A stretch of 64,000 nt of DNA from an uncultured delta proteobacterium (GTDB lineage Bacteria; Desulfobacterota; Desulfobacteria; Desulfobacterales; JAHEIW01), in assembly GCA_963706575.1 (NCBI GenBank), contig CAVPNL010000001.1, positions 128,001 through 192,000 of the forward strand. Reading direction: 5' to 3'. Both the position numbers and the translations under genes were made by a program. Shown here piece after piece: positions 1-64,000 of the stretch (the stretch's first letter is position 1; each line of letters begins with the position of its first letter). The notes beneath the pieces are model-generated. The model worked only from the letters and a program-made list of their open reading frames with translations. It did not search any database and was not told where the DNA came from.

Positions 1-933
1 CCCGTCATGACCCGGGCCAATGCCAAAGAGGTTTACCGGGCGCTCGAAAAAGTGGATTTTATGGCGGTTTCTGATTTTTTTATGACCCCGACGGCTGAAC
101 TGGCGGATATAGTGTTGCCGGCGGCCACCTGGCTTGAAATGGACTACATCGGAGATTACTGGAAACGACACGGTTACATTTTACCCAGACGTAAAGTGGT
201 TCAGGTGGGGGAATGCCGGTCCGATCATGAAATGCTCAATGATCTGGCCCATCGTGTGGGCCAGGGGGAGCACTGGTGGGATGATTTTGAACAGGCGCTG
301 GATTGGATATTGGAACCGCTGGGGATTTCATGGCAGGATTTCAAGCAGATGGACTACATGCGCGGCGAGGTGATCAACCAAAAGTATAAAGTAAAGGGAT
401 TCAGCACACCGAGCCGGAAGTTTGAGCTATATTCCACCTCGCTAGAAAAATGGGGCTATGACCCCCTCCCGCAACACCGGGAACCACCAGAAAGCCCCTA
501 CAGTACTCCTGACCGTTTCAAAGACTATCCGTATATCCTGATTACCGGCCGCAGGCAGCCCGGGTTTTTTCATACGGAAAACAGGCAGATCTCCTGGCTG
601 CGTGAGCTTCACAGAGACCCAACAGTGGAAATCCATCCCCTGACCGCCAAGAAGGAAGGCATCAATGAGGGCGACTGGGTGGTTATTGAATCTCCCCGGG
701 GTAAGGTCAGACAGCGGGCCAAATTATTTGAAGGTATGGACCCGCGAGTGGTTTCTGCCGAGCATGCCTGGTGGTTTCCTGAAAAAAATGACCCCGCTCA
801 CGGATGGGAGGAATCCAACATCAATATTTTGACCGACAATGCATACGAGACCTGCGACCCCGCTATGGGCGCGACCCATGTCAGGACTCTCCTTTGCAGA
901 ATATATCCTGAAAATCAAGGAACCGACTCATGA
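1..933 (+). CDS. Molybdopterin/tungstopterin (bis-PGD) oxidoreductase, acetylene-hydratase-like; C-terminal part, cut by the window edge
   Basis: DFFMTPTAELADIVLPAA, GFSTPSRKFELYS and FFHTENRQ..LRE motifs plus the molybdopterin dinucleotide-binding C-terminal domain; close paralog of 24467-26557. Confidence 0.88.
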   Translation, partial: PVMTRANAKEVYRALEKVDFMAVSDFFMTPTAELADIVLPAATWLEMDYIGDYWKRHGYILPRRKVVQVGECRSDHEMLNDLAHRVGQGEHWWDDFEQALDWILEPLGISWQDFKQMDYMRGEVINQKYKVKGFSTPSRKFELYSTSLEKWGYDPLPQHREPPESPYSTPDRFKDYPYILITGRRQPGFFHTENRQISWLRELHRDPTVEIHPLTAKKEGINEGDWVVIESPRGKVRQRAKLFEGMDPRVVSAEHAWWFPEKNDPAHGWEESNINILTDNAYETCDPAMGATHVRTLLCRIYPENQGTDS

Positions 934-1391
934 AAACCTATGACCTGGAAATTGATAACGAAGCCTGCTGGGGTTGTAAGACCTGTGAAGTTGCCTGTAA
1001 ACAGGAGAACAGGGCACCTGACGGTGTCAAACTCATTTCTGTTTCGGAAGACGGGCCCGGGATGATCGCTGGAAAGCTCGATTTTGTTTACCGGGTAAAT
1101 CTGTGCAGACACTGCGATGACGCACCCTGTGCTGACGCCTGCCCCGAAGAAGCGATTGTCAGGCGATCCGACGGTATGGTGGTCATGGATTATGATCTGT
1201 GCACCGGTTGTCAGTCCTGCATCTCAGCGTGTCCGTACGATGCCATTGAATTTGACGATAATAAAGACATTGCCCAAAAGTGCAATCTTTGTCATCACCG
1301 GATTGAAAACGGTCTCATCCCCGCCTGCGCGGATAATGTCTGTCCGGCGCATTGCATATATTTTTCAATCAACGACACCCCTCCGCCTTGA
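930..1391 (+). CDS. 4Fe-4S electron-transfer subunit (DmsB/NrfC-like)
   Basis: CWGCKTCEVAC, CRHCDDAPCADACP, CTGCQSCISACP and KCNLC motifs; ATGA overlap with the upstream gene. Confidence 0.9.
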   Translation: MKTYDLEIDNEACWGCKTCEVACKQENRAPDGVKLISVSEDGPGMIAGKLDFVYRVNLCRHCDDAPCADACPEEAIVRRSDGMVVMDYDLCTGCQSCISACPYDAIEFDDNKDIAQKCNLCHHRIENGLIPACADNVCPAHCIYFSINDTPPP

Positions 1392-1503
1392 TTTTATCCT
1401 TGCAACAAGATAGAGAGGGCAATAGAGTAAAAAAGGACGCAGACAATTATGGAAAGAGCGGCTTACTGCGATTTCCGGTGCACATTTAAAAAGGAAAACT
1501 GAA

Positions 1504-1911
1504 ATGGTCAAATTTATGGTTAAATTTGTTGTTCTGATGTTGCTGCTGATGGGATGTGCTGGTCTTGCTAAGGAAGAAAAAAATTGGATGAAGTTTGACC
1601 AGACATCCAAGGCTTATCTTCTGGCGCTTCGCTGGGGAGAATATGAGGGCGCCTATGGTTTTAGAGGACATCCGAATATTAATGATAAAAAACCGGATTT
1701 TCAGGACCTCAGTGATGTCAGGGTAACATCTTACAAAGTCAAACAAACGATTATTTCAGAAAACAAAATGATCGTTATACAATTAGTCGATTTTCAGTAC
1801 TACCGGATGCGAAATGTAACCGTGAGAACCCTCACCGATCACCAAAAATGGAAATTTGACGAAGAAAAGGAAAAATGGTATCTCCTCAGTGATTTGCCGC
1901 ACTTTGAGTAA
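1504..1911 (+). CDS. Putative lipoprotein
   Basis: Hydrophobic signal peptide ending in the lipobox LMGC. Confidence 0.7.
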   Translation: MVKFMVKFVVLMLLLMGCAGLAKEEKNWMKFDQTSKAYLLALRWGEYEGAYGFRGHPNINDKKPDFQDLSDVRVTSYKVKQTIISENKMIVIQLVDFQYYRMRNVTVRTLTDHQKWKFDEEKEKWYLLSDLPHFE

Positions 1912-2163
1912 ACATTAATTTTACACATATAAATTCGTTACGACTAGGACAGTATCAATCGATCCTGCATTGTTCTCCTACCTTGCCAATTAAAACACCT
2001 GCTGTTTTGGATGTTTTATGCAGGGAATCCTGCAAAATTTTCTCTCCCGAATAAATGTTCACTATATTTCAGAATGAAAAAAATGCTCGCATAGGCAGCG
2101 GAGTCATATCCTTAAAAAGTATTGACAATTTTTATGGTTCTGCTTAACAGATATTATCTTTAA

Positions 2164-2176
2164 TAAGTCAGACTTA
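2164..2176. promoter_or_regulatory. Candidate GntR/FadR operator upstream of the first dehalogenase
   Basis: Palindrome TAAGTC-A-GACTTA (GT-N3-AC core), downstream of TTGACA at 2122 and upstream of the RBS; a FadR-type gene follows in the same run. Confidence 0.5.
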
Positions 2177-2198
2177 ATTATCGATAAAGAGGGGTATT

Positions 2199-3386
2199 AT
2201 GAGTATTGCAGCAACATTTCAGCGAGCATACAGAGCAAAAAAACTGGATCCTTATCCGCTGGAGATTCTCAAAAGAGTCGATCGCCCCACAACAAGGGTC
2301 ATAGACCATGAAATTCAACGGGTCGATGAGCGTGAAAGTGGTTTTAACCGGGCGCTGCGAGGCGACTGGGGACCCCAGCTTTCAAAGGAGAGGCATCGCT
2401 TTGTCGCCAAACATCCGTTATCGGGCGCTCTGGTCAATATGCAGTTCACCCTGAGTGAGCTTGTAGATGGTATGGCCGCCGCCAAAGAAGCCCCCGGCAC
2501 GGGCGACCCGGTTAAGATGGCGCGCCATATCAAAGAAGCCGCTTATTTTTTGCGCGCCGATCAGGTCGGGATCTGTAAATTGCCACCTTATGCGGTTTAC
2601 AGCCACGGCATGGACACCGGGGAACCCGTTGAACTGAATCATCGTTATGCCATTGCCATTTTAATCGATCAGGATTTTAAAACGGCTGATGCCAGCGTTG
2701 GAAACGACTGGATCAGCAATTCGATGAGTTTTTTGGCCTATTCCACCTCGGGATTTATTGCCTGTATCCTGGCCGACTATATTCGCAGACTGGGCTACTC
2801 CGCGCGTGCCCATCATGCCCGCAATTATCAAGTCGTGCTGCCGCCTATTTTGCTCTGGGCCGGTCTGGGAGAGATGTGCCGCATCGGAGATATCGTGCTC
2901 AATCCGTTTTTAGGACCGAGATTTAAGGCCGCCGTAGTTACCACCGATCTGCCCCTGGCCATAGACAAGCCCATCGATTTTGGGGTTCAGGACTTCTGTT
3001 CAAAATGCAAACAATGTGCGCGCTATTGTCCGTCGGGTGCGATTCCTTTTGGTGACAAGGTGATTTATAACGGCTACGAAAAATGGCCGAATGATATGGG
3101 AAAATGCACCAAACAGCGGGTGGGAAACAAGCAAGGCTCGGGTTGCGGCGTTTGTGTATGCGTCTGTCCCTGGAACAAACCCTACACACCGTTCCATCGA
3201 TTTATACAGTGGTCCATGCGCAACATCCCCGTAGCCCGGAACTTTGCCGTATGGGGAGATGAGCTTTTTGGATACGATCAACCCAATCTTAAAAACAAGT
3301 GGTGGCTGGATCTGGAGGATGTGGATGGAGAACTGGTGGTTCCAGCCCATGCAGGCTCCAGAGGTAACTTCCGGGAACCCAAATAA
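2199..3386 (+). CDS. rdhA: Reductive dehalogenase, cytoplasmic catabolic (NpRdhA-like) type; B12 plus 2x4Fe-4S
   Basis: AGLGEMCRIG..LNPFLGPRFKAAVVTTDLPL, FCSKCKQCARYCP and GCGVCVCVCPW motifs; PYPLE..KRVD.PTT N-terminus; no Tat signal. Confidence 0.88.
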   Translation: MSIAATFQRAYRAKKLDPYPLEILKRVDRPTTRVIDHEIQRVDERESGFNRALRGDWGPQLSKERHRFVAKHPLSGALVNMQFTLSELVDGMAAAKEAPGTGDPVKMARHIKEAAYFLRADQVGICKLPPYAVYSHGMDTGEPVELNHRYAIAILIDQDFKTADASVGNDWISNSMSFLAYSTSGFIACILADYIRRLGYSARAHHARNYQVVLPPILLWAGLGEMCRIGDIVLNPFLGPRFKAAVVTTDLPLAIDKPIDFGVQDFCSKCKQCARYCPSGAIPFGDKVIYNGYEKWPNDMGKCTKQRVGNKQGSGCGVCVCVCPWNKPYTPFHRFIQWSMRNIPVARNFAVWGDELFGYDQPNLKNKWWLDLEDVDGELVVPAHAGSRGNFREPK

Positions 3387-3388
3387 AA

Positions 3389-3549
3389 ACCTAAATGGAT
3401 CGATTGCCGATCTTAGTCCGCCTGCGGCGGATCAGATGCCGTCCCGCATCCGTCATACTTTCTAGCGGATAGCGGAACAACATCTTCCTTGTAGCTGTGG
3501 CAATCCTCCAGAGGCGAATTTTCGACCTCGACAATCGCTCAGCTTAGGT
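3389..3549. repeat. MITE/REP-like hairpin element, copy 1
   Basis: Imperfect terminal inverted repeat ACCTAA..GATTGCCGA / TCGACAATC..TTAGGT; homologous to 59417-59540. Confidence 0.75.
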
Positions 3550-3579
3550 AAAAAGAAAAATTTTTTGGAAATAAAGCCA

Positions 3580-4338
3580 ATGGAAACTGAAGCATCGAAG
3601 CAAAAAAATATCGGGGAAGGCATGTTTCGACCCCTGAAAAAGAAACGGTTTTCCGATCAGATTGCGGATCTGATTCAGAAAAAAATTTTGGAGGACAGCC
3701 TTGAAGTCGGCACCAACCTTCCTTCGGAAAAAGCGATGGCAGATGAGTTTCAGGTCAGCCGTTCCGTGATCAGGGAAGCCCTGAGGATATTGGAGATATC
3801 GGGTCTTGTCAGTATCAAAAAGGGACCCACCGGTGGGATTTTTGTCTCCAACGTATATCATGCGCCCATCAAAAGATCGCTGAATAATCTGATCACCTGC
3901 GGTGAGGTTACGGTTGACCATCTCTATGATGCGCGTCTTTTGATCGAACCGCACATTGCCGGGCAGGCCGCCTTACACGCCGGTGAGGCGGATTTAGAAA
4001 AGTTTCGTGCACTATTTGAGGATTCTGCCGCCCATCTTGATGATCCCGTGCGCCTCAAAAAGAACAATCTTGAATTTCACCTATTGTTGGCGCGAGCTTC
4101 CGGTAACCCGGTTCTGACGGTAATGCTGGAGTCTGTATTTGAATTGTTGGCCGAACGAACCCTGAGTTATCTTGATCTCGAACTCGAAAGAAAATTTTTC
4201 AAAATCCATAAAGCGATATTCGAAGTGATTACCCGACGGCAACCTGAAGAAACCAGCCGGCTTATTCGGGAAGATATCATTGATGTCATGGAGACCTTGA
4301 AAACATTCAACAAGCACGAAGAGGTCGGGACCACCTAA
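3580..4338 (+). CDS. GntR/FadR family transcriptional regulator
   Basis: LPSEKAMADEFQVSRSVIREAL winged HTH; FCD domain with FH..LARASGNPVL. Confidence 0.93.
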   Translation: METEASKQKNIGEGMFRPLKKKRFSDQIADLIQKKILEDSLEVGTNLPSEKAMADEFQVSRSVIREALRILEISGLVSIKKGPTGGIFVSNVYHAPIKRSLNNLITCGEVTVDHLYDARLLIEPHIAGQAALHAGEADLEKFRALFEDSAAHLDDPVRLKKNNLEFHLLLARASGNPVLTVMLESVFELLAERTLSYLDLELERKFFKIHKAIFEVITRRQPEETSRLIREDIIDVMETLKTFNKHEEVGTT

Positions 4339-4385
4339 AGGTTGGTTCAGGGCTCAAGGGTTTCACCGGTTCAAAGTCTTGTTAC

Positions 4386-4463
4386 ATTAGTTTAATTTGT
4401 CTCATTGGTTGAATTGGTTGGCTTAAACCGAACCAATTGAACGAATTAAACCAATCAAACCAC
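4386..4463. repeat. Inverted array of short units (ATTGGTT / AACCAAT)
   Basis: ATTGGTTGAATTGGTT followed by AACCAATTGAACGAATTAAACCAATCAAACCA. Confidence 0.6.
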
Positions 4464-4582
4464 TTAGACACAAATGATTTTTCTTAAACTTAATATGCGA
4501 TCGTTGAACTTTTGAACGAGAAGATCAACATCTGAAGCCATGAATTAACGGGATTGGATTAACACATTGGGAGTGTACGTAA

Positions 4583-6031
4583 ATGACTAATCTGTTAGGT
4601 TACATCGTTATTCTGGGACTTGCGCTCCAGGCTTTTATCGGACTCGCATTTTTGATTTCCTCCATCTGGGAAAAGGAAGAGCGGGCCTCGATATTTGCCG
4701 GCATTCAATTTTTAGGCATGTTCGGCTTACTGATTCTTTTTATCTACTGGCAGGCGAGCCGATTTTTCGAATCCGGTACCGGCCTTTTCATCTTAATCAG
4801 TTCTTTTATCGTCGGGATTCTGGCTGTCGTTTTTTGTGTGAGGCAGACACCGGTGAATCAACGCGCTTTGGAAGGCACCCGGGGTTTGATTGTCGGTGAG
4901 GTCAAACGTTTTGATGAGCGCAAGCACGTTTTTGCCAGAAACCGGGCCCTTAAACCGGGATCGGATCAATACAATGCGTTCTACAAGGAAAACCCGGAAC
5001 TTGAAGCAGGCGATGCCGCCAGAAGAGAAAAAGGCGGACCCATGGGCCATCCGGGCCGAGTAGACCGACCTCATGACGGCCCCAATGTGGCGGGCACCCT
5101 GGCATCGCTGTCGCTCTGCCTGTGGCTTTCATCTTTAGATAAGGTTAAGCCCCAGGCCCATCCGGAGTGTAAAGGTAAAAAGGTCGACATGAGTCCTGAA
5201 GAAGCCACTGTGCGGGTTAAAGGCTTCGCTAAAAATAGGGGCGCTGTTTTGGTGGGAGTCACCGAGATCAACCCCCTTTGGGTTTTTTCGCACAAAGGCG
5301 AGATTTTCCACGAAAATTGGGAGGACTGGGGCAGGCCCCTCGAAGCCAAGCATAAATATGCCATCGTGTTTGCCGAGGAGATGGATTTTGAAATGATCGG
5401 ATCGGCTCCGCATACACCGACGGTCATGGAAAGCATGAGCGCTTATGCCAAAGGCGCATTTATTGCCGCTCAACTTGCTAACTTCGTTGTCAATATGGGT
5501 TATTCGGCAACGACCGATCAACTGCGCTACTATGAAGAGTTGCTGGTTCCCCTGGCGGTGGATGCAGGCCTGGGAGAAGCGGGCCGCCTCGGGTATCTAT
5601 TGACACAGAAATATGGCCCGCGCGTGAGGTTGAGTGCTGTTACAACTGATCTTCCGCTGGTCCCCGACAAGCCGGTCGATATTGGTGTTGAACATTTTTG
5701 CAAAATTTGTAAAAAATGTGCAGTCTGTTGCCCTTCAAACTCCATACCGCTGGATGACCAAAAGGAGGTCAACGGGACGCTGCGCTGGAAATTAAATGCT
5801 GAAACCTGCTTTGACTACTGGGGGAAAGTCGGCACCGACTGCAACGTCTGCATGAAGGTGTGCCCCTGGAGTCATGCGAATACAATGCCCCACCAGTTGA
5901 TAAAGTGGCTGGTGAGTCGCAACAGCATTTCAAGACACCTCTTTGCGGTCATGGATGATATTTTTTACGGCAAACGCCCCAAGGCCAGACCGGCCCCCAA
6001 ATGGGCGCAGTTTAAACCCTATCATAAATGA
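4583..6031 (+). CDS. rdhA: Reductive dehalogenase with N-terminal transmembrane helices (hybrid type)
   Basis: About three hydrophobic segments in residues 1-87; AGLGEAGRLG..GPRVRLSAVTTDLPL, FCKICKKCAVCCP and CNVCMKVCPW motifs. Confidence 0.85.
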   Translation: MTNLLGYIVILGLALQAFIGLAFLISSIWEKEERASIFAGIQFLGMFGLLILFIYWQASRFFESGTGLFILISSFIVGILAVVFCVRQTPVNQRALEGTRGLIVGEVKRFDERKHVFARNRALKPGSDQYNAFYKENPELEAGDAARREKGGPMGHPGRVDRPHDGPNVAGTLASLSLCLWLSSLDKVKPQAHPECKGKKVDMSPEEATVRVKGFAKNRGAVLVGVTEINPLWVFSHKGEIFHENWEDWGRPLEAKHKYAIVFAEEMDFEMIGSAPHTPTVMESMSAYAKGAFIAAQLANFVVNMGYSATTDQLRYYEELLVPLAVDAGLGEAGRLGYLLTQKYGPRVRLSAVTTDLPLVPDKPVDIGVEHFCKICKKCAVCCPSNSIPLDDQKEVNGTLRWKLNAETCFDYWGKVGTDCNVCMKVCPWSHANTMPHQLIKWLVSRNSISRHLFAVMDDIFYGKRPKARPAPKWAQFKPYHK

Positions 6032-6125
6032 TATTTTACAAATACGGCTTTGTACATCCGTACAAAGAAGAGATAAGTGCAACCCTATAATCTAACATAA
6101 TCACACCTACGAAAAAGGCTTGCTT

Positions 6126-7460
6126 ATGGACGTTAAACAAAAATATTGGAATCCTGTTCTGGAAACCCTGCCGCAGGAAAAAATTCATCAACTGCAGCTC
6201 AAAAAGTTCAAGCAGATTTTCAGGTGGACCTATGAGCATTCAAAATTCCACCGGCAGCTTTATGAGCAGGCTGGTATAAAGCCCGATGATATCCGGTCTT
6301 TTGAGAATATCCGGCAGGTACCCAAAGTGGAAAAGGCCATGATGCGGGACATCCAGCGTAAGGAGCCGTTTCCGTATGGTGATGCCCTCTGTGTGCCGCT
6401 TGATGAGGTCACCATCTTTCGCCAGACAAGCGGCACCACCGGCCAGCCCGTCTACCAGCCCGACACCTGGCAGGATTGGGAATGGTGGATGGAGTGCTGG
6501 TCGTATATCCTCTGGGCTCAGGGATACCGCCCGCAGGATCGGGTGTTTATGCCTTTTGGTTATAATATATTTGTGGCCTTCTGGGCCGGCCATTATGCTG
6601 CTGAAAAGATCGGTTGCGAAGTGATACCGGGAGGAGTTCTGGATACAAAGGCGCGGATTTTAAAGATCCAGGAACTGCAGGCCACAGCCATGATGGGCAC
6701 CCCCACCTATATTCTGGGGATGGCCGAAACTGCCCGCCTGAAAATGGGTATAGACCCCGCCCAGTTGCCGATCAGCAAAATTACCTGTGCCGGTGAAAGC
6801 GGTGCCAGCATTCCCAGCACCAAAAAGCGGCTGGAAGAGGCCTGGGGTGCCAAGGTTTACGATCACGCCGGCGCAACCGAAATCGGCGCCTGGTCATTTG
6901 AATGCACCGAACAACCCGGCGGCATGCATGCCAATGAAGCCTTGTTTCTGGTGGAAATCGAAGATTTTGAAACCGGTGAGATCATCGAGACGCCCGGGCG
7001 CAGAGGCAAAATGGTCATCACCGCCCTGGACCGTATGGCCCAGCCCTGTGTACGTTTTGATTCCAAAGATGTCATCGAATGGGCGGCCGAGCCGTGTTCC
7101 TGCGGCCGGACCTCACGCTTGATCAAGGGCGGCGTGGTGGGCCGGGCGGATGATATCACCAAGGTAAAAGGGGTGCTGCTGGCGCCATCGGCGATTGAAG
7201 AAGTGGTGCGCAGCATCGAAGGTTTGGGCGATGAATATGAAGTCATCGTGGAAAAAGCGGGGGATTCCGATCGGATCAAGCTCAGGGTGGAGGTGTTGCC
7301 GCAGGCCGAGGAACAATGCACGCTGATAGAAACCGAGCTGGTCGACCAGCTCAGGCTGAAGACCAATTTGCGGTATGATATTGAAATCTGCGGTTACGAA
7401 ACCCTGCCGCGGTATGAAGTCAAGGCCAAGCGTTTTAAAGACTTACGCAAAAAAAAGTAG
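6126..7460 (+). CDS. paaK: Phenylacetate-CoA ligase family protein
   Basis: YWNP.LETLP.E N-terminus; QTSGTTGQP, DHAGATE and CSCGRT..GRADD..KVKG motifs. Confidence 0.88.
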   Translation: MDVKQKYWNPVLETLPQEKIHQLQLKKFKQIFRWTYEHSKFHRQLYEQAGIKPDDIRSFENIRQVPKVEKAMMRDIQRKEPFPYGDALCVPLDEVTIFRQTSGTTGQPVYQPDTWQDWEWWMECWSYILWAQGYRPQDRVFMPFGYNIFVAFWAGHYAAEKIGCEVIPGGVLDTKARILKIQELQATAMMGTPTYILGMAETARLKMGIDPAQLPISKITCAGESGASIPSTKKRLEEAWGAKVYDHAGATEIGAWSFECTEQPGGMHANEALFLVEIEDFETGEIIETPGRRGKMVITALDRMAQPCVRFDSKDVIEWAAEPCSCGRTSRLIKGGVVGRADDITKVKGVLLAPSAIEEVVRSIEGLGDEYEVIVEKAGDSDRIKLRVEVLPQAEEQCTLIETELVDQLRLKTNLRYDIEICGYETLPRYEVKAKRFKDLRKKK

Positions 7461-7500
7461 AGCTAAGTTTTCAATAGTTGAGGGGCCGGGAAATTTCAAT

Positions 7501-7573
7501 TGTTATGCCCGCCTATGCGGGCATCCAGCTTTTTAGCAAGATATCTCTGGATTCCCGCTTGCGCGGGAATGAC
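7501..7573. repeat. REP-like paired palindromes (ATTCCCGC..GCGGGAAT type)
   Basis: TGTTATGCCCGCCTATGCGGGCATCCAG ... CTGGATTCCCGCTTGCGCGGGAATGAC in inverted orientation. Confidence 0.8.
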
Positions 7574-7641
7574 TATTTAGCAATAAATAATTCTGAGAAT
7601 TCTGAAAATCCTGTCGAATAAAATAAAAATGAGGAAAAGCG

Positions 7642-7821
7642 ATGGCACAGCAAATCGATTTAAATCAAATCAATGACAAGATTCAGCTGATGAAGAAAAC
7701 GGCTGAGGAACTCAACCGCATCGGGGAAGATTTTCCGGCGATTGCTCGCAACACCGTGCGCATACTGGCCAGTGTCAAAATGCTGGAAATCAATGTATCG
7801 GATTTGGTTGAATTGGGATAA
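7642..7821 (+). CDS. Small helical hypothetical protein, 59 aa, below the ORF-track cutoff
   Basis: GAGGA RBS at 7631; MAQQIDLNQINDKIQLMKKTAEELNRIGEDFPAIARNTVRILASVKMLEINVSDLVELG. Confidence 0.75.
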   Translation: MAQQIDLNQINDKIQLMKKTAEELNRIGEDFPAIARNTVRILASVKMLEINVSDLVELG

Positions 7822-7893
7822 TTGCCACTTATCGTTCACCGCCCACTTTTAATTTCGAAATACAACCCCTGCCGCATGGCCTAATGGTATATC

Positions 7894-8505
7894 ATGAACT
7901 GGGAACAATTTACTCAAGAACTGTTTAGACTGGCTGAACCATACCTGGAAACAAGGAATGATCTTCTTCATACCCGGGTCGCGCATCAATACGCCGTGTA
8001 TCTTCTTGAAAAAGAAGCTGGCGACAAAAAGATAGTTGAACCCGCTGTTATTCTCCACGATGTTGGCTGGTCCCAGCTAAAACCCGAGGAGATAAAGATC
8101 GCCTTTGGAGCGAATGCCAAAGGTGAAAGAGCCAAGCAGCTGAATCGTATCCACGAAGTGGAGGGGGCCAGAATCGCCCGGGAGATTCTCACAAAACTGA
8201 ATTATGACCGGTTGTCCATTGATATAATTGCTCGGATCATTGAAAAGCATGATTCCGGTAAAAATCCTCAAACGATCGAAGAGAAACTGGTCAAGGATGC
8301 AGACAGACTTTGGCGATTTTCCAAAATCGGTTACTATCATGAGATGGAGCGGCAGAATACAACCCATGAAGCCAGGTACCATTTTCTAATCCAGAATATG
8401 GGTAAATGGTTCTTTACAAAAACAGCGAAAGAGCTGGCCGATACGGAACTTCAAGAGCGTGTCAAAGAGCATTCAGATCTTAAGGCATCGCAGAAAAAGG
8501 TGTAA
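7894..8505 (+). CDS. HD-domain metal-dependent phosphohydrolase
   Basis: HTRVA, ILHDVGW, HEVEGA, HD and DADRL motifs. Confidence 0.9.
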   Translation: MNWEQFTQELFRLAEPYLETRNDLLHTRVAHQYAVYLLEKEAGDKKIVEPAVILHDVGWSQLKPEEIKIAFGANAKGERAKQLNRIHEVEGARIAREILTKLNYDRLSIDIIARIIEKHDSGKNPQTIEEKLVKDADRLWRFSKIGYYHEMERQNTTHEARYHFLIQNMGKWFFTKTAKELADTELQERVKEHSDLKASQKKV

Positions 8506-8541
8506 AAAATTTTAGCGGTTAAATAGCAGGGAGACCCTACG

Positions 8542-9981
8542 ATGGAAAGCGGTTTGCGGCTGAAATTGTTAACTTCAGAAGAGATAACGACGATTTTTGA
8601 AAAGTGCCAAGATGTATTGTCAAAGAAAGGTATGAAGATTGATCATCCGCATGTCTTGAAAATGCTGGACAAAGCGGGTGCACGGGTTGATTTTAAAAGT
8701 CGTCAGGTTCGGTTCCCTAAGGACATCATCGGAGCGGCACTGGATAATGTGCCGCACTGTTTTCTGCTGGCGGGCAGAGATGAACGCCATGATATGGTTC
8801 TCCCTGACCCCAACGGTGTCTTTCATGTCCGCAATGGTTCAGGTGCTTTTAGATATTTCGATCCCGAATCGGATGTGTTCCGCTATGTAACCTTGGCAGA
8901 TGTAAAAATCTGTGCCCAATTCGTGGAAGCCTTGGACGAAATAAGCTTTTGCGCCTTTCCTTCTCCTACCGATGCGCCGAAACAAACCGCCGATATCCAT
9001 GCGCTCAAAGTATTATTAGAAAATACGTCCAAACATATAAATGTTCAACCCTACAGTGCTGAGAGCGTTGAATATCTTTTAGCATTAGCCCAGGTTGTTG
9101 CTGGGTCTGCGGCTCTTAGCAAGCGGCCTGTCATCAGCTTGAGCCCCAACGCTTTCACACCCCTTGGTTTAAAGGCCTATGACGTAGAGGTCATTCTTCA
9201 GTCGACTCGTCTTGGCGTGCCGATACATTGCTGGAGCTTGCCCAGTGCCGGGGCGACTTCCCCGATCACTATCGCCGGAAGCATCCTTCTGATGGGAGTC
9301 GAAATATTATGCATGATCGTTTTGAGTCAGTTGTTGCAGCCCGGTACGCCTGTTATTGCCAACCCGTTCCCCTTTACGACAGACATGGCAACCGGGAATA
9401 GCCTTAATTCGAGTGTTGAAGTTACACTGACAACAGCGGCTGCTGTTGATTATATAAAGCGTGCTTACCGCGTTCCGGTTCATACATATGGGTTTGGCAC
9501 GGATTCTCCAGTAACAGATGGTCAGGCATCGACAGAAACATCGCTGAAGGGGTTGATGGCGTCTTTAGCGGGGGCTGATTTGTTAAGTGGAGCCGGGATG
9601 GTTGAATCGATCAATGGGTTTAGTCTTATTCAATTGCTAGTCGATAATAACCTGGTAGGCCTTTTAAAACGGCTTAACAGAGGGGTGAAGGTTGATGATG
9701 ATACCCTGGCCTGGAAAGAAATTATGAGCACGGATCCGGGCAGCAATTTTCTTGAAAGAATTCATACTTTTGAGCATTGCCGCGAAGCATTGCGTCCTAA
9801 ATTTTTTATCCAAAAAGAATGGGAAGTATGGAACTCAGAAGGAAAGAAGGATCTATATGCCCGTGCTTTTGAAGCCTACAAAGTTTTAAAAGATGGTTTG
9901 CAGCCGGATCCTTTACCCGATGATATTCGAAAAGAACTAAACGCGATCGTAAAAAAAGCTGATGAAAAACTGGCAAAATAG
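8542..9981 (+). CDS. Trimethylamine methyltransferase (MttB superfamily), non-pyrrolysine
   Basis: GATSPITIAG, PGTPVI, GTDS..TDGQ and AGADLLSGAGM motifs; no in-frame TAG. Confidence 0.88.
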   Translation: MESGLRLKLLTSEEITTIFEKCQDVLSKKGMKIDHPHVLKMLDKAGARVDFKSRQVRFPKDIIGAALDNVPHCFLLAGRDERHDMVLPDPNGVFHVRNGSGAFRYFDPESDVFRYVTLADVKICAQFVEALDEISFCAFPSPTDAPKQTADIHALKVLLENTSKHINVQPYSAESVEYLLALAQVVAGSAALSKRPVISLSPNAFTPLGLKAYDVEVILQSTRLGVPIHCWSLPSAGATSPITIAGSILLMGVEILCMIVLSQLLQPGTPVIANPFPFTTDMATGNSLNSSVEVTLTTAAAVDYIKRAYRVPVHTYGFGTDSPVTDGQASTETSLKGLMASLAGADLLSGAGMVESINGFSLIQLLVDNNLVGLLKRLNRGVKVDDDTLAWKEIMSTDPGSNFLERIHTFEHCREALRPKFFIQKEWEVWNSEGKKDLYARAFEAYKVLKDGLQPDPLPDDIRKELNAIVKKADEKLAK

Positions 9982-10021
9982 CCATCTGTGCGATCTTCTG
10001 GAGAAATTCGAGGAGGAATTA

Positions 10022-10153
10022 ATGGAAACCATTCCAGAAATAATGGCCGCTGTTTTGCTGACCGGTCACGGTGGTTTCGACCGGCTGGAATACCGCACGG
10101 ATGTTCCGGCACTGGAGGGCAAAATTGAGCGGCCTTCGAAAATAGATGGGTAA
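10022..10153 (+). pseudogene. Truncated N-terminus of a zinc-binding/MDR alcohol dehydrogenase
   Basis: Strong GAGGAGG RBS; METIPEIMAAVLLTGHGGFDRLEYRTDVP resembles an MDR N-terminus, then a stop after about 43 codons. Confidence 0.65.
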
Positions 10154-10169
10154 ACGTCTGGAGGTTTTT

Positions 10170-11291
10170 ATGCCGCATATACTGGGATCCAACGAACTTC
10201 TGGAGGATGTTCATAAAAGGGAATTATGCATCGGCTGCGGTGCCTGTGTGGATATTTGTCCGTATTTTAAAAATTATAAAGGCAAGACAGCCCAGCTGTT
10301 TCCGTGTACCTTAGAACAGGGTCGTTGCTATGGATACTGCCCTAAAGCCGAGGTCGACCTGGATGAGCTCTCACAGGCTATCCAGGGTGTGCCTTATGAC
10401 GGCAGCCCCTTGGGAGACTATCGGGAAGTGCTGGCTGCACGGGCGGGTGGCAAAATTAAAAAGGGCACATTTCAATCCGGCGGTACGGTCACGGCGTTGC
10501 TTACCTTTGCATTCAAGGCCGGTTCGATCGACGCTGCCGCATTGACGGATCGCAAGGTCTTGACCCCGGTGCCCCGCATCGTGACGGACTGGAAGGACGT
10601 AACGCGATGCGCCAGTTCCAAATTCATGGCCGCACCCACGATATCTTCGGTAAATCTGGCGGTTCGGCAAGGCTACCAGAGCATCGGGGTGGTGGGAACC
10701 CCCTGCCAGGTGGTGGCCGTGGCTCAGATGAAGACCAACCCCCTGGCAGAAGAAGCCCATAAGGTTCCGCTGTCCCTTACGGTGGGCTTGTTTTGTAACT
10801 GGTCCCTGGACACCCGACAGTTGATCGATTTATTATCGCAAAAACTGGATATATGCGGAATCGTGGGAATGGACATTCCGCCACCGCCGGCCAATATCCT
10901 GGTTCTGGATACCGCCACCGGCAGGGTGGAGATTTCGCTTTCCGAAATCAAACCGCTGATCCCGCATACCTGTTTTATCTGTCCGGACATGACTTCGGAA
11001 TTGGCCGATGTTTCAGTGGGGATGTTTGAAGGACGGCCGGGATGGAACACCCTGATCCTGCGCTCCGCCAAGGGTGTTGAGCTCATTGAACACGCCCGCA
11101 GGGAAGGCTATGTCGAAACCGAGGATTTTCCGGCAGAAAATCTAAAATATCTCTCTCGGGCGGCAGCCGAGAAGAAAGATCGAGCCCTGCGAACACTGAT
11201 CCGCAGGGAATTGATTAATAACAAAGGAGAGGAACGCGCTGCGGTGCGAATACCGCAGACTGTTGTCGATCGGATACTGAAAAAGAAGTGA
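10170..11291 (+). CDS. Coenzyme F420 hydrogenase/dehydrogenase beta subunit (FrhB/FdhB family)
   Basis: CIGCGACVDICP, QSGGTVTALL, VVGTPCQV, VGLFC and C..CPD..SELADVSVG motifs. Confidence 0.9.
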   Translation: MPHILGSNELLEDVHKRELCIGCGACVDICPYFKNYKGKTAQLFPCTLEQGRCYGYCPKAEVDLDELSQAIQGVPYDGSPLGDYREVLAARAGGKIKKGTFQSGGTVTALLTFAFKAGSIDAAALTDRKVLTPVPRIVTDWKDVTRCASSKFMAAPTISSVNLAVRQGYQSIGVVGTPCQVVAVAQMKTNPLAEEAHKVPLSLTVGLFCNWSLDTRQLIDLLSQKLDICGIVGMDIPPPPANILVLDTATGRVEISLSEIKPLIPHTCFICPDMTSELADVSVGMFEGRPGWNTLILRSAKGVELIEHARREGYVETEDFPAENLKYLSRAAAEKKDRALRTLIRRELINNKGEERAAVRIPQTVVDRILKKK

Positions 11292-11454
11292 CTAAAGTGA
11301 GCTAAAATGCCTAAAGTGCCTAAAGTTATTGTCTCGCTTCGCTCGATCTCTTTTAATATGATCGTTTTACCCTGTTGCTCAGCCCTGAGGCTCTCGACGG
11401 GCAGGATTCCTTAACTTTAGTCACTTTAGTTCACTTCTCACTTTAGCTCACTTT
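11286..11454. repeat. Inverted array of 9-nt units (CTAAAGTGN / NCACTTTAG)
   Basis: Left arm 11286-11328 and complementary right arm 11412-11454 around a ~85-bp core. Confidence 0.8.
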
Positions 11455-11473
11455 CTTTTAAAATGGAGGCATT

Positions 11474-13408
11474 ATGTCTATAATTTCGTATGGCCGGAAA
11501 GGGGAGCGGTACCTGGTCATGGGCAACGAGGCTATCGCCCGCGGGGCGCTGGAGGCCGGCGTCAGTGTCGCCGCCGGTTATCCCGGCACCCCTTCATCCG
11601 AAATCATCGAAAGCCTGGCAAAGGTTTCAAAAGACCAGAATCTTTACGTGGAATGGTCGGTGAATGAGAAAGTGGCCATGGAGGTGGCCGCCGCCGCCTC
11701 CTTTGCCGGCCTGAGATCGCTGTGCGTCATGAAGCAAAACGGCGTCAACGTCGGATCGGATTTCCTTTTGCATCTAGCGCTGACGGGCGTCCGGGGCGGA
11801 ATGGTGCTGGTGCACTGTGATGATCCCGGGGCACTTTCCAGCGCCAATGAGGGGGAATCCAGACATTTTGCACGGATGCTGGAACTTCCGTTACTGGAAC
11901 CCGGCGATTTCCAGGAAGCTAAAGATATGATAAAAATGGCCTTTGAGCTCTCCGAAGAGATCCACAATGTTGTCATGGTTCGCAGTGTGACCCGGTTGTC
12001 CCATGCCAGCGGCAACGTGGTTTTCGGCGAGCTTAAACCAACGGAGAAAAAAGCCTTTTTTAAACACGGCGGATTTATACTGGATTCTCTGGAAGGTCCC
12101 ATGGCCAGCTTGCCGGTACCTTATCGACACGAAAAACAGCAAGAAAAATTAAAACAGGCCACTGCCCGGTTTGAAGAATCTCCGTTTAATTCTTACAGTG
12201 GCCCTGAGGCGCCGGAGATTTTATTGATTACCAGCAGTGCCTGTCATCTTTACAGCAAAGAGGCCATCAGCTTTTTGGGTGTTGCCGATCGGGTCGGTTT
12301 ACTGAAGCTGGGCACAACCTGGCCGCTGCCGCCCAGGTTGATGGAGAAATATCTTGGCATCACCGATAAGATTCTGATTGTCGAAGAAGTCATTCCGTTT
12401 CTCGAAGAAAATATCAAAATCCTGGCGGCAGAGCTGGCATCCAGGATTGGCCCCAAAACCTTTTATGGCAAACGCACGGGCGATGTCCCCTCCACCAATG
12501 AAATGAATCCGGATCTGGTGGCGACGGCCGTATCCAGGATTTTAGATATGAATTACCAGGCCGTACCCGAAGCTTATGCCAAAAGGTCCCAGGAAGTCGT
12601 TCTTTCAGGCGCCCCTGGCCGCGATATGACGTTTTGCGCCGGCTGCCCCCATCGGGCCTCGTTCTGGACCATCCACAACGCCCTGCAGATGGACGGCCGG
12701 GAGGGTTTTGTCTGCGGTGATATCGGCTGCTATTCCTTGGCCGTGCTTCCCACCGGTTTCAGTACATTGAAGACGCTGCATGCCATGGGAAGCGGTGTCG
12801 GACTTGCCAGCGGCTTTGGCAAACTGGGTCAATTCGGCATGAATCAGCCCGTTCTGGCCACCGTGGGGGATTCCACTTTTTTCCATGCAGTCCTGCCGGC
12901 TCTGGTCAACGCCATTCACCACCAATCAGATATCACTATCGTGGTGCTGGATAACAGCGGAACAGCGATGACCGGTTTTCAACCCCATCCGGGCCTACCG
13001 GTGGATGCCGGCGGTGATGAAGTTCCGGCTCTGGACGTGGCCAAAATATGTGAAGCCATGGGCGCCACGGTAAGAATCAGCGATCCCTTTGATATCGAAA
13101 AAACCCAACAAACTATTTTTGAGCTCTTTGAAATCAAAGGACTCAAAGTTCTGGTGTTGAAACAGATGTGTGCGCTGAGTCCGGAAAAGAAGGCCCAAAA
13201 AATGTTTGATGTATCTGTGGATGAAAATATCTGTCTGGGCCAAAGCTGCGGGTGCAATCAGCTCTGTACCCGGATATTCAAATGCCCCGGTCTGAATTGG
13301 GATAAGGATAAGCGGGTGTCTCAAATCGATGAAGTCATCTGTGTCGGCTGCGGGGTGTGCGCATCGATCTGCCCCTCGGGCGCAATCCAGAAAAAGGAGG
13401 TGGCTTAA
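11474..13408 (+). CDS. iorA: Indolepyruvate/arylpyruvate:ferredoxin oxidoreductase alpha subunit
   Basis: GNEAIARGALEAG..GYPGTPSSEI, NEKVAME, FCAGCPHR, GDIGCY and GDSTFFH motifs; C-terminal ferredoxin domain. Confidence 0.95.
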   Translation: MSIISYGRKGERYLVMGNEAIARGALEAGVSVAAGYPGTPSSEIIESLAKVSKDQNLYVEWSVNEKVAMEVAAAASFAGLRSLCVMKQNGVNVGSDFLLHLALTGVRGGMVLVHCDDPGALSSANEGESRHFARMLELPLLEPGDFQEAKDMIKMAFELSEEIHNVVMVRSVTRLSHASGNVVFGELKPTEKKAFFKHGGFILDSLEGPMASLPVPYRHEKQQEKLKQATARFEESPFNSYSGPEAPEILLITSSACHLYSKEAISFLGVADRVGLLKLGTTWPLPPRLMEKYLGITDKILIVEEVIPFLEENIKILAAELASRIGPKTFYGKRTGDVPSTNEMNPDLVATAVSRILDMNYQAVPEAYAKRSQEVVLSGAPGRDMTFCAGCPHRASFWTIHNALQMDGREGFVCGDIGCYSLAVLPTGFSTLKTLHAMGSGVGLASGFGKLGQFGMNQPVLATVGDSTFFHAVLPALVNAIHHQSDITIVVLDNSGTAMTGFQPHPGLPVDAGGDEVPALDVAKICEAMGATVRISDPFDIEKTQQTIFELFEIKGLKVLVLKQMCALSPEKKAQKMFDVSVDENICLGQSCGCNQLCTRIFKCPGLNWDKDKRVSQIDEVICVGCGVCASICPSGAIQKKEVA

Positions 13409-13411
13409 CCC

Positions 13412-14035
13412 ATGAAAAATGCGAGTCTGCCATGTGATCCTTATAATGTCATTATTACCGGTGTCGGAGGGCAGGGCAATGTCATGGCCTCCCGCGTTGT
13501 CGGCAACATGTTGTCCCGCAAGAACTTGAATATCACCATTGGCGAGACCTTCGGTGCTTCCCAGCGCGGCGGGTCGGTGATGAGCCATTTGCGCATATCA
13601 GCGGAGTCTTACTGGTCGCCGCAGATTCCCCGAGGCAAGTGCCACCTGGTCATTTCTTTAGAACCCACCGAAGCCATCCGGGTGTTGATGAACTACGGAA
13701 ACCCGAGCGTCAGGGTTCTTTGCAATACACGGCCGGTTCACGCCATCGGCGTGATATCCGGTGAGCAGCGCTACCCGTCTTTGGAAGAGGTCAAATCATG
13801 GATAGAGGAATTGTCTGAAGATTGCTGGTTTTTAGCGGCGACCGAAAGGGCGCTGGAGCTGGGAAATCCGATTTTGGGCAACATCATGATGATCGGCGCT
13901 GTCGCCGGCATCGGCGTATTGCCGCTGGATAGAGACAGCTTTGAAGCCGCCATCTCTGAAGCGCTGTCCGGCGACAAACTGGCGCTAAACCTCAAGGCCT
14001 ATGATTTAGGTGTGCGTATGGTAAAGGGCATTTGA
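13412..14035 (+). CDS. iorB: Indolepyruvate:ferredoxin oxidoreductase beta subunit
   Basis: GVGGQG and ETFGASQRGGSVMSHLR motifs; directly follows iorA. Confidence 0.95.
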   Translation: MKNASLPCDPYNVIITGVGGQGNVMASRVVGNMLSRKNLNITIGETFGASQRGGSVMSHLRISAESYWSPQIPRGKCHLVISLEPTEAIRVLMNYGNPSVRVLCNTRPVHAIGVISGEQRYPSLEEVKSWIEELSEDCWFLAATERALELGNPILGNIMMIGAVAGIGVLPLDRDSFEAAISEALSGDKLALNLKAYDLGVRMVKGI

Positions 14036-14056
14036 GCTTAAATTAGAGGAATCCGC

Positions 14057-16048
14057 ATGCGCGCTGGGTACAGCAAAATAGCATGCCGTTATCGAAGCCT
14101 GACAGGCGTGGCCGTGTTCCTGGTGTTAATAATTTGTGGGGGGATCGCGGGACCTGCTGTTGCATCTCCGGTTGAACCGATTCTCCAGCTGACACCGGAT
14201 ATAGAGCGCTATTTCCTTGGTCCCTATTTGGCATATATTGAGGACCCGCAAAAAAAGCTGACCATAGATGATGTGTCTTCTCCGCAGATGTCGGCGCGTT
14301 TTATCAGGCATACGGGCAAGATCCTCAATTTAGGCCTAAATTCTTCAGCCTATTGGATTCGTTTCACCGTAGATGCATTCAAAGATCAAATCTCCCAGAA
14401 AAAGTGGCTGCTGTACTTCGACTGGCCGAACAGGATAGATTATGCCTCCCTCTTCATACCCAAATTCCCAGATGCCGGTTGGTTTGCCAAGGAGGTGGGG
14501 CGCATTTTGCCAACCGGACCCGACCCCCACCCCAGCACTCCGACCGCTTTCCTGCCCCCTGAAAATTTTATTCAACCCGTAACCTTCTATCTGAGGGTGG
14601 AGAGCTCAGAAGCCAAGCTCATACCGTTGCAAATTTTAACCGATGAGGCCTACCAGGGCGTGTCGCGCGCGCGGTCGCTATGGTTCGGTGTCTATTACGG
14701 CATCATGCTGGCCATGTTTTTATATAATCTCATTTTGCTAATTTCGCTGCGCGAACTCAATCGTTTTTATTACCTGATGTATCTAATATTTATTGGCCTG
14801 TTGTTCTTGGAAGCCAATGGACTGTTGTCGGAGCGTTTTCAGATTGGGATTCATCTGGGTCAGGTTCTGGTATTGATCTTTATTTCCCTCACTTTTTTCT
14901 GGGGCAATTTATTCGCCAAATCCTTTTTAATCACAAAAGAAAACGCACCATTTTTTGATAAATTATTGTCCGGCGCCACGATTTTGGCACTTGTTCTGGC
15001 GGCAATGATTCCGCTGGTGAATCTAGCCTGGATGACGGTAGCCATCAGCCTCCAGTCGATACTGGTCCCGCCAATATTCCTGCTCGCCGCTCTCGTTTGC
15101 TGGCGACGTGGGTTCCGACCGGCGCGTTTCTTCCTGCTCGCATTTGCACTTCTGGCGTTGAGCACCATGTATGAAGCTTTGGCAATTTTCGGCGTATTGC
15201 CGTATTTCACACCGTACAGCGGACAATTCGGTTCAGCAATCGAGGTCATTCTTCTGCAGCTGGCCCTGGCAGACCGCTTCAGAACCTTGAGCCTGGAACA
15301 TGACATGATAAAACAGTCGCTCGATCTGGCGCGTGAAGTCCAGCAAAACCTTTTGCCCAATGAAAATCCTCAGATGGATAGATTGGATATCGCCGGTCGA
15401 AGCATTTATTGTGATGAAACCGGCGGCGATTATTATGATTTTATTACCAGTGATACGGATGAAAACGGTCAACTCACCATCGCCATCGGTGATGTATCCG
15501 GACATGGCATTTCCTCTGCCTTGCTGATGGCCACGGTGCGCTCGTCTTTGCGGCAGCGCTTATCACAACCGGGGAATGCAGGAGGCATTATCTCCGATGT
15601 TAACCGTCAGCTGGTTAGAGATGTGGAGGATTCGGGCCAATTTATGACCCTTTTTTACTTGAATATTGATGCGACGAAAATGCACGCCCATTGGGTTCGA
15701 GCCGGGCATGATCCTGCCATTTTTTATGATCCCGCTACAGACTCGTTTGAGGAACTTGGTGGATCGGGAATGGCTTTGGGGATAGAAGGAGATTACAAAT
15801 ATAAGGCGTATTTAAAAACAGCTCTGGATAGAGGACAAATAATTTTCCTAAGCACAGACGGAACCTGGGAGGCGGTTAACCCCAAAGGAGACATGTTTGG
15901 TAAAGAGCGAATCTACGATATCATTCGAAAAAATTCGTCATTAAGTGCGAATGAAATTATCAATATAATCTTAGGGTCTTTAAAAAGTTTTCAACAAGGT
16001 GCTCAAATAGAAGATGATATAACCCTGGTGGTTATTAAAATTATTTAA
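14057..16048 (+). CDS. 7TM-DISM sensor fused to a SpoIIE/PP2C (RsbU-like) phosphatase
   Basis: 7TMR-DISMED2-like periplasmic domain, seven TM segments; GGDYYD, GDVSGHG, RAGH, TDG and DDIT motifs. Confidence 0.88.
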   Translation: MRAGYSKIACRYRSLTGVAVFLVLIICGGIAGPAVASPVEPILQLTPDIERYFLGPYLAYIEDPQKKLTIDDVSSPQMSARFIRHTGKILNLGLNSSAYWIRFTVDAFKDQISQKKWLLYFDWPNRIDYASLFIPKFPDAGWFAKEVGRILPTGPDPHPSTPTAFLPPENFIQPVTFYLRVESSEAKLIPLQILTDEAYQGVSRARSLWFGVYYGIMLAMFLYNLILLISLRELNRFYYLMYLIFIGLLFLEANGLLSERFQIGIHLGQVLVLIFISLTFFWGNLFAKSFLITKENAPFFDKLLSGATILALVLAAMIPLVNLAWMTVAISLQSILVPPIFLLAALVCWRRGFRPARFFLLAFALLALSTMYEALAIFGVLPYFTPYSGQFGSAIEVILLQLALADRFRTLSLEHDMIKQSLDLAREVQQNLLPNENPQMDRLDIAGRSIYCDETGGDYYDFITSDTDENGQLTIAIGDVSGHGISSALLMATVRSSLRQRLSQPGNAGGIISDVNRQLVRDVEDSGQFMTLFYLNIDATKMHAHWVRAGHDPAIFYDPATDSFEELGGSGMALGIEGDYKYKAYLKTALDRGQIIFLSTDGTWEAVNPKGDMFGKERIYDIIRKNSSLSANEIINIILGSLKSFQQGAQIEDDITLVVIKII

Positions 16049-16096
16049 TGCAGATCTCCCATTTATGGGTATTGATAGATATTTTGAATTCCTGGA

Positions 16097-16832
16097 TTAG
16101 GTAATACCCAGCTTATCCAGTAGTTGCCTGACATATTCCGGTCCGTCCGGTTTATAGGCAGGCAGGACCCATGGCATGTCCTGCAATGTTTGCAGCAGGG
16201 AGGGCAACAGATCAAATGGGATGGAAATAATTTGCCGGCCTTCTGGAAATAGTTTTCTGCGCTTCATGCCATGACCCAGACCCGTGACGAAATAATTCAG
16301 TTCCCCCGTTAAAAATGGGTAGCTGTATGTCCAGGCACAGCCGATCGCCGGTGAGAACTTGCTTACCCAGATTTTTGCTGACCGATAGCTCATTGCCCTG
16401 AGTATAATTTCCGTCTGATGGGTGCTGGCGAGCAGGATCAATAAATCGGGCTCGAATCGGAGCTGATCTAGCGGGGAAAAAGCAACATAATTAACGATGC
16501 CTCTGCCGATTTTTGGAATATGTAAGTAAAGCCGACTTGCGGAACGCGGCGCTTCAAAGATTTTCAACCCGGCGCCGAAATCTCCATTTACAAAAGGCTC
16601 ACCAATATCCGCCTGCCCCAATACATACATGTCCGGCCTCACAGGCATGGTTTGCGGCGTCGGCAAAAAAAGCACTGCCGCCCTGTGCCTTCTTAAGCAT
16701 TTCGCAGAGCGCCATTTTTTCTTCAAGCCGTTCTACCATGTCCGGCCGTTTAGACAGGAATTTAACGCCCACCGGCGGTACCTCGAAGTCAAACTTGTCC
16801 AAAATAGCGACATATTCTTTAGTGAGAATCAT
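16097..16832 (-). pseudogene. DUF169 family protein, frameshifted near 16630
   Basis: The N-terminal frame (PVGVKF..ALCEM..NHACEAG) continues in another frame (YVLGQ..PDLLI..AIGCAW); one extra base in GGA-C-ATG-TAT. Confidence 0.75.
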
Positions 16833-16940
16833 ATGAAACGGACCCTTTCCCTTTTATCCCTTACTGTTGGAGCGTCTTGTAAGGCAGATTGGATGATATA
16901 AAGGGGATACCAAAAGTTGTTTTTTCGTTTCAATGCGGGT

Positions 16941-16970
16941 TTCCAGGAGCTCTTGATAGAGCTCCTGGAA
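16941..16970. terminator. Hairpin downstream of the substrate-binding protein gene
   Basis: TTCCAGGAGCTCT-TGAT-AGAGCTCCTGGAA, perfect 13-bp stem. Confidence 0.6.
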
Positions 16971-16986
16971 TAGTAATGAGTTGTGC

Positions 16987-18243
16987 CTATTTCTTTGTAA
17001 AAATGTGGCGCAATGGGAAGATACCCACTTTTACCGACTTGCCCTTCTGAACCTGGTCAATACGTACCTGATCAACACCCTCGATATCGCCCTTACCATA
17101 GGTGAGTGGCGTACTGCTGATGTCACCGGTGGGAAGGTTTTTGATCTGGTAAAAGCCATGCTGCAACACATCACCCGGTGTAAGCTTTTCAAAAGGCACT
17201 TTCTGCATGGCCAGCCGCAAGGCCTCGACCTGGATCATGGCTTCCAGGACTCCTGCCTCATACATGATGTGGGTAATCCGCTTGCCGGAACGATACTTAT
17301 CCTGCAGGTCGCTGCAGAACTTTATCCCGGGGGTGGCAAGGTCATCCATGGGGCGGAAGCTACCGGCGCAGACATAACCGTCACCCAACTCCCCCATGGC
17401 CTCAGCGAACACAGCAGCGTGACCGGGTGCGGGGACGCCAAAGGTCATCTTATGCGCTAGATGGGGTCCCATGCCCAGTCTGGCCATCTCTTTAACCGTT
17501 GGCTGTGAGCCGGGATTGATCATAACACCCAGAGCGAGGTCAACACCTTTTTGCTTGAGCCAGGTAAGCTGGGTGGTGGGCGGCGAGGTCGGTACCAAAG
17601 GTACATATTGGGTGCCCACAAACTCATAGCCGGTCTTCTGGAGATACGCTTTCATCTCAGGTATCTCAATCGACCGACCCATGGCGTTGTCGGCAGTCAG
17701 GTAAGCAACCTTCGGCTTTCTCGCCTCCTTCCAGCTCGTTTTGAACCAATCAGCGATGGCGGCTATAGAATCGGTATAAATCGGGTAATAGGTGAAGCAG
17801 CTTTGAGGCGGCGACAGGTAGTAGGGGCCGGTGGCCATACTGGTGCCGCCCATCTGGTCCTCCCACATTCTGTCTTTGAGTGCCAGCGCTATGGGTGAGC
17901 CCGATATCCTGCCGACCAGCATTCCTTTGGCTTTGAGCTCCTCATAGATTGACAGCGCCTTGGGAGGTTTGAGCTCATCATCGCGCCACATCACCTCCAG
18001 TTTTATATCGGCGGGAAATTTTTCTTTACGCCAGGGCGCCAAATTTTTGGTCGCATTTACATATGCGACATAATCCTCAATCGCAGCCAGCACCGCCGCT
18101 GAATCCTCAGCAAAGGGCCCGGTTAGCGACTGGGTGCCACCGACATATAGTACTTTCTCAGCTTGAGCGTTGACGGGCAATAACAATACTGCCGCCAACA
18201 GGATTGGCATTGAAGCTCGCAACATCCATTTTATTTTAGCCAT
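16987..18243 (-). CDS. ABC transporter substrate-binding protein (Liv/HAAT family)
   Basis: Signal peptide ending AQA; SLTGPFA motif; GGAGGG RBS supports a start at 18243. Confidence 0.88.
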   Translation of the reverse strand: MAKIKWMLRASMPILLAAVLLLPVNAQAEKVLYVGGTQSLTGPFAEDSAAVLAAIEDYVAYVNATKNLAPWRKEKFPADIKLEVMWRDDELKPPKALSIYEELKAKGMLVGRISGSPIALALKDRMWEDQMGGTSMATGPYYLSPPQSCFTYYPIYTDSIAAIADWFKTSWKEARKPKVAYLTADNAMGRSIEIPEMKAYLQKTGYEFVGTQYVPLVPTSPPTTQLTWLKQKGVDLALGVMINPGSQPTVKEMARLGMGPHLAHKMTFGVPAPGHAAVFAEAMGELGDGYVCAGSFRPMDDLATPGIKFCSDLQDKYRSGKRITHIMYEAGVLEAMIQVEALRLAMQKVPFEKLTPGDVLQHGFYQIKNLPTGDISSTPLTYGKGDIEGVDQVRIDQVQKGKSVKVGIFPLRHIFTKK

Positions 18244-18320
18244 TATGATACCCTCCTTTACGACTGTTGGGTTAATGAACGCTATGAAATAGGCATTCTG
18301 CCGGATTGAATCACCTCCTT

Positions 18321-19376
18321 TCACTCAATTTCTTGATGAGAAAAAGGCCAAAGCCTGAAATACGTCTTAATCATCTCCCAGCGGTGATGAAGCCCCCGCG
18401 GCTCAAAAATCAGAAAGATGATGATGATCATTCCGTGGGAAATGAGGGCCAGCGAGGCGGCCGCCTGCGGGGCAACGGCGGCGGCCAGGATCGGTCCGGC
18501 AACTGTGACGAGCTCATCCAGCACCTTGAGCGCAACGACGCCGAAAATAGCCCCTGCCGTACTGCCCATGCCCCCCACGATCAACATCCCCAGATACCAG
18601 ACGGAATCCATAAAAGGAAACTGTTCTATGCTGGCGAATCTAACGTAGTGAACCAGCAGCGATCCGGCCACTCCGGCATAGATACAGCCGATAAAAAATG
18701 CCTGCAGCTTGTAGCTCCACAGACTGACGCCCATGACCTCCGCCGCCAGGTCATTGTCCCGGATGGCGATAAAGGCTCTGCCGGCCCTGGTTCTGACGAT
18801 GTTGTGAGCCGTGATTGTCGCCAGGACAACAAAAACCATCACCAGGTAGTAATAGTTGGTTTTGGAACTCAGCACAATACCGCCGATCACGGGTTTGGGC
18901 ACAAGCAACCCATCGGTGCCACCGGTGATGCTGCGGAGCTGGATGATGATCCAGATAATAATAAATTGGGCCGCGATGGTCGCCATAATGAGATAGAAGC
19001 CCTTGATTTTCAGAGATGGCAGGCCGAAGAGCAAACCGGCTATTCCCGCAGCTAGGGCGCCGCAGGGAAGCGCAGCCCAGAATGGCCAGCCGAGCTTGGC
19101 GCACAAAATAGCCGAGGTATAACCGCCGACCGCCATGAATCCCGAATGGCCGATGGAGATTTGACCGCAGTAACCGGTCAGAATATTGAGTCCGTGGATG
19201 CTGACAACAGCAATCCCCATGGTCGTCAGGATGGTCAGCATCCTGTCGCTTAAAAAAAGAGGGCAAGCGAAAAGAAAAACGAGCAACGTCGCCACTGTTC
19301 CCCATTGCCGCCTGGAGCTCAGGATCGCCATTTCCTGTGCATAATTTTCATGAAAGGTTCCGGTGCGCAAGCTCAT
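18321..19376 (-). CDS. livM: Branched-chain amino acid-type ABC permease (LivM-like)
   Basis: GLNILTGYCGQISIGH, GRAFIAIRDN and IVGGMGS motifs. Confidence 0.88.
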   Translation of the reverse strand: MSLRTGTFHENYAQEMAILSSRRQWGTVATLLVFLFACPLFLSDRMLTILTTMGIAVVSIHGLNILTGYCGQISIGHSGFMAVGGYTSAILCAKLGWPFWAALPCGALAAGIAGLLFGLPSLKIKGFYLIMATIAAQFIIIWIIIQLRSITGGTDGLLVPKPVIGGIVLSSKTNYYYLVMVFVVLATITAHNIVRTRAGRAFIAIRDNDLAAEVMGVSLWSYKLQAFFIGCIYAGVAGSLLVHYVRFASIEQFPFMDSVWYLGMLIVGGMGSTAGAIFGVVALKVLDELVTVAGPILAAAVAPQAAASLALISHGMIIIIFLIFEPRGLHHRWEMIKTYFRLWPFSHQEIE

Positions 19377-19379
19377 TGA

Positions 19380-20267
19380 TTAAACCCTTTCTATATGTGC
19401 AAGGCCGAAGAGCCCGTGCGGTCTGAAGACCAGGACGATGATCATCACAAAAAAAGGGAATACCTGGGCCAATCCGCCGCCGGGCAGTAACGGGTCCAGG
19501 TACCCGGCAGCCACATTCTCCAGCATTCCCAGTATGATGCCGGCGACAATGGCCCCGCCAATTGAGTTGACCCCGCCCAGCAGCACGACCGCGAAGGCCT
19601 TGAGACCGATAAGGGCCAGATCCATATTCGCTCCGGATACGCCCCCCAGCAGGATGCCGCCGATGACGCCGACGACACTGGCGATGATCCACGAGGCGGC
19701 ATAGACGGTTGTGGCCTTGATACCCACACTCTGCACCACCTGCAGATCCTCGGCCGTGGCCCGCATGGCCAGCCCGATCTTGGTATAGCGGAAAAGGAGC
19801 ATGAGCAGCGCTACACAAATGATAGACACGATCAGTCCGATCAAAGACTCCGAAGGTATGGATATCTCGCCGACTTTCATGGTTATGGTCGGCAATAATC
19901 CATGGTAAGCCTTGTATTCGGCACCCCAGAGCAGGGTTGCCAGCCCCCCCAATACCGTGGAAAGGGCGATGGTCATCATGACGACGGCCAGCACGGGTTG
20001 ACCGATCAGCGGGCGCAGCATCAGGCGCTCGATCAACAGACCCATGACGATGGCCACTGCGATTGCCGCCAGCAAAGCGGCCCATATCGGCAGGCCGAAC
20101 GGAACCAGAAAGGTCCAGCCGAGATAGCCACCGATCAAAACAAAGTGCCCCTGGGCAATGTTAAATACCTCCGAGCATTTCAGAATGATCACAAAGCCGA
20201 TGGCGATCAGGGCATAGACCATGCCCTGGGCAAGGCCGGTTACGACTAATTGCAGAAAGAAAGTCAT
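19380..20267 (-). CDS. livH: Branched-chain amino acid-type ABC permease (LivH-like)
   Basis: YALIAIGF..FNIAQG, GLAMRATAED and RPHGLFG motifs. Confidence 0.88.
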   Translation of the reverse strand: MTFFLQLVVTGLAQGMVYALIAIGFVIILKCSEVFNIAQGHFVLIGGYLGWTFLVPFGLPIWAALLAAIAVAIVMGLLIERLMLRPLIGQPVLAVVMMTIALSTVLGGLATLLWGAEYKAYHGLLPTITMKVGEISIPSESLIGLIVSIICVALLMLLFRYTKIGLAMRATAEDLQVVQSVGIKATTVYAASWIIASVVGVIGGILLGGVSGANMDLALIGLKAFAVVLLGGVNSIGGAIVAGIILGMLENVAAGYLDPLLPGGGLAQVFPFFVMIIVLVFRPHGLFGLAHIERV

Positions 20268-22223
20268 CAGCCAGCTCCTTCAACAGACTCAATGCGAATC
20301 GTAGTATTTATTGTTCCCATGCGATCGTCACGGTCTCCGACCTGGGCTTCTATCGGCGCCTCGGTCTTATCCGCATAGACTGCATCGATCAGCTCACGGT
20401 AACGCTCTTCCAAAAATGTCTTTCTCAGCTTCCGGGTTCTGGTTAACTCGGCTTCATCAGGGTCAAATTCCTTGTGCAGATTGACATATTTTTTCACCTT
20501 AGAGCCGGGGGGCAACGTTTGGTTGACTCTGTCGATATCTTGCCTCACCAGCTCATAAACCTCCGGCGCCTGGGAAAGTTCGCCAAAGGAAGTATAAGCC
20601 ACTCTCTTTTGTCCTGCCCACCTGCTGACGTTATCATAGTTAATGATGATGATCGCCGAAACGTAGGCGCCTTTCGGGTCGGCCAGTACCCAGGCGTCCT
20701 TTATATAAGGACTGAAACGCAGCCGGCTTTCTATATTCTGAGGCGCCAATGTTTCGCCAATACCCAGTTCAATCAGATCCTGGATTCTATCTATAAATAC
20801 AATATGTCCGTCCTCTCGTATGAAGGCGCTGTCTCCACTATGAAACCACCCATCTTTCAGCACCGCGTCTGTTTTTTCCGGGTCCTTATGGTAACCGACG
20901 AAGACACCGGGTTGCCGATAAATGAGTTCGCCATCATCGGATATTTTTACCTCCGTACCCTGCGTGAGCGGGACCGACCGTCTCAAGATGGATGTCATCA
21001 TTATCGGCGCCGGTAAGGGCTCCTCCTTCCGTTGATCCATACAGGCTTTTGAGCGGAAGATTGAGCGCATGATAGAACCTGAAGGCATCCGGGCTGAGTA
21101 TCGCCCCGGTCGAATAACAGATTCTGGCATTTGACAAACCCAGGCTGCTTTTGATCGACCTAAAGAGGATGATATCGGCGAAAAAATAAAGTATTTTCAA
21201 GAACACGCCTGGTTTTTGCTTGCGATACTTTAATTCAGCCATTTTCTCGCCAATGGGCATTAGCATCCGGAAGGCAAAGCGCTTGATGGCATCCGCGCCT
21301 AGAATCCGTTCCTGCACCATAGCGGCCTGACTTTCCCATGGTCGCGCCCCGTAGAACACAATGCTGGGTCCGGTTTCCTGGCTATCCCGCTGTTGGGTTT
21401 CCGGCGCTTCAGCGAAGTTGAGGATACCGGCCGATAACAGATGGCAACCAATCCCCGTCCATTGCTCATTTATCCAGACGGGTGGCAGATAGGGGACAAT
21501 ATTATCTTCCTCAGTCCAGGGATCGAGCTGCAAAAGATAGTCGGCACCTGCCCTCAATGTCCGGTAAGTATGGATAGCCCCTTTAGGCGCAGACCCTGTG
21601 GTCCCCGCAGTGTAGATAATGGCGCAGACATCATCCGCGCGGCCGGCCTCCACGTTCTGCTCGAAGCGCCCGGGGTGTTCGGCTCCAAAAGTTTCCCCCA
21701 GCTTTAGCGCCTCCCGATATCCGACCAAAATATCGTCATCATATCGGGCCAGACCCTTGTAGCTCCAATAAATAATCTTTTTGAGCCGGGGAAGCGCGTC
21801 CTTGATTTGCAGAAACTTATCAACTTGCTCCTGGCCTTCAACCACCGCAAATCTCGCATCAGAATTTTCGGCAATGGTTTTTATCTCCAATGGCAGTAAA
21901 TCCGAAAACAATCCCACAGACACGCCATGGTTGGCCTGGGCCGCCAGCTCGGCATAGTACCATTGGGGGGCATTATCCCCGATAATCAAGACCTTGTCTC
22001 CGGGCTCAAAACCCAAAGCCAGTAAACCCAGTGCCAGGTGTTTAACATTGAGATAATAGTCCTTCCAGGTATGAGGATGCCAAACACCATAGTGCTTATG
22101 ACGCATGGCTCTGCGATGATCGCCATATTTTTCGTAATTATATTTGAGTACCTTGGGCCAGGTATCACCTTTTTCTTTATAATGTTGCTTCATCCCGATT
22201 ATCTGTTCCCCATGTTCTTCCAT
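20267..22223 (-). pseudogene. AMP-dependent (long-chain) acyl-CoA synthetase inside the ABC operon, frameshifted near 20960
   Basis: YTAGTTGSAPKG and YGSTE in one frame; GTEVKISDDGEL..GWFHSGD..ELTRTRKL in another; TAATG coupling to livF. Confidence 0.78.
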
Positions 22224-23017
22224 TAGCCCAGCCATCGCTTCCGTCGCCGGTAATGCTTCACTTCCCGATAACTCTTTTGAGAACCAACCGCCGATAATCC
22301 CATATAGAATTCACGCACGTCCTCATTATCCTTTAAATTCTCTGCCGGACCGCTAAGGACAACCCGGCCATTCTCCAAAACATGACCGTAATCGGCGATA
22401 CCCAGGGCAGCTCTGACATTTTGCTCCACAAGCAGTATGGCCATATTTTGCTCGGCATTGATCCTGCGGATAATTTCATATATTTCCTGAACCAGAAGCG
22501 GGGCGAGACCGAGTGAAGGCTCATCCAAAAGCATCAGTTTGGGACGTGCCATAAGTGCCCGCCCGATCACCAGCATCTGCTGTTCGCCGCCGGATAGATA
22601 GCCGCTCATACGGCGGCGCAGGCGTTTGATGGGCGGGAAGTAATCAAAAACCATTTCCATATCCTGCTTGACTTCACGTCGGTCTTTGCGGCAGTAAGCC
22701 CCCACGAGCAAATTTTCCTCTACGCTGAGATGCTCAAGAACCCTGCGCCCTTCCATTGCCTGGCTGATGCCCAAAACCGCAATGTTTTCGGGACCCAACC
22801 GGTCTAAACGCTTTCCATCAAACTCGATGCTGCCGTCGGTGACTTCGCCCTCTTCGGTTTTGAGCATTCCTGAGATGGCCTTTAACGTCGTCGTTTTGCC
22901 GCCGCCATTGGCTCCGAGCAGCGCAACGATTTGGCCATCGGCCACTGTTAGCGATACGCCACGCAGCACCTGGATAACATTCATATAGACGACATCAATA
23001 TTGTTTAGTTGCAGCAT
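22223..23017 (-). CDS. livF: ABC ATP-binding protein (LivF-like)
   Basis: GANGGGKT, LSGGEQQM and LLDEPSLGLAP motifs. Confidence 0.92.
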   Translation of the reverse strand: MLQLNNIDVVYMNVIQVLRGVSLTVADGQIVALLGANGGGKTTTLKAISGMLKTEEGEVTDGSIEFDGKRLDRLGPENIAVLGISQAMEGRRVLEHLSVEENLLVGAYCRKDRREVKQDMEMVFDYFPPIKRLRRRMSGYLSGGEQQMLVIGRALMARPKLMLLDEPSLGLAPLLVQEIYEIIRRINAEQNMAILLVEQNVRAALGIADYGHVLENGRVVLSGPAENLKDNEDVREFYMGLSAVGSQKSYREVKHYRRRKRWLG

Positions 23018-23091
23018 TTTGTTTCATCTACCTCAGAAGCTGTTATAAGGCTTTGAAACAGCTTTCATCGATTTTATTCTTAAGGTAAGGA

Positions 23092-23910
23092 CTACTTTTC
23101 CTGCCCCAGGTAAGCACGGATAACCTCGGGATTACTTTTAATTTCGTCAGGTGTCCCCTCGGCAATCATGCGTCCGAAATCAAGGACAATAATCCGGTCG
23201 GCAATATCCATTACCACTCCCATATCGTGTTCGACCAGGATGATGCTGCGAATCCCATCTCGCAGAATGGGTGTGTCGGGATAGGTGGCTCCCTGGCCTT
23301 CAAATATATCCAGTATAAAGCGGGCGATGTCCTCCTTTTCCTCCAGATTCATCCCAGCCATGGGCTCGTCAAGCAGCAGTACTTTTGGCTCCAGCGCCAA
23401 AGCTCTTCCGAGCTCAACTCGCTTCTGCATCCCATACGGCAGGACGCCGACCACTTTCTTTCGCATCGGTGCCATTTCTAAAAAGTCGATGATCTCCTCG
23501 ACAGTTCGACGGTGCTTGATTTCTTCCTGTAGCGCCCAGCCCAAGTATAGCGCACCGCTGATAAAGTTTTGTTTCATCAGCACGTGTCGGGCAGCCATGA
23601 TGTTATCCTGAGTGCTGAGTCCCGTGTAGAGCTCGATATTCTGGAAAGTTCGGGCAATGCCAAGTTTAGTCAGTTTATCGGGGCGCATGCGGGTAATTTT
23701 TTGCCCATCATAGTAGATCTCGCCCTCCTGTGGTTTGTAAAAACCATTAATGCAATTGAGCAGGGCGGTCTTGCCCGCTCCATTGGGTCCAATGATAGCC
23801 AGGATTTCATTATCCCTGACGTTCAGGCTCACTTGATCAAGGGCATAGACACCGCCAAAGCTAAGCATTAGGTTGTCAATCCGTATTTTAACCTGCCTAT
23901 CATTTTCCAT
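23092..23910 (-). CDS. livG: ABC ATP-binding protein (LivG-like)
   Basis: GPNGAGKT, RTFQN, LPYG.QKRVELGRAL and VEHDM motifs. Confidence 0.92.
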   Translation of the reverse strand: MENDRQVKIRIDNLMLSFGGVYALDQVSLNVRDNEILAIIGPNGAGKTALLNCINGFYKPQEGEIYYDGQKITRMRPDKLTKLGIARTFQNIELYTGLSTQDNIMAARHVLMKQNFISGALYLGWALQEEIKHRRTVEEIIDFLEMAPMRKKVVGVLPYGMQKRVELGRALALEPKVLLLDEPMAGMNLEEKEDIARFILDIFEGQGATYPDTPILRDGIRSIILVEHDMGVVMDIADRIIVLDFGRMIAEGTPDEIKSNPEVIRAYLGQEK

Positions 23911-23993
23911 TTATTAAATCTCCGGATGCATTCAACTTCGATCTTTTCTAGTATCAGAGGACGTAAAAACACACAAGAAAGTATTCCCGTTAG

Positions 23994-24455
23994 CTATTCC
24001 TCCTTTGGGGTTGTCATCTCAAAAACAGCCGCAACGTTCTTTTTGCTGCCAAAACGGATACAGCCGGTTGGACAGACAGTCATACAGGCCGGCGATTTGC
24101 TTTCGGCGAGCCGCTGAATGCAGAGATCGCACTTTACGGCAATCTCTTGATGGTCTTCGAATTGCATGGCGCCAAAGGGACAGGCTTCTATGCATTCCCT
24201 GCACCCGATACAAAGATCATCGTCAATTAAAACAATACCTTGTTCATTTCTGGAAATCGCTTCAACCGGACAGGCCTCTTTGCAGGGGGCTTTGGCACAA
24301 TGGTGGCAGTAGATGGGGATAAAATCGGAAATTTTTTCAAGCACTCGCACCAGTCGGGGTCCCACTCCCAGTGCGTGTTCCTGCTTGCAGGCAACCTCAC
24401 AGGCATGACAGCCCATACAGTCCTTCTTGCGGAATACCAACGAGATCTTATCCAT
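23994..24455 (-). CDS. 4Fe-4S electron-transfer subunit (DmsB-like)
   Basis: Four Cys motifs; paralog of 930-1391. Confidence 0.9.
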   Translation of the reverse strand: MDKISLVFRKKDCMGCHACEVACKQEHALGVGPRLVRVLEKISDFIPIYCHHCAKAPCKEACPVEAISRNEQGIVLIDDDLCIGCRECIEACPFGAMQFEDHQEIAVKCDLCIQRLAESKSPACMTVCPTGCIRFGSKKNVAAVFEMTTPKEE

Positions 24456-24466
24456 CTCCTTTCCTC

Positions 24467-26557
24467 CTATTCATCTTCGCAGCGATATATGTTGCACAAC
24501 AAGACTCTCAGATTCGTCGCACCCATCACCGGGTCCATGGATTCGTGAGAATTGTCTGTCAGTAGATTAATGTTGGAGATGTCCCAGCCGTGATCGGTGT
24601 CCTTGATCTCCGGATACCACCAGCCATGCTCGGCGACGATCACTGCGGGGTCGATACCATCATTCAACTTGGCCTTTTCTTTGGCACGGCCGCGCGGTGA
24701 TTCGATCCAGACCCAGTCTCCTTCACAGATACCGTGTTTCTCGGCTGTTGTGGGATGGATCTCAACTATGGGATCGGGCCGGATCTCCCTGAGCCAGGGT
24801 ATCTGTCGGTTGGCAGAGTGAAAAAATGTGGGCGTGCGCAGACCGGCGTTTAGAATATAAGGGTATTTCTCAGCCAGATCAGGTCGGGAAACCGGACTTT
24901 CGGGAACCTCCGTGTATTTGGGTAGCGGATCGCGCCTCCATTTCTCAAAAATGGTGGAATACAGCTCGATTTTACGCGTAGGGGTGGAAAAACCATTTTT
25001 CTTGTATTTGTAAAATTTCTGTTCGCCCTGAAGGTAGCCTTTCTGCTTGAATTCCTCCCAGCTAAGGCCGGTCGGTTCGAGCAGCCAGTCTAGAGAATCC
25101 TCGATGGTGTCCCACCACTGCTGGCCCATTCGCTTGCCCAGTTCCATAAAAATTTTGTGGTCCTGCCAGCATTCGCCGATTTCAACCACCTTTTGTCTGG
25201 CCAGCACGTAGCCGTGATATTTCCAGTTTTCCGACACGTGATCCTGTTCGAGCCAGGTGCCGGCTGGCAAAAAGATGTCTGCCAGTTCAGCGGTCGGGGT
25301 CATGAAGAAATCCGATACTGCCAGAAAATTCAATTTTTTAAGGGCTTTATAAACCTCACGGGCATTCGCTCTGGACACCACGGGGTTGCTTGCCACCAGG
25401 TATCCAGCTTTGACCGGATAGGGTTTGCCGGTCAAAATCGCATCCCAGGCACACTTGGGTGTAACAATCGTCATGCGTGAGGCCAATTTGTATTGATCCC
25501 CACCCAGTCGCTTTTTTCGTTGCTCTTCAGACAGTGACCGATTCGCAGAAAATTCAGATATTTTCCGAGTTCCGGGGGGAGCATGAAAAACATTGCCACC
25601 GGGGGCATCCAGGTTACCGGTAACCGCCATGAGACCGACTGCGGTTCGGGTAAAATCGGTGCAATTGATGGTTTGTTCCGTCGGCACCCCCCAGTGGATC
25701 CCGGCCGGCTTTGTATTCGCATACAGGCGTGCGGCTTGACGGATAAGGTCCGGTTTTACCCAGGTGATCTCTGCCACGCGCTCGAGGGAATAGTCCCTGT
25801 TAATTCGGTCCACAAAGGCTTCCCAGCCGTGAATATAATTGGTCACAAAATCCGCGTCATACAGTTCTTCTTCAATGATGACATGAAAAAAACCCAGAGC
25901 CAGGGCCGCATCCGTACCCGGCCGCAGCTGAAGCCAGAGGTCAGCTCGTTTTGCCAGAAAACCTTTGCGCGGGTCAATGACGATCAGTTTGGCTCCTTTT
26001 TCATAAGCCCGCCAGAAACTGACGCCTTTGTATTCATCCGGGTTGGTCCACAGCGGATTGCAGGCCCACATGACAATGCATCTAGGATTATTGGCGTAGT
26101 CGATAGCGGGGTGTCGGCCGCATGTGGTCAGGGTAGCGCCGATGCGGGAGAGGTAACACATGTGGCCGGCTGTTAACATATTGGGAGTGCCTAATAAATT
26201 ACCAAAACGCGAGAAGTGGCTTTCGAAATCCCGACCGGTGCCCTGGCCGACGATGATGGACTCGGGACCGAATTCTGCGATAACCTTTTTAAACTTCGCG
26301 GAAACCGTATCCAGGGCCTCGTCCCAGGTAATTCGTTCCCAGTTTCCACCGGTTTTTTTCATGGGATAAAGGACCCGATCCGGGTGATAGGCTAGCTGAG
26401 TGATCGCCAGCCCTTTGGTACACATGCTTCCGTGACTTATCGGTGAATCCGGATCTCCCTCCACCTTTATGACTTTGCCGTCTTGTACATGGGCGATTAC
26501 CCCGCAACCGCCGTGACAGCTTCGGCAAACCGTTTTTACGTGTTCAACTTGCGACAT
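24467..26557 (-). CDS. Mo/W-bisPGD oxidoreductase, acetylene-hydratase-like clade, cytoplasmic
   Basis: CRSCHGGC..MCTKG Fe-S motif, HPDRVLYP, RFGNLLGTPN..GHMC (Cys ligand position); no Tat peptide. Confidence 0.88.
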   Translation of the reverse strand: MSQVEHVKTVCRSCHGGCGVIAHVQDGKVIKVEGDPDSPISHGSMCTKGLAITQLAYHPDRVLYPMKKTGGNWERITWDEALDTVSAKFKKVIAEFGPESIIVGQGTGRDFESHFSRFGNLLGTPNMLTAGHMCYLSRIGATLTTCGRHPAIDYANNPRCIVMWACNPLWTNPDEYKGVSFWRAYEKGAKLIVIDPRKGFLAKRADLWLQLRPGTDAALALGFFHVIIEEELYDADFVTNYIHGWEAFVDRINRDYSLERVAEITWVKPDLIRQAARLYANTKPAGIHWGVPTEQTINCTDFTRTAVGLMAVTGNLDAPGGNVFHAPPGTRKISEFSANRSLSEEQRKKRLGGDQYKLASRMTIVTPKCAWDAILTGKPYPVKAGYLVASNPVVSRANAREVYKALKKLNFLAVSDFFMTPTAELADIFLPAGTWLEQDHVSENWKYHGYVLARQKVVEIGECWQDHKIFMELGKRMGQQWWDTIEDSLDWLLEPTGLSWEEFKQKGYLQGEQKFYKYKKNGFSTPTRKIELYSTIFEKWRRDPLPKYTEVPESPVSRPDLAEKYPYILNAGLRTPTFFHSANRQIPWLREIRPDPIVEIHPTTAEKHGICEGDWVWIESPRGRAKEKAKLNDGIDPAVIVAEHGWWYPEIKDTDHGWDISNINLLTDNSHESMDPVMGATNLRVLLCNIYRCEDE

Positions 26558-26602
26558 TTACTCCTCCTATAATTACAAAGTCTCCAACTATTGTTTGTCC
26601 GT

Positions 26603-28186
26603 TCAATATCGTTTACGGATTTCCTTTTTAAGAATTTTTCCCTGGGCATTTTTTGGAAGAGATTCAACAAACTCTAAGGACTTAGGCGCCTTGTAGGAAG
26701 CCAGGTGCGTTTTGCTAAAATCGATAATGTCATTTTCCGTCGTAACGGCGTCGTCCCTCAAAACGACCACCGCATGAACACGCTCCACCCATACCGGATC
26801 GGGGATTCCCACAACGGCAACTTCGGCAATTGCAGGATGCCTATAGAGGACGTCTTCAACTTCACGGGAATATACATTTTCGCCACCGCTTACAATCATG
26901 TCCTTTTTGCGGTCGACAATATATATAAATCCTTTTTCATCATAGTATCCAAGGTCGCCGGTATGCAGCCACCCCTCAATCAAAACCTCTCGGGTTTCGT
27001 CCGGTCTGTTCCAGTATTCAACCATGAGGGAATCACTGCGGGCAATGATCTCACCGACTGTTCCGGGCGGCACATCATGGTTTTCCTCATCGACCACTCT
27101 GACGTGAACACCAAGACTCGGTTGCCCGCAGGAACTTAACACTTTTTGCTCTTCCGCGGTCCCGTCCAGGACCTGGTGATTTTTCCTGGGAAGGGCACAA
27201 AGCTGGGGTCCTGATTCGGTCTGTCCATATCCCTGTGAAAAAATTGGGCCGAATATCTCAAGTCCCTTTTTTAATAACTCCAGCGGCATGGGAGATGCAG
27301 CATAATAGATTCTATTCAGACTGCTCAGGTCGTAATCTTTAAAATCATGACAGGACAGTATAGAATTTAGCTGGGTGGGGACAATTTGCATATCGGTTGC
27401 TTTTTCATTTTGAATTATCTGAAGGACGGCAACCGGATCAAAAGATTTTTGCGGCATGATCACATTACAGCCCCCAACCAGGAAAAAGGGCCACACATGA
27501 CAATCTCCACCGATGTGGAAAAATGGTAATACCAAGACATGTCTGTCTTCGGGCTTAACGCCCATCTCCAGAGCTTTAATGCGGGTGTTATCCAGCTTGC
27601 GGAAATGAGTATAGAGGGCGCCGCGAGGGACACCCGTGGTACCACTGGTGTAAAAAATAAGGTAGGGGTCCTCCCGGGCCACACTCAGATCCGGTTCATG
27701 CGATGGGCAGGCCGCGACCATCTCACGATGAGAAAGCATATCAGGAACCGAATCGCCGAAGGTGATATGGTTTTTAACTTTAGGAAGGCGGGAACGCAAG
27801 CTTCCGACAGTGTCATGAAGATCCGGACCGATAAAGAGGGTATTGGCCCCGGAATAATTAATGAGATATTCAAGCTCATCTTCGTGCAGCCTGGGGTTAA
27901 AGGGTGAAGCGATAAATCCCCCCTTCATTGCAGCCCCATAAACATCGGCGTACTCGAGACAATTCCATGACAGAATGCCGATGACATCCCCCTTTTTGGC
28001 CCCTGATGCGTAAAGTGCATGGATCAGACTGTTCACCCTTGCATTGAACTGGGCGAACGTTATTCTTTGGGAGCCGCATACAAAGGCCTCGCTATCGGGA
28101 TTAAGCAGTGCATTTCGATAAATAATGTCAGCAAAGGTTCCGATTTGATACCGGCTCAATTCCTTTAACACAAGCTTGCTTGTCAT
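26603..28186 (-). CDS. AMP-dependent acyl/aryl-CoA ligase
   Basis: YTSGTTGVPRG, GYGQTE, GWLHTGD and DRKKDMIVSGGENVY motifs. Confidence 0.92.
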   Translation of the reverse strand: MTSKLVLKELSRYQIGTFADIIYRNALLNPDSEAFVCGSQRITFAQFNARVNSLIHALYASGAKKGDVIGILSWNCLEYADVYGAAMKGGFIASPFNPRLHEDELEYLINYSGANTLFIGPDLHDTVGSLRSRLPKVKNHITFGDSVPDMLSHREMVAACPSHEPDLSVAREDPYLIFYTSGTTGVPRGALYTHFRKLDNTRIKALEMGVKPEDRHVLVLPFFHIGGDCHVWPFFLVGGCNVIMPQKSFDPVAVLQIIQNEKATDMQIVPTQLNSILSCHDFKDYDLSSLNRIYYAASPMPLELLKKGLEIFGPIFSQGYGQTESGPQLCALPRKNHQVLDGTAEEQKVLSSCGQPSLGVHVRVVDEENHDVPPGTVGEIIARSDSLMVEYWNRPDETREVLIEGWLHTGDLGYYDEKGFIYIVDRKKDMIVSGGENVYSREVEDVLYRHPAIAEVAVVGIPDPVWVERVHAVVVLRDDAVTTENDIIDFSKTHLASYKAPKSLEFVESLPKNAQGKILKKEIRKRY

Positions 28187-28241
28187 ACCGTCGGCCTCCA
28201 ACTATTCGCTTTTCGCTCTCCGAATCTCCTTAATACTAAAG

Positions 28242-28258
28242 ATATTGATTATCAATAT
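28242..28258. promoter_or_regulatory. Candidate MarR operator in a divergent promoter region
   Basis: Perfect palindrome ATATTGAT-T-ATCAATAT between the ligase and MarR genes. Confidence 0.55.
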
Positions 28259-28509
28259 TTAAACTTAAATCAAGTGTCAATCTCTTTTATAATAAATTAA
28301 GGATATTGAAAAAAACATAAATGCCTGTTTATGGAAGCTCACCAATAGGAATTTCAATGCTGATTATAGAGAAAATTCTTGCGTTTTTTGAATAAAGATT
28401 ATTATAAATAAAGTTAAAAATGTATAGAATATAGCCAATATATTGATATACTAAACATTGATATAATTCACACTGATTTAAATGAATATTTAGAATTGAA
28501 GGAAATAGT

Positions 28510-28971
28510 ATGGTTTACGGTACTTACAAGAGCGATCTTAGCACTAATGAAAAGGTCCTGATGGCCATTGTGAGAGCTGCAGAAATCTTCAAAAGAAATC
28601 ATTCCGGTGTTTTCAGGAATTATGGTCTCTCCTTTCCACAATACAATGTCCTGAGGGTTCTGGAAGCTTCTAAAAAAGGTAGGAACAAGATAAGCGATGT
28701 CAGCCGCATTATGCTCGTTCCGGGCGCGAATATTACCGGTATCGCCAAGCGTCTGGAAAAGGACGGATTTATCGTTAAGAAATCCGATCCCGCAGATGAT
28801 CGCGTAACTATCCTTGAAATTACGCCCAAAGGAAAAAAAACCCTGAAGAATATTGAAAAGGAGAAAGATGAGTGGCTGGAATTGATGTTGAAGAATTTAT
28901 CCGACAATCAAAAACGCGTGCTCCTGGACAAAATCAAACGAATCTTAAAAAACAGTATGAACAAAAAGTAA
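28510..28971 (+). CDS. MarR family transcriptional regulator
   Basis: GLSFPQYNVL, RLEKDGFI..DPADDRV..ITPKG motifs. Confidence 0.92.
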   Translation: MVYGTYKSDLSTNEKVLMAIVRAAEIFKRNHSGVFRNYGLSFPQYNVLRVLEASKKGRNKISDVSRIMLVPGANITGIAKRLEKDGFIVKKSDPADDRVTILEITPKGKKTLKNIEKEKDEWLELMLKNLSDNQKRVLLDKIKRILKNSMNKK

Positions 28972-28980
28972 TATCTCCGA

Positions 28981-29005
28981 CGCTCGCTCATTAATGGAGC
29001 GAGCG
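28981..29005 (+). terminator. Hairpin after the MarR gene
   Basis: CGCTCGCTC-ATTAATG-GAGCGAGCG. Confidence 0.5.
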
Positions 29006-29142
29006 TAACCGTTCGTTGATTACATTCTTGTAACGCTTTCATATTTTTTGCTTCATTTTAATTTTTTTTTGACCTCTCCTTTTAACATCATGACGTCTAC
29101 GCAATTTTATCCCTTTCTAAATATATTGGAATTTAGCAAAAT

Positions 29143-29181
29143 TTTAGCAGAATCCCCCGCGGCTTGCCGCGGGGAGCTTCA
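29143..29181. repeat. Isolated GC palindrome resembling an IS200/IS605 end or REP
   Basis: AGAATCCCCCGCGGC-TT-GCCGCGGGGAGCTTCA; no adjacent tnpA or tnpB. Confidence 0.55.
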
Positions 29182-29226
29182 CTCACGCTTATTTTTTTCT
29201 TGACAAGATTGGCACAAATTTCTATT

Positions 29227-29265
29227 TGTTAGTAATATAGTAATAATGTTACTATAATAGTAACA
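29227..29265. promoter_or_regulatory. Candidate tandem IclR operator
   Basis: Perfect palindrome TGTTACTAT-A-ATAGTAACA (29247-29265) with a degenerate copy 20 bp upstream; TTGACA at about 29200. Confidence 0.6.
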
Positions 29266-29278
29266 CTGCTAATTCATT

Positions 29279-30076
29279 ATGAGAAGAGAATCACACAATT
29301 CTTCCAAACAATACTATTCCACCTCCCTGGAAAGGGGGATGAGCATCCTGAGGCTTTTCACCCAGGATCGCAGCACCTGGACCCTTACCCAAATTTCCAA
29401 AAACCTGGATATCAATAAAACATCGACGTTCCGCTTTGTGAATACGTTGGTTCAACTCGGATATCTCAGAAAAGATCCCCACACCAAATTGATCAGTTTA
29501 GGCGCACAAGTGATGACCTTGGGGGCAAGTTTTTACCGAACGGACGACATCTACGAAGTCGGTAAACCTTTGATTAAAGAAGCTTTTGAGACCTATCAGG
29601 TGAACACCGAATTGGCTTTGTACAATGAAGATATGATCGTCGTGGTCTATCGAAGAGAGGCCCGGGAATCCTTTGTCCCCCGATTTCCCATATCGCGCCG
29701 CAAGGAGCAATTTTATTGTTCCTCCCTGGGAAAAGCCATTCTGTCCGCCCTGCCACAGGATGAAATGATGCAAATCGTGGAAGATTTGCCCAACGAAAAA
29801 AAAACGGCCAACACACTTTCGAATAAGGCGGATCTTATCGCTGATTTGGAAAAATCAAGAGAAAGGGGCTATGCCTTAAATAATGAGGAATGGGTTCCGG
29901 GCCTGATCGCCATTTCCGCTCCCTTGATCAATTTGCATACGAATGAGGTCAAGGGCGCCGTTTGCTTTGATTTTTCCACCATTCAACACTCAATAAAGAA
30001 AGTCGAGAAGAAATATGCCCGGGTCATTATTAAATTGGCAAGTGATATATCCCAGTTGTTAAGTACCATTCGATAA
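29279..30076 (+). CDS. IclR family transcriptional regulator
   Basis: SLERGMSIL HTH; SSLGKAILS and RGYALNNEE..G..AISAP motifs. Confidence 0.93.
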   Translation: MRRESHNSSKQYYSTSLERGMSILRLFTQDRSTWTLTQISKNLDINKTSTFRFVNTLVQLGYLRKDPHTKLISLGAQVMTLGASFYRTDDIYEVGKPLIKEAFETYQVNTELALYNEDMIVVVYRREARESFVPRFPISRRKEQFYCSSLGKAILSALPQDEMMQIVEDLPNEKKTANTLSNKADLIADLEKSRERGYALNNEEWVPGLIAISAPLINLHTNEVKGAVCFDFSTIQHSIKKVEKKYARVIIKLASDISQLLSTIR

Positions 30077-30163
30077 TACCTGAATCGTGCAAAATTCAGG
30101 TAATAAGCCTTAGCGTTTTTAGATCTTTGAACAAGACTGACAGAGCAGGAGATCAAACCCAAA

Positions 30164-31489
30164 ATGAGCACATCAAAAAGTTATGTCTTCGGGCGCGCCA
30201 AAGAAGGCGCGCTTCCTAAAGTTCACAAAGCTGAAGGTGTATGGATAGAAGATGACCGCGGAAATCGCTATCTGAATGCCAGCGGCGGCGCCGCCGTGAC
30301 GAATGTGGGGCATGGGCGTCGGGAAATTGCAGAAGCACTCCATCAACAGGTCCTACAGCATGACTATATTCACCCGACGGCTTTTGTCTCGCCGGTGGTC
30401 GAGGACCTGGCTGCCGCTCTGGCACGCCGCGCACCGGCGGGAATCGAACGGTTTTACTTTCTATCGGGTGGCGGCGAAGCGGTTGAGGCATCCATTAAGA
30501 TGGCCCGGCAGATCCATCTGGCAAATGGGCGGCCCGAGAGAATCCGGCTCATTTCCCGCTGGAAATCATATCACGGCTTGAGCCTGGGTGCCCTATCGGC
30601 CATGGGTCGCACCGCCTTCCGCGAGCCGTTTACACCCCTTCTGGGCGATGTTGTTCATATTCCACCGCCGTATTGTCTGCGCTGTTCTTACGGCCTGGCC
30701 TATCCCGGGTGCGAGCTGCGATGTGCGCTGGCCCTGGATGAAACCATCCAGAATGTTGGACCCAAGGTCGTTTCCGCTTTTATCGGCGAAACCGTCAGCG
30801 GTGCCTCACTGGGGGTCTATGCGCCTCCCGCGGGTTACTGGAAAGTCATCCGCGAGATATGTGATCGGTACGACGTATTATTGATTCAAGATGAAGTCAT
30901 GTGCGGATTGGGCCGCACCGGTCGCTGGTTCGCCAGTGAACATTACGACATCAGTCCCGACATCGTCATTTTAGGTAAGGGCCTGGGGGGCGGCGCGATC
31001 GCGCTCTCGGCCGCCGGGCTGCAGGCGGCGCACTTCGAAGCCTTACAGTCGGCTGGCGGTTTCGTGCACGGCGGCACGTACTCGCATCACCCGGTTGCCG
31101 CTGCTGTCGGACTGGCAACCATAAAAATTTTAGAAAAGGAAAATTTGATCGAGCGCGCAGATCGTATCGGTAATGTGCTTGGTGATAAATTAAAGAATAA
31201 ATTGTCCGGTTGCCCGCATGTCGCTGATGTTCGCGGTCTGGGCATGTTCTGGGGAGTGGAACTGGTCGAAGATAAAGATTCTCTTCGACCGTTCCCGCGT
31301 GAAGCGCAAATGGTAGAGCGCGTCTGGCAACGCGTATTTGACAAAGGCGTCATCGTTTACAAGGCCTTTGGCTTAGCCGGCAGTGATGGTGATGCCATCA
31401 TCATAGCCCCGGCCTTTACGATCACAGACAAAGACATCGATATTTTGGTCGATTCATTGGCACAGGGCTTAGAAGAAACCATCGAATGA
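30164..31489 (+). CDS. Class III PLP-dependent aminotransferase
   Basis: SGGGEAVE, SYHG, DEVMCGLGRTG, LGKGLGGG and HGGTYSHHP motifs. Confidence 0.93.
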   Translation: MSTSKSYVFGRAKEGALPKVHKAEGVWIEDDRGNRYLNASGGAAVTNVGHGRREIAEALHQQVLQHDYIHPTAFVSPVVEDLAAALARRAPAGIERFYFLSGGGEAVEASIKMARQIHLANGRPERIRLISRWKSYHGLSLGALSAMGRTAFREPFTPLLGDVVHIPPPYCLRCSYGLAYPGCELRCALALDETIQNVGPKVVSAFIGETVSGASLGVYAPPAGYWKVIREICDRYDVLLIQDEVMCGLGRTGRWFASEHYDISPDIVILGKGLGGGAIALSAAGLQAAHFEALQSAGGFVHGGTYSHHPVAAAVGLATIKILEKENLIERADRIGNVLGDKLKNKLSGCPHVADVRGLGMFWGVELVEDKDSLRPFPREAQMVERVWQRVFDKGVIVYKAFGLAGSDGDAIIIAPAFTITDKDIDILVDSLAQGLEETIE

Positions 31490-31538
31490 ATAAGGGTGGG
31501 CGCGTCCATCGGATGAAAATTAATGAAAAGGAGGTAAT

Positions 31539-33377
31539 ATGATGTACGGTTGGATGGGAAAAATTCTCAGGGTTAATTTGAGTAATGGTGAAATCAATGA
31601 AGAAGCACTGGACCCGCAGATTATCAGAGATTATGTCGGCGGCAGAGGTTTGGCCATCTATTACATGCTCAAAGAAGTGGACCCCAACTGTGATGCATTG
31701 GGCAAAGAAAACAAATTGATCATGACCGCCGGCCCCCTGACGGGTACCAAAGCTCCGACCGGTGGACGTTACATGGTCACCACCAAGTCTCCTTTGACAG
31801 GTGCCATCACCTGTTCGAATTCCGGGGGGAACTTTCCCGCTGAACTCAAAAAATCCGGATTTGATGCCATCATTGTCGAAGGCAGGGCGGCGGAACCGGT
31901 TTATCTTTGGATCGATGATGGCAAGGCAGAACTGAAACCTGCCGGGCACCTGTGGGGCAAGGATACGCACGAGACCGACGATGCCATCCGGGCCGAGACC
32001 GACAACAAGGCCAAAACCGCCGTCATCGGACCGGCTGGCGAAAAACTCGTACTTTTTGCCTCCATTATGAACGATCGGGACCGGGCCGCCGGAAGAGCCG
32101 GCGTCGGTGCCGTCATGGGAGCCAAAAAGCTCAAAGGAGTTGCGGTTCGCGGGACGAAAAAGGTTTCGCTGGCCAATGAAGAACGTTTTAATGAAATGAA
32201 TCAACTATACAGGGGACGGTTAAAGGAAGTAAAGAAGGCCGGTCCATACCCGCTGACCACGCACGGCACGGCGATTACGGTCGTGGCCACTCAGTCCCAC
32301 GGTGTCTTCCCCACCCGTAATTTCCAGACCGGCCAGTTCGAAGAATGGGAGGCCATTTACGGTGAAGCCCTGACCGAGAAATACCTGGTTAAAGCAAAGC
32401 CGTGCTTTAGTTGCCCGATAGCATGTGGCCGGGTAACAAAGGTTCCCGACGGTCCCTATCAAGGCGAAGGTGAGGGGCCGGAATATGAAACGGTTTATTC
32501 ACTGGGGTCCGATGTCGGCGTCGGTGACCTGGCGGCGCTCACCAAGGCCAATTACCTGTGCAATGAGCTGGGTCTGGATACGATCAGTATGGGTTCTACC
32601 ATCGCCTGTGCCATGGAGCTATTCGAAAAGGGGCATCTTCCCGAATCCGACATCGGTTTTCCCTTGGCGTGGGGGGATGGAGAAGCCCTGGTTAAATTAA
32701 CCCGGCAAACCGGTATGCGTGAAGGTTTCGGTGATACTCTGGCGGAGGGCAGCTTGCGAGTGGCAACCCGCTACGGACACCCGGAGTTTGCCATGGTTTC
32801 CAAGGGGCTGGATCTCCCCGGCTATGATCCTCGCGGTACACAGGGTTTAGGCCTGAATTATGCCACCTCACCCATCGGGGCTTCGCACATGAGAGGAGAT
32901 ACGCCCTATTGTGAACTTCTGGGAGTACCGGTCAAAATTGATGGGCTGACCTGGGCGGATAAACCGCCGATCGTGGTCAAATGGCAAAATGTATTTTCCC
33001 TGATAGACGCTGCCGGTTTATGTGTGTTTTTCAGCATCCGATATTTGTGTGATCCGACGCTTGAGATTCGCCCCGAAGGTATTATGAACCTTCTTAATGC
33101 GGCCACCGGAGCAGACTACGCGCTTGACGAATTGGAGAAAATCGGTGATCGCATTTTAAATGCCGAACGGTTGTTCCTGCTGCGAGCCGGTTTCGATCGT
33201 CGCCAGGACAGCTTGCCGGCCCGCTTTACGGAGACACCCATGCCCGATGGGCCTGCCAAGGGCGTGGTCTGTCATCTGGATGAAATGCTCGAACAATATT
33301 ATCAGATTCGTGGTTGGTCAGAGGATGGTCTTCCGACCGAGGATAGGCTCAAGGAGCTTGGCCTTGATGGGATGTGA
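31539..33377 (+). CDS. aor: Tungsten-dependent aldehyde:ferredoxin oxidoreductase
   Basis: GWMGKILRVNLS, KSPLTG, GRAGVGAVMGAKKLK, CFSCPIACGR, EYET and GLDTIS motifs. Confidence 0.95.
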   Translation: MMYGWMGKILRVNLSNGEINEEALDPQIIRDYVGGRGLAIYYMLKEVDPNCDALGKENKLIMTAGPLTGTKAPTGGRYMVTTKSPLTGAITCSNSGGNFPAELKKSGFDAIIVEGRAAEPVYLWIDDGKAELKPAGHLWGKDTHETDDAIRAETDNKAKTAVIGPAGEKLVLFASIMNDRDRAAGRAGVGAVMGAKKLKGVAVRGTKKVSLANEERFNEMNQLYRGRLKEVKKAGPYPLTTHGTAITVVATQSHGVFPTRNFQTGQFEEWEAIYGEALTEKYLVKAKPCFSCPIACGRVTKVPDGPYQGEGEGPEYETVYSLGSDVGVGDLAALTKANYLCNELGLDTISMGSTIACAMELFEKGHLPESDIGFPLAWGDGEALVKLTRQTGMREGFGDTLAEGSLRVATRYGHPEFAMVSKGLDLPGYDPRGTQGLGLNYATSPIGASHMRGDTPYCELLGVPVKIDGLTWADKPPIVVKWQNVFSLIDAAGLCVFFSIRYLCDPTLEIRPEGIMNLLNAATGADYALDELEKIGDRILNAERLFLLRAGFDRRQDSLPARFTETPMPDGPAKGVVCHLDEMLEQYYQIRGWSEDGLPTEDRLKELGLDGM

Positions 33378-33388
33378 GGCGCAATAGA

Positions 33389-33622
33389 ATGAAAGTGCAC
33401 GTTGACTTATACGTCAATTTAAAAAAGTACGCACCCGCACAGGACAGTTCATTTGAAATCCAACTTGAATCCGGTGCCACCGTTAAAACTGTTTTAAAAG
33501 TTCTCAAAATCCCTGCTGAAGAGAAGGCGGTTGTACTGGTTAATGGGCGTAATGCGAATGAATCCGATCCTTTGAAAGAAACAGATAGCATAACGCTATA
33601 TTCCCCAATTTCAGGCGGATAG
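33389..33622 (+). CDS. MoaD/ThiS family sulfur carrier
   Basis: LVNG motif and C-terminal PISGG; follows aor. Confidence 0.9.
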   Translation: MKVHVDLYVNLKKYAPAQDSSFEIQLESGATVKTVLKVLKIPAEEKAVVLVNGRNANESDPLKETDSITLYSPISGG

Positions 33623-33697
33623 CCTAGAACACCGAATGTATTGCTGCAAGTTTTTATAGGTTGGAAATCAAACGGTTAAACAAGGAAACAAAAGCAT

Positions 33698-34009
33698 ATG
33701 TCCAGGAATGAAAGAAGAATTTATCGGGGTGTCGAAAGAGGGCAGCCGTTTGAAATAGAGGTGGATGGCGAAAATATTGTTGCCTACGATGGCGAGACCA
33801 TCGGGGCAGCGCTGCTGGCCGCCGGTCGCAGAACGCTGCGCTTTACGAATAAACTCGAGCAGCCCAGGGGGCTTTATTGCGGTATCGGATTGTGCCAGGA
33901 GTGCCGCATGACGGTAAACGGCATCCCCAATACGCAGGCCTGCCAGACCCTTGCGACCCCCGGATGCCGGGTTGAAACCCAGAAAAATTTTAAAAAACGG
34001 GAATCTTGA
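33698..34009 (+). CDS. 2Fe-2S subunit (HcnA/SoxA N-terminal-like)
   Basis: GETIGAALLAAG and RGLYCGIGLCQEC..AC motifs. Confidence 0.9.
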   Translation: MSRNERRIYRGVERGQPFEIEVDGENIVAYDGETIGAALLAAGRRTLRFTNKLEQPRGLYCGIGLCQECRMTVNGIPNTQACQTLATPGCRVETQKNFKKRES

Positions 34010-34012
34010 AAA

Positions 34013-35455
34013 TTGAAAGAATCTGATTTTGTCATTATCGGCGGTGGGCCTGGCGGTGTGGCAGCCGCGATTAAAGCCGCCCAGGCCGGGGTTAACGTAA
34101 CGCTGCTGGATGAAAACGAGCGGCCGGGGGGGCAGGTTTTTCGGCAGCTCGAAAAAGGCTTCAAGTTGGTCGAGCGCGACGCCCTGGGCCCGGATTTTAA
34201 GGAAGGGCAGGAATTGCTGCATCAATTCAATTCGCTGCAAGATAAAATCCGGTATCTGAACAATACCCTGGTGTGGGGGATATTTGAAGACCGCACTCTT
34301 GCATTGGCGCGTAACGATACCGCATCCAGTCTGGGCTTCAAGCAGCTTCTGGTGGCAACAGGCGCTTATGATCGGCCGGTTCCCTTTCCGGGTTGGACGC
34401 TTCCCGGCGTTTTCACCGCCGGTGGCGCTCAGAAGCTCGTCAAATCAGAACGCGTGCTTCCCGGGGAAAACATCCTTCTGGCGGGTACGGGTCCGTTACA
34501 ACTGGTTCTGGCAGACCAGATTCTCAAAGCCGGTGGTAAGATCGAGGCCATATTGGAAGCCGGTACGATTGGCAGGAATTGGCTCCAGGGGCTTAAAGGG
34601 ATATGGGGCAACTGGGATTTTTTGAAGGAAGGTCTGCGATATTTGCGCAGCATCCAAAAAGCCGGTGTTCCCCTGCTGCGAAGCCATATCATCCTTGAAG
34701 CCCGTGGCGACGGACAGGTCGAAGAGGCGGTGGTTGCAAAGGTGGATAAAAACTGGAGACCCAGGCTCAACACCGCGCGCAGCGTTAAAGTGGACACCAT
34801 CTGTTTGGGATACGGCCTGGTGTCTTCCACCGAGCTGACCATGCTGGCGGAATGTGAACATAAATATGACCTAAGACAGGGCGGCTACATTCCCCTGCGT
34901 AAGGCGAACATGGAAACGAGCGTGCCGGGCATCTATGCCGTTGGCGATGGCGCCGGCGTGGCCGGCAGAAAAGTCGCCATCGAAGAAGGCCGTATTGCCG
35001 GACTATCTGTGGCCGGCGCCTTGGGTCATATTTCGGAGGCAGCTGCCGGGGAGAAAATAAAGCCTTACCGAAAAAGGTTAAATAAAATAAATCGATTCCG
35101 AAAGATACTGGATGACATCAGCTTACCGCGCGCGGGCCTTTACGAACTGGCAACCGATGACACCGTCATCTGCCGCTGTGAAGAGGTAACCCTCAAGCAA
35201 TTAAAAGCGGCTCTGGCCGATGACACGATTCAGATGAAAGACTTTAAACGCATGACCCGTATGGGCATGGGACCCTGTGAGGGGCGCATGTGCGGGCCTT
35301 CTATGATTGAAATGATCAGGCATCGGCTAAATGCCGCCGCTGAAGATGTTGGGTGTTTGAAACCCCGGCCATCGATCAAGCCGGTTGCCCTCGGCGTTCT
35401 GGCGGCAAACAAAACAATGTCTATGGTGTCAGGGAAAATAAAGACTGAGTGCTGA
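34013..35455 (+). CDS. FAD/NAD(P) oxidoreductase with BFD-like C-terminus (HcnB/OoxA-like)
   Basis: GGGPGG, ATGAYDRPVPFPGWTLPGV and ICRCEEV..GMGPCEGRMC motifs. Confidence 0.9.
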   Translation: MKESDFVIIGGGPGGVAAAIKAAQAGVNVTLLDENERPGGQVFRQLEKGFKLVERDALGPDFKEGQELLHQFNSLQDKIRYLNNTLVWGIFEDRTLALARNDTASSLGFKQLLVATGAYDRPVPFPGWTLPGVFTAGGAQKLVKSERVLPGENILLAGTGPLQLVLADQILKAGGKIEAILEAGTIGRNWLQGLKGIWGNWDFLKEGLRYLRSIQKAGVPLLRSHIILEARGDGQVEEAVVAKVDKNWRPRLNTARSVKVDTICLGYGLVSSTELTMLAECEHKYDLRQGGYIPLRKANMETSVPGIYAVGDGAGVAGRKVAIEEGRIAGLSVAGALGHISEAAAGEKIKPYRKRLNKINRFRKILDDISLPRAGLYELATDDTVICRCEEVTLKQLKAALADDTIQMKDFKRMTRMGMGPCEGRMCGPSMIEMIRHRLNAAAEDVGCLKPRPSIKPVALGVLAANKTMSMVSGKIKTEC

Positions 35456-35627
35456 GGACTGGGGACTGAGCAAAAAAAGCCTGCTTGGCGACTGACCATT
35501 TCAACATGAAGTGTCGGTTTCCGTCATGAATGGTCCTCCTGGGACCATGAGCTGTCGTTTTCCGTCATGGCAAGGCCATTTTCGCCTCTTTCTATTTCGA
35601 TATACCTCAGTCCTCAGCACTCAGTCC
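35443..35627. repeat. Inverted array of 7-nt units (GACTGAG / CTCAGTC) with an internal 24-bp direct repeat
   Basis: GACTGAGTGCTGAGGACTG ... CTCAGTCCTCAGCACTCAGTC; core has CATGA..TGTCG.TTTCCGTCATG twice. Confidence 0.78.
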
Positions 35628-35698
35628 TGCTGATCTCTGATAACTTTAATCTTAATAGATTTAATTATCCATGTGACGCAATAAACAGAGGATACGAC

Positions 35699-36847
35699 AT
35701 GGTTCCTCAAGAAGCTGAAGTCGTCGTTATCGGCGGTGGCGTAGTGGGTTCATCGGTTGCCTATTTTTTAGCCCGGGCCGGGAAAAATGTTGTTCTGGTC
35801 GAAAAAGGTTGCAAAGCAGGGGAGGCATCTGCAGCCAATGCCGCCTTTGTCTGGTCCATAACCAGAAAGGCCGGTATTGATATCAGACTGGCCATGCACA
35901 GTTTTAATATCCACCGGCAGCTTAAAACAGAGCTGGAAATGGATTTTGAGTACGTGCAGGGCGGCGGGTTGATGATTATCGAAGACGAAACGCAACTTCC
36001 TTTTGTAGAAGCGCATCTCCAGAAAAGATCAGAAGACGGATATCCGCTGGAAATGATTGATGCCCGGCAGGTTTTGGAATTAGAACCCCAGCTTGCAAAG
36101 GAAAGGGTCTTCGGTGGGGTTTATAGCCCGATTGATGGTAAAACCAATCCCATTTTTCTGGTCATTGCCTTAAACCTGGAAGCTCAAAAGCTCGGGGCAC
36201 AGCTTTTTCATTATACCGAGGTCAAGGGAATTGAGGTTGCCGGTGGGAAAGTCAAAGGGGTTATGACCGATAAAGGCACGATCAAAACCAACACGGTAGT
36301 AAATGCCGCCGGGAGCTGGGGGTGTTTCATTGGTGACATGGTCGGAATTAAGGTGCCGGTTTCTCCCTTCCAACTGGCCATGCTGGTTACGGAGCAGTTG
36401 CCGCCGACCGTTTCACATGTGATTATGGGCGCCTCTTATATGGTTGAGGAAGATAGCGGCAAAGAAGGAGGATTGGGATGTGGCCTCGTTATGAGCCAGC
36501 AGACCGCCGGAAATCTTTTGATCGGTGCGAGCTGGCGCAATACGGGTTACGATAAAAGAACCATCCAGGAGGAGATCGAGCTAATGGCAAGGGTAAATGT
36601 CAGGGCCATGCCGATGCTCAAAACCGTCCGGATCATTCGTTCCTATGCCAATTTTTTCCCCAATACTGCGGATGATCTGCCTATTTTGGGCAAGGTCGAT
36701 GGTGTCGAGGGATTTATTATGGCATGTGGCCATTGCGGGCATGGGATCGGTATGGGGCCCGGCTCTGGCAAACTGATTCAGGAACTGATTTGCGATGGCA
36801 AAACCACTATCCCGCTGGATGAATTGAACCTTTCTCGATTTAATTAA
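35699..36847 (+). CDS. FAD-dependent amino acid oxidoreductase (HcnC/DadA/SoxB-like)
   Basis: GGGVVG, VNAAGSW and GHCGHGIGMGP motifs; AGAGG RBS before the ATG at 35699. Confidence 0.9.
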   Translation: MVPQEAEVVVIGGGVVGSSVAYFLARAGKNVVLVEKGCKAGEASAANAAFVWSITRKAGIDIRLAMHSFNIHRQLKTELEMDFEYVQGGGLMIIEDETQLPFVEAHLQKRSEDGYPLEMIDARQVLELEPQLAKERVFGGVYSPIDGKTNPIFLVIALNLEAQKLGAQLFHYTEVKGIEVAGGKVKGVMTDKGTIKTNTVVNAAGSWGCFIGDMVGIKVPVSPFQLAMLVTEQLPPTVSHVIMGASYMVEEDSGKEGGLGCGLVMSQQTAGNLLIGASWRNTGYDKRTIQEEIELMARVNVRAMPMLKTVRIIRSYANFFPNTADDLPILGKVDGVEGFIMACGHCGHGIGMGPGSGKLIQELICDGKTTIPLDELNLSRFN

Positions 36848-36891
36848 AATATTTCAGCCGAACTCTCAAATAATTGAAGGAGGATGTTGCG

Positions 36892-37560
36892 ATGGTTACG
36901 GAAGCTCCAGAACAGGGTCTTGAGCAAAAAGCAAAGGAGGCAATTATTACGCTAAATAAGGCTGCGGCAATTCAGATTGCGGAACGAGCATCATCTGAAA
37001 TGGAAGCAGCGGAATTGGTGGGCTTAATCGAGGGCGGCTTCAAAGCGGGTATTATGGTTGTGGGTGACCGGTTTGGCAAGGGGGATATGTTTTTGCCGGA
37101 ACTGGTGGCGGCAGCCGAGATTATGAAAAGTTCGCTGGCGATCCTGGAGCCCAAACTGCGTGAAGGTCAGGTCACGCAAGAGCCGTTGGGGAAGATTGTC
37201 ATTGCAACTGTAAAGGGTGATTTGCATGATATCGGAAAGACGATGGTATCCAGTTTGCTGATGGCCAACGGGTTTGAAGTGATCGACCTCGGAATCGACG
37301 TGGCCACGCCGAATATCATTGAGGCCGCCAGAAAGAATCAGGCGGACATGATATGTCTTTCGGCCTTATTGACGACGACGATTCTTGCTCAAAAGGAAGT
37401 CGTAGACGCTTTAAAGGAAATGGGCCATAGAGAAGACTTCAAGGTGATGATCGGTGGCGCCGCCTCATCTAAAAATTGGGCGCAGGAAATCGGCGCAGAT
37501 GCATATGGCGCCGATGCCCAGGAAGCAACTGAAATCGCTATCGATCTATTAACAAAATAA
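36892..37560 (+). CDS. Corrinoid methyltransferase cognate protein (MtbC/MttC-like)
   Basis: GDLHDIGK B12-binding motif; FLPEL, SALLTTT and IGGA motifs. Confidence 0.95.
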   Translation: MVTEAPEQGLEQKAKEAIITLNKAAAIQIAERASSEMEAAELVGLIEGGFKAGIMVVGDRFGKGDMFLPELVAAAEIMKSSLAILEPKLREGQVTQEPLGKIVIATVKGDLHDIGKTMVSSLLMANGFEVIDLGIDVATPNIIEAARKNQADMICLSALLTTTILAQKEVVDALKEMGHREDFKVMIGGAASSKNWAQEIGADAYGADAQEATEIAIDLLTK

Positions 37561-37573
37561 AGGAGGCTTGATT

Positions 37574-39055
37574 ATGCAAACGGCAGTACCCAAAATGGAC
37601 TTACTGGACACCGCAGCGAAAGAGCGCATCCATGAAGCCTCGCTCTCGATTCTGGAAGAAACCGGCATTCAAATCGATTCGGAAATGGTCGCCAACACCC
37701 TGCAGGAGTACGACATTCCATGTGAAGTTACCGGCAAGCAAGGCGACCGGACCTTGTGGCGTGTCAAGTTTGACAGGGATACCATCACGCAATCGTTGAA
37801 GACAGCCCCCAAAGCCTTTACCCTCGGCGGCAGAGATACGAAACATGATCTTTATCTGGACGGAAAAGGATCACCGGACTCTGTTTATTACGGCACGCTG
37901 GGCAGTGCCCCGGTGGTGCACGACATTGAAACCGGTGAGAGACGACTCGGAACCTTAAAGGATCTGATTCAGTTTGCACGTTTGACCCAGCAACTGGAAC
38001 ATCTGGATTTTTTCCATGTATCCGTAATGCCCTCGGATGTTCCGAATTCCGTCGTGGAATTATACCGCTGGAAGGCAACATTTGAAAACACCGCCAAACA
38101 TTCCATAACTGCTGCATCCTATGACGCGAAGAATTTGCCTTACTTGCTGGAGATGGCCGCCGTGGTGCAGGGCGGCGAAGATGAGCTGCGTCGCCGGCCG
38201 ATTTTTACCGCTACCGAGTGTCCGATTGCACCGCTGTTTTTTGCCGAGCGATCGGCTGAGAACATGGTTGGGTTGGCTCGCGCGGGCCTGCCGGTTATCA
38301 TCTATTCGGAGCCTTTTGCCGGTGCTTCTTCACCGGTCACCTTGGCCGGTACCCTACTGGTAACCAACGCCGAACAGCTGGCCGGGATCGCACTGACCCA
38401 GATTGCAAATCCGGGGGCGCCGGTCATTTACGGTGGCGTTTCAACGACTATGGATATTCGAAGCGGAAACATTTCTTTCGGCTCACCCGAGACGGGCCTG
38501 CTGAATGTGGCCACCACCGAAATGGCAAGATTTTATGAAATGCCGAAAGAAGGCAGTGGCGGCAGAACCGATTCAAAACTGGTGGATTGTCAGGCCGGGT
38601 TCGAAAAACAGGGCAATCTGTTGCTGGCGGTTCTGGCCGGCGCGAATCTGAACAATTGCGCCGGAACGCTTGAGAGCAATTATGCGGTCAGCCTTGCTCA
38701 ATTGGTCATCGATGACGATATCGCCAAGCGCACCAAACGAATCCTGGCGGGTATTACGCTGAATGAAGAAACGCTGGCCGTCGATCTGATTAAAGAGATC
38801 GGGCCGGGAGGGCAGTATTTAGGTAACCAGCATACCCTGGCTCACATGCGCCAGGAGCTGTGTCTCTCGGATTTATGCAGTAAGGGAACTTATGAAGACT
38901 GGGCCAAGAAGGGAAGTTTAAGTCTTGAGCAAATGGCACAGAAGAAAGCGCTTGAACTTTTAAACGTTTCAGAACCGGCAAGTTTAGAACCGGCCGTCGT
39001 CAAAGAGCTGGAGAAAATATTGAAAAGTGCGGAGAAGGCGCATGGCCTAACCTGA
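37574..39055 (+). CDS. Trimethylamine methyltransferase (MttB superfamily), non-pyrrolysine
   Basis: GASSPVTLAG..NAE.LAG, PGAPVIYG, GSPE and TDSKLVDCQAGFEK motifs; no in-frame TAG. Confidence 0.92.
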   Translation: MQTAVPKMDLLDTAAKERIHEASLSILEETGIQIDSEMVANTLQEYDIPCEVTGKQGDRTLWRVKFDRDTITQSLKTAPKAFTLGGRDTKHDLYLDGKGSPDSVYYGTLGSAPVVHDIETGERRLGTLKDLIQFARLTQQLEHLDFFHVSVMPSDVPNSVVELYRWKATFENTAKHSITAASYDAKNLPYLLEMAAVVQGGEDELRRRPIFTATECPIAPLFFAERSAENMVGLARAGLPVIIYSEPFAGASSPVTLAGTLLVTNAEQLAGIALTQIANPGAPVIYGGVSTTMDIRSGNISFGSPETGLLNVATTEMARFYEMPKEGSGGRTDSKLVDCQAGFEKQGNLLLAVLAGANLNNCAGTLESNYAVSLAQLVIDDDIAKRTKRILAGITLNEETLAVDLIKEIGPGGQYLGNQHTLAHMRQELCLSDLCSKGTYEDWAKKGSLSLEQMAQKKALELLNVSEPASLEPAVVKELEKILKSAEKAHGLT

Positions 39056-39121
39056 CACCCTAATCTGCATGAAAATAGATGAGAATCTAATTATCGCGAT
39101 GATGAAAGGATAATATCTAAT

Positions 39122-39958
39122 ATGGAAAAATTGATTATAACGGTCGCACCCACGGGATCCATTCCCAAAAAAAAGGACACGCCGCATGTTCCCGTAACGA
39201 TTGAAGAGATCGTAACCTGTGCCCTTCGCTGTGAGAATCAAGGGGCGTCAATTGTCCATATCCACATTCGAGATGAAGACGAAAATCCTTCGGATGATCC
39301 CCAGATTTTCCATGAGATCGTCAATCGGATTCGAGAGCGGTCCAATTTGATTATCCAGGTTTCAACAGGGGGAAGGGCAGGGACCGATTTGGAAAGCCGC
39401 ATTCAACGTCTGCAAATGCGTCCCGAGATGGCAAGTTTGACAACGGGTTCGGTGAATTTTCGCAATTCGGCCTATGTCAATCCGCCGGACTTGATTGAAG
39501 CACTGGCCATAGAGATGCATCGTCTTGAGATCAAACCGGAAATGGAAATATTTGATTTAAGCATGGTTAACAATGCGGTCGCATTGGCAGATCGGAGCCT
39601 GGCGGATCGACCGCTGCACTTCAACTTTGTGATGGGTCTGGGCGGGGCGATGCCCGCAAGAATAGAGCATTTGGTCCACCTGTCCACCGGATTGCCTGCA
39701 GATAGTACATGGACGGTCTCGGGCATTGGGGCTGCCCAACTAAGAATGAACCTTCATGCTGTGATGATGGGGGGACATGTGAGAGTGGGTTTGGAGGATA
39801 ACATCTATTATAAGAAAGGAGAATTGGCGACCAACGAAAGGCTTGTCGAAAGGATCGTCCGTTTGAGTAAGGAACTGGGAAGGGAAGTGGCCACACCGGA
39901 TGAGGCCCGCAAAATCCTGGGATTGGTTCCAAATAAGAATGATAAGGAGAATGGGTGA
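39122..39958 (+). CDS. Beta-keto acid cleavage enzyme (BKACE/DUF849, Kce-like)
   Basis: LIITVAPTG, GASIVHIHIRD, STGG and GGHVRVGLEDN motifs. Confidence 0.92.
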   Translation: MEKLIITVAPTGSIPKKKDTPHVPVTIEEIVTCALRCENQGASIVHIHIRDEDENPSDDPQIFHEIVNRIRERSNLIIQVSTGGRAGTDLESRIQRLQMRPEMASLTTGSVNFRNSAYVNPPDLIEALAIEMHRLEIKPEMEIFDLSMVNNAVALADRSLADRPLHFNFVMGLGGAMPARIEHLVHLSTGLPADSTWTVSGIGAAQLRMNLHAVMMGGHVRVGLEDNIYYKKGELATNERLVERIVRLSKELGREVATPDEARKILGLVPNKNDKENG

Positions 39959-40069
39959 TCGCACGGTGGGCGCCATGAATGACCGGCTCGTTCTTACCGC
40001 GTCGCCTGGACGATTTTTTCCTGAAAGGGTACCCGACGCATTCGAATCGCGCAAAAGGAGGATGATATT

Positions 40070-41311
40070 ATGGGACATAATATCGGCTTAGATAATCGGT
40101 GTGATGTTGTTATTGTTGGCGGCGGCATTATTGGATGCACGGCTGCCTACTATCTGGCGAAAAAGGGATTTGATGTTATCTTGCTTGAATCAGGCGACCT
40201 GGCGAGTGGGGCGACGGGTCACAACATCGGATATATCTTCATGCATACGAGAATTCCAGGCCCCCAATTGGATTTGGCCAACGCCACCCACCGGATCGCC
40301 CCGAATTTACCTGATGAACTCGATTACGACTTCGAACTGCGTCAAAACGGCGGCATGATTTATTTCGACAGAGAGGCGCAGCTGCCCATCATGCAGGAAT
40401 TCGTCGAACAGCGCAATAAAGACGGCGTCACCATGCAATTACTGGATAAAAAGGAAGCGCTGGAGATGGCGCCGCTTCTTCCGGAAAGCACCATCGGGGC
40501 CACCTTTTGCCCTTTGGATTGCCTCGTAAACCCGACGCTTTATGTTCGTGCCTTTGCCAACGCCGCCCGAAGACATGGTGCCCTCATTCGAACCGGCACC
40601 GAGGTCCTGTCTGTCAATACGGACCAGTCTAAAGTGACCGGCGTCAAAACCGCAGAAGGGGATATTGAATCGAAATATGTGGTGCTGGCTGCCGGGGGGC
40701 GGACGACCCAGCTGACCGAAAAACTCGGGCTCAATCTGGGGATATTCTCCATGCGGCTTCAGTTGATGACTACCGCGCCCTTGGAGGAAAGACTGCTGGA
40801 TAAATGCCTGTATGGCCCCGAAAGCGCGAAACAGTACAAACTGTTTCAAGATCTGCCAAGCTATGATGATGAGGCCTTCCGGGTTGACTATGAATGGCGT
40901 TATGAAACCTTATTTCTGCAGGCCGCCAATCAAATGAAAGCAGGCAACATGCTCTTTGGCATCCCGATGGATTATCCCGCGTCGGTCGAAATCGCCAACA
41001 CGGCGGATACACGGGGTGTGGGGGTCATGGTGGAGTCGATGTACAGCAATTTTCCCGCTCTTAAAAATGCCGCTTTTGACAGGGCCTGGGGACGCGTCGT
41101 GCCCTTTACATCCGATAGTTTGCCGGTGATTGATTTTGTTCCCGAGTTCGAGGGACTGCTAATCAATTCAGGGCATACCTTTGGCAATGCAACCGGGCCG
41201 ATTTCCGGCATTTTAACCGCGGAAATGATCGCGGGTGAAAAAACATCGCTCGATGTCTCCCCATTCAGACTGAAACGCCCGGCTTTGGAGAGCATGGCGA
41301 AAGCATGGTAA
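40070..41311 (+). CDS. FAD-dependent oxidoreductase (DAO/glycine oxidase family)
   Basis: VGGGIIG, SGATGHN and DSLPVI..SGH motifs. Confidence 0.88.
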   Translation: MGHNIGLDNRCDVVIVGGGIIGCTAAYYLAKKGFDVILLESGDLASGATGHNIGYIFMHTRIPGPQLDLANATHRIAPNLPDELDYDFELRQNGGMIYFDREAQLPIMQEFVEQRNKDGVTMQLLDKKEALEMAPLLPESTIGATFCPLDCLVNPTLYVRAFANAARRHGALIRTGTEVLSVNTDQSKVTGVKTAEGDIESKYVVLAAGGRTTQLTEKLGLNLGIFSMRLQLMTTAPLEERLLDKCLYGPESAKQYKLFQDLPSYDDEAFRVDYEWRYETLFLQAANQMKAGNMLFGIPMDYPASVEIANTADTRGVGVMVESMYSNFPALKNAAFDRAWGRVVPFTSDSLPVIDFVPEFEGLLINSGHTFGNATGPISGILTAEMIAGEKTSLDVSPFRLKRPALESMAKAW

Positions 41312-41470
41312 TATCTAGTTTTGCACGGGCCGGAGACTCCCATATGCTGTGTTATTAAGGGCTCGAAGTAGTATGCTACGACTTCGCCCTTAAGTGTCTT
41401 GCCTATGGAAGCCTCCGGCCCGTGCAAAACTCAGATATTGTTAGATATTGCGTTATCTAAGCCCGGAGAT

Positions 41471-42040
41471 ATGAATATGGAAATGAAAGTGGGAGGCGAG
41501 GGCGCTATTGCAGCATCGCCGGAAGAGATATGGAACGTTATTTTTGATCCGGCCTTTATGTCGCAGGTGATTCCGGGCTGTAAAGACATTGCCCGACCGG
41601 CTGAAGACGAATACCGGATCAAGATGGTTCTGGGAATCCCCGCGGTTCAGGGGAACTATTCCGGGACCCTCAGAATTTTGAAAAAAAACCCCTTTGATAT
41701 GATAAAAGGTTCGATCGAAGGACAGGGAGGGCTAGGCAAAATCGACGGAACCTGGGAAATGCAATTTGAAAAAAGCAGTGATAAGGAAAGCAAGGTGGTT
41801 TACGCTGTCAATGTCGATATCAGCGGTCCCATGGCCAGCATGGTGGGCGGTTTTATGGAACAGGTCGCTGATTCTCTGGTCAAACAGGGACTTGAAAGTT
41901 TTAATACGGCCATCACGGGGGCCAAAGAGAATATTGCCCCGGGAACCCCCTTAACAGCAGACGCTCTGCCCAGACCGAACCTTATTAAAATGGTATGCAG
42001 GATCATTTGGGACGCCCTGATCAAGAGAATGGGGAGCTGA
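41471..42040 (+). CDS. CoxG/SRPBCC family protein
   Basis: IW..IFDP....VIPGC motif and GIPAVQGNYSG. Confidence 0.8.
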   Translation: MNMEMKVGGEGAIAASPEEIWNVIFDPAFMSQVIPGCKDIARPAEDEYRIKMVLGIPAVQGNYSGTLRILKKNPFDMIKGSIEGQGGLGKIDGTWEMQFEKSSDKESKVVYAVNVDISGPMASMVGGFMEQVADSLVKQGLESFNTAITGAKENIAPGTPLTADALPRPNLIKMVCRIIWDALIKRMGS

Positions 42041-42043
42041 CTT

Positions 42044-42532
42044 CTAATCCTCCTGGGGAGGGCGCTTGCGTTTTCCGGTGAGATGGTCGAATTCGATACA
42101 CCACACGGTGCAGGCTGCCACGACCTTGTCCGGATACTGCCAGGCATCGTTTTTGGGATAATACTGCACCATAACAGCTTCCAAGGCCGCCAGCTTTTCG
42201 GCAGGATCATCGACCATGCGGACGCGGCCAAAACCCACCACACTGGAATAGGCTACCGAGCAGTCCTGGGGCCGGTCGGCCGGCAGAAGCTGAACATCAG
42301 TGACGACGTTGAAAGAAACCTTCGGGTTCTGCGCCAGTACATCCAGCTTGAAGCCCTTTGTGGCAGAGTGAATGTAAATCAATCCGTTTAAAAAACCGTA
42401 GTTGAACGGCAGCACATATGGCTGGTCGCCTTGACACATGGCGACGCTGATGACCTCCCCCCTTTTGAGAATTTTTTCAATTTCGGATGAATCGGTGATT
42501 TCGCGATCTTTCTTACGCATCGCTACTTTCAT
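42044..42532 (-). CDS. Pyridoxamine 5'-phosphate oxidase-like flavin-binding protein (NimA-like)
   Basis: MRKKDREI, PYVLPFNY..IYIHSA..G.K..NPKVSF, YSSVVGFG and TGK motifs. Confidence 0.88.
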   Translation of the reverse strand: MKVAMRKKDREITDSSEIEKILKRGEVISVAMCQGDQPYVLPFNYGFLNGLIYIHSATKGFKLDVLAQNPKVSFNVVTDVQLLPADRPQDCSVAYSSVVGFGRVRMVDDPAEKLAALEAVMVQYYPKNDAWQYPDKVVAACTVWCIEFDHLTGKRKRPPQED

Positions 42533-42611
42533 AATAATCCTCCTTGGTCACGTCTGCATCGATTTCGGATATCACTATATTAAAATGTATTTATGAGTAA
42601 CGGTTAACGAT

Positions 42612-43496
42612 TTAATCCTGAGCATCCATTCGATCAGATGTTTTGCTTTGGCCCAGCATCACAATTATCGCCACACCGGTAATAACCACCACTCCGCCGA
42701 TCAAGATCCGAATACTTGGGCGCTCACCTAAAAATAGCACCGCACCCACGATCGAAGTTACGGGGAGCAGCAAAAGAAACGGTACCACCTGGTTAACGTC
42801 ATATTTTTTAAGAAGATGATACCAGATCCCATACCCCAGTGCCGTCATCACAATCCCCATGTAAATAACCGATCCCCATCCGATCAGGGTTGCATTTTTT
42901 AGCAAACTGAGGTGGTCGCTCTCCAAGACGAGAGAGGAGGCAAGCATCTGCGGGCCTGCAAAAACGGAAACCCAGGCAATGAGGTGAAAGCCGGTGATCG
43001 TAAGCATTTTTTTGATCATCGTCTGACCAATCGCCCAGGTAAATACACCGGCGATAACCAGAAAGGCCGGAAACAATTGATTTCTTAAGCTCGGCGCTCC
43101 GGCGATCAGCCCGACTCCCAAAAAAGCCACAACCATTCCGCAAGCACGCTTCCAGCCGAGTTTGTCATTTAAAAAAATTGCAGCACAAGCTGCAGTGAAT
43201 GGGACCTCCAGTTGCATAAATAAGACAGCCGTAGAGGCATCCAATCCGGCTAAACCGTAAAATGTCAGACCATATTGAATGGTGGCGCTAACCAGCGCAA
43301 TAAGAAAAATCGCTCGAAGCTGTCCAATTGGAGGCGGGAAAAACCAGACCAACAACACACCGGATACGATGAAACGCATGCTCATTAAAAAAAGTGGTGG
43401 GAATTCGTCCAACCCAGCTTTTGCAAAGGTAATTCCAATTCCCCAGATGATCGGTACCGACAGTGCCAATCCGATGTCTCTTAGCGTAATCCGCAT
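42612..43496 (-). CDS. EamA/DMT family transporter
   Basis: About ten TM helices; IIWG, FPPLF..RF and FLGE motifs. Confidence 0.9.
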   Translation of the reverse strand: MRITLRDIGLALSVPIIWGIGITFAKAGLDEFPPLFLMSMRFIVSGVLLVWFFPPPIGQLRAIFLIALVSATIQYGLTFYGLAGLDASTAVLFMQLEVPFTAACAAIFLNDKLGWKRACGMVVAFLGVGLIAGAPSLRNQLFPAFLVIAGVFTWAIGQTMIKKMLTITGFHLIAWVSVFAGPQMLASSLVLESDHLSLLKNATLIGWGSVIYMGIVMTALGYGIWYHLLKKYDVNQVVPFLLLLPVTSIVGAVLFLGERPSIRILIGGVVVITGVAIIVMLGQSKTSDRMDAQD

Positions 43497-43573
43497 CCTT
43501 TAAAATCCGACTCCCATTCCGTTTCCATTCTCACATCACCTCGCCTGCGGGGTTTCTCTGTACCGCATTCGGT

Positions 43574-44329
43574 TCATCCCATCGACATTCCGCCATTGAC
43601 GCGCAAGACCTGCCCGGTGATATAAGCGGCATCGTCCGAGGCCAGGAAGGCCATCGCAGCTGCAATCTCTTCAGGTTTTCCGTAACGCCGCATCGGAATA
43701 ATTTTGAGTGCTTCTTCCAGGCCTTGCGCATCGATATCATCAAACATCTCGGTGGCGATATAACCCGGAGAAACCGCATTGACCGTAATGCCCTGGGGTG
43801 CCAGCTCGGCTGCCATCGGCCGCAGCATCATAACGATCCCGCCCTTGGAGGCCGTGCAGACGCTATATTTATTTCCACCGAAATCGGCAATCTCGGTGAT
43901 GCAGGAACCGGTTGCAATGATCCGACCGTACTTGCGTTCCAACATATGGGGCAGGACGGCCCGGGAGACATTGAAAAAGCCTCTGAGATTTGTATTTATG
44001 GCGCGCTCCCAATCCTCGTCCTGACTCTCAACAAAGGGTTTGTCGATGATGATGCCGGCATTGCTTACCAGAATATCTACTTTGCCAAAGGCTTTAATCG
44101 TTTCGGCGATAAGCTGCTCCGCCTGCTCTCGTTGGGATACATCCGCCATGATGACCGTGGCTTTCCCCCCGGCCGCGTGTATTTCTGCCGCCACGGCCTC
44201 TCCCTTTTCTTTGCTTGTCACTCCATTAATCGCGACCCTGGCACCATCACGGGCAAAACGGTGCGCAATTCCCCTGCCGATACCTCTCGTACTTCCCGTT
44301 ACAATGGCAACCTTGCCTTCTAAGTCCAT
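43574..44329 (-). CDS. Short-chain dehydrogenase/reductase (FabG-like)
   Basis: TGSTRGIG, NAG and VNAVSPG motifs; catalytic motif reads CTASK instead of YxxxK. Confidence 0.88.
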   Translation of the reverse strand: MDLEGKVAIVTGSTRGIGRGIAHRFARDGARVAINGVTSKEKGEAVAAEIHAAGGKATVIMADVSQREQAEQLIAETIKAFGKVDILVSNAGIIIDKPFVESQDEDWERAINTNLRGFFNVSRAVLPHMLERKYGRIIATGSCITEIADFGGNKYSVCTASKGGIVMMLRPMAAELAPQGITVNAVSPGYIATEMFDDIDAQGLEEALKIIPMRRYGKPEEIAAAMAFLASDDAAYITGQVLRVNGGMSMG

Positions 44330-44812
44330 AATCCCCTCCTTTACAAACTTTCAAGGTTTATTGTCGATCTTTCAAATGAAAATCAAATAAATAAAACATT
44401 ATTTTTAGATGAGGATTTTTAAATGCGCCAGGATGGAATCATATAACGGCGACATGATTTGATTACAGGACATAGGTGGTGATAATCAAGATTTAAATTA
44501 ATTCGCTTAAGAATAAGCTATGGATACAAAATCTGGGGAAATTGTATCTTCAATTTTCACATTTAAAAAAAAATCAGCTCATCCAAGTTTTAGCTTAGAC
44601 ACGATGTCCAAAATAAACTAAGGCCTCAAAAAGTGTGTATTCGCCATGTCTAATCTGTAAAATCAAGAGTCGTGGTTGAGGCACTTTTCTTAAATCAAAA
44701 TTTTTGAACCTTTTATGCCCTATCATATTTAAAAATTCTTGCGATATAAATTTGAAACATGTAATTTCAAGTGGGTTCGGTCGTTCGGGTTCAAGTCAAA
44801 AGGAGATTTCAT

Positions 44813-45376
44813 ATGACATACGAGGAGATTATCCAGTTTCACGGACATGAATGCCCGGGGCTTGCCATAGGCTACAGAATGGCTACCGCAGCAATGGAAA
44901 ATCTTGAATCTTTTCCTGCTGAAGATGAAGAACTGGTTGCAATAGTGGAGAATGATGCTTGCGGGGTTGACGCCTTACAGTGTGTTACTGGCTGCACCTT
45001 CGGTAAGGGAAATTTGCAGTTCCGTGATTACGGGAAGCACGTTTATACCATATATTCCCGATCGTCACGATCAGGTGTTCGTGTGCATTTTCATGGGAAT
45101 GATATTCCAGAAAGCTTACGCGAAGATCGAAAAGCCCTTAGCGATTGGATCCTATCTGCATCCAACGACAGTATCCTTTCTGTGACCCAAACTTCCATTC
45201 CCGAACCTGAATCTGCAAAAATCCGCGAGTCAATACCATGTGCGTTTTGCGGTGAGAACGTCATGGAATCCCGCATTCAGCAATTGCGTAAAAAGCCAGC
45301 TTGCATTCCATGTTACGAGAAGCTACGGAAGTTCAACCAAAACGATGAGGCAGGGATCGACAATTCGCGCCTTTGA
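44813..45376 (+). CDS. FmdE family protein with C-terminal zinc finger
   Basis: FHGHECPGLAIG, CGVDALQCVTGCTFGKGN and CAFCGE..CIPC motifs. Confidence 0.92.
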   Translation: MTYEEIIQFHGHECPGLAIGYRMATAAMENLESFPAEDEELVAIVENDACGVDALQCVTGCTFGKGNLQFRDYGKHVYTIYSRSSRSGVRVHFHGNDIPESLREDRKALSDWILSASNDSILSVTQTSIPEPESAKIRESIPCAFCGENVMESRIQQLRKKPACIPCYEKLRKFNQNDEAGIDNSRL

Positions 45377-45530
45377 TATCTGGGTTTTAATGCACAATCA
45401 TGATATCTGCAATATTGATAAACCTGTAATACTCTCAATATATCAAAAATTGAACTGTTTTGGAATTTCTGACAGTATGATTAAATTTATCAAACTCGAA
45501 TGAAAGTTCATCAATAAATGGAGGAAATAC

Positions 45531-45956
45531 ATGAAAAAATTATTTCGGTACAGAAAATCTGTTGGCTTAATCATGTTAATTTCAACATTTATGCTATACT
45601 TCTCGCCATCCCCTGCGCGGGCCGTTATGATAAATACTCGGTACGTAATTCATCAGGATTCTGAACAGCTTTATGCCAGGGCGAAAGTAAAAGCCTTTCT
45701 TTTAAGGGCGGATGTGATGGCACAAATGCAGACTTATGGAATTAATCCCACGGAAGCGCTATCCCGAGTTGATAGCCTGACAGATTGCGAAATTGCATCA
45801 ATAGCAGGCAAGATGGATCAGATACCAGCAGGAGCTGGAGACAATTATACAATGGATGGTCGCTTGTTAATGTTTATTGGCATGGCCATTTATGCAATCA
45901 TAGCTGCGATCGTAATATATTTTTCGTCTAACTCCGACAAGGAAGAGAAACCATAA
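45531..45956 (+). CDS. PA2779-like secreted/membrane protein
   Basis: Signal ending ARA; R.DV..Q....GI.P.EA..RVDSLTD.E..PAGA; C-terminal TM helix. Confidence 0.75.
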   Translation: MKKLFRYRKSVGLIMLISTFMLYFSPSPARAVMINTRYVIHQDSEQLYARAKVKAFLLRADVMAQMQTYGINPTEALSRVDSLTDCEIASIAGKMDQIPAGAGDNYTMDGRLLMFIGMAIYAIIAAIVIYFSSNSDKEEKP

Positions 45957-46089
45957 TCAAGGCTTTTGGATGCCGATAACGTCGTCATAATTGTTGGAAG
46001 TAAAGAATGATACTTTCCTGAGAAAAAATGAATGGGTGCATTTATTTAATTTCTAAGCCCGGAATTTTATATCATCAAATGCGGATATG

Positions 46090-46125
46090 ATATCACAAGT
46101 TGCCCGATTTAGTGATATTCTCAAT
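46090..46125 (+). repeat. 36-bp intergenic motif, copy 1
   Basis: ATATCACAAGTTGCCCGATTTAGTGATATTCTCAAT. Confidence 0.8.
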
Positions 46126-46240
46126 GTATCACCATGTGATTGTAGCGAGCTCGCCAGTGATTAAATAATTTGATACAAGCATAAATGTCGTATCACCATC
46201 ATTATTGGGTGGTATAACACCTGAAAAAAGGAGGTGTAAC

Positions 46241-46405
46241 ATGCCCACATATGAGTTTTACTGTGAAAAATGTAAAAAATCCTTTAGCATAGTCCTTTCT
46301 ATTTCCGAATATGAAAAGAAAAAATACAGTTGCCCAAAGTGTAAAGCCAAAAAATTGAAGCAACAAATTTCATCCTTTCAGACGGTAACTTCAAAAAAAA
46401 GTTAA
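46241..46405 (+). CDS. FmdB family zinc-ribbon protein, copy 1
   Basis: MPTYEFYCEKC..CPKC; AGGAGG RBS. Confidence 0.9.
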   Translation: MPTYEFYCEKCKKSFSIVLSISEYEKKKYSCPKCKAKKLKQQISSFQTVTSKKS

Positions 46406-46441
46406 CTATTATTGAGATACTGTTCTCAGAAAATGGGGATA

Positions 46442-46477
46442 ATATCACAAGTTCCTTGTTTTGGTGATACTCTCAAT
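46442..46477 (+). repeat. 36-bp intergenic motif, copy 2
   Basis: ATATCACAAGTTCCTTGTTTTGGTGATACTCTCAAT. Confidence 0.8.
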
Positions 46478-46539
46478 ATATCTCTAATTTGCGATATTGG
46501 GAATTTTAGATTTCACCCTATGCATTTCAGTCGAATAAA

Positions 46540-46983
46540 ATGATGGTAAAAAAAACACTATATAGAATACTTATATTCGATGATTCAGAAGAAATTCGAT
46601 CTTTATTATATGATTTTTTCAATAAAAGAGGATATGAGGTTTTTTCTTTCCCTAATCCCGCCGTTTGCCCAATATCTCACGAAAAAATATGTCCCTGTCC
46701 AACTGGAGTAGCTTGTTCTGATTTTATTTTATCGGACTTAAACATGCCAGTTCAACAAGGTATAGATTTCTTAGAAGGGCAAATACGTAAAGGTTGTCAG
46801 TGTAAAAATATGATTTTGATGTCTGGAGATTTTACTGAAAACGATATTGTACGAGCAAGATCTATTGGATTGATGCTTTTAAGAAAGCCTTTTGGTATTA
46901 CAGAAATTTTAGAATGGATAGAAAGCATAGAAAAAACTATTGACCCTGATAGAAAATTATCAGATTGGTTTCTTAAAAAATGA
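46540..46983 (+). CDS. Single-domain response regulator with a Cys-rich insert
   Basis: ILIFDD, SDLNMP..G, MSG and KPF motifs. Confidence 0.85.
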   Translation: MMVKKTLYRILIFDDSEEIRSLLYDFFNKRGYEVFSFPNPAVCPISHEKICPCPTGVACSDFILSDLNMPVQQGIDFLEGQIRKGCQCKNMILMSGDFTENDIVRARSIGLMLLRKPFGITEILEWIESIEKTIDPDRKLSDWFLKK

Positions 46984-47232
46984 GTATGATATCCCAAGCT
47001 ACGATGTTTCTTTGATCAATGTATCACCAGTTTCGAGAATGCCTAATTTTGATTAAATAAGCCCATCCATTTGGGTATAAATGCGTATAAAATATTCCTG
47101 TTTTTTTAACCTAACGAACTGCTTCTTACATGGAATCAAATGCTCCTTCTTTTCTGATTCTTACGTTTTATCAATAAAATTTTATCCTGAGTTCAAAAGC
47201 ATGAAACCTTTTGAAATGAGGAGGGCTAAAAA

Positions 47233-48003
47233 ATGGTAAAGTGGAAATATTTTAAACCAATCCTTTTTTTATTATTTTGTTTTGCTTTTTCATTCGCTCT
47301 ATTTGTTGTTGAGGGAGTAGCCGAAGAAACTGTTAATATAACGACTGATGATGGTCAAAAGCTCAAGAGCACATACTTTGCACCATCGACTCCAAATGCA
47401 CCGGGTGTCATTTTATTACCTGACACAAGATGTGATAGAATGAATTTCGGCTCAATCCCAAGAAAACTTAATGAAGCTGGTTTTGCTGTTTTGGCATTGG
47501 ATCTCAGGTACAAAGATATTATCGCTAAGGCAGGAAGTCGAAAGAAACAAATTAGCACAATCCAGAAGCAGGATTTAATGGCTCTTGTAAAATACGATAC
47601 AAAAAGCGCTATTAATCTCTTAACCGGCAAAAAGCAAGTAGATCCAGAACGTATTGCTCTAATCGGTACAAGTCTTGGGTCGAGAGTGGCTATAATAGCC
47701 GGAGTTGAATACGACTTAAAAGCATTGGTATTAATTTCACTTTCTGGAGAAGTTGCATTTCCGGATTATAAGCCTATCAAAGAGCTTTTGTCAGATTATG
47801 GAGAGAAACCAATTCTTTTCATGACAGCAGAAAAAGATTGGGGTGGAAACGGAAAAGCTGCTGAACACAATAAGCTATATTACGAATGGAAAAATGGAAA
47901 AAAAGAATTAAAGATTTGGTCAGGATCTGGACATGGAGTTGAAATTCTTAAAAAAAATGAATCTATTAACTTCGTAATTTCATGGCTAAAAAATAATCTC
48001 TAA
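47233..48003 (+). CDS. Secreted alpha/beta hydrolase
   Basis: Signal peptide; GTSLG nucleophile motif, AEKD and GHG. Confidence 0.85.
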   Translation: MVKWKYFKPILFLLFCFAFSFALFVVEGVAEETVNITTDDGQKLKSTYFAPSTPNAPGVILLPDTRCDRMNFGSIPRKLNEAGFAVLALDLRYKDIIAKAGSRKKQISTIQKQDLMALVKYDTKSAINLLTGKKQVDPERIALIGTSLGSRVAIIAGVEYDLKALVLISLSGEVAFPDYKPIKELLSDYGEKPILFMTAEKDWGGNGKAAEHNKLYYEWKNGKKELKIWSGSGHGVEILKKNESINFVISWLKNNL

Positions 48004-48111
48004 AAATTGACTCAAATAAATGCCGGTAAAAAAACGTATCAGAAGTTTCTTTGCGTTTTTAAAATCTGCGATATCTCCGACAAAGTACAAATATCAGGTT
48101 GCTAAATTTTT

Positions 48112-48415
48112 TGTGATATTCGATTTTAATCACAACTCAGAAGGGTGAATCTGGGCCGATAGATTTGCCCTTTTTATTGCCTCAAAGCCGCATTTTTCGG
48201 GCCTATGATTTGACAGTAGATTTTAAAATGCGATACGGTGCAGATATCCATATCGTACCTGAAAAATTGCGATATTTGGGTTTCTCTCAATATACATGTA
48301 GTTTTGACGAAGCTGTATTTTGGCAAAATAATTTGAGTTTTTAGAGAATTTAAATTTTTGTGATTACATCTACATATCCTTAGTTTGGGGATATTTGTGA
48401 TATTTTAGGATATCA
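48112..48415 (+). repeat. ~300-bp non-coding direct repeat, copy A
   Basis: Colinear with 54603-54905; roughly 85-90% identical by eye. Confidence 0.9.
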
Positions 48416-48532
48416 AAAGTTTTTGGGAAATTAGAAGTTCACAAATATTGTGTTATATAGAATCTACGATATTGAATATCATAGATTATACCTAATACAT
48501 GTTCGACAAACAAAAATAATTGGAGAGTAACA

Positions 48533-49021
48533 ATGGCAAAAAATATTTCTTTTGGACATTTACTTATTTTATTATGCATTTTTTTTGTTTCGCCCCTTTC
48601 ATTATATGCTGCTGAGAAAAATATTGAATTATCGAAAGGCCAGAGTATTTATGTACCTGCCTATTCACATATATACAGCGGTAATCGGGAAAGTCCCTTC
48701 TTATTGACGGTGACATTGAGCATCAGAAACATTGATCCGAAGCATCAAATCAAAATCACCTTGGTCGATTATTACGAAACACAAGGTAAACTATTAAAAA
48801 AACATATAGATAAGCCAGTAACATTAAACCCATTAGAATCTTTACGCTATGTGATACCAGAAAGAGACAAAAGTGGGGGATCAGGCGCCAATTTTATCGT
48901 TGAATGGCAATCCGATAAATTTGTTAATCCACCCATTGTTGAATCAATAATGATTGGTACGCAAGCGCAACAAGGGATTTCTTTTACCTCTCGTGGTAAA
49001 GAAATTTATACCACTGAATAA
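48533..49021 (+). CDS. DUF3124 family protein (integron-type cassette gene)
   Basis: YVPAYSHIY, TLSIRN and GGSGANFIVEW motifs; bounded by GTTCGAC at 48501 and an attC. Confidence 0.88.
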   Translation: MAKNISFGHLLILLCIFFVSPLSLYAAEKNIELSKGQSIYVPAYSHIYSGNRESPFLLTVTLSIRNIDPKHQIKITLVDYYETQGKLLKKHIDKPVTLNPLESLRYVIPERDKSGGSGANFIVEWQSDKFVNPPIVESIMIGTQAQQGISFTSRGKEIYTTE

Positions 49022-49029
49022 TGATGGGT

Positions 49030-49091
49030 GTCGAACAAGGCTTTTGCAGCGGAGCGCCAAAAGCCGCGCCCGCTGAAAAGCAACGTTAATC
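49030..49091 (+). mobile_element. Integron attC site
   Basis: R'' GTCGAAC; L'' arm CTTTTGCAGCGG pairs with CCGCTGAAAAG leaving one extrahelical base; R' GTTAATC; R'' is complementary to GTTCGAC at the cassette start. Confidence 0.82.
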
Positions 49092-49571
49092 AAGATACCT
49101 TCAACATACGCAAGCTGTGGGTGAACCTTTGATATCTCTTATAGTATCTGTAAAAAAATTGTCACCGTAATAGGACAGATACTGTAAACGTATCAAAGGG
49201 CAAACTCCTTTTGAACTATCTGCAAAAATCATATGAATAAACGCTTTACAAAACCGTTGATATCTCCAACTAATCGGCAAAATTGATGGCTTTAAAAAAA
49301 CTGTGATATCATATGAGGATATCTGTAATTTCGGTGAAATTCAGATTATTTCAATGTATCAGTACTTTCAAGAACTCCCAATAATGGTTGACCAAATCCC
49401 ATTGATTTGGGTATAAACACATCTAATGAATCTCTGATTTTCCTATTCCAACTGACCTGTAGCGGTTCTCTATTTTCAGAATCGAATCCTCTTCCTGAAC
49501 TGGCTTTTACACTCCTCCTAAAGTCCACATAATGAGTTTATCTGTTTGAACCCGATAAAAGGAGGTGTAAC

Positions 49572-49736
49572 ATGCCCACATATGAATTTTACTGTGAAAA
49601 ATGCAAAAATTCTTTTAGTATTGTCCTTTCTTTTTCAGAATATGAAAAGAAAAAATACAGATGCCCAAAGTGTAAAGCCAAAAAATTGAAACAACAAATT
49701 TCATCCTTTCAGACGGTAACTTCAAAAAAAAGTTAA
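49572..49736 (+). CDS. FmdB family zinc-ribbon protein, copy 2 (absent from the ORF track)
   Basis: MPTYEFYCEKCKNSFSIVLSFSEYEKKKYRCPKC..; near-identical to 46241-46405, same RBS. Confidence 0.9.
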   Translation: MPTYEFYCEKCKNSFSIVLSFSEYEKKKYRCPKCKAKKLKQQISSFQTVTSKKS

Positions 49737-49772
49737 CAGTAATTGAGATACTGTTCACGGAAACTGGTATTA

Positions 49773-49808
49773 ATATCACAAGTTTCCAGTTTTGGTGATA
49801 TTCTCAAT
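49773..49808 (+). repeat. 36-bp intergenic motif, copy 3
   Basis: ATATCACAAGTTTCCAGTTTTGGTGATATTCTCAAT. Confidence 0.8.
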
Positions 49809-49912
49809 CGTTAACTGGCTGATATTTGGTTTTCTTTTAGACTATCACCACCAGCCGGAACCTTAAATTAGAAATATCTTGTACATCATTAAATATGAAA
49901 GGAGTAAAAACG

Positions 49913-50620
49913 ATGAGTGAAGTCACGCAACTGGATAAAACTTTCCACATCATCATGAAGCGTATGGTGGAGACGGGGCAGGCACCGTACTATACGGAAA
50001 TAGCAAAAGAACTCGGTGTGTCAATGGAGGAGGGGAGAAAGGCGTTGCATGATCTTTTCTCTGCCAGAATTTACGGATGGCTGTATCCCAATACGGATTT
50101 CATTACATCTTTCGCACCGTTCAACAATTTGCCTACTCAATTTCGGATTACCATCGATGGTGAGCAAAAGTGGTTTGGCCAGTGAGCGTTTGAGTCGCTG
50201 GCAGTCTGCTGGCTTTTTCCGGGAAAAGTGGTTCAAATCGACACACCGTGTCTGGACTGCGGTGAACCCATGCAGATTCAAATCAAAGACGGCGAGCTGC
50301 TCAAGGTTGATCCGCAAGGCCTGATCTCATACGTTGCCGTTCCACTGAAGGAGTGGTTCCGCGATGAGGCCTATTCCTGAGCGACCATGACATTCTTCCG
50401 GTCGGAAGAGCATCTGCACAACTGGGCCCAATTTGATCCTGCAACAGAGGAAGGAATCATCCCGCTAAATGATCTGATCAAACTCTTTTCGGGCAGAATA
50501 ACCCGTCGGCGCTTGGATCCTGACTATTTTTCACACATGCGCGAATATGTCGCTGATTTTATGGTAACTCTTCAGGAAATTGGTAAGACAGGACCGTTCT
50601 GGTCGATAGAGCGCTCCTAA
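49913..50620 (+). CDS. MerB (organomercurial lyase)-like protein with two predicted selenocysteines, 235 aa
   Basis: Single frame interrupted only by TGA at 50183 (WFGQ-U-AFESL) and 50378 (EAYS-U-ATMTFFRS); HTH-like N-terminus, APF..PT, and PCLDCGEP; a SECIS-like hairpin follows each TGA. Confidence 0.85.
50197..50213 (+). promoter_or_regulatory. Candidate bacterial SECIS for UGA 50183
   Basis: GCUGGCA-GUC-UGCUGGC stem (with G-U pairs) starting 11 nt after the UGA; G in the apical loop. Confidence 0.6.
50394..50409 (+). promoter_or_regulatory. Candidate bacterial SECIS for UGA 50378
   Basis: UCUUCC-GGUC-GGAAGA hairpin; loop starts 20 nt after the UGA. Confidence 0.7.
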
Positions 50621-50747
50621 TTAGCACCCAATTTAGGTCGACTGAATCCGGTTAGGATATTAGATGCGGGGTCAGTCTGAAAAACTGTGATACAGCTTCA
50701 ACTAATCAAAGATTTTTGAGGCCATTAAAATGTTGTGATATTTTGGT

Positions 50748-50783
50748 ATATCACAAGTTTCCTGGTTTGGTGATACTCTCAAT
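50748..50783 (+). repeat. 36-bp intergenic motif, copy 4
   Basis: ATATCACAAGTTTCCTGGTTTGGTGATACTCTCAAT. Confidence 0.8.
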
Positions 50784-50906
50784 AAATCACAGGTCGATGC
50801 CAACGTTGGATACTGGCAAAAATAGTAGGTTTGAACTTGTGAAGCTCGGCCCAAAGGCAACAGTTTCTCTTTCGGTTGTGACAGGAAATAAAGGATAGAA
50901 GCAAAA

Positions 50907-52139
50907 ATGATCGGACAGACAACACGATGGCTCGGCTGCATATACCTGATGTTGTTCTGGATCGGAGCTTGTTCAACCCTGCACCCTGGCTTGGACGATC
51001 AAGGTCTGCCTCAAACCAAGTATATCTACAAGGTGCCCGTGGAAACAGATGACGGATGGGAGACCTCTTCTCTTAATGATGCAGGGATTGATCCGAGAAA
51101 AATCACTGAACTGATGCAGAATATCCTTACTCTGCGGTTTGCAAATGTCCACGGAGTATTGTTGGTTCGCAATGGAAAATTGGTTTTGGAGGAGTACTTT
51201 AACGGATACACATTCAACTTCTCAGGCCCAGGATTCAGGGGTGAACCTGTCGCCTATGGGCGGGACCAACTTCATGTTACGGCTTCAGTCACCAAAAGTG
51301 TCACTTCGGCCCTGTTGGGAATTGCCATCGACCAAGGTTTCATAAGTGATGTGGATGAGAGAATGGCTGCCTTCTTCCCACAATACTCAGATAGAATAGA
51401 TGAAAAAAAATCCAGAATTACCCTGGAGCACTTGCTTACCATGACCTCAGGTCTCGAATGGAACGAAATTGGGCGTTGGTTCAGAGATCCCGAGTTTGAT
51501 CTGGTCAGGCTGTTTGTTGAGCCGGATCCAATCGAATATGTCTTGTCGAAAGATGTTGTTCATGAACCGGGTACATACTGGTATTATAATGGTGGGGGCG
51601 TGAACCTGCTGGGTGAAGTTGTCCGGAAAGCATCAGGACTAAGGATCGACGCTTTTGCTGAGCACTATCTCATGGCGCCCCTTGGGATCAGAAAATATGA
51701 GTGGGACCACATCAATACTGAGATCATTCATGCCTCAGGAAACTTGAAACTCTGCCCAAGGGACATGGCGAAATTCGGGCAATTGTTTCTGAATGGGGGA
51801 ACATGGAAGAATCGCCGGATTATTTCCGAAGCCTGGGTAACCAAATCCACTAAACCGATTATCTCAATTCCTTTGAACTCCTTGAAAAAGGTCATTGCCA
51901 AGGAGTACCTGGCTTGGACGGAAACAATGGGAGATCGCTATGGATATCTGTGGTGGGTGAAGACCTTTTGCGCAGACTTCGGGTGTGCGGAATCCTACTT
52001 AGCTGACGGTTGGGGCGGACAGAAAATTGTCATATTTCCAAGTCTAAATCTCGTAGTCGTATTTACAGGCGGGAACTATGCCACAGCTGAACCGGTTCAT
52101 GAGATGATTTCCCAATATATCCTTCCTGCGGTTCAATAG
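50907..52139 (+). CDS. Serine hydrolase (class C beta-lactamase/NylB-like) lipoprotein
   Basis: Lipobox IGAC; ASVTKS, HLLTMTSGL, YYN and YGYLWW..GWGGQ motifs. Confidence 0.88.
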   Translation: MIGQTTRWLGCIYLMLFWIGACSTLHPGLDDQGLPQTKYIYKVPVETDDGWETSSLNDAGIDPRKITELMQNILTLRFANVHGVLLVRNGKLVLEEYFNGYTFNFSGPGFRGEPVAYGRDQLHVTASVTKSVTSALLGIAIDQGFISDVDERMAAFFPQYSDRIDEKKSRITLEHLLTMTSGLEWNEIGRWFRDPEFDLVRLFVEPDPIEYVLSKDVVHEPGTYWYYNGGGVNLLGEVVRKASGLRIDAFAEHYLMAPLGIRKYEWDHINTEIIHASGNLKLCPRDMAKFGQLFLNGGTWKNRRIISEAWVTKSTKPIISIPLNSLKKVIAKEYLAWTETMGDRYGYLWWVKTFCADFGCAESYLADGWGGQKIVIFPSLNLVVVFTGGNYATAEPVHEMISQYILPAVQ

Positions 52140-52204
52140 TACCCAAAAAGCAATTTTGGGATTTCCCTTTATGCTCTTTAAAAAAAAATTAGGGAGAATA
52201 AGCT

Positions 52205-52567
52205 ATGGAGAAGCCCAGTTTGAGCATTCAAATCGCAGTTAGCTCGTTGGCGGGGCTGATTTTACTTAAAGCCGTATTGTTGGGTTCTCTTTGGGCCCAA
52301 GTCCAACCTCATCCCCCAGCAAGAGTGGGTCCCTTTATTGCAGCGAGCCTTAGCTTGACCGTTGTATCTATTCCACTCGTTTGGTGGCGCAATAAGATAG
52401 GATACACCACCTCGATAATAGTAGGATTACTTGGTCTAATATCATTTGGTCCTCATAAATTTTTTAGCGAATCAGCAGGCCAGATATTTCCAGCTATTAT
52501 AGTAGGCACAGTTCTTTCCGTAGTTTTGATAATCTCCTCTTTAGCGAGTTGGAGAACAAAGAAGTAA
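52205..52567 (+). CDS. Small four-TM membrane protein (probable cassette gene)
   Basis: GGGAG RBS; four hydrophobic segments; followed by an attC-like site. Confidence 0.75.
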   Translation: MEKPSLSIQIAVSSLAGLILLKAVLLGSLWAQVQPHPPARVGPFIAASLSLTVVSIPLVWWRNKIGYTTSIIVGLLGLISFGPHKFFSESAGQIFPAIIVGTVLSVVLIISSLASWRTKK

Positions 52568-52612
52568 AATAAAATTACCTTATTAATTTTCTCTAATAAT
52601 CTATATTTAAAA

Positions 52613-52717
52613 GCATAACAACCAGCTGAAGCTGACAGGAAATAACCTCGTTGTTTTCGTTAAAGGTCGTGCAAGCTTCACATGCACTGGGCATGCAGCT
52701 TAGCCGTGACGTTTCCA
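52613..52717 (+). mobile_element. Integron attC-like site
   Basis: R'' GCATAAC; L'' GCTGAAGCTG pairs with CAGCTTAGC; ends GAC-GTT; TTATGCT at 52169 is complementary to R''. Confidence 0.65.
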
Positions 52718-52733
52718 ACCTGTGATACCTCCA

Positions 52734-54567
52734 GAGACTGTCGAAAAAGGTATCAATTGAAGGTGGTTTTTCTATAAGATCTATAATTTTTTATCCCACT
52801 CAAAGCTCCAAACAATATCCCGCAAATATCGGCTATCCTTGTATTTTTTCGTTTGACAATGTCTAGTCCTATTGCTAGGTATAGATTAGTTTCTGATACA
52901 ACAACCAGGCAAATATGGAGTGGACAAATTAATGGCCAAATTTAAGCGTTATGATTATTCCCAAAAGGTTTTAATCCCGGTTTCATTAGAGGAGCAACTG
53001 GTGCCCGGCAGTTTGGAGTTTGCCATCCATATGCTCATTGAGACGCGCATGGACATGTCGGTATTTGAGGGCAACTACAAAAATGACGAGACAGGCCGCA
53101 GTGCCTATGATCCTAAGATTTTGTTAAAAGTGGTATTGTTGGCTTACGCGCGGGGGCTGATATCCTCGCGGCAAATTGAAAGGGCCTGCTGTGAGAACGT
53201 GACCTTTATGGCGCTGTCTGGCAACCAGCGGCCCGATCACAGTACCATTGCAACTTTTGTATCTTCGATGAAAGATCAGATATTGCCTTTGTTTTGCGAC
53301 ATTTTATTGGTCTGTGAGCAAGAAAACCTATTGGGCGGGACCTTTTTTGCCTTAGACGGGGTAAAGCTACCGGCTAACGCGTCCAAGGAGTGCAGCGGCA
53401 CGATAGCAGAACTAAAAAAGAAAAAGGACAAAATACAACAAAAAGTCAAGCGCCTATTAAAAGATCAGATTGATGCGGATAAAGATGACGATGATGATTT
53501 TCGCACTCCACCCAAAGTCGAGCAGCAAATTGAGAAGCTTAACAAGCAAGCCGATCGCATTGAAAAATGGCTCAAAAAAAATAATGCCAAGATCAGCTCA
53601 AATGGCAGAGAGCTCAAAAGCAATCTAACCGATAATGACTCGGCGTTAATGCTCACCTCCGGCGGCACCATCCAGGGCTACAATGGCCAGGCGCTGGTGG
53701 ATGACAAGCACCAGATTATCGTTCATGGACAAGCCTTTGGCAGCGGACAGGATGCCAAACATCTTGATCCCATGGTTGATGGGGCTAAAGCCAATCTGGA
53801 AAAAATCGGTCAGAGTGCAGATTATTTTAAAGGCAAGATTTTAACTGCTGATACCAATTACCATAATCAAAGCAATTTAAAAAAGTGCCACGATGAACAG
53901 CTTGATGCATATATACCGGATTTAAAATTTCGCAACCGCGATTCACGATTTGCTACCCGGCCAAGGAATAAACCCAAGAAGGGTAAAAAATTTGTATTAG
54001 AAGATTTTAAGCACAACAAAGCTGCCGATCACTATATTTGTCCCAATGGTAAGGTGCTCAAGCTAAACGTAAAGCGCCACACCACAGATCACAATATCTA
54101 CCGCCGCTATATGGCCGATGAAGCCGATTGCAGCCGCTGTTCATTAACGCATCGATGTTTTTATCGCAAAAATACAAAACGTCGTTCACTGGATGTTCCC
54201 ATCGGTGCAGCAAACACCAATTTTTCCAAAGCCATGCAGCACAAAGTTGATAGTGAGAAGGGACGCAAAATATATCCACAGCGCTTTGCCATTGTGGAGC
54301 CGGTTTTTGCCAATATTAAAACCCAAAAGCGCTTGAATCGATTTACGCTAAGAGGCAAGGTCAAAGCTAACATCCAATGGATGCTCTATTGCATGGTGCA
54401 TAATATCGAAAAGATCATGAACTTTGCCACGGCATAAGCGGGATTATCAGCTCCAGGGCATACAAGCGGCATAATAAAACTTACCAGCAGCCCAAAATAC
54501 GACTTTAGAAATGTTTGAAGTTTGGCGCAACAGATGGATGTTTAAAAACAACTTATTCAACAACTTC
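52734..54567 (+). mobile_element. IS1182-family insertion sequence
   Basis: Imperfect terminal IRs GAGACTGTCGAAAAAG / CTTATTCAACAACTTC; flanking CCA direct repeat. Confidence 0.75.
52932..54437 (+). CDS. IS1182 family transposase
   Basis: GRSAYDPKILLK..SSRQIERAC, PDHSTIATF, LDGVK..ANAS, GYNGQ, ADTNY and VEPVFANIK motifs. Confidence 0.93.
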   Translation: MAKFKRYDYSQKVLIPVSLEEQLVPGSLEFAIHMLIETRMDMSVFEGNYKNDETGRSAYDPKILLKVVLLAYARGLISSRQIERACCENVTFMALSGNQRPDHSTIATFVSSMKDQILPLFCDILLVCEQENLLGGTFFALDGVKLPANASKECSGTIAELKKKKDKIQQKVKRLLKDQIDADKDDDDDFRTPPKVEQQIEKLNKQADRIEKWLKKNNAKISSNGRELKSNLTDNDSALMLTSGGTIQGYNGQALVDDKHQIIVHGQAFGSGQDAKHLDPMVDGAKANLEKIGQSADYFKGKILTADTNYHNQSNLKKCHDEQLDAYIPDLKFRNRDSRFATRPRNKPKKGKKFVLEDFKHNKAADHYICPNGKVLKLNVKRHTTDHNIYRRYMADEADCSRCSLTHRCFYRKNTKRRSLDVPIGAANTNFSKAMQHKVDSEKGRKIYPQRFAIVEPVFANIKTQKRLNRFTLRGKVKANIQWMLYCMVHNIEKIMNFATA

Positions 54568-54602
54568 CCAACATATCCACACTTTTGGTAGCCTGAAAAA
54601 CC

Positions 54603-54905
54603 TGTGATACTCGATTTTAATCACAACTCAGAAGGGTGAATCTGAACCTATAGATTTGCCCTTTTTATTGTCTCAAAGTCCCATTTTTCGGGCATGCAAT
54701 TTGACACCCGATTTAAAAATACGATACGGTGCAGATATCCATATCGTATCTGTAAAATTGCGATATTTGTGTTTCTCTCAATATACATGTAGTTTTGGCG
54801 AAGCCGTATTCTGACAAAATAATTTGAGTTTTCGAGAATTTAAATTTTTGTGATTACATCTACGTATCTGCAGTTTGAGGTAATTTGTGATATTTTTTGA
54901 TATCA
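54603..54905 (+). repeat. ~300-bp non-coding direct repeat, copy B
   Basis: Colinear with 48112-48415. Confidence 0.9.
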
Positions 54906-55126
54906 CAGGTCATGAAAAGCATAGTTTTCTGTCTATTATCTCAATAAAGACCAGTCCAGTGATATTTGGTTTTCTGGTATGGTATCCAAACCTGGATTAA
55001 CCTGTCTTGTTGGGTACAGGACTGCATATAATTTCTTTATCGATATCTATGTTATCAAACTATGGCATTGCACCTTTTCGGCTTTTAGCTGTTCAACACT
55101 TCATTCCAACCAAGATGTAGGGTGTT

Positions 55127-55714
55127 ATGAAAAAAAGCGTCGTATTATTAATCACCTTGTTGGTTTTAACGTTTGTGAGTTGTGCTTTGTCGAACAAATA
55201 TATGACCAAGGCAACGCCTCCAGAAGGCCCGACACCTGGTAAGGCATTGGTATTTTTCATGCAACCAAACTATCCCGGCTCTCTTTTCCTCCAATTTAAG
55301 ATTTGGGAAGAATATAAATTAATCGGAATTAGCCGGTTCAAAAGATACTTCTCCTTTGAGTGTGATCCGGGTAAACATTATTTCATATGCATTACACGAT
55401 ACCCACATACGGTGGTGGCTGATCTTGCGGCTAACAAAACGTACTTCATTTTAATTCAGTTAATGTTGGATCCCTGGCCCGGGCATCATAGCATGCAGTT
55501 TATCCCTGTGAAACGCGGGTCTGGATACTGGGATAAAGTTGATAGATACAAACAAAAACTCAAGTATGAAGTGTTTCAACAGGTCGCGGCAAACGAATTG
55601 GAAAGCGAAAGTCGAGAAGAAATAATAACAGAACTCCATGAATTTATCAGCTATGTCAAAACTCCTGAAGGTCAGAGCCGCCAAGAGAGGCTGGAAAAAG
55701 AAGATGGACGTTAG
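55127..55714 (+). CDS. Hypothetical lipoprotein
   Basis: Lipobox FVSC; GKALVFF..CDPGKHYF..LAANKTY. Confidence 0.75.
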   Translation: MKKSVVLLITLLVLTFVSCALSNKYMTKATPPEGPTPGKALVFFMQPNYPGSLFLQFKIWEEYKLIGISRFKRYFSFECDPGKHYFICITRYPHTVVADLAANKTYFILIQLMLDPWPGHHSMQFIPVKRGSGYWDKVDRYKQKLKYEVFQQVAANELESESREEIITELHEFISYVKTPEGQSRQERLEKEDGR

Positions 55715-55883
55715 GATTGATAATAAACGATCCTTCATGCTAGACGGCCAGCATCATTGTTACCGTACCTGTTTTAAGGTGAAACATCAAAATTGTTATT
55801 TAATTTTAAAAAGTGTTGATGTCTCGAACCGATTAAAAATTTGCTAACCACCGAGGTCTTGTATATTTCTGCAATAAACGGAT

Positions 55884-56243
55884 GCTTTGAAAAGTGACGA
55901 TACTGCAGCTAATCGCAGATGAGCCGAAATCGCGATATCTATGATGATATCTGCAAAAAAATGTTCACTAAAAAAGCACTAATACTGTAAACTGATCACA
56001 TGAGAATCATCTTTTAGGTTTATGCCGTTTGGTGGTAAATAAAACTGCCTTTCAAAAGTTGTGTTCACTCCAACTAATCGCAACTGAGCCTAAATTGCAG
56101 ATATCAACTATAAAAACCAAGTATCTTGCATCCTCGTATTCTGAGATACTGTAAACTAATCACAAAAGAGCCATCTTTTAGACCCCTACGATTTATTGGT
56201 AATAAAATTAGCTTTCCAAAAGCTGCGATTACTCCAACATATC
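55884..56243 (+). repeat. Degenerate tandem repeat, period about 164 bp, about 2.2 copies
   Basis: TACTGTAAACT.ATCACA..CATCTTTTAG at 55983 and 56147; CT(G/C)CA.CTAATCGCA..TGAGCC at about 55903 and 56068. Confidence 0.7.
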
Positions 56244-56608
56244 TAAGGTTTTGAATCATCAAAATTCTTGCGATATTCATTTTATATCACAGGTGCAATA
56301 ATCCGCTAATTCCGTTTCTTTTAAAGATTTCATATTATTGGATAGAATCCACACTTCGGCTGAAGTTTAGATGGCGACTATGAATTGAACATCGAAATAA
56401 TTTGTACCTTCCATCAACACACCTAATGAATTTTAACCCTTTCTATATCTTAAAATCGGAACGCATCCTACAACTAGATATCTTGCAAAATAGTGAAAAT
56501 TTGCTTACATTATAGAGTCGGACGTTTCGCGAACAATGGCAAGCGTGCAGCTATGAAGCAGCTTATGTATTGTATCCTAAACAGAATACTTTAGCGTAGG
56601 AGTTAATT

Positions 56609-56875
56609 ATGGCTGGTGGTTGGACCCGTGATGGGGGTGTTCAGGATCAAATAGACGCCAGTGTAGAAGACGCTGTAAAGTTGGCCAGGAGTCGGTTGCC
56701 GGATGGTGAGGGCTCAATCCATTGTGAGGAATGCGAGACGGTTATTCCAGAAGCGCGTCGCAAAGCAATCCCTGGAGTTCGTTTATGCGTCAGCTGCCAG
56801 TCGGAGCGTGAAGAGCGGCAGACAACTCCCACTGGTTTCAATCGGCGCGGCAGCAAAGATAGCCAGTTGAAGTGA
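56609..56875 (+). CDS. DksA/TraR family C4 zinc-finger protein (YbiI-like)
   Basis: MAGGW..DGGVQDQI, CEEC..IPEARR..PGVRLCVSCQ and NRRGSKDSQL motifs. Confidence 0.92.
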   Translation: MAGGWTRDGGVQDQIDASVEDAVKLARSRLPDGEGSIHCEECETVIPEARRKAIPGVRLCVSCQSEREERQTTPTGFNRRGSKDSQLK

Positions 56876-56923
56876 GCAGTTGCTTTTGATTGAGTTTGAT
56901 GAAGACGGACATATGATCGGTTT

Positions 56924-57415
56924 TTAATAAAACGGAAATTTTTCCCAGAATTCCTTTTCGTCGTCCTGCCATTGGGAGCCGAACTTCTTTTCGAAAAAAC
57001 CGCCCATGCGGTCATACCAGCGGCCCCAGGTGCTTTTACCCTGTTCCTTAGCCTCGAAAACATCGTTTAAAAAAGAGGCGATGTTGACCATTTCTTCTTT
57101 GGGAAGATAGGAGGCGGCACCTTCTTTGAAAGATTTGACAATGTTCTCCGGGCTGAGGGCATGCGCGGTCAGCATGACCGCCGTGACACTTTTTTGATTG
57201 GCGATTTCCAGCAACTGATACCCCTCAACGCCCATGATATCCAGAATCGCCATATCGAAATATTCGGTTTCCAGATAGTCTTTGGCAGCTTTAAAATTTG
57301 ATGCTTTAACGGTTTCACACATGGGCAGCAGGTCTTCCAGGGTATCCAGTACATCCAGCTCGTCATCCACCAAAAGAATTCGTTTGCCTTCCAGCAAATC
57401 TTTTGCGGGCGTCAT
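56924..57415 (-). CDS. Single-domain response regulator
   Basis: ILLVDDE, ILDIMG, MLTAH and LPK motifs. Confidence 0.9.
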   Translation of the reverse strand: MTPAKDLLEGKRILLVDDELDVLDTLEDLLPMCETVKASNFKAAKDYLETEYFDMAILDIMGVEGYQLLEIANQKSVTAVMLTAHALSPENIVKSFKEGAASYLPKEEMVNIASFLNDVFEAKEQGKSTWGRWYDRMGGFFEKKFGSQWQDDEKEFWEKFPFY

Positions 57416-57514
57416 CGGGTCTCTCCATTTTTTAAAGGATTATTAGGCATAGATTCCATTACGTATTCTAATGCCTGTTTATTTAAAATCAAGAATAATA
57501 GAAGTCTTGAATCG

Positions 57515-59293
57515 TTATTCCACGAAAAGAGATACATTTTCGCCGGATTTCAGGTTTACCAATCCCTCCTCACAGATTCTCAGGTAGGGGATCGCGGAGC
57601 CGGTTAAAGTTGTCAGGGAAAGGACCGGGTCGGGGAAGGGGATGCCCTGTTTGTGCGCCGCCCGGGTGACTTTTTCAAATTGTTGAACAAGATCCTTCAT
57701 TCTCAGGTCCGAAATATTGCCGAAAATTGGCATCGGTAATTCTGCAAGAATTTTTCCATCTTCACAGACAACCGCACCGCCTTGCATGCTGTGGATGCGG
57801 TTGACGGCCGTCGCCATGTCACTGTCGTTGGTTCCGGCCACGATAATATCTGAAGTATCCCAGGCAGCGCTGCAGGCGAAGGCGCCGGCTTTTAAGCCGA
57901 ATCCTTTGACCAGCCCCGCAAATAGACGACCGGGGGTATGGGTTCGATCAATAGCTGCTATTTTGACAATATCCTTATTTAGATCAACAGTAATTTGCCC
58001 GTCGTTAACCGGCAGGCGCTCCTCGATTTCAGCGGTAACCAGATCGGTGACCATGTTCATCACGCGAACCTTTATGTTTTCGACATTTTCAGGTGCGCGG
58101 ATAACAAAATCCGAGGGTGTCAACTCGCGCGGCAGTTTAACACTGTTTAAACTATCGGCTGAAAAAGAATGCGATTGCGGAGCCGCCAGCAAATCTCCGT
58201 TTTGGGCGATAATCCGCCCGTTGCTGACGACCACCTGCGCAGCGATGGTGGTGTCATCCGGGATGATCACAAAATCGGCCAATCTCCCCGGCGCAATGCC
58301 GCCGATCAGATGGTCTAACGAAAAATGATCGGCCACATTCAGGGTGGCCATCTGAATGGCGTTGATCGGCTCGAATCCGTAATCAATTGCCTTTTGAACC
58401 AGGGCCTCCATATAGCCGTTTGCCATCAGGTCGGCCGGCGTTATGCCGTCGCTCACCAGAACCAATCGACGCAAATCAATGCCGTGGTCTTTGATTTTGG
58501 CGATTTCTTGCAGATCTTTGCGGACAGCACCCTCACGAACCATGACATGAAGCCCCAGCCGCAGTCGATCAAGGACCTGATCGGCATTGATGGGTTCATG
58601 GCAGGATGATATGCCGCTGGCGATATAGGCCGCCAGCTTTTTTTCGCTGGCACCGGCGGAATGCCCTTCGAGAGTCTTGCCGGCCCGCTGGGTTTGTTCG
58701 AATAAAGCCAAAAGCCAGTCGGGTTCCTGAAGCACAGCCTGCCAGTAGGATTCGCCCAGACCAACGATATCATCACGTTCAAGAAGCTTTTGCAGGTGTT
58801 CCCTTGAAATTCCCCGAGCCGCTTTGCTGATGGATATCGTTGCGGGGGCAGTCGACCATATTTTGACAGGCTGATTTTTAAACGATTCCAGAAGATCAAC
58901 GATTCCCGCGTATCCGGCAACCAGGAAAACCTCCAGGGTTTCCGTTACGATGGTGGTGGTACCGCCAGTAGCGGCGTATCTTAAAAACTCATCGACTTTA
59001 CACAGCCAGCCCAGGTGGGTGTGGCCGTCAATCAGACCGGGAATAACCGTCTGGCCTCTGGCGTCGATCACCTCGGTTTTGGGCCCGATCGTTTCGTCTG
59101 GATTTCGGCCGACATACGCAACCCATTTCCCTTTAATGCTGACGGCGCAATCATTGATAAACTCACCGGTGTAAACGTTTGCCAGGCGGGCATTCACCAC
59201 TGCCAGATCGGCCTTGTCCTGTCCCAGGGCGACTTTCATCAACGCTTGGGATTCACCGGTATTTTTTAAATAAGCGGATGTTGTTTTTGCCAC
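57515..59293 (-). CDS. ade: Adenine deaminase (AdeC-type amidohydrolase)
   Basis: PGLIDGHTH, EGH, SCHE, REG and ATLN..G.IAPGRLAD motifs; AdeC C-terminal domain. Confidence 0.88.
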   Translation of the reverse strand: MAKTTSAYLKNTGESQALMKVALGQDKADLAVVNARLANVYTGEFINDCAVSIKGKWVAYVGRNPDETIGPKTEVIDARGQTVIPGLIDGHTHLGWLCKVDEFLRYAATGGTTTIVTETLEVFLVAGYAGIVDLLESFKNQPVKIWSTAPATISISKAARGISREHLQKLLERDDIVGLGESYWQAVLQEPDWLLALFEQTQRAGKTLEGHSAGASEKKLAAYIASGISSCHEPINADQVLDRLRLGLHVMVREGAVRKDLQEIAKIKDHGIDLRRLVLVSDGITPADLMANGYMEALVQKAIDYGFEPINAIQMATLNVADHFSLDHLIGGIAPGRLADFVIIPDDTTIAAQVVVSNGRIIAQNGDLLAAPQSHSFSADSLNSVKLPRELTPSDFVIRAPENVENIKVRVMNMVTDLVTAEIEERLPVNDGQITVDLNKDIVKIAAIDRTHTPGRLFAGLVKGFGLKAGAFACSAAWDTSDIIVAGTNDSDMATAVNRIHSMQGGAVVCEDGKILAELPMPIFGNISDLRMKDLVQQFEKVTRAAHKQGIPFPDPVLSLTTLTGSAIPYLRICEEGLVNLKSGENVSLFVE

Positions 59294-59416
59294 TGTAAAA
59301 GCGATCCTTTCATTGCGGAATAATATGTCCTAAATTGAGCGTTTCAAGTTTTAAAAATGAATATTTTGTTTTATATTAAATGAATTCTGTCGATTTATAT
59401 ATTTTTAAAATTTGAA

Positions 59417-59540
59417 ACCCCACTGGGGATTGCCGATCTTACCGCATCTACGGCGTCAGATGCCGCTCCGCATAGTCAACTATAGCGAAACGACATCTGC
59501 CTTGTAGCTGCGGCAACCTCGACAATCGCTCAGCATAGGT
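59417..59540. repeat. MITE/REP-like hairpin element, copy 2
   Basis: GATTGCCGATCTTA..CAGATGCCG..CATCTGCCTTGTAGCTGCGGCAA..TCGACAATCGCTCAGC.TAGGT shared with 3389-3549. Confidence 0.78.
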
Positions 59541-59592
59541 ATTTGTAATATCGTTTCTTAGCATCCATAAAAGAATTTTGGAAAGGAAAAAA

Positions 59593-61080
59593 ATGAACAT
59601 TGCTTCTATTTTAGAAAAATCGGCCTTTTATTTTCCGGATCACATTGCTGTTGTCGATAACGACAAGCGCATCCGCTTCAATCAATTTAATCGCGACGCC
59701 AGCCGGGTCGCTTCGGCCCTGCATGGCAGAGGGATCCGGCCCGGTGACCATGTGGCGTTGTGCGCTCCCAACTCATACGACTGGCTGGCTTTTTATTTTG
59801 GTGTACTCCGAGCCGGTGCGGTGGCGGTGACCTTTTCGCACCTGTTGACGAAAAATGAGCTGGCTAAAATTATGCTGGACTGCAAACCCAAGGCGCTGCT
59901 AGCCGCGGACCAAAAGCTGACGGATTTGAGTGAAATCCAAAAACCGGCCCGGCCCGGGCTGATTATCTCTGAAAATGGTGATATCTCATTTGATCGTTTG
60001 GCAGCCGAAGGAAGCCCCGGGTTTAAGATCGTCGATCGGCATCGGCAGGACACGGCCGCTATCCTGTACACGGGGGGGACCACCGGAATTCCCAAAGGTG
60101 CCATGCTGAGCCACGAAAATCTGCAGACCTCCACCTTTAATGTGGCGCATTATGAGCGTTCAACCGAAAATGACCGTTGCCTTTGCTTTTTACCCCTCAA
60201 TCATGTGTTTGGGCAGGTCCACATTACCCTTTCCACGGTTTACAGTGGTGGCGGTTTAATGATTCAACAGGCCTTTGATCTGGATGAAGCTGTTGCTGCC
60301 ATCGAACGCCATCAAATTACCAAATTTTACGCCGTGCCGACCATTTACATTCGATTGCTGGAATTGACGGACCTGTCAGAACGATTTAAATCCATTCGCT
60401 ATTGTTTTTCGGCAGCAGCCAGTATGGCTGCCGAGGTGGTCCGGGAGTGGAAGGCACGCACCGGCCTGGATATCCATGAATCCTATGGCATGACCGAAAG
60501 CGCTGCAATGGTAACGTATAATCATTACTACCGTCACGTGGTCGGTTCGGTCGGTATACCGGTTGATCTGGTGGAGGTGCAAATTAGGGATTTTGAGGGA
60601 ACGGTTTTAAAGCAGGGCGAAGCGGGTGAGATCTGTATCTGTGGGCCAAACATTACAAAGGGCTATTTGAACAATCCCACAGAAACCAAAGCCGCATTTT
60701 GGGGAAACTGGTTTCGCTCCGGGGATATCGGCTATTTTGATGAAGACGGTTATCTGTTTATCGTTGATCGCCTGAAGGATATGATTATCACCGGTGGCGA
60801 AAACGTTTATCCGCGAGAAGTTGAAGAGATACTGTATACCCGGCCTGAGGTTCAAGAATGCGCAGTAGTCGGGCTGCCGGACAAAGAATATGGCGAACGG
60901 GTTACCGCCTTTATTATCGCTCAAAAAGGCCAGAAACCGGATCCGGCTGAGCTTAAAGCCTATTTGAAGACGTGCCTCGCCGGTTTCAAGGTTCCCAAAG
61001 AATATATCGTAGTGGACGAGCTACCGAAAAACCCGGCCGGTAAACTGCTAAAACGCGAAATAAAGAAGCAGTTTACTTAA
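59593..61080 (+). CDS. Long-chain fatty acid/acyl-CoA ligase
   Basis: YTGGTTGIPKG, SYGMTE, SGD and DRLKDMIITGGENVYP motifs. Confidence 0.92.
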   Translation: MNIASILEKSAFYFPDHIAVVDNDKRIRFNQFNRDASRVASALHGRGIRPGDHVALCAPNSYDWLAFYFGVLRAGAVAVTFSHLLTKNELAKIMLDCKPKALLAADQKLTDLSEIQKPARPGLIISENGDISFDRLAAEGSPGFKIVDRHRQDTAAILYTGGTTGIPKGAMLSHENLQTSTFNVAHYERSTENDRCLCFLPLNHVFGQVHITLSTVYSGGGLMIQQAFDLDEAVAAIERHQITKFYAVPTIYIRLLELTDLSERFKSIRYCFSAAASMAAEVVREWKARTGLDIHESYGMTESAAMVTYNHYYRHVVGSVGIPVDLVEVQIRDFEGTVLKQGEAGEICICGPNITKGYLNNPTETKAAFWGNWFRSGDIGYFDEDGYLFIVDRLKDMIITGGENVYPREVEEILYTRPEVQECAVVGLPDKEYGERVTAFIIAQKGQKPDPAELKAYLKTCLAGFKVPKEYIVVDELPKNPAGKLLKREIKKQFT

Positions 61081-61115
61081 CCGTTGGCGACAATGCCAAC
61101 TGCGACTACAACTAT

Positions 61116-61212
61116 TTACCACAAGAGCTCACAGAGAATTTTTAAGAATTATACTGTAACAACAACAGCATACCAAACTCTATCTCTGTGGTCTCTGTGC
61201 ACTCTGTGGTAA
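61116..61212. repeat. Inverted array of 9-nt units (CACAGAG / CTCTGTG)
   Basis: TTACCACAAGAGCTCACAGAG ... CTCTGTGGTCTCTGTGCACTCTGTGGTAA between convergent genes. Confidence 0.7.
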
Positions 61213-61218
61213 GATTAT

Positions 61219-62310
61219 CTACGGTTCGCAGGTTACGTGGCAAATACCGGTCGGCGAATCAACGACATATGGAAAATATTTGCGCTTAAACCAGAGCGCC
61301 ACGTTTACCAGACTGATGAGCACCGGCACTTCCACCAGCGGGCCGATGACCGCTGCAAATGCCTGCCCCGAGTCAATCCCGAAAACCGCTACGGCCACCG
61401 CAATCGCCAATTCAAAATTGTTTGAAGCAGCTGTAAAACTCAAGGTGGTGGACTGTTCATATGTCGCCCCAACTTTCATGGATAAAACAAATGAAACAAA
61501 AAACATAATCACAAAATAGATGCACAGCGGGATGGCGATGCGGACTACATCGAAGGGCAGCTGAACAATATATTCACCCTTTAAAGAGAACATCACCACA
61601 ATGGTGAACAGCAATGCTATCAATGTGATCGGGCTTATTTTCGGGATAAATTTGTTCTCATACCATTCGATGCCCTTTGTTTTCAGCCCGATGATGCGGC
61701 TGATGATCCCGCCAATAAACGGGATACCCAGATAAATGAAGACACTTTCGGCGATCTGGCCGATGGAAATATCGACGACCGCTCCTTTAAGACCGATCCA
61801 TTGCGGCACCACCGTGATAAAGATATAGGCATAAACCGAAAAAAACAGAACCTGGAAAATCGAATTAAAGGCCACCAGTCCGGCACAGTACTCGCGATCT
61901 CCTGCAGCCAGATCATTCCAGACGATCACCATGGCGATGCAGCGCGCCAGGCCGATCAGAATCAGTCCCACCATGTATTCATGCTGGCCGGATAAAAATG
62001 TGATTGCCAGAAGAAACATTAAAATGGGGCCGATGACCCAGTTTTGCACCAATGACAGCAATAACACTTTTACGTTGCGAAACACCTGTCCGAGCTGTTC
62101 GTACTTAACCTTGGCCAGTGGCGGGTACATCATCAGGATCAAGCCGATGGCAATCGGAATATTGGTTGTCCCCACCTGGAAGGTGTTGATTATCTGACGA
62201 ATGTCCGGATAAAAATAGCCGCCGCCGACGCCGACAAACATGGCCAGAAATATCCACAGGGTTAAGAAGCGATCCAGAAATGAAAGCTTTTTTGCGGTTG
62301 AATCGGTCAT
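61219..62310 (-). CDS. acr3: ACR3 family arsenite efflux transporter
   Basis: [42 protein letters not shown] and GPLVEVP motifs. Confidence 0.96.
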
Positions 62311-62341
62311 CAGAACATCTCCGTTGCTACATTTTTTACAT

Positions 62342-62854
62342 TTATTGATACTTTGCGGCGGCTGCGCTTAACAGCGCCTTGAGCTGTGGTTTTTTGGGCA
62401 TCGAGCCGATTGCCTTGACCTCGCCGTTGATGATTAGGGCAGGGGTGCCCGTTATCCCGTAATTTCCGATTTCGGCGGGATCGGTTACATGCTCGATATC
62501 GGCTACAAGATCCATTTCAGTCATCACCGTCATCAGGTCTTGTTCCACATCGTCACAACAGGGACAACCGCTGCCCAGAACCTTAATTTCCAGACCTTCC
62601 AGCTTGCTCCGTTCATAAGGCTTCCCGACAAATTTTTTATATTCCCGTAAAAAAGCCTGTTCGTAATCTGTCCGGCTATTTTCAGGTATGTAATTTAATC
62701 TGGACAACCGCCGAATCAGCTCATCGCTGACCTCATCATCCGATCTAGCGGCAAGCTCTCGGGAAACTTCCTCCAGAACATGCTTTAATCCAATAATGCC
62801 CATGCGGTGACGTCCAACTTTTATCTGGTTGACTTCATCTTTTTTCATGATCAT
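62342..62854 (-). CDS. Small redox-active thioredoxin-like protein with an N-terminal extension
   Basis: [11 protein letters not shown] and [11 protein letters not shown] motifs; ars cluster context. Confidence 0.85.
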
Positions 62855-62955
62855 TCGACTTTCTGTTCAGCGGTGGATTATTCCCGGGCGCGATCTTCTT
62901 ATATTTCCGGTTAAACAGTCATTTGGGGAAATCCCCGCGCGCCAGGATCGATCGA

Positions 62956-64000
62956 TCAGGCAAAAAAGCGGCCAAAGATCATGCCGCTGATTGTGGCCAT
63001 TACGACCACCAGGCTAACAAAGGCGATGGTTTTTGTTGTCCCTAAAACACTTCTAATGACGATCATATTCGGCAGGCTGAGGGCGGGACCCGCCAGTAAC
63101 AGGGCCAAAGCCGGCCCCTTGCCCATACCGGCGCCAAGAAGACCCTGTAGAATCGGGATCTCCGTCAATGTGGCAAAGTACATAAATGCACCGGCTACGG
63201 ATGCAAACAGGTTGGCCCACAGCGAGTTGCCTCCCACCAGGCTGTTGACCCAATGAGATGAAATGAGGCCCTGCGATCCGGGTCGTCCGAACAGCAAACC
63301 TGCGGCCAAAACACCGGCAAACAGCAGCGGCATGATCTGTTTGGCAAAGTCCCAGGTTGCAAGAAACCAGTTTTCGGTTTCACCTCTGGTAGAGGTAAGC
63401 AGCACCACCAGCGCGATGATCCCACCAGCAAAGGCGATGAGCGGTTCATGAGGAAAGAGCAGTGCCAGGACCAAAACCGCTGCAACCGCTATGATTAATT
63501 TATACGCTTTAACCTTGAACCAGGTAACAAGCATTATCGCCAGAAGCGTCGCAAAACCCCCGGTTATCAGCCACTTGATGTTGTAAATGCTATGCCAAAG
63601 ACCTGCGGGTTGCACCGGTTTGCCCCAGGTCCCGAAAACAAGGATACCTACCATTGTCGCAAAATAAATAACATTTTGCCACAGGGGTCGCTGCACTTCC
63701 GGCTCGGGCATATAAACAGGGGACTGGGCCTTTGCTTGTTCTTCTTTCCTGAATAAAAGATGCATGAGAAGGCCGATAACGATGCTGAAAACCACCGCCC
63801 CCGCGGCCCTGGCTATTCCGATGGTTACCCCGAGAACGCGGGCGGTAAGCACAATTGCCAGTACATTTACCGCAGGACCGGAGTAGAGAAAAGCGGTCGC
63901 CGGTCCCAATCCGGCCCCTCGCTTCCAGATGCCGGCAAAAAGAGGGAGCACGGTGCAGGAGCAGACTGCTAATATGGTGCCGGAAACCGAGGCCACCCCG
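62956..64000 (-). CDS. ArsP/DUF318 family permease; 5' end outside the window
   Basis: VCSCTVLP, FLYSGPAVN, MYFATLTEIP and AGPALSLP motifs. Confidence 0.9.
   Translation of the reverse strand, partial: GVASVSGTILAVCSCTVLPLFAGIWKRGAGLGPATAFLYSGPAVNVLAIVLTARVLGVTIGIARAAGAVVFSIVIGLLMHLLFRKEEQAKAQSPVYMPEPEVQRPLWQNVIYFATMVGILVFGTWGKPVQPAGLWHSIYNIKWLITGGFATLLAIMLVTWFKVKAYKLIIAVAAVLVLALLFPHEPLIAFAGGIIALVVLLTSTRGETENWFLATWDFAKQIMPLLFAGVLAAGLLFGRPGSQGLISSHWVNSLVGGNSLWANLFASVAGAFMYFATLTEIPILQGLLGAGMGKGPALALLLAGPALSLPNMIVIRSVLGTTKTIAFVSLVVVMATISGMIFGRFFA

Follow-up and report, generated by a model that had tools for sequence, protein, structure and literature searches.

The window analyzed here, a 64,000-nucleotide stretch of DNA from an uncultured delta proteobacterium of the Desulfobacterota, carries a gene at positions 49913 to 50620 of the forward strand whose reading frame contains two TGA codons. 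We are almost certain that both TGAs encode selenocysteine (Sec) and that the 235-residue product is a real double-Sec selenoprotein of the MerB family. Its two Sec residues occupy the positions of Cys96 and Cys159 of the organomercurial lyase MerB, and a glutamate replaces Asp99. We hypothesize that this double-Sec protein of MerB fold cleaves organometal(loid) compounds, most likely organomercurials, by protonolysis, an explanation for which, taken as a whole, we see the case as evenly balanced. The literature searched contained no description of a double-Sec relative of MerB, and the accessible text of the 2022 and 2026 reviews of prokaryotic selenoproteins lists the MerB relative SaoL only and not a double-Sec family. 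The gene adds a family to the prokaryotic selenoproteome. Bacterial enzymes that, like this one, have Sec as both catalytic ligands, with a separate SECIS element for each, are rare.

One reading frame with two UGA codons

Calling open reading frames with translation table 11 cuts the gene into two pieces, 49895 to 50185 and 50387 to 50620. The earlier note had joined them into one hidden frame broken by TGA alone, at codons 91 and 156, with a product of 235 residues, and our reading of the frame agrees: there are 235 codons followed by TAA (50618 to 50620), and the sole interruptions are the TGAs at 50183 to 50185 and 50378 to 50380. The peptides that it quoted (WFGQ-U-AFESL, PCLDCGEP, and EAYS-U-ATMTFFRSEEH) are correct on translation. 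As a start, the ATG at 49913 appears preferable to position 49895, because a putative Shine-Dalgarno sequence, AGGAG (49900 to 49904), precedes it by 8 nucleotides and the aligned methionine is where homologs start.

If both TGAs encode Sec, as the earlier note proposed, homologs should have TGA or a cysteine codon at the same sites, and they do. Of 34 related loci found, two (L049 and L050) reach neither site and were left out, and the counts rest on the other 32. Codon 91 is TGA in 30 of these 32 loci and TGC (Cys) in L042 and L047; codon 156 is TGA in 30 of 31, with TGC in L047, while L046 stops before the site. Amino acid conservation runs across both TGAs and between them, down to 54% identity. 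One copy, in genome G325, has truly decayed (Sec156 to Val, Glu94 to Gln, and a premature TAA); in G315 and G124, the extra stop lies at or near the end of an otherwise ordinary double-Sec gene.

Contigs from two independent metagenome runs (covering 49979 to 50388 and 49989 to 50508) show no difference at either TGA, which speaks against assembly errors for TGC or TGT. Contigs from two RNA libraries span the first TGA (50006 to 50318) and the second TGA through the stop (50268 to 50629); by themselves, these do not prove transcription. The genome also has the complete machinery that the earlier note had asked after, all four components scoring above curated cutoffs: selA (604.8 bits against 268, on the same contig, C1, as the gene), selB (376.5 against 242), selD (380.3 against 125), and the tRNA-Sec gene selC (75.2 against 47).

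Bacterial SECIS elements of the fdhF type are stem-loops that follow the UGA at a short distance and carry G/U in their apical loop. Both hairpins downstream of the TGAs fit this description, with loops (A/G)GUC(U/A) and GGUC. Hairpin 1 (50197 to 50213) has a 6-bp GCUGGC/GCUGGC stem, in which 50197 to 50202 pair with 50208 to 50213 and two of the pairs are G.U, and a 5-nucleotide loop, AGUCU, which is GGUCU or GGUCA in relatives. Hairpin 2 (50393 to 50410) reads UUCUUCC-GGUC-GGAAGAG. The earlier note was right that a hairpin follows each TGA and drew hairpin 2 as we find it, but gave hairpin 1 a 3-bp GCA/UGC stem; it placed the start of the loops 19 to 20 nucleotides downstream. We count 17 nucleotides between TGA and the first loop base at site 1 and 19 at site 2.

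Both hairpins are conserved in nucleotides, and the few stem changes in either maintain or improve pairing. The stem of hairpin 1 is kept in 31 of 31 sequences, its only two changes converting G.U pairs to C-G and A-U, and a C-to-T change at 50209 in one metatranscriptome contig yields a G.U pair. The six inner pairs and the loop of hairpin 2 are likewise kept in all 31, with an outer pair that is U-A in 14, C-G in 6, and U-G in 5. Synonymous variation is suppressed at the same places: against a mean entropy of 1.28 bits over 148 conserved degenerate codons, codons 95 to 99 have 0, 0.21, 0.55, 0.21, and 0 bits, and codons 161 to 165 have 0 bits each (31 sequences). Folding energies were no better than those of shuffled sequences, at −8.3 kcal/mol for hairpin 1 (196 of 200 shuffles equal or better; z = +1.55) and −9.7 kcal/mol for hairpin 2 (48 of 200; z = −0.62), and an Rfam scan of 49500 to 51000 at an E-value of ≤1 returned no match. 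The retention of both TGAs across species, together with the nucleotide conservation of both hairpins, places the pattern beyond chance. We conclude that each UGA is almost certainly read as Sec by SelB and tRNA-Sec via its own downstream GGUC-type SECIS hairpin and that positions 49913 to 50620 are one intact, expressed-type gene for a cytosolic protein of MerB fold.

The recoding exposes a systematic annotation error. In public records, the protein is stored in pieces of roughly 90, 64, and 77 residues, and among the best 150 public protein representatives, 32 stop at residue 90 and 9 begin at residue 159.

Relationship to MerB and SaoL

The MerB-like character proposed by the earlier note is borne out by profile and by predicted structure. 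Residues 72 to 191 match Pfam MerB (PF03243) with 80.5 bits against a gathering cutoff of 27. AlphaFold2 modeled the 235-residue protein with a pLDDT of 95.9 and a pTM of 0.90, and all 11 PDB matches that Foldseek returned for this predicted model at an E-value of ≤0.001 are MerB or MerB2, the top match being 3f0o_B (1e−10; TM score, 0.69). By Pfam score and predicted fold, then, the protein belongs to the MerB family. Its N-terminal winged-helix-like domain gave only weak Foldseek matches to the regulators LexA, MarR, and GntR (E-values of ≥0.28); we set aside a role as a DNA-binding regulator, as the same region aligns to MerB itself and, by eye, acidic residues outnumber basic ones.

In phmmer alignments to 1s6l and 5c17, U91, E94, C113, and U156 pair with MerB Cys96, Asp99, Cys117, and Cys159, in agreement with the earlier note, which had put Sec at both catalytic cysteine positions and Glu in place of Asp99. 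In the reaction catalyzed by MerB, Asp99 donates the proton. The corresponding GAG codon 94 (50192 to 50194) encodes Glu in 33 of 33 aligned rows, and a carboxylate three residues after the first Sec or Cys is also present, as Asp, in a paralog (paralog 3) and in many relatives with Cys at both sites. The motif C113-L-D-C116 (50249 to 50260) contributes the counterpart of Cys117, described as buried and structural in the accessible text of Christakis, Barkay, and Boyd 2021 (PMC8261052), and a second cysteine, C116, that MerB lacks; both are kept in 90% or more of the 38 relatives aligned. At its C terminus, the protein has a conserved extension of some 45 residues that the Pfam MerB domain lacks.

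The protein thus shares its fold and its ligand, acid, and Cys117 positions with MerB of plasmid R831b (PDB accession numbers 1S6L, 3F0O, and 3F2F) and with MerB2 (5C17), at Foldseek E-values of 1e−10 to 1.5e−7, a probability of 1.0, target-normalized TM scores of 0.57 to 0.69, and 17 to 20% identity, but has Sec, Sec, and Glu for Cys, Cys, and Asp, the additional Cys116, and the C-terminal extension. We do not assign it to canonical MerB (EC 4.99.1.2): it scores 42.0 bits against 193 with NF009710 and 36.9 against 200 with NF033555, the Cys96/Asp99/Cys117/Cys159 signature is literally kept at Cys117 only, the other positions being chemically analogous, and a mer operon with merA, merR, and transport genes is missing.

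MerB homologs that depart from this signature (Ser at position 99 or an alternative residue at 117), often without MerA, are known, and mer gene surveys select MerB by its cysteine signature (PMC8261052, accessible text). The variants of Christakis et al. were drawn from called proteins by a cysteine-signature screen, which necessarily excludes a gene broken up by two UGAs, and the accessible text of that study makes no mention of a Sec form (PMC8261052). Signature surveys and ordinary gene calling are blind to a form of MerB with both catalytic residues encoded by UGA.

A further close likeness is to SaoL, a PF03243 protein of anaerobes with a presumed organometallic role, in which Sec stands where MerB has Cys159 and which is likewise truncated at UGA by gene callers. 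According to the accessible part of the preprint by Haft and Gwadz (bioRxiv 10.1101/2022.07.06.499078), SaoL contains a single Sec, which is part of a Cys-Sec (CU) motif at the Cys159/160 site, retains Cys and Asp at the positions of Cys96 and Asp99, and is encoded in a nine-gene SAO operon whose neighborhood includes an ABC transporter, SaoE, and others. In contrast, both ligand positions are Sec in the protein described here, which also shows Ser-Sec (in Y-S-U-A) in place of Cys-Sec and Glu in place of Asp; its gene has neither SAO neighbors nor any conserved neighbor. With 44.3 bits against a cutoff of 140 for NF040728, and with the CU dipeptide and SAO neighborhood missing, membership in SaoL was rejected.

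Proposed chemistry and alternative roles

We hypothesize that the selenolates of U91 and U156 replace Cys96 and Cys159 of MerB and would bind the metal(loid) of an organometal(loid) compound, most likely an organomercurial such as methylmercury. Glu94, standing in for Asp99, would protonate the leaving carbon, and the carbon-metal bond would be cut by protonolysis as in MerB, by a gene acting alone, without MerA, a mer operon, or a SAO locus. We count two observations as support for lyase chemistry, the conserved carboxylate at the +3 position and the decayed copy of G325, which has lost both Sec156 and Glu94. That the protein is a carbon-metal lyase of some kind falls just short of an even chance in our estimate; mercury as its physiological metal is possible but doubtful.

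The co-occurrence with HgcA is a weak hint toward mercury. A pattern for the HgcA cap-helix motif is present in 30 of the 65 genomes that carry the family and in 81 of the 336 that do not, counts that ignore phylogeny, and it is found twice in the window's genome. Judged by eye, this enrichment is largely gone within three families (6 of 10 with against 1 of 3 without in f41, 4 of 8 against 1 of 5 in f47, and 3 of 6 against 2 of 2 in f54). Several features do not favor the lyase explanation. Hg(II) is expected to bind extremely firmly to a site made of two selenolates, and with no MerA at hand, the lyase reading does not account for product release and turnover. The scores lie far under those of the MerB equivalog models, the acid is Glu and not Asp, and MerB has neither the extra cysteine of the CxxC motif nor the C-terminal extension; a conserved neighbor that could hint at the substrate is missing in the 33 loci.

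Tight binding could instead be the function. As a metal(loid) trap or chaperone, the protein would bind Hg(II), Cd(II), Cu(I), or As(III) through its selenolates, perhaps together with C113 and C116, either stoichiometrically or for a single use, and would protect an anaerobe that lacks MerA. The genome has no MerA and the 33 loci have no conserved partner gene to remove the metal; the CxxC pair is widely kept among relatives, and three paralogs in one genome would increase binding capacity. Moreover, Hg(II) is reported to stay on MerB as a bound product, and variants of MerB to bind further metals, Cu(II) among them (accessible text of Christakis et al. 2021, PMC8261052). However, the conserved Glu or Asp at +3 corresponds to the proton donor of the lyase and would be needless for mere binding, Sec is costly and usually reserved for catalysis, and a trap is expected to be abundant or inducible, yet there is no metal regulator nearby. 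We consider this role unlikely, though deserving of real weight.

A redox enzyme on the MerB scaffold is a good deal harder to sustain, and we regard it as improbable. U91 and U156 would alternate between two selenols and a diselenide, or else C113 or C116 would be their partner in a selenenylsulfide, and the enzyme would reduce or transfer a small sulfur, selenium, or arsenic compound with no cleavage of a carbon-metal bond. Most bacterial selenoproteins in the accessible review tables carry UxxC or CxxU motifs of the redox type, an extra CxxC lies within the same domain, and mercury genes are absent nearby. Nevertheless, both Sec residues sit exactly at the metal-ligand positions of MerB in the same predicted fold, neither Pfam nor Foldseek detected a thioredoxin-like fold or motif in the protein, and C113 pairs with Cys117, the cysteine that the accessible text of Christakis et al. 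(PMC8261052) calls buried and structural. Finally, it is extremely improbable that the TGAs are true stops, in a dead gene or between three small unrelated ORFs, or assembly errors for TGC or TGT: standard calling yields separate ORFs, public protein libraries mostly hold fragments, and G325 is a decayed relative, but the TGAs recur at nearly all loci of different species with Cys in the exceptions, protein conservation spans and joins them, the hairpins and the suppressed synonymous variation lie exactly 3' of each, the full Sec machinery is present, and two independent DNA assemblies retain both.

To our knowledge, MerB is the only enzyme known to cleave the carbon-mercury bond of methylmercury. 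If the double-Sec protein were a Se-dependent carbon-mercury lyase, the family could be the long-sought mer-independent enzyme that degrades methylmercury in anoxic sediments, and its carriers, which include sulfate reducers and syntrophs among the anaerobes, would in many cases be mercury methylators as well; we hold this to be an unlikely outcome. Should the proposed organometal(loid) cleavage prove true, the family would offer a concrete candidate, open to testing, for demethylation where anoxic habitats lack the mer operon, and the cycles of selenium and mercury would be linked at one active site. With a Se-dependent carbon-mercury lyase of this kind, net methylmercury production in sediments and the known antagonism of selenium and mercury would partly depend on a selenoenzyme missed by every gene catalogue, and two or more divergent double-Sec subfamilies within single genomes, as with the three copies here, would form a toolkit for different organometal(loid)s.

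Genomic setting and distribution

The earlier note had also stated that merA and merR are absent from the neighborhood, and this holds more widely: none of the 16 neighboring ORFs is a mer gene, an SAO gene, or a metal regulator, and no MerA scored above the cutoff in the genome (best match to a MerA model, 344 bits against 454). The neighbors are an FmdE-like protein, DUF6627, a receiver domain, a dienelactone hydrolase, DUF3124, a zinc ribbon, a beta-lactamase-fold protein, and an IS transposase. When ORFs within 3.5 kb of the gene in 33 loci were clustered, no mer-type gene emerged, and the largest cluster, present in 5 of the 33, was of a generic acyl-CoA dehydrogenase type.

The gene lies on a variable island of low GC content, rich in dispersed repeats and with an insertion sequence, a setting that suggests horizontal acquisition. 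The island is a one-strand array of unrelated small genes with intergenic repeats. An integron cassette is not supported: no integron integrase in the genome scored above the cutoff (best, 85.2 bits against 265), and an attC core pattern, RYYYAAC...GTTRRRY, was present in none of 11 intergenic regions.

The genome holds three copies of the gene in all, the one in the window and two paralogs (59.7 and 55.9 bits with PF03243), each with two TGAs. The assembly is 92% complete with 6.4% contamination, so the three may not all share one cell. In a quick tree with SH-aLRT support and a midpoint root, from which we claim no order of Cys-to-Sec changes, the orthologs of the window gene group together (23 rows, 22 of them double-Sec and 1 Cys/Sec; support, 94), and paralog 3 is placed elsewhere on a long branch. 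The double-Sec MerB-like form is not rare in the phylum. An even sample of 401 genomes gave 87 matches to the family in 65 genomes, and the number of in-frame TGAs is exactly two in 63 of these matches. Near-identical copies of the gene recur across a dozen metagenome studies of sediments, estuaries, and marshes.

Reading frame and recoding signals

Within positions 49700 to 50800, translation of 49913 to 50620 (+) with TGA read as selenocysteine gave a single open frame of 235 residues, which ends in TAA and contains TGA at 50183 (codon 91, site 1) and 50378 (codon 156, site 2). Standard ORF calling breaks the gene into 49895 to 50185 and 50387 to 50620. The earlier note had described one frame with these two codons, and both the frame and the peptide strings quoted there match our translation exactly. 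The start codon is likely the ATG at 49913, since AGGAG (49900 to 49904, +) lies 8 nt upstream and homologs begin at a methionine aligned with it. We are highly confident that this is a real, intact double-selenocysteine gene of the MerB family.

When one genome per species was scanned, 34 related loci emerged, of which 32 were kept for codon counts because L049 and L050 cover neither site. TGA occupies site 1 in 30 of the 32 loci, the other two (L042 and L047) having TGC. At site 2, 30 of the 31 loci that reach it have TGA and one (L047) has TGC; the contig of L046 ends short of site 2. The earlier note had asked whether orthologs carry TGA or Cys at both positions, and only TGA and TGC were seen in these loci. 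Identity to the window protein falls from 86% to 54% in the double-TGA forms and is 35% in the Cys/Cys form, and amino acid conservation persists upstream of, between, and downstream of both TGAs.

The strongest single argument for putative functional SECIS elements is the silent-site constraint after each TGA, located 17 nt past site 1 and 19 nt past site 2. We aligned 66 nt from each TGA (31 sequences per site). Synonymous entropy is 0, 0.21, 0.55, 0.21, and 0 bits at codons 95 to 99 and 0 at each of codons 161 to 165, six-fold degenerate Arg and Ser codons included, against a mean of 1.28 bits over 148 conserved degenerate codons. Hairpin 1, present in 31/31 sequences, consists of six base pairs (GCUGGC/GCUGGC), two of them G.U, capped by a 5-nt loop, (A/G)GUC(U/A); its stem varies only twice, once from a wobble pair to C-G and once from a wobble pair to A-U. 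Hairpin 2 (UCUUCC-GGUC-GGAAGA) is likewise found in all 31 sequences, and its outer, seventh pair is U-A in 14, C-G in 6, U-G in 5, and broken in 6. The hairpins are no more stable than shuffled sequence, and Rfam gave no family match for the hairpin region. At 50197 to 50222, hairpin 1 is followed by UUUUU (Leu-Phe codons) and looks terminator-like in the consensus scan.

Contigs from two metagenome runs cover 49979 to 50388 (3 differences) and 49989 to 50508 (6 differences) and do not differ from the window at either TGA, which speaks to the point raised earlier that raw reads might show TGC or TGT. Metatranscriptome contigs from two libraries span TGA1 (50006 to 50318) and TGA2 to the stop (50268 to 50629), presence in an RNA library not being proof of transcription; one carries C>T at 50209, which retains a G.U pair in hairpin 1.

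The assembly that contains the window (5.67 Mb in 25 contigs; 91.8% complete, with 6.4% contamination) encodes the four components that the earlier note proposed to look for (selA, selB, selC, and selD), all above their cut-offs: selA (604.8 bits, cut-off 268), which shares a contig with the window gene, selB (376.5 bits, cut-off 242), tRNA-Sec (75.2 bits, cut-off 47), and selD (380.3 bits, cut-off 125). The selD gene (C5:349796-350719, L060) contains an in-frame TGA, so that SelD is itself a predicted selenoprotein in this genome. A second selD-like locus, on contig C3, has one TGA as well.

Family membership and relatives

Residues 72 to 191 of the window protein match the Pfam MerB family (PF03243) with 80.5 bits (cut-off 27) in the profile search suggested at the outset. 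No curated NCBIfam model was passed (SaoL, 44.3 versus 140; MerB equivalogs, 42.0 versus 193 and 36.9 versus 200). The top sequence matches in the PDB are MerB2 (5c17, 3.4e-7) and MerB (1s6l, 5.7e-4), and these alignments reproduce the claimed pairing of U91 with Cys96, E94 with Asp99, C113 with Cys117, and U156 with Cys159, so that Sec/Glu/Cys/Sec stands where MerB has Cys/Asp/Cys/Cys. An AlphaFold2 model built from 38 aligned rows (the window, 23 loci, and 14 Cys-type representatives) has a mean pLDDT of 95.9 and a pTM of 0.90. Its 11 Foldseek matches in the PDB at E ≤ 0.001 are each MerB or MerB2, the best being 3f0o_B (1e-10; TM 0.69 by target length). The first 70 residues resemble a winged helix in weak Foldseek matches (E ≥ 0.28) and fall inside the alignment with MerB itself.

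In the accessible portion of the work of Haft and Gwadz, the MerB-like lyase SaoL carries one Sec, as part of a CU dipeptide, and belongs to a nine-gene SAO operon, whereas the window protein has two Sec residues and its gene stands alone. SaoL is the sole MerB-type entry in the accessible parts of the 2022 and 2026 selenoproteome reviews and, as far as these sources extend, is the one described MerB-type selenoprotein. The available text of a large mer-gene survey of 2021 (PMC8261052) has MerB chosen by its Cys96/Asp99/Cys117/Cys159 signature. Full-text literature searches found no double-Sec MerB relative.

A search with the window protein gave 853 matches at E ≤ 0.001 among 1.84 billion cluster representatives. 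Among the best 150, the match ends precisely at query residue 90 in 32 and starts at residue 159 in 9, the signature of genes cut at both UGAs. Proteins of 155 to 159 residues (e.g., P0002, P0003, and P0007) carry Cys at the first site and end just short of the second, and full-length relatives (P0004, P0005, and P0010) have Cys at both. The profile of the family alignment (A3), run at E ≤ 1e-10 against 401 genomes sampled evenly from the phylum, found the family in 65 of them, with 87 matches (exactly two TGAs in 63, one in 8, none in 13, other combinations in 3); the 13 sampled genomes from the same order all lacked a match. Of the three odd cases, G315 and G124 have ordinary double-Sec genes with an extra stop at or close to the end. 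The third, in G325 (L067, C14:3956-4854, -), is a decayed ortholog in which TAA comes prematurely, at the codon that aligns with Gln23; Gln replaces Glu94 and Val replaces Sec156, and the site 1 TGA is retained. In a quick tree, the window gene falls in a 23-row group (22 double-Sec, one Cys/Sec; SH-aLRT 94), with the Cys-type forms outside.

The Pfam MerB model hits three places in the window's genome, each with two in-frame TGAs, which lie at both ligand positions in the two paralogs. Paralog 2 (L063:1369-2076, contig C18, -) shares 46% identity with the window protein, along with its CLDC motif and, nearly unchanged, its two hairpins; an MFS transporter gene lies 36 nt downstream. Paralog 3 (L064:1186-1932, contig C6, +; 24% identical) carries U-x-x-D, like true MerB, together with a CAHC motif and a second hairpin containing GGUC. 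About 20 low-scoring double-TGA matches of the 401-genome survey look like paralog 3, which argues that the predicted double-Sec MerB relatives form at least two divergent subfamilies.

Mechanism and metal

Beyond the fold, ligand positions, recoding signals, and stand-alone context that our analysis demonstrates for the window gene, we hypothesize that the selenolates of U91 and U156 would bind the metal(loid) of an organometal(loid) compound, and that Glu94 would protonate the leaving carbon, the role of Asp99 in MerB. A carbon-metal lyase is our best guess for the protein, although a tentative one. Turnover is the main difficulty of this mechanism: two selenolates are expected to hold Hg(II) very tightly, and nothing is at hand to strip the metal, as the genome lacks mercuric reductase (MerA; best model match 344 bits, below the cut-off of 454) and no neighbor is conserved in 33 loci (the biggest cluster occurs in 5). 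Hence, it is a serious possibility that the protein is a single-turnover trap or acts on a metal other than mercury. Mere binding would fit less well than catalysis with a +3 carboxylate that is Glu in 33/33 aligned rows and Asp in paralog 3 and many Cys/Cys relatives, and that has disappeared, along with Sec156, from the single decayed copy (G325).

For the putative lyase, mercury is a rather doubtful choice of metal. A putative pattern for the HgcA cap-helix motif matches 111 of the 401 genomes (control pattern, 1/401). It is present in 30 of the 65 genomes with the family versus 81 of the 336 without, kinship not being controlled, and the difference is small inside three taxonomic families compared by eye. 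This co-occurrence is a weak hint at mercury. The back-translated motif has two exact matches in the window's genome (C6:512822-512845 and C24:16118-16141, both -), which makes mercury methylation by this organism a possibility.

Genomic surroundings

As the earlier note had claimed, merA and merR are absent nearby, and no mercury gene of any kind was found among the 16 neighboring ORFs scanned. The surrounding 12 kb (44330 to 56600) has 39% G+C versus 50% in the flanks. The small genes packed into it are unrelated to one another, all lie on the + strand, and are separated by long spacers rich in repeats. They encode FmdE-like, DUF6627, receiver-domain, dienelactone hydrolase, and DUF3124 proteins, the MerB-like protein, a protein of the beta-lactamase fold, a small membrane protein, an IS transposase (52920 to 54437, +), and an unknown. 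The patchy distribution, the base composition, and the IS suggest horizontal acquisition. An integron-cassette reading found no support: no integron integrase in the genome scored above the cut-off, and none of the 11 intergenic regions has the attC core pattern.

A 259-nt direct repeat (46219 to 46477 and 49550 to 49808; 90% identical) carries a 54-residue zinc-ribbon ORF (PF09723; 46241 to 46405 and 49572 to 49736), one copy upstream of the receiver-domain gene and the other just upstream of the window gene; this ORF was not found as a conserved neighbor of the MerB-like gene in other species. The motif GTGATAYTCTCAAT is present 19 times genome-wide (reversed control, 0), with five copies in the stretch (starts at 45426, 46112, 46464, 49795, and 50770) and 14 elsewhere. 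Those in the stretch mostly lie 70 to 130 nt 5' of a start codon, and palindromes TGTGATAT-N6-ATATCACA lie nearby at 48396, 50734, and 54886. Both kinds of short element are joined to many different flanks in metagenome contigs; they may serve as promoters or operators, or may belong to a dispersed repeat. About 10 kb downstream (61219 to 63996, -) lie genes for an SBF-family transporter (PF01758, 208 bits), a thioredoxin-like protein (PF13192), and a multi-pass permease, a trio that presumably resembles arsenic-resistance accessory genes.
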